This document shows, piece by piece, positions 1-13,914 of a stretch of 13,914 nucleotides of DNA. Each line of letters opens with the position of its first letter. Positions within the stretch are counted from its first letter, which is position 1. The stretch comes from Octopus sinensis (taxonomy: Eukaryota). The stretch spans positions 1 through 13,914 of the forward strand of contig NW_021827680.1 of assembly GCF_006345805.1 (NCBI RefSeq). Direction: 5' to 3'. The translations under genes were made by a program, and so were the position numbers. Below the pieces are notes generated by a model. The model had not been told where the DNA came from. It did no database searches and saw only the letters and a list, made by a program, of their open reading frames with translations.

Positions 1-223
1 GGGGTGGGACGGTCAAGGACAATCTTTTGAACCCCCCCCCGATTCTTTCAAAGGCGAAAATAATAACAAGCAAAAGATTTTCTCCCTTACCATTAAGTCG
101 AAAGGGAATTCAAAGATGAAAAGGGACAGAGTGACACAGATTACCGCCAGAGGGCAGCACAATAGAAGAAATGGGCCGCCAAACAGAAAAGATTATTTGT
201 TGTAAGAAAGAAAGAAAGATCCA

Positions 224-366
224 TGGAATGGGAAGAATGCAATGGCGATATTAGACAAATTTGGGGACAGCAAGATGTTTGTAGGGGTCTTTGATATTCT
301 TACAAAGGGATAGGGCTGTCTGTGTATATTCGAGTGTAAAGCCATATTGTAAATGCATAAATGTAT
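224..366. repeat. ~140-bp direct repeat of unclassified sequence, copy 1 (copy 2 at 1450-1590)
   Basis: tggaatg...gacagcaagatgtttgtaggggtctttgatattcttacaaag...gggctgtctgtgtatattc...atgtat recurs at 1450-1590 with scattered substitutions. Confidence 0.9.
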
Positions 367-375
367 GCGTGGCCA

Positions 376-1266
376 TGTTTCGTCTGCGGCTGCGTTCTGA
401 GTTCAAATTCCGCCGAGGTCGACTTTGCCTTTCATCCTTTCAGCGTTGATTAAATAAGTACCAGTTACGCACGTTGATGTAATCGACATAAACTGTATGT
501 CTGTCCTTGTTTGTCCCCTCTGTGTTTAGCCTCTTGTGGGTAGTAAAGGAACATATACGTTCTGAGTTCAAATTACCCCGAGGTCGACTTTTCCTTTCAT
601 CCTTTCGGGGTCGATTAAATAAGTACCAGTTACGCACTGGGGCCGATATAATCGACTTAAACTGTATGTTTGTCCTTGTTTGTCCCCTCTGTGTTTAGCC
701 CCTTGTGGGTAGTAAAGAAATAGGTATTTCGTCTGCCGTTACATTCTGAGTTCAAATTCCGCCGAGGTCGACTTTGCCTTTCATCCTTTTGGGGTTGATT
801 AAATAAGTACCAGTTACGTACTGGGTCTGATATAATCGACTTAATCCCTTTGTCTGTCCTTGTTTGTCCCCTCTGTGTTTAGCCCCTTGTGGGTAGTAAA
901 GAAATATATATTTTGTCTGTCGTTACGTTCTGAGTTCAAATTTCGCCAAGGTCGACTTTGCCTTTTATCCTTTCGGGGTCGATTAAATAAGTACCAGTTA
1001 CGCACTGGGGCTGATATAATCGACTTAATCTGTTTGTCCCCTCTGTGTTTAGCTCCTTGTGGGTAGTAAAGAAATAGGTATTTTGTTTGTCGCTACGCTC
1101 TGAATTCAAATTCCGCCGAGGTCGACTTTGCCTTTCATCCTTTCAGGGTCGATTAAATAAGTACCAGTTACGCACTGGGGCTGATATAATCGACTTAATC
1201 CATTTGCCTGTCCTTGTTTGTCCCCTCTGTGTTTAGCCCCTTGTGGGTAGTAAAGAAATAAGTATT
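376..1266 (+). mobile_element. Tandem array of 5 head-truncated tRNA-derived SINE units (Meta-domain-like body), period 165-184 bp
   Basis: Anchor ttctgagttcaaatt (B-box-like GAGTTCAAATTCC) at 395, 560, 744, 928 and 1098. Each is followed by gtcgactttgcctttcatcctttcggggtcgattaaataagtaccag, which resembles the MetaSINE central domain as I recall it. Units end at gtagtaaagaaata. No A box in any unit. Confidence 0.85.
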
Positions 1267-1338
1267 GTAATTGATTTGAAGACAGTTTTTGTTTATAAGT
1301 TTTGAGTAAAACAGGCCAATGTTTGGAGGAAAATTGTT

Positions 1339-1448
1339 GAGTGGCTGTGTGGTAAGTAGCTTGCTTACGAACTACACGGTTCTGGGTTCATTTTCACTGT
1401 GTGGCAGCACCTTGGGCAAATGTCTTCTACTGTAGCCTTGGGCTGACC
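1339..1448 (+). mobile_element. Truncated, more diverged head of the main tRNA-derived SINE
   Basis: gagtggctgtgtggtaagtagcttgcttac...ggttctgggttca...ccttgggcaaatgtcttctactgtagccttgggctgacc matches the units at 1679 onward. Confidence 0.85.
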
Positions 1449-1449
1449 C

Positions 1450-1590
1450 TGGAATGAGGGAATGAAATGGCAATATTAGAAACATTTGGTGACAGCAAGA
1501 TGTTTGTAGGGGTCTTTGATATTCTTACAAAGAGTTAGGGCTGTCTGTGTATATTCTAGTGTTAGGCCATATTGTGAATGCTTAATGTAT
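1450..1590. repeat. ~140-bp direct repeat, copy 2
   Basis: Homologous to 224-366. Confidence 0.9.
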
Positions 1591-1678
1591 AGAAACAATA
1601 GAAAGTGAAAGTGAAACTAAAGGAGGTGAACATGGTAATTTAGTTTCCTTCTTAAATTCAGAAAAAAACATCTCTAAT

Positions 1679-1841
1679 AGGCGCAGGAGTGGCTGTGTGG
1701 TAAGTAGCTTGCTAACCAACCACATGGTTCCGGGTTCAGTCCCACTGCGTGGCATCTTGGGCAAGTGTCTTCTGCTATAGCCTCGGGCCGACCAATGCCT
1801 TGTGAGTGGATTTGGTAGACGGAAACTAAACGAAGCCTGTC

Positions 1842-1887
<46 letters not shown>

Positions 1888-2055
1888 AATATAGGCGCAG
1901 GAGTGGCAGTGTGGTAAGTAGCTTGCTTACAACCCACATGGTTCCCGGTTCAGTCTCACTGCGTGGCATCTTGGGCAACTGTCTTCTGCTATAGCCCCGG
2001 GCCGCCCAATGCCTTGTGAGTGGATTTGGTAGACGGAAACTGAAAGAAGCCTGTC

Positions 2056-2116
<61 letters not shown>

Positions 2117-2476
2117 GCGCAGGAGTGACAGTGTGGTAAGTAGCTTGCTACCCAACCACATGGTTCCGGGTTCAGTCTCACTGCGTGGCATCTTGGGCAA
2201 CTGTCTTCTGCTATAGCCCCGGGCCGACCAATGCCTTGTGAGTGGATTTGGTAGACGGAAACTGAAAGAAACTTGTCGTATATATATATATATATTATAT
2301 ATATATATGTTATATATAGGCGCAGGAGTGGCAGTGTGGTAAGTAGCTTGCTTACAAACCATGGTTCCGGGTTCAGTCCCACTGTGTGGCATCTTGGCAA
2401 GTGTCTTTGCTATAGCCCCGGGCCGACCAATGCCTTGTGAGTGGATTTGGTAGACGGAAACTGAAAGAAGCTTGTC

Positions 2477-2515
<39 letters not shown>

Positions 2516-2894
2516 CGCAGGAGTGGCTGTGAGGTTCCGGGTTCAGTCCCACTGCGTGGCACCTTGAGCAAGTGTCTTCTACTATAGCCTAGGTCTGACC
2601 AAAGCCTTGTGAGTGGATTTGGTAGATGGAAACTGAAAGAAGCCCGTCGTATATATGTATATATGTGTGTGTGTGTGTTTCTGTGTCTGTGTTTGTCCCC
2701 CTAGCATTGCTTAACAACCGATGCTGGTGTGTTTATGTCCCTGTTACTTAGCAGTTTCGGCAAAAAGAGAACCGATAGTATAAGTACTGGGCTTACAAAA
2801 AGAATAAGTCCCGCGGTCGATTTGCTCGACTAAAAGGCGGTGCTCCAGCATGGCCGCGGTCAAATGACTGAAACTAGTAAAAGAGTAAAAGAGT
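1679..2894 (+). mobile_element. SINE array 1: five ~164-bp tRNA-SINE 5' halves separated by (TA)n, the last continuing into one 3' tail
   Basis: Units start a(g)gcgcaggagtg at 1679, 1893, 2116, 2318 and 2513, with an A-box-like tggctgtgtggt and a B-box-like ggttcagtccc, and end gaagcc(t/c)gtcg before (TA)n. The tail tttgtcccc...gcggtgctccagcatggccgcggtcaaatgactgaaac...(aagagta)n spans about 2691-2894. Confidence 0.92.
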
Positions 2895-3207
2895 ATGTAT
2901 CCATGATGAAATTTCATTTCTGCTAAAGACCCTGAATAAATAGTGATCTCGTAAGGGATGCTGTTGGATTTTTATAAGTAGTGTAGAATCGTTTTTGTTA
3001 ATATAAACACTGTGTGGTCTATGGAGAAATTCCCCCCTCAGTGAGTGTCTTCATATATCTCAAGCCCAAGTTATGGATATTGTAACCGTATCTGCTGGTT
3101 TGGTGATATGCCGAATTGACAAAACTGGATAAATAGGATTGTGTTGAATGCAAAGTTTGGCAAAATTTTGATAAATTTTTCTCCTTTCTTCATCAAGTTA
3201 CGACCAA

Positions 3208-3546
3208 AGACGTAGGAGTGGCTGTGTGGTAAGTAGCTTGTTTACCAACCATATGGTTCCGGGTTCAGTCCCACTGCGTGGCACCTTGGGTGAGTGTCTT
3301 CTACTATAGCCTCGGGCCGACCAAAGCATTGTGAGTGGATTTGGTAGACAGAAACTGAAAGAAACCCGACGTATATATATGTATAGGCGAAGGAGGGGTT
3401 GTGTGGTAAGTAGTTTGCTTACCAACCACATGGTTCCGGGTTCAGTCCCACTGCGTGGAACCTTGGGCAAGTGTCTTCTACTATAGCCTCGGCCGACCAA
3501 AGCCTTGTGAGTGGATTTGGTAGACGGAAACCGAAAGAAGCCTGTC

Positions 3547-3597
<51 letters not shown>

Positions 3598-3757
3598 AGG
3601 TGTGGTAAGTAGCTTGTTTACCAACCATATGGTTCCGGGTTCAGTCCCACTGCGTGGCACCTTGGGTAAGTGTCTTCTACTATAGCCTCGGCCGACCAAT
3701 GCCTTGTGATGGATTTGTAGACGGAACTGAAAGAATCCTGTCGTATATATATAGTTT

Positions 3758-3789
<32 letters not shown>

Positions 3790-3952
3790 GGCCAGGAGTG
3801 ACTGTGTGGTAAGTAGCTTGCTTACCAACCACATGGTTCCGGGTTCAGTCCCACTGCGTGGCATCTTGGCAAGTGTCTTCTCCTATAGACTCGGGCCGAC
3901 CAAAGCCTTGTGAGTGGATTTGGTAGACGGAAACTGAAAGAAGCCTGTCGTA

Positions 3953-4028
<76 letters not shown>

Positions 4029-4827
4029 ATATATATATATATTATATATATATAATATATATATATATATTTGTATATATATAGGCGCAGGAGTGGCTGT
4101 GTGGTAAGTAGCTTGTTTACCAACCATATGGTTTCCGGGTTCAGTCACTGCGTGGCACCTTGGGTAATGGTCTCTACTATAGCCTCGGCCGACCAAAGCC
4201 TTGTGAGTGGATTTGGTAGACGGAAACAGAAAGAAGCCTGTCGTATATATATATATATATACAAATATATATATGAATAGGCGCAGGATTGGCTGTGTGG
4301 TAAGTAGCTTGCTAACCAACCATGTTGTTCTGGATTGAGTCCCACTGCGTAGCACCTTGGGTAAGTGTCTTCTGCTATAGCCTTGGGACGACCAAACCCT
4401 TGTGAGTGGATTTGGTAGAGGGAAACTGAAAGAAGCCCATCGTATATATATACATATATATAGGCGTAGGGGTGGCTGTGTGCTAAGTAGCTTTCTAACC
4501 AACCACATGGTTCCGGGTTCAGTCCCACTGCGTGGCATTTGGGTAGTTGTCTTCTACTATAGACTCGGGCTGACCATTGCCTTGTGAGTGGATTAGTTAG
4601 ACGGAAACTGAAAGAAGCCTGTCGTATATATACATTTAGGTGCAGGAGTGGCTGTGTGGTAAGTAGCTTGCTAACCAACCACATGGTTCCGGGTTCAGTC
4701 CCACTGCGTGACACTTTAGGTAAGTGTCTGGGTAGTTGTCTCCTACTATAGACTCGGGCCGACCAAAGCCTTGTGAGTGTATTTGGTAGACGGAAACTGA
4801 AAGAAGCCTCTCGTATATATGTATATA

Positions 4828-4879
<52 letters not shown>

Positions 4880-4880
4880 T

Positions 4881-4918
<38 letters not shown>

Positions 4919-4931
4919 AATATATATATAT

Positions 4932-4971
<40 letters not shown>
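3208..4971 (+). mobile_element. SINE array 2: eight 5' halves separated by (TA)n, no 3' tail
   Basis: Units start near 3208, 3385, 3595, 3789, 4083, 4279, 4462 and 4638. TA-rich spacers are about 13-135 bp, with a terminal TA tract at 4814-4971. Confidence 0.92.
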
Positions 4972-4973
<2 letters not shown>

Positions 4974-5087
4974 AAGAGCAATAAAGATTCCCGTTAATTG
5001 TAAAAAATTTACTTGAATATGGTACCTAACTTAGATGCACCAAACAAAATCTACTGATTTAACAATACCGTATGTGGGGTGATTATA

Positions 5088-5636
5088 AGCGAGAAAGAGC
5101 AACAAGAATGGATAGGTTTTTAGTACGATCGTTTCATACAAGGACAGGTTTATTAAAAGTTGCAAAGATACAGCATATAAACGAGTCCCGTACTCATCAG
5201 CTAAAATACATGTAAGTTCTCTAGACATCCTAGTGTTTGAGGCTATACTCATGAAGTAATGTAGATAATTAACAGATTTCTAAAGTTCATTAAAGTTCTT
5301 TAAAGATGATGCATAGTCTTATCACAGAATTTTAAAAGGTTTGGTAGCATCACAGAGAAGGTGACCTAATCATATGAATTTCCATAGATATGATGAGGGA
5401 TTATATACTCACAGAAGACCAATTTATCCATTGTTTAAAAATCTGTTTAATTATCTACATTACTTCATTAGCCTAAACAGTATAAAACACTATGATGTCT
5501 AAGAGAACTTACATGTATTTTAGCTGATGAGTACGGACTCGTTTATATTCTGTATCTTTGCAACTTTTAATAAAACCTGTCCTTGTATGAAACGATCGTA
5601 CTAAAACCTATCCATTCTTGTTGCTTCTTTCTCGCG
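5088..5636. mobile_element. MITE/foldback element, ~550 bp, with ~200-bp terminal inverted repeats and TA flanks (Tc1/mariner-type target inferred)
   Basis: Left arm gcgagaaagagcaacaagaatggataggtttttagtacgatcgtttcatacaaggacagg... (to ~5284) is the reverse complement of the right arm ~5434-5636 ending ...cctatccattcttgttgcttctttctcgc. TA at 5086-5087 and 5637-5638. Confidence 0.88.
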
Positions 5637-5668
<32 letters not shown>

Positions 5669-5678
5669 TATATATATA

Positions 5679-6062
5679 TTAGCAGTATCGCCCGGCGTTG
5701 CTCGGTTTGAAGGGAAATAACATATAAGCATTTTTAGAGAGTTATAGCAAAAACATAGCAAAAATGCATTAAAAATGGAATAAAAAATGATGGTAATTTT
5801 TTTTTAAATCGTTGACTCATCGTAGACATTTTTAGAGAGTTACTTCCCCCATATAATAGCGAAAAAATGCATGAAAATAAAAAAATGATGATAATTATTT
5901 TTAAAATCGTAGACTCATTGTAGACGCGTGCTAATACCACAGACGGCTCGATATGAATACCGACTATAAGATCCCGCTTTGGTTAAACTGCACCGCAAAA
6001 TGTGGAATAGTTAGGATCTAAATCGTTGGAGACAACACACAACTTGACTTCTATATATAAGA
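5679..6062 (-). mobile_element. Non-autonomous Helitron, copy A (384 bp)
   Basis: On the minus strand it begins TC(ttatatataga) and ends with the GC hairpin ccgagcaacgccggg plus cgatactgCTAA followed by T. Internal ~98-bp subrepeats at 5729-5827 and 5828-5925. Confidence 0.85.
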
Positions 6063-6724
6063 CTAGCAGTATCGCCCGGCGTTGCTCAGTTTGTAAGGAA
6101 TAACTATATAAGCATTTTAGAGAGTTATAGCAAAAAATAGCTAAAAATGCATTAAAAATGGAATAAAAAATGATGGTAATTTTTTTTTAAATCGTTGACT
6201 CATCGTAGACATTTTTAGAGAGTTACTTCCTTATAATAGCGAAAAAATGCATGAAAATGGAAAAAATGATGGTAAATTTATTTTAAAATCTCGTAGACTC
6301 ATCGTAGACGCTTTCTTAGCCATTTCTGTTTTGGTGTCTTCAAGCCATGAAGTCGTTGTTCTAAAAGACGCTGGTCGCCTTGACAACGCATTACGACGTT
6401 GATTTCCTTACCTCCCTTCCCCCAGCTTCACGAGGGAGGGAAGAAGGGGGAGAAGCAATCAGGTGCAGGTGTGACCATGGACGCCAACTCCGCCGCCATC
6501 GACACACGAAAAATTATGCATTAAAATGGAATAAAAAATGATGTTAAATTATTTTAAATCGTAGACTCATCGTAGACGCGCGCTAATAGCCAGACGGGCT
6601 CGATATGAATCACGACTATAAGATACCCTAATTTTGGTTAACTGCACCGCAAAATGTGGGAGTAGTTAGGAATCTAAATCGAAGGGGACAGACACTCACA
6701 CAACTACAGTTTTATATATATAGA
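6063..6724 (-). mobile_element. Non-autonomous Helitron, copy B (662 bp), same family as A with an extra ~200-bp segment
   Basis: Minus strand reads A|TCtatatatataaaactgtag...gagcaacgccgggcgatactgCTAG, abutting copy A. The A|TC ... CTAA|T boundaries of the pair fit the Helitron AT target. Confidence 0.88.
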
Positions 6725-6726
6725 TA

Positions 6727-6934
6727 TAGACAATTATGTGAGTATAATTTGCATATTATGTTGAAAAAGAAACAATTGTACCACATTAATCCACTTTTTA
6801 GTTGTATTTCACTTTCATTACGTCGAGGGTAGTGCTATTTCTATGTGGAGGTATCATCGGCGATTATACCGGAGGAGCTATTTCTAGCACTAGAGTTAAC
6901 CTATTTAACGTTAACTCTCTTATATTTACGGATA
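6727..6934. repeat. ~205-bp palindrome-rich direct repeat, copy 1 (copy 2 at 7691-7895)
   Basis: tagacaattatgtgagtataatttgcatattatg...ccggaggagctatttctagcactagagttaacctatttaacgttaactctcttatattt recurs 964 bp downstream. Confidence 0.9.
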
Positions 6935-6992
6935 AATATGTATTGTCTCCCTGGTTTATTGTTCTAGGTCGCTTGGTGTTAAAATAAGGGTA

Positions 6993-7008
6993 TTATTGAA
7001 TTAATATC
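6993..7008 (+). repeat. Target-site duplication, left copy
   Basis: ttattgaattaatatc versus ttattaaattaatatc at 7466-7481 (15/16 identical). Confidence 0.8.
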
Positions 7009-7113
7009 ACGTTGAAAGCACCGGTTCTCGTCTGATCACCGAAGTTAAGCAACGTCGAGCCTAGTCAGTACTTAGATGGGTGACCGCTTGGGAAACCTAG
7101 GTGCAGTAAGCAT
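7004..7113 (+). pseudogene. 5S rRNA retrocopy lacking about the first 10 nt
   Basis: atatcacgttgaaagcaccggttctcgtctgatcaccgaagttaagcaacgtcgagcctagtcagtacttagatgggtgaccgcttgggaaacctaggtgcagtaagcat is 110 nt of typical invertebrate 5S. Box A (agttaagcaacgtcg) and box C (tagatgggtgaccgc) are present. The 5' strand of helix I and the oligo-T terminator are missing. Confidence 0.92.
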
Positions 7114-7465
7114 AGCACATTGTGTGAAGGCACATGGCTCAGTGGTTAGAGCGTCGAGCTTACGATCGTGAGGTTGTGAGCTCGAATCCCGGAGCGGGCT
7201 GCGTGTTGTGTTCTTGAGCAAGGCACTTTATTTCACGTTGCTCCAGTTCACTCAGCTGTAGAAATGAGTTTCGACGTCTCTGGTGCCAAGCTGTATCGAC
7301 CTTTGTCTTTCCCTTGGATAACACTGGTGGCGTGGAGAGGGGAGGCTGGTATGCATGGGCGACTGCTGGTCTTCCATAAACAACCTTGCCCGGACTTGTG
7401 TCTAGGAAGGTAACTTTCTAGGTGCAATCCCATGGTCATTCATGACCGAAGGGGGTCTTTACCCT
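7114..7465 (+). mobile_element. Full-length tRNA-derived SINE (third family)
   Basis: A box tggctcagtggtt at 7135-7147 and B-box-like gagctcgaatccc at 7178-7190 (GTTC changed to GCTC). The central tgtgttcttgagcaaggcacttt...ctcagctgtagaaatgagtt resembles V/CORE-type SINE bodies. The 3' hairpin ggtcat-tc-atgacc is followed by the tail gggggtctttaccct. Confidence 0.85.
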
Positions 7466-7481
7466 TTATTAAATTAATATC
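7466..7481 (+). repeat. Target-site duplication, right copy
   Basis: ttattaaattaatatc immediately follows the SINE tail. Confidence 0.8.
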
Positions 7482-7690
7482 TAATTTTTCACCCTCATTT
7501 TTGAATTTATGAATTTGATACGCTGCAGTAAATATTACATGCAGTATTTGCTTCCACTAAGTCTTAGCATTTGCTTTCGGCGGGGAATTTGTAACTACAA
7601 CCCTGAATGTAATCGATCAGACAGCATGGGTAATCGTCGCCCGTGTGGGTCTGATAAATTGCATCGATGACAAATGTTGCTGAAGATTTA

Positions 7691-7895
7691 TAGACAAATA
7701 TGTGAGTATAATTTGCATATTATGTTGATAAAGAAGCAATTGTACATTAATCCACTTTATAGTTGTATTTCACTTTCCTTACGTTGAGGGCAGTGCTATT
7801 TCTATGTAGAGGTATTGTCGACGATTATACCGGAGGAGCTATTTCTAGCACTAGAGTTAACCTATTTAACGTTAACTCTCTTATATTTGCAGATA
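7691..7895. repeat. ~205-bp palindrome-rich direct repeat, copy 2
   Basis: Homologous to 6727-6934. Confidence 0.9.
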
Positions 7896-7902
7896 TATAT
7901 AT

Positions 7903-8092
7903 AACCAAAAAATAAGCAACAAGAATGGATCAGTAGTTTAGTACAATTGTTTCATACTATAAACATTTTATTAAAGCTGCAAATATTACAGCAAAATCTT
8001 ACCTGAAGAGTACTTGACATTATATTTGCTGTAATATTTCCAGCTTTAATAAAATGTTTGTAGTATGAAACAATTGTACTAAACTACCGATC
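7903..8092. mobile_element. Short foldback MITE remnant related to 5088-5636
   Basis: Arms ~7928-7995 and ~8025-8092 are near-perfect inverted repeats (gatcagtagtttagtacaattgtttcatac... / ...gtatgaaacaattgtactaaactaccgatc). The left end agcaacaagaatggat matches the TIR of the larger MITE. The right end is cut at the LINE fragment. Confidence 0.8.
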
Positions 8093-8405
8093 TCGGGTCT
8101 TCCTGGGTCTACCTCTTCCACAGGTTCCCTCTACTGCTGGGGTGTGGCACTTTTTCACACAGCTGTCCACATTCATTTGCAATACATTACCATACCAGTG
8201 CAGTAATTTCTCTTGCACACCACATCTGATGCTTTTTAGGTCCAACTTTTCTCTCAAGGACATTACACTCTGTCGTAGGCCACAGGTTATGGTCTCACTT
8301 GGCTTGCCGGGTCTTCTCAAGCACAGCATATCTCCAAAAGTCTTGGCCACTAGTCATTACCTCGGTGAGGCCTAATGTTCGAAGGTCGTTCTTCACCACG
8401 TGATC
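8089..8405 (-). mobile_element. RTE-clade LINE ORF2 C-terminal fragment in two swapped pieces
   Basis: Minus 8274-8090 translates as RQSVMSLREKLDLKSIRCGVQEKLLHWYGNVLQM...VEGTCGRGRPRKTRD, fitting the RTE-type (R)LxWxGHVxR and GRPRKTW motifs. Minus 8405-8295 translates as DHVVKNDLRTLGLTEVMTSGQDFWRYAVLEKTRQAK*, the kind of sequence that follows GRPRKTW in such ORFs. Confidence 0.8.
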
Positions 8406-8464
8406 CGTAAATACAGCCAAGTGGACTGGTTCATTTGAAACTTAATTTTTGCTGTGACAAAATT

Positions 8465-8534
8465 CACTGAAGGATTTGAACCGCGAACCTCTCAGATGGT
8501 TATCTGTAACTCTAGCGACCGAGGCATCATCCGC
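8465..8534 (-). other. Degenerate tRNA-like/SINE head remnant
   Basis: Minus strand gcggatgatgcctcggtcgctagag...cagataaccatctg...cgcggttcaaatcc has a good B box (ggttcaaatcc) and a weak A box. No proper cloverleaf. Confidence 0.4.
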
Positions 8535-8577
8535 ATGGTTATGTGAAGAATAATCTCATTAATAATTAATTAATTAT

Positions 8578-9169
8578 ACTCTTTTACACTTTTACTCTTT
8601 TACTTGTTTCAGTCATTTGACTGCGGCCATGCTGGAGCACCGCCTTTTTTTTTTAATCGAGTAATACGACCCCGGGACTTATTCTTTTGTAAGCCCAGTA
8701 CTTATTCTATCGGTCTCTTTTTGCCGAACCGCTAAGTGACGGGGACGTAAACACACCAGCATCGGTTGTCAAGCAATGCTAGGGGGACAAACACACACAC
8801 ACATACACATATATATATACATATATACGACAGGCTTCTTTCAGTTTCCGTCTACCAAATCCACTCGCAAGGCATTGGTGGCCCCGAGGCTATAGCAGAA
8901 GACACTTGCCCAAGGTGCCACGCAGTGGGACTGAACCCGGAACCATGTGGTTGGTAAACAAGCTACTTAACACACAGCCACCCCTGCGCCTATATATATA
9001 TATATACGATGGGCTTCTTTCAGTTTCTGTCTACCAAATCCACTCACAGGGCTTTGGTCGGCCCGAGGCTTTAGTAGAAGACACTTGCCCAAGGTGCCAC
9101 GCAGTGGGACTGAACCCGGAACCATGTGGTTGGTAACAAGCTACTTACCACACAGCCACTCCTACGCCT
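8578..9169 (-). mobile_element. SINE array 3 (inverted): two 5' halves plus one tail
   Basis: Reverse complement of the main SINE, with heads at 9006-9169 and ~8827-8991, a (TA)n spacer, and the tail down to (ctctttta)n at 8578. Confidence 0.92.
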
Positions 9170-9469
9170 AAGCTGAGAATGGCTAAAATAAGCCGGCTTT
9201 GTTGGTTATTGGTCGATAAATTTATCCAGATCTCTAAGATAACGTTAACTTCAATCGGATGAGAATTGTTGTTATCACTTTTCACTAGGTTGACAATGTC
9301 ATCTGACCTTTGCCTTTAATTGTTACTAACTGACACGTCTAGACAGAAATATTTCAAGAAGATACCCTTGGCCACTAGTATTACTATCACCATCACCATT
9401 ACCATCGTATATTTCGCTGCAGCGACGTGAAGGATAATCTGCTGTTATTATGCAAATGTGTAAAATTAT

Positions 9470-9517
9470 CATGTGGTTAGTTAGCAAGCTACTTAACACA
9501 CAGCCACTCCTATGCCT
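9470..9517 (-). mobile_element. Isolated 5' tip of the main SINE
   Basis: catgtggttagttagcaagctacttaacacacagccactcctatgcct is the reverse complement of the first ~48 nt of the head. Confidence 0.8.
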
Positions 9518-9530
9518 TAAGTTCCTAGAA

Positions 9531-9595
9531 GTTAAAATTCAAATCGGACCATGTTAACACCAAAAATTATTTACATCAAAAACGTGCTTTTTTTA
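9531..9595 (+). mobile_element. Internal fragment of the plus-strand Helitron family
   Basis: aaaattcaaatcggaccatgttaacaccaaaaattatttacatcaaaaacgtgctttt matches 10443-10500. Confidence 0.8.
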
Positions 9596-9615
9596 CTATA
9601 TATATATATTTTTTA

Positions 9616-10686
9616 CTATATATAAAGCTGAAATTGTATGTGTAAGGCAGGTTTAGTAGCCTTCAACTAACACTATCTCCTCTGAGACCCTGCGGCGCAA
9701 GTTGACCAAAATTGAGAGTATGATAGAAGAAGGCTTGCTCTTCATTCCCTGGAAGGTAAAATTCATATCAGGCTATGTTAACACCAAAAATTATTTACAT
9801 CAAAAACGTGCTTTTTTTCTATGAAAATCCCTATTTTTTACGATTTGTAAAGCTGAAGTTGTCTGTGTGTATGTGGCAGGTTTGGTAGCCTTCAACTAAC
9901 ACTTTCTCCTCCGAGACCCTGCGGCGCAAGTTGACCAAAATTGAGAGTATGATAGAAGGTTTGCTCTTCATTCCCTGGAAGGTAAAATTCATATCAGGCT
10001 ATGTTAACACCAAAAATTATTTACATCAAAAACGTGCTTTTTTTCTATGAAAATCCCTATTTTTTACGATTTATAAAGCTGAAGTTGTCTGTGTGTATGT
10101 GGCAGGTTCGGTAGCCTTCAACTAACACTATCTCCTCCGAGACCCTGCGGCGCAATATGACCAAAATTGAGAGTATGATAGAAGAAGGTTTGCTCTTCAT
10201 TCCCTGGAAGGTAAAATTCATATCAGGCTATGTTAACACCAAAAATTATTTACATCAAAAACGTGCTTTTTTTCTATGAAAATCCCTATTTTTTACGATT
10301 TGTAAAGCTGAAGTTGTCTGTGTGTATGTGGCAGGTTTGGTAGCCTTCAACTAACACTATCTCCTCCGAGACCCTGCGGTACAAGTTGACCAAAATAAAG
10401 GGAATGATAGAAGAAGGCTTGCTCTTCATTCCGTAGTCGATAAAATTCAAATCGGACCATGTTAACACCAAAAATTATTTACATCAAAAACGTTCTTTTT
10501 TTCTATAAAAATCCCTATTTCTTACGATTTTTTGACTGCTGTGTCACCATTTTTCGGTGTATTTCAACCAGAAAAATGTTCACTTAAAGAGAATAACAAA
10601 CTACATAATGCAAAATTTTTACTTTTCAAAAATTCCAATTCTAAAGGGTCGACACAAACCCGAGCAACGCCGGGCGATACTACTAG
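9616..10686 (+). mobile_element. Non-autonomous Helitron whose 5' ~226 bp is repeated 4 times
   Basis: Anchor taaagctga at 9623, 9848, 10074 and 10303. The fourth unit continues to the hairpin cccgagcaacgccggg (10659-10674) and CTAG (10683-10686). Confidence 0.88.
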
Positions 10687-11078
10687 CCTATATATATAAA
10701 GCTGAAATTGTCTGTGTGTGTGACAGGTTTGGTAGCCTTCAACTAACACTATCTCCTCCGAGACCCTGCGGCGCAAGTTGACCAAAATTGAGAGTATGAT
10801 TGAAGAAGGCTTGCTCTTCATTCCGTAGACGATAAAATTCAAAACGGACCATGTTAACACCAAAAATTATTTACATTAAAATCGTGCTTTTTTTCTATGA
10901 AAATCCCGATTTTTTACGATTTTTTGACTGCTGTATCACCATTTTGCGGTGTATTTCAACCAGAAAAATGTTCACTTAAAGAGAATAACAAGCTACATAA
11001 TGCATAATTTTTACTTTTCAAAAATTCCAATTCTAAAGGGTCGAAACAAACCCGAGCAACGCCGGGCGATACTGTTAG
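10687..11078 (+). mobile_element. Complete non-autonomous Helitron (392 bp), head-to-tail with the previous copy
   Basis: Starts cctatatatataaagctg (TC replaced by CC) and ends with the hairpin 11051-11066 plus gatactgTTAG|T (CTAG replaced by TTAG). Confidence 0.85.
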
Positions 11079-11165
11079 TTTTCAATAAAGATGATCTAAC
11101 TATCTCGAGAAAACAAAAACAAACGAATAGAAAAGTAAAAAAAGAAATGGTATGAATAGTCAACC

Positions 11166-11686
11166 GAGTGGCTGTGTGGTAAGTAGTTTGCTTACAAACC
11201 ACATGGTTCCGGGTTCAGTCCCACTGCGTGGCACCTTGGGCAAGTATCTTCTACTATAGCCTCGGGCCGACCAAAGCCTTGTTAGTAGATTTGGTAGACG
11301 GAAACTGAAAGAAGCCCGTCGTATATATGTATATATATATATATATATACATAGGTGCAGGAGTGGCTGTGTGGTAAGTAGCTTGCTAACCAACCACATG
11401 GTTCCGAGTTCAGTCCCACTTCGTGGCATCTTGGGCAAGTGTCTTCTGCTATAGCCCCGGGCTGACCAATGCCTTGTGAGTGGATTTGGTAGACGGAAAC
11501 TGAAAGAAGCCCGTCGTATATATATATAGGCATAGGATATGCTATGTGGTAAGTAGCTTGCTTACCAACCACATGGTTCCGGGTTCAGTCCTACTGCATG
11601 GCAGTTTGGGCAAGTGTCTTCTACTATAGCCTCGGGCCGACCAAAGTTTGGTAGACGGAAACTGAAAGAAGCCCGTCGTATATATG

Positions 11687-11757
<71 letters not shown>

Positions 11758-11994
11758 GTGGTGTGTGTGTGTGTGGTGTGTGTGTGTGTGTGTGTTTGTG
11801 GTCTGTGTTTGTCCCCCATGCATTGCTTGACAACCGATGCTGGTGTGTTTATGTCCCCGTCACTTAGCGGTTCGGCAAAAGACACCGATAGAATAAGTAC
11901 TGGCTACAAAGAATAAGTCCGGGGTCGAGTTGCTCGACTAAAAATGGCGGTGCTCCAGCATGGCCAAAGTCAAATGACTGAAACAAGTAAAAGA

Positions 11995-12049
<55 letters not shown>

Positions 12050-12386
12050 TATATCATATATATATATAACATACATATATATAATATATATATATATATA
12101 TAATAAAAAAGTTTTGTGAGTGGATTTGGTAGACGGAAACTGAAAGAAGCTGTCGTATATACGTATGTATATATATATATGTTTGTGTGTCTGTGTTGTC
12201 CCCCTAGCATTGCTTGACAACCGATGCTGGTGTGTTCATGTCCCCGTCACTTAGCGGTTCGTCAAAAAGAGACCGATAGAATAAGTACTGGGCTTACAAA
12301 AAGAATAAGTCCCGGGGTCGAGTTGCTCGATTAAAAGGCGGTGCTCTAGCATGGCCACAGTCAAATGACTGAAACAAGTAAAAGAG

Positions 12387-12434
<48 letters not shown>

Positions 12435-12673
12435 TTTGTGAGTGGATTTGGTAGACGGAAACTGAAAGAAGCCTGTCGTATATATGTATGTATATATATA
12501 TATGTTTGTGTGTCTCTGTTTGTCCCCCTAGCATTGCTTGACAACAGATGCTGGTGTGCTTACGTCCCCGTCACTTACAAAGAATAAGTCCCGGGGTGGA
12601 GTTGCTCGACTAAAGGCGGTGCTCCAGCATGGCCGCAGTCAAATGACTGAAACATGTAAAAGAGTAAAAGAGT
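11166..12673 (+). mobile_element. SINE array 4: three 5' halves, a tail, then two further 5'-truncated body-plus-tail units
   Basis: Heads at 11166, 11353 and 11528. Tails end at 11995, 12386 and ~12673. The extra units both begin aagttttgtgagtggatttgg after a TA tract (~12110, ~12431). Confidence 0.9.
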
Positions 12674-12925
12674 ATGTCTTTGTAGGTGAAAATGGCCGAT
12701 TTCTTGTTTCAGGTAACGTTGAGTCATCAAAACGGGTGACCGACGAAGATCAGAGGTTTAATTATGCAAGGTAACCTTGCGTAAGAAGCATTGTGTTTAG
12801 TGAAAATCCTTCGCTTAAAACACCATTCAAGCATGGTTAGCGCTGAGCGGTGAATCAAAGACATGAAAGAACTTGCAAGGCAGATAGAGCAGAGTTCACG
12901 TTGAACAGTTGATGTTTGAACGATA
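12674..12925. repeat. Duplicated SINE 3' flank, copy 1 (copy 2 at 13679-13889)
   Basis: atgtctttgt(a/c)ggtgaaaatggc...caccattcaagcatggtt...gttgaacagttgatgtttgaacgata occurs twice, each directly after a SINE tail. Confidence 0.9.
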
Positions 12926-13678
12926 AGCTTGCTCACCAACCACATGGTTCCGGGTTCAGTCCCTCTGCGTGGCATCTTATGCAAGTGTCTTCTGCTGTAG
13001 CCTCGGGCCGACCAATGCCTTTTGAGTGGATTTGGTAGACGGAAACTGAAAGAAGCCCGTCGTATATATGTATATATATAGGCGTAGGAATGGCTGTGTG
13101 GTAAGTAGCTTGCTTACCAACCACATGGTTCCGGGTTCAGGCCACTTCGTGGCATCTTGGGCAAGTGTCTTCTGCTATAGCCCCGGGCCAACCAATGCCT
13201 TGTGAGTGGATTTGGTAGACGGAAACTGAAAGAAGCCTGTCGTATATATATAAAGGCATTGGATATGCTTTGTGGTAAGTAGCTTGCTTACCAACCACAT
13301 GGTTCCGGGTTCAGTCCCACTGCGTGGCATCTTGGGCAAGTGTCTTCTACTATAGCCTCGGACCGACCAATGCCTTGTGAGTGGATTTGGTAGACGGAAA
13401 CTGAAAGAAGCCCGTCGTATATATGTATCTATATAAATATATATATATGTGTGTGTGTGCGTGCGTGTGTGTTTGTGTTTGTCCCCCTTGCATTGCTTGA
13501 CAACCGATGCTGGTGTGTTTACGTCCCCGTCACTTAGCGGTTCGGCAAAAAGAGACCGATAGAATAAGTACTGGGCTTACAAAAAGAATAAGTCCCGAGG
13601 TCGAGTTGCTCGACTAAAAAGGCGGTGCTCCAGCATGGCCGCAGTCAAATGACTGAAACAAGTAAAAGAGTAAAAGAG
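12926..13678 (+). mobile_element. SINE array 5: three 5' halves (first truncated) plus a tail
   Basis: Heads at 12926, 13080 and 13254. The tail ends ...aagtaaaagagtaaaagag at 13678. Confidence 0.92.
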
Positions 13679-13889
13679 TATGTCTTTGTCGGTGAAAATG
13701 GCAGAGGTTAAGAACAGAGGTTAAGTTATGCAAGGTTAAATTGTGTAAGAAGCATGGAATTCAGTGAAAATTGTTCGCTTAAAGCACCATTCAAGCATGG
13801 TTAATGCTGAGCGGTGAATCAAAGACATGAAAGAATTTGCAAGGCAGATAGAGCAGAGTTCACGTTGAACAGTTGATGTTTGAACGATA
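13679..13889. repeat. Duplicated SINE 3' flank, copy 2
   Basis: Homologous to 12674-12925, with a shorter, different segment near its 5' end. Confidence 0.9.
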
Positions 13890-13914
13890 CAAAAGAAGTC
13901 GTTATTTACATCAA

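What the first reader, a model, noticed from the sequence alone, without database searches (positions are those of the whole stretch)
6993..7489. 5S rRNA-tRNA-SINE chimera inserted as one unit inside a 16-bp TSD
Seen: a 15/16-bp duplication encloses both the 5S copy and the SINE. The SINE segment starts directly after the mature 5S 3' end. The 5' junction shares atatc between the target site and the start of the 5S match. The 5S boxes A and C are intact, the SINE B box is mutated, and there is no T4 run until 7485-7489. Established: TSDs and 5' microhomology are hallmarks of target-primed reverse transcription; template-switch chimeras (U6-L1 type) and 5S-headed SINEs (SINE3, AmnSINE1) exist in vertebrates. 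Inference: this is either a one-off RT template switch from SINE RNA to 5S rRNA or a member of a 5S+tRNA composite SINE family, which I do not know from cephalopods. It could still be transcribed by Pol III as one ~480-nt RNA from the 5S promoter.
Basis: partly seen in the sequence, partly recalled or inferred. Interest (0 to 1): 0.8.

Follow-up and report, generated by a model that had tools for sequence, protein, structure and literature searches.

The report
Octopus 5S rRNA–SINE chimeric retrocopy
A copy of 5S ribosomal RNA lacking its first ten bases is fused head-to-tail to a complete short mobile element (SINE) and was pasted into an octopus genome in one step, most likely because the copying enzyme jumped from one RNA to the other; this kind of accident is well known in mammals, but here it is seen in a cephalopod.

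Summary
Window 7004-7111 is 5S rRNA positions 11-118 (Rfam, 91 bits). A 3-4 nt filler (ATAG) follows, then a full-length SINE with a tRNA-like head and a CORE domain (about 7116-7465). A 15/16 direct repeat (6993-7008 and 7466-7481) flanks the whole block, and 0 of 3000 shuffles reach that match. No inner repeat flanks either part alone. No T4 run occurs before 7485.

I fetched ten independent copies of the same SINE family from assemblies of a related cephalopod. They fix the family's 5' end ((CA)CACATTG..) and its 3' end (..GTCTTTACYC). The window SINE is therefore complete at both ends. None of the ten copies has a 5S in front.

Best explanation (about 0.65): one target-primed reverse transcription event. 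The LINE reverse transcriptase copied a whole SINE RNA, added a few bases, jumped to the 3' end of a mature 5S rRNA, and stopped at position 11. The 5' end was joined through an ATATC microhomology. A rare 5S-headed SINE subfamily in this genome is not excluded (about 0.15), because no octopus genome could be searched.

This is a new member of a known kind (U6/L1-type and 5S/L1-type chimeras). Interest is modest.

The parts
6993..7008 (+). Left copy of the target-site duplication, TTATTGAATTAATATC. Its last 5 nt (ATATC, 7004-7008) are also 5S positions 11-15, giving a microhomology at the 5' junction.
   Evidence: Matches 7466-7481 in 15 of 16 positions. 0 of 3000 shuffles reach 15/16.
7004..7111 (+). 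5S rRNA retrocopy covering positions 11-118. The 5' strand of helix I and the terminal U's are missing. Box A is at 7043-7057, IE at 7060-7065 and box C at 7073-7090. No T-run terminator follows.
   Evidence: Rfam RF00001, 91.3 bits; all helices except helix I keep standard pairs. Ungapped register against human 5S. It is the only 5S copy in the window.
7112..7115 (+). Filler ATAG between the 5S 3' end and the SINE 5' end. Its length is uncertain (0-7 nt). It is probably non-templated bases added at the template jump.
   Evidence: It is not part of the 5S. It is not shared with the 5' ends of the other SINE copies, which begin (CA)CACATTG.. or ATTG...
7116..7204 (+). SINE 5' end and tRNA-like head. 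Leader CACATTGTGTGAAGGCACA; box A TGGCTCAGTGG at 7135-7145; B box AGCTCGAATCC at 7179-7189, with a T->C change relative to the family consensus.
   Evidence: Aligned with L001-L010. No tRNA is called by ARAGORN or Rfam.
7205..7266 (+). Central CORE-like domain of the SINE (..CTTGAGCAAGGCACTT..CCAGTTCACTCAGCTGTAGAAATG).
   Evidence: It is the most conserved block among the family copies.
7267..7465 (+). SINE 3' body and tail. It ends in a small hairpin (GGTCATTCATGACC, within 7428-7450) followed by GGGGGTCTTTACCCT. There is no poly(A) or microsatellite tail.
   Evidence: The 3' terminus ..CCATGGTCATTCATGACCGAAGGGGGTCTTTACYC is conserved in L002, L003, L005, L008 and L010. The window copy is 92% identical to the majority consensus of 7 other copies.
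7466..7481 (+). Right copy of the target-site duplication, TTATTAAATTAATATC. It follows the SINE 3' terminus directly.
7485..7489 (+). First run of 4 or more T downstream of the 5S start (TTTTT). It lies in the flank and is a potential Pol III stop for any read-through transcript. A second T5 lies at 7498-7502.
   Evidence: Regex scan of 6950-7560.

Best explanation
The block 7004-7465 is a dead-on-arrival chimeric retrocopy made in one target-primed reverse transcription event.

Proposed sequence of events (all steps are inferred):
1. A LINE-encoded endonuclease/reverse transcriptase nicked the AT-rich target TTATTRAATTAATATC.
2. It primed on the 3' end of a CORE-type SINE RNA (..GTCTTTACCCT) and copied that RNA to its 5' end (CACATTG..).
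3. It added about 3-4 untemplated bases.
4. It jumped end-to-end onto the 3' end of a mature 5S rRNA and copied it back to position 11.
5. The nascent cDNA was then joined to the upstream target end through the 5-nt match ATATC.
6. Staggered cleavage produced the 16-bp duplication.

What is shown directly: the anatomy, the significance of the duplication, the completeness of the SINE at both ends, the 5S end points, and the absence of a 5S in front of ten other family copies.

The product is most likely inert. The 5S cannot fold helix I, so it is not a functional rRNA. Its internal promoter is intact, so a Pol III read-through RNA of about 480 nt ending at T5 7485-7489 is possible but unproven.
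For: - A single 15/16 TSD encloses both parts; 0 of 3000 shuffles reach it.
- No inner TSD exists. The best inner matches are 6-10 of 8-16 positions, which is chance level.
- The right TSD copy abuts the conserved family 3' terminus.
- The SINE 5' end coincides with the family 5' end defined by L001-L010.
- The 5S stops at position 118 of about 120, which is the mature 3' end and not a genomic T-run.
- The 5S and the SINE are in the same orientation, with only ATAG between them.
- The 5' truncation comes with a 5-nt microhomology (read from the sequence).
- Ten independent family copies carry no 5S (cmscan; local alignments).
[quoted passage not shown] It lists 253 candidate human chimeras, 10.5% of them with 5S, and says that U6/L1 chimeras do not propagate further. 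Template switching from a SINE to 5S rRNA is the proposed origin of composite 5S/tRNA heads (PMC4824008, PMC4758252). Double template jumps are described in Magnaporthe (PMC2104539).
Against: - No genome of this species or a close relative could be searched. Uniqueness of the junction and the orthologous empty site are therefore untested.
- The ten comparison copies are 69-77% identical to the window copy and come from another cephalopod (Logan runs SRR11869384-94, species unknown).
- In human 5S/L1 chimeras, PMC11838501 reports the 5S part as frequently antisense to the LINE-1 and cut at positions 46 or 90. Here it is in sense orientation and complete at its 3' end, so the resemblance is closer to the U6/L1 type.
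- The LINE partner was not identified.
- TSDs of the other copies are too decayed to confirm the typical TSD length.
Confidence: 0.65

Rival explanations
1. The insertion is a member of a 5S-headed composite SINE lineage (SINE3/AmnSINE1-like), here 5'-truncated by 10 nt. Such a lineage would be transcribed from the 5S internal promoter and mobilised through the SINE tail. It would be a subfamily of this CORE-SINE family in this octopus genome.
For: - The architecture (5S, then tRNA-like region, then conserved core, then tail) is the one described for AmnSINE1/SINE3 heads (PMC4824008, PMC4758252).
- 5S boxes A, IE and C are intact and no T4 run interrupts the unit.
- The SINE's own B box carries a T->C change, so a 5S promoter could have taken over.
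- The window copy is close to the family consensus (92%), so it is not ancient.
- A random window is more likely to sample a multi-copy family than a rare one-off.
Against: - 0 of 10 independent family copies have a 5S upstream. At 95% confidence this bounds such a subfamily to below about 26% of copies in that species.
- The junction-spanning ORF (7072..7221, minus strand) found no relative among 5.8 billion proteins, whereas the SINE-body ORFs did find relatives. This is a weak test.
- The 5S part is complete to its mature 3' end and keeps all helices except helix I. That looks like a fresh copy of cellular 5S rRNA, not a head that has diverged outside its promoter boxes.
- The papers I read list no 5S-derived SINE from molluscs (Table 2 of PMC10946416; PMC10886601).
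Confidence: 0.15
2. The two RNAs were joined before reverse transcription. This could have happened by RNA ligation, as shown for U6/L1 (RtcB, PMC6789731). It could also have happened by Pol III read-through from a donor locus where this SINE sits just behind a terminator-less 5S copy. The fused RNA was then retrotransposed as one template.
For: It leaves the same genomic footprint: one TSD, same orientation, and the 5S 3' end next to the SINE 5' end. The title and significance statement of PMC6789731 show that ligation can precede retrotransposition of U6/L1 chimeras.
Against: - From general knowledge, RtcB needs a 2',3'-cyclic phosphate, which U6 carries. 5S rRNA is not known to carry one.
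- The ATAG filler is more typical of untemplated addition at a template jump than of a ligation.
- No donor locus is known.
- Sequence alone cannot separate this reading from a template jump.
Confidence: 0.1
3. There were two independent events. Either a SINE inserted exactly at the 3' end of an older 5S pseudogene, or a 5S cDNA was captured at a break exactly at the 5' edge of an older SINE. In the first case the flanking repeat would be fortuitous. In the second it would belong to the SINE alone.
For: SINE-dense regions such as this window have many nested insertions. The repeat is AT-rich.
Against: - 0 of 3000 shuffles reach the 15/16 repeat.
- No TSD flanks the SINE alone or the 5S alone.
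- The junction joins two natural RNA termini within 4 nt, which independent events would hit only by luck.
- The 5S has no tail or TSD of its own.
Confidence: 0.05

Closest known systems
U6/L1-type bipartite chimeric retrocopies of mammals (U6, U3, U5 or 5S rRNA fused to L1 or Alu 3' parts; Buzdin et al. 2003 as cited in PMC4758252 and PMC4824008; catalogue in preprint PMC11838501)
   Same: A small Pol III RNA is fused in sense orientation upstream of a retroelement 3' part. One TSD encloses both. The small RNA ends at its own 3' end at the junction. The products are thought to be one-off and non-propagating.
   Different: - The host is a cephalopod.
- The 3' partner is a complete SINE (an end-to-end jump) rather than a 5'-truncated L1.
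- There is no poly(A) tail, so the enzyme is not L1-like.
- PMC11838501 describes human 5S/L1 chimeras as frequently antisense and cut at positions 46 or 90. Here the 5S is in sense orientation and spans positions 11-118.
5S-headed SINEs with a residual tRNA part: SINE3 (zebrafish), AmnSINE1 and other Deu-SINEs, MEG-TR (fruit bats), HaSE3 (Lepidoptera) (PMC4824008, PMC4758252, PMC10946416, PMC10886601)
   Same: The module order is the same: 5S promoter, then tRNA-like region, then conserved central domain, then LINE-type tail. The proposed origin is the same template switch from a SINE RNA to 5S rRNA.
   Different: Those are multi-copy families whose 5S part has taken over promoter function. 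Here only one copy is known, the 5S lacks its first 10 nt, and the full tRNA-like head is still present. The central domain is CORE-like, not Deu.
Octopus CORE-SINEs OR1/OR2 (Ohshima and Okada 1994, as cited in PMC4758252 and PMC4824008)
   Same: The SINE part has a tRNA-like head plus a CORE-like central domain and occurs in octopus (O. bimaculoides relatives P0001 and P0006).
   Different: Those families are described as tRNA-headed only.
Tripartite and bipartite chimeric pseudogenes of Magnaporthe grisea (PMC2104539)
   Same: Template jumps by a non-L1 LINE reverse transcriptase outside mammals fuse cellular RNA copies to retroelement copies.
   Different: The host is a fungus, and the partner RNAs differ (WEIRD, MINE).

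Membership tests
Template-jump chimeric retrocopy (U6/L1 type) | Two unrelated RNA-derived parts are fused directly, in the same orientation. | tested here: met
   5S positions 11-118 (7004-7111) and the SINE (7116-7465) are both on the + strand and are separated by 4 nt.
Template-jump chimeric retrocopy (U6/L1 type) | One target-site duplication flanks the whole chimera, and neither part has its own. | tested here: met
   The outer repeat is 15/16 and 0 of 3000 shuffles reach it. The best inner repeats are at chance level.
Template-jump chimeric retrocopy (U6/L1 type) | The 5' partner ends at the natural 3' end of the small RNA, and the 3' partner carries the retroelement 3' end used for priming. 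| tested here: met
   The 5S ends at position 118 with no T-run. The SINE ends at the conserved family terminus, which abuts the TSD.
Template-jump chimeric retrocopy (U6/L1 type) | The junction is unique in the genome, i.e. the chimera does not propagate. | tested here: inconclusive
   0 of 10 other family copies carry a 5S, but they come from another cephalopod. This genome could not be searched. Scans of metagenome, prokaryote and viral contigs found nothing.
Template-jump chimeric retrocopy (U6/L1 type) | Both parts are absent together at the orthologous empty site. | not testable with these tools
   No cephalopod genome collection is available. The in-window paralogue (6725-6942 versus 7689-7903) stops short of the insertion site.
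5S-headed SINE family (SINE3 class) | The head is 5S-derived and has box A, IE and box C. | tested here: met
   Boxes lie at 7043-7057, 7060-7065 and 7073-7090 and match the 5S consensus.
5S-headed SINE family (SINE3 class) | Many dispersed copies share the same 5S-body junction, each with its own TSD. | tested here: inconclusive
   Only this copy is known. The 5S and the SINE are each single-copy in the window. No 5S lies next to the 10 related copies. The junction ORF has no relatives. The proper test, a search of the host genome, was not possible.
5S-headed SINE family (SINE3 class) | The element is transcribed by Pol III from the 5S promoter. | not testable with these tools
   The sequence permits it, with no T4 run until 7485. 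No expression or occupancy data are available.
CORE-SINE superfamily (the SINE part) | The head is tRNA-derived and has A and B boxes. | tested here: met
   Box A is TGGCTCAGTGG. The B box is AGCTCGAATCC, one change from the family consensus. tRNA detectors are negative, as is usual for decayed SINE heads.
CORE-SINE superfamily (the SINE part) | A conserved CORE central domain is present. | tested here: inconclusive
   Head plus core align with the MIR consensus, and 0 of 1000 shuffles reach the score.
CORE-SINE superfamily (the SINE part) | The element is a multi-copy dispersed repeat with a defined 3' tail. | tested here: met
   There are 10 independent Logan copies plus two O. bimaculoides protein-level copies. 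The 3' terminus is conserved.
Functional 5S rRNA gene | A full-length RNA of about 120 nt with helix I, followed by a T-run terminator, usually in tandem arrays. | tested here: not met
   Positions 1-10 are missing and helix I is unpaired. No T-run follows the 3' end. There is a single copy in 13.9 kb.

The most novel reading that the evidence does not exclude
This locus could be a member, or the founder, of a 5S-headed CORE-SINE lineage in octopods. That would be the first SINE3-class element reported from Mollusca. It would have arisen by the same SINE-to-5S template jump proposed for vertebrate AmnSINE1/SINE3, caught at a stage where the complete tRNA-like head is still present.
Probability: 0.12. 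Interest if true: 0.6.

Novelty: new member of a known kind. Interest (0 to 1): 0.3.

Why it matters
The locus shows the step that is thought to create composite SINE promoters: a reverse transcriptase jumps from the 5' end of a SINE RNA onto 5S rRNA. Both natural RNA termini are still visible, a small filler sits between them, and the 5' junction is mediated by microhomology.

It shows that a non-L1 LINE enzyme in a cephalopod makes the same kind of chimera that L1 makes in mammals. The insertion has no poly(A) tail, and the SINE has a specific hairpin-bearing 3' end.

If further copies exist, this would extend 5S-headed SINEs to molluscs. As a single insertion it has no evident consequence for the host. 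It also supplies a defined 5' and 3' terminus for a cephalopod CORE-type SINE family.

Tried and rejected
1. A paralogous empty site inside the window. The local duplication 6725-6942 versus 7689-7903 (92%) ends about 50 bp before the insertion site, so it is not usable.

2. Exact-pattern scans of public DNA collections. I searched for a 5S box C to tRNA box A composite and for a conserved SINE 23-mer. Metagenome contigs, prokaryote genomes and viral contigs gave no hits. None of these collections appears to hold cephalopod DNA.

3. Protein-level searches used as a proxy.
   - The junction-spanning antisense ORF (7072..7221) had no relatives.
   - The sense frame 7180-7410 had none.
   - The antisense body ORF gave one O. 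bimaculoides protein, whose DNA is not on record.
   - P0006 is also not on record.

4. The idea that the 17-nt 'linker' 7112-7129 is a second, degenerate 5S 5' end. The local alignment score was reached by about 10-20% of shuffles, so I rejected it. Most of the linker turned out to be the SINE's own leader.

5. The idea that L001 carries a remnant of the 5S 3' end upstream of its SINE. The best match is a 9-mer, reached by 239 of 3000 shuffles, so I rejected it.

6. TSDs of the other SINE copies. They are too decayed to call.

7. The species behind runs SRR11869384-94. A literature search for the accession prefix hit only an unrelated paper.

8. Pfam on the neighbouring ORFs at 8087-8372 gave no hits.

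9. One literature search (5S-Deu-L2 together with cephalopod terms) returned nothing relevant. Albertin et al. 2015 is not held in the library.

Full report
**What is in the sequence**

The window is AT-rich and packed with SINEs. Protein-level matches to Octopus bimaculoides show that it comes from an octopus.

Rfam finds exactly one RNA family in the 13.9 kb: 5S rRNA at 6994-7109 on the + strand, 91.3 bits. Reading the alignment, the first ten model positions are matched by unrelated flank and helix I is unpaired. True homology runs from 7004 (ATATCACGTTGAAAGC.., 5S position 11) to 7111 (..GGTGCAGTAAGC, position 118).

This places box A at 7043-7057, the intermediate element at 7060-7065 and box C at 7073-7090. 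All three match the consensus. Every helix other than helix I keeps standard pairs, including the CCUAG/CUAGG helix. The copy therefore looks like a little-changed copy of a working 5S rRNA. No T-run follows it.

**The SINE part**

From 7112 onward the sequence has a tRNA-like box A (TGGCTCAGTGG, 7135-7145) and a B box (AGCTCGAATCC, 7179-7189). Neither ARAGORN nor the Rfam tRNA model calls a tRNA. Neither the 5S nor this SINE recurs in the window.

**Finding other copies**

No tool searches cephalopod genomes. Exact-pattern scans of metagenome, prokaryote and viral contigs were empty. I therefore used spurious ORFs that run antisense through the SINE as handles.
- One ORF hit an O. bimaculoides 'uncharacterized protein'.
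- A full HMMER scan with the 85-aa open stretch 7163-7417 (minus strand) returned 16 SINE-derived ORFs. Most come from Logan assemblies of runs SRR11869384-94.
- Fetching their contigs gave ten independent copies of the family: L001, L002, L003, L004, L005 (same as L006 and L007), L008 (same as L009), L010, L011 (same as L012), L013 (same as L014) and L015.

The copies are 69-77% identical to the window copy. The window copy is 92% identical to their majority consensus, so it is a comparatively well-preserved member of an old family.

Head plus central domain align with the mammalian MIR consensus, and 0 of 1000 shuffles reach the score. It points to a CORE-SINE. The octopus SINEs OR1 and OR2 are published CORE-SINEs (PMC4758252, PMC4824008). 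I could not compare sequences with them.

**The ends of the SINE**

The other copies define the family's 3' terminus as ..CCATGGTCATTCATGACCGAAGGGGGTCTTTACYC. In the window this terminus ends at 7464/7465 and is followed at once by the right repeat copy.

At the 5' end, four of the eight aligned sequences (the window, L002, L004 and L010) share (CA)CACAT.., and others begin at ATTG... The window SINE therefore starts at about 7116, and most of what looked like a 17-nt 'linker' is the SINE's own leader. Only ATAG (7112-7115; the range of uncertainty is 0-7 nt) is left unexplained between the 5S 3' end and the SINE 5' end.

An apparent resemblance of the linker to the 5S 5' region is at chance level.

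**The flanking repeat**

TTATTGAATTAATATC (6993-7008) and TTATTAAATTAATATC (7466-7481) match in 15 of 16 positions. None of 3000 shuffles of the two junction zones reaches 15/16. No comparable repeat flanks the SINE alone or the 5S alone.

The last five bases of the left copy, ATATC, are also 5S positions 11-15. The 5' junction therefore lies within a 5-nt microhomology. The first T4 run on the + strand is at 7485-7489, in the flank.

**Interpretation**

Two natural RNA termini are joined within four bases: the mature 5S 3' end without its U's, and the SINE's 5' end. The two parts are in the same orientation. One duplication encloses them, and its right copy abuts the SINE's priming end. This is the footprint of a single target-primed reverse transcription event in which the enzyme finished the SINE RNA, added a few bases and jumped onto a 5S rRNA.

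The event stopped ten nucleotides before the 5S 5' end, and the cDNA was joined to the target through ATATC. 5' truncation with microhomology is a known feature of such insertions (general knowledge).

The same mechanism is documented or proposed in several places:
- for U6/L1 and 5S/L1 chimeras in mammals (253 candidates, 10.5% with 5S, in the preprint PMC11838501);
- for fungal chimeras (PMC2104539);
- as the origin of composite 5S/tRNA SINE heads (PMC4824008, PMC4758252).

The absence of a poly(A) tail and the conserved hairpin-bearing 3' end suggest a partner LINE that recognises a specific 3' end, not an L1-type enzyme. This is an inference, and the partner was not identified.

**One-off or family?**

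None of the ten other copies has a 5S in front. This holds for cmscan at gathering threshold (L001-L010) and at E up to 0.01 (L011, L013 and L015). It also holds for local alignments of the upstream flanks of six copies against the 5S. The ordinary form of the family is therefore tRNA-headed.

This favours a one-off event, as does the near-canonical state of the 5S part. The test is imperfect. The copies come from another cephalopod. Ten copies only bound a 5S-headed subfamily to below about a quarter of copies. The junction-ORF search is insensitive.

The papers I read list 5S-derived SINEs from fish, mammals and Lepidoptera, and none from molluscs (PMC10946416, PMC10886601).

My probabilities are:
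- about 0.65 for a one-off template jump;
- about 0.15 for a 5S-headed subfamily;
- about 0.10 for fusion at the RNA level before reverse transcription (ligation as for U6/L1, PMC6789731, or read-through from a donor locus), which sequence alone cannot separate;
- about 0.05 for two independent events.

**Function**

The 5S cannot form helix I, so it is not a working rRNA gene. Its internal promoter is intact, the SINE's B box carries a T->C change relative to the family, and no terminator intervenes. Nothing here tests it, and the native upstream context of a 5S gene is missing. The most likely status is an inert insertion.

**Verdict**

This is a new member of a known kind, not a new mechanism. 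Its interest is as a clean invertebrate example of the step that generates 5S-headed SINEs. It would rise if a genome search showed further copies with the same junction.

Noticed in passing
window 1629-4850, 11108-11700, 12849-13450 (+ strand); 8787-9136 (inverted): Dense, partly tandem arrays of another tRNA-like SINE (GGCGCAGGAGTGGCTGTGTGGTAAGTAGCTTGCTTACC..GGTTCCGGGTTCAGTCCC..). Each unit ends in a (TA)n microsatellite. About 18-20 copies at 175-222 bp spacing fill roughly a third of the window.
   Followed up: no
window 6725-6942 and 7689-7903: A direct duplication of about 215 bp (92% identity) brackets the insertion locus. The second copy is interrupted at about 7903 by a palindromic element, so it gives no paralogous empty site.
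   Followed up: partly
window ~5095-5625 and ~7905-8095: Two MITE-like elements with long terminal inverted repeats (..aagcaacaagaatggat..gtttcata..). The first is about 530 bp long. Seen only by reading the sequence.
   Followed up: no
window 8084-8350 (minus strand): An 88-aa ORF ends in ..LLHWYGNVLQMN..GTCGRGRPRKTRDR. From memory this resembles the C-terminal motif of RTE/BovB-type LINE proteins. Pfam gave no hit, and no similarity to the SINE tail was found.
   Followed up: partly
window 9524-11073: A tandem repeat with a 229-bp unit (4.4 copies, 92% matches) merges into a 392-bp periodicity. Its nature is unknown.
   Followed up: no
window 556-1266: A 184-bp tandem array (3.9 copies) of a third SINE-like unit containing ..GTTCAAATTCCGCCGAGGTCGACTTTGCCTTTCATCC...
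   Followed up: no
window ~5680-5960, ~6065-6320, ~6500-6700: A repeated module occurs three times..tagcagtatcgcccggcgttgctc.. followed by aatcgtagactcatcgtagac... The 99-bp internal repeat at 6115-6309 belongs to it.
   Followed up: no
L003 (minus strand) 646-673, upstream of the main SINE copy at 275-581: A second, partial SINE head (ATTGAAGGCACCTGGCTCAGAGGTTAGGGC..) sits about 65 bp upstream of a full copy. It may be a head duplication or a truncated tandem insertion.
   Followed up: no
protein P0006 = UniRef100_A0A0L8GZK7 (O. bimaculoides, 'RRM domain-containing protein'), residues 170-202: The C-terminal 33 residues of this annotated protein are the antisense translation of this SINE's core and head (85% identity to the window frame). 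This is either an exonised SINE or an annotation artefact.
   Followed up: no
L001, L004-L007, L010-L014: For these loci look-up of encoding contigs reports 'translates_to_query: no'. For L013 I checked this directly: the recorded 230-aa gene at 1-690 contains stops in the delivered sequence. The stored contig and the gene call therefore differ slightly.
   Followed up: partly
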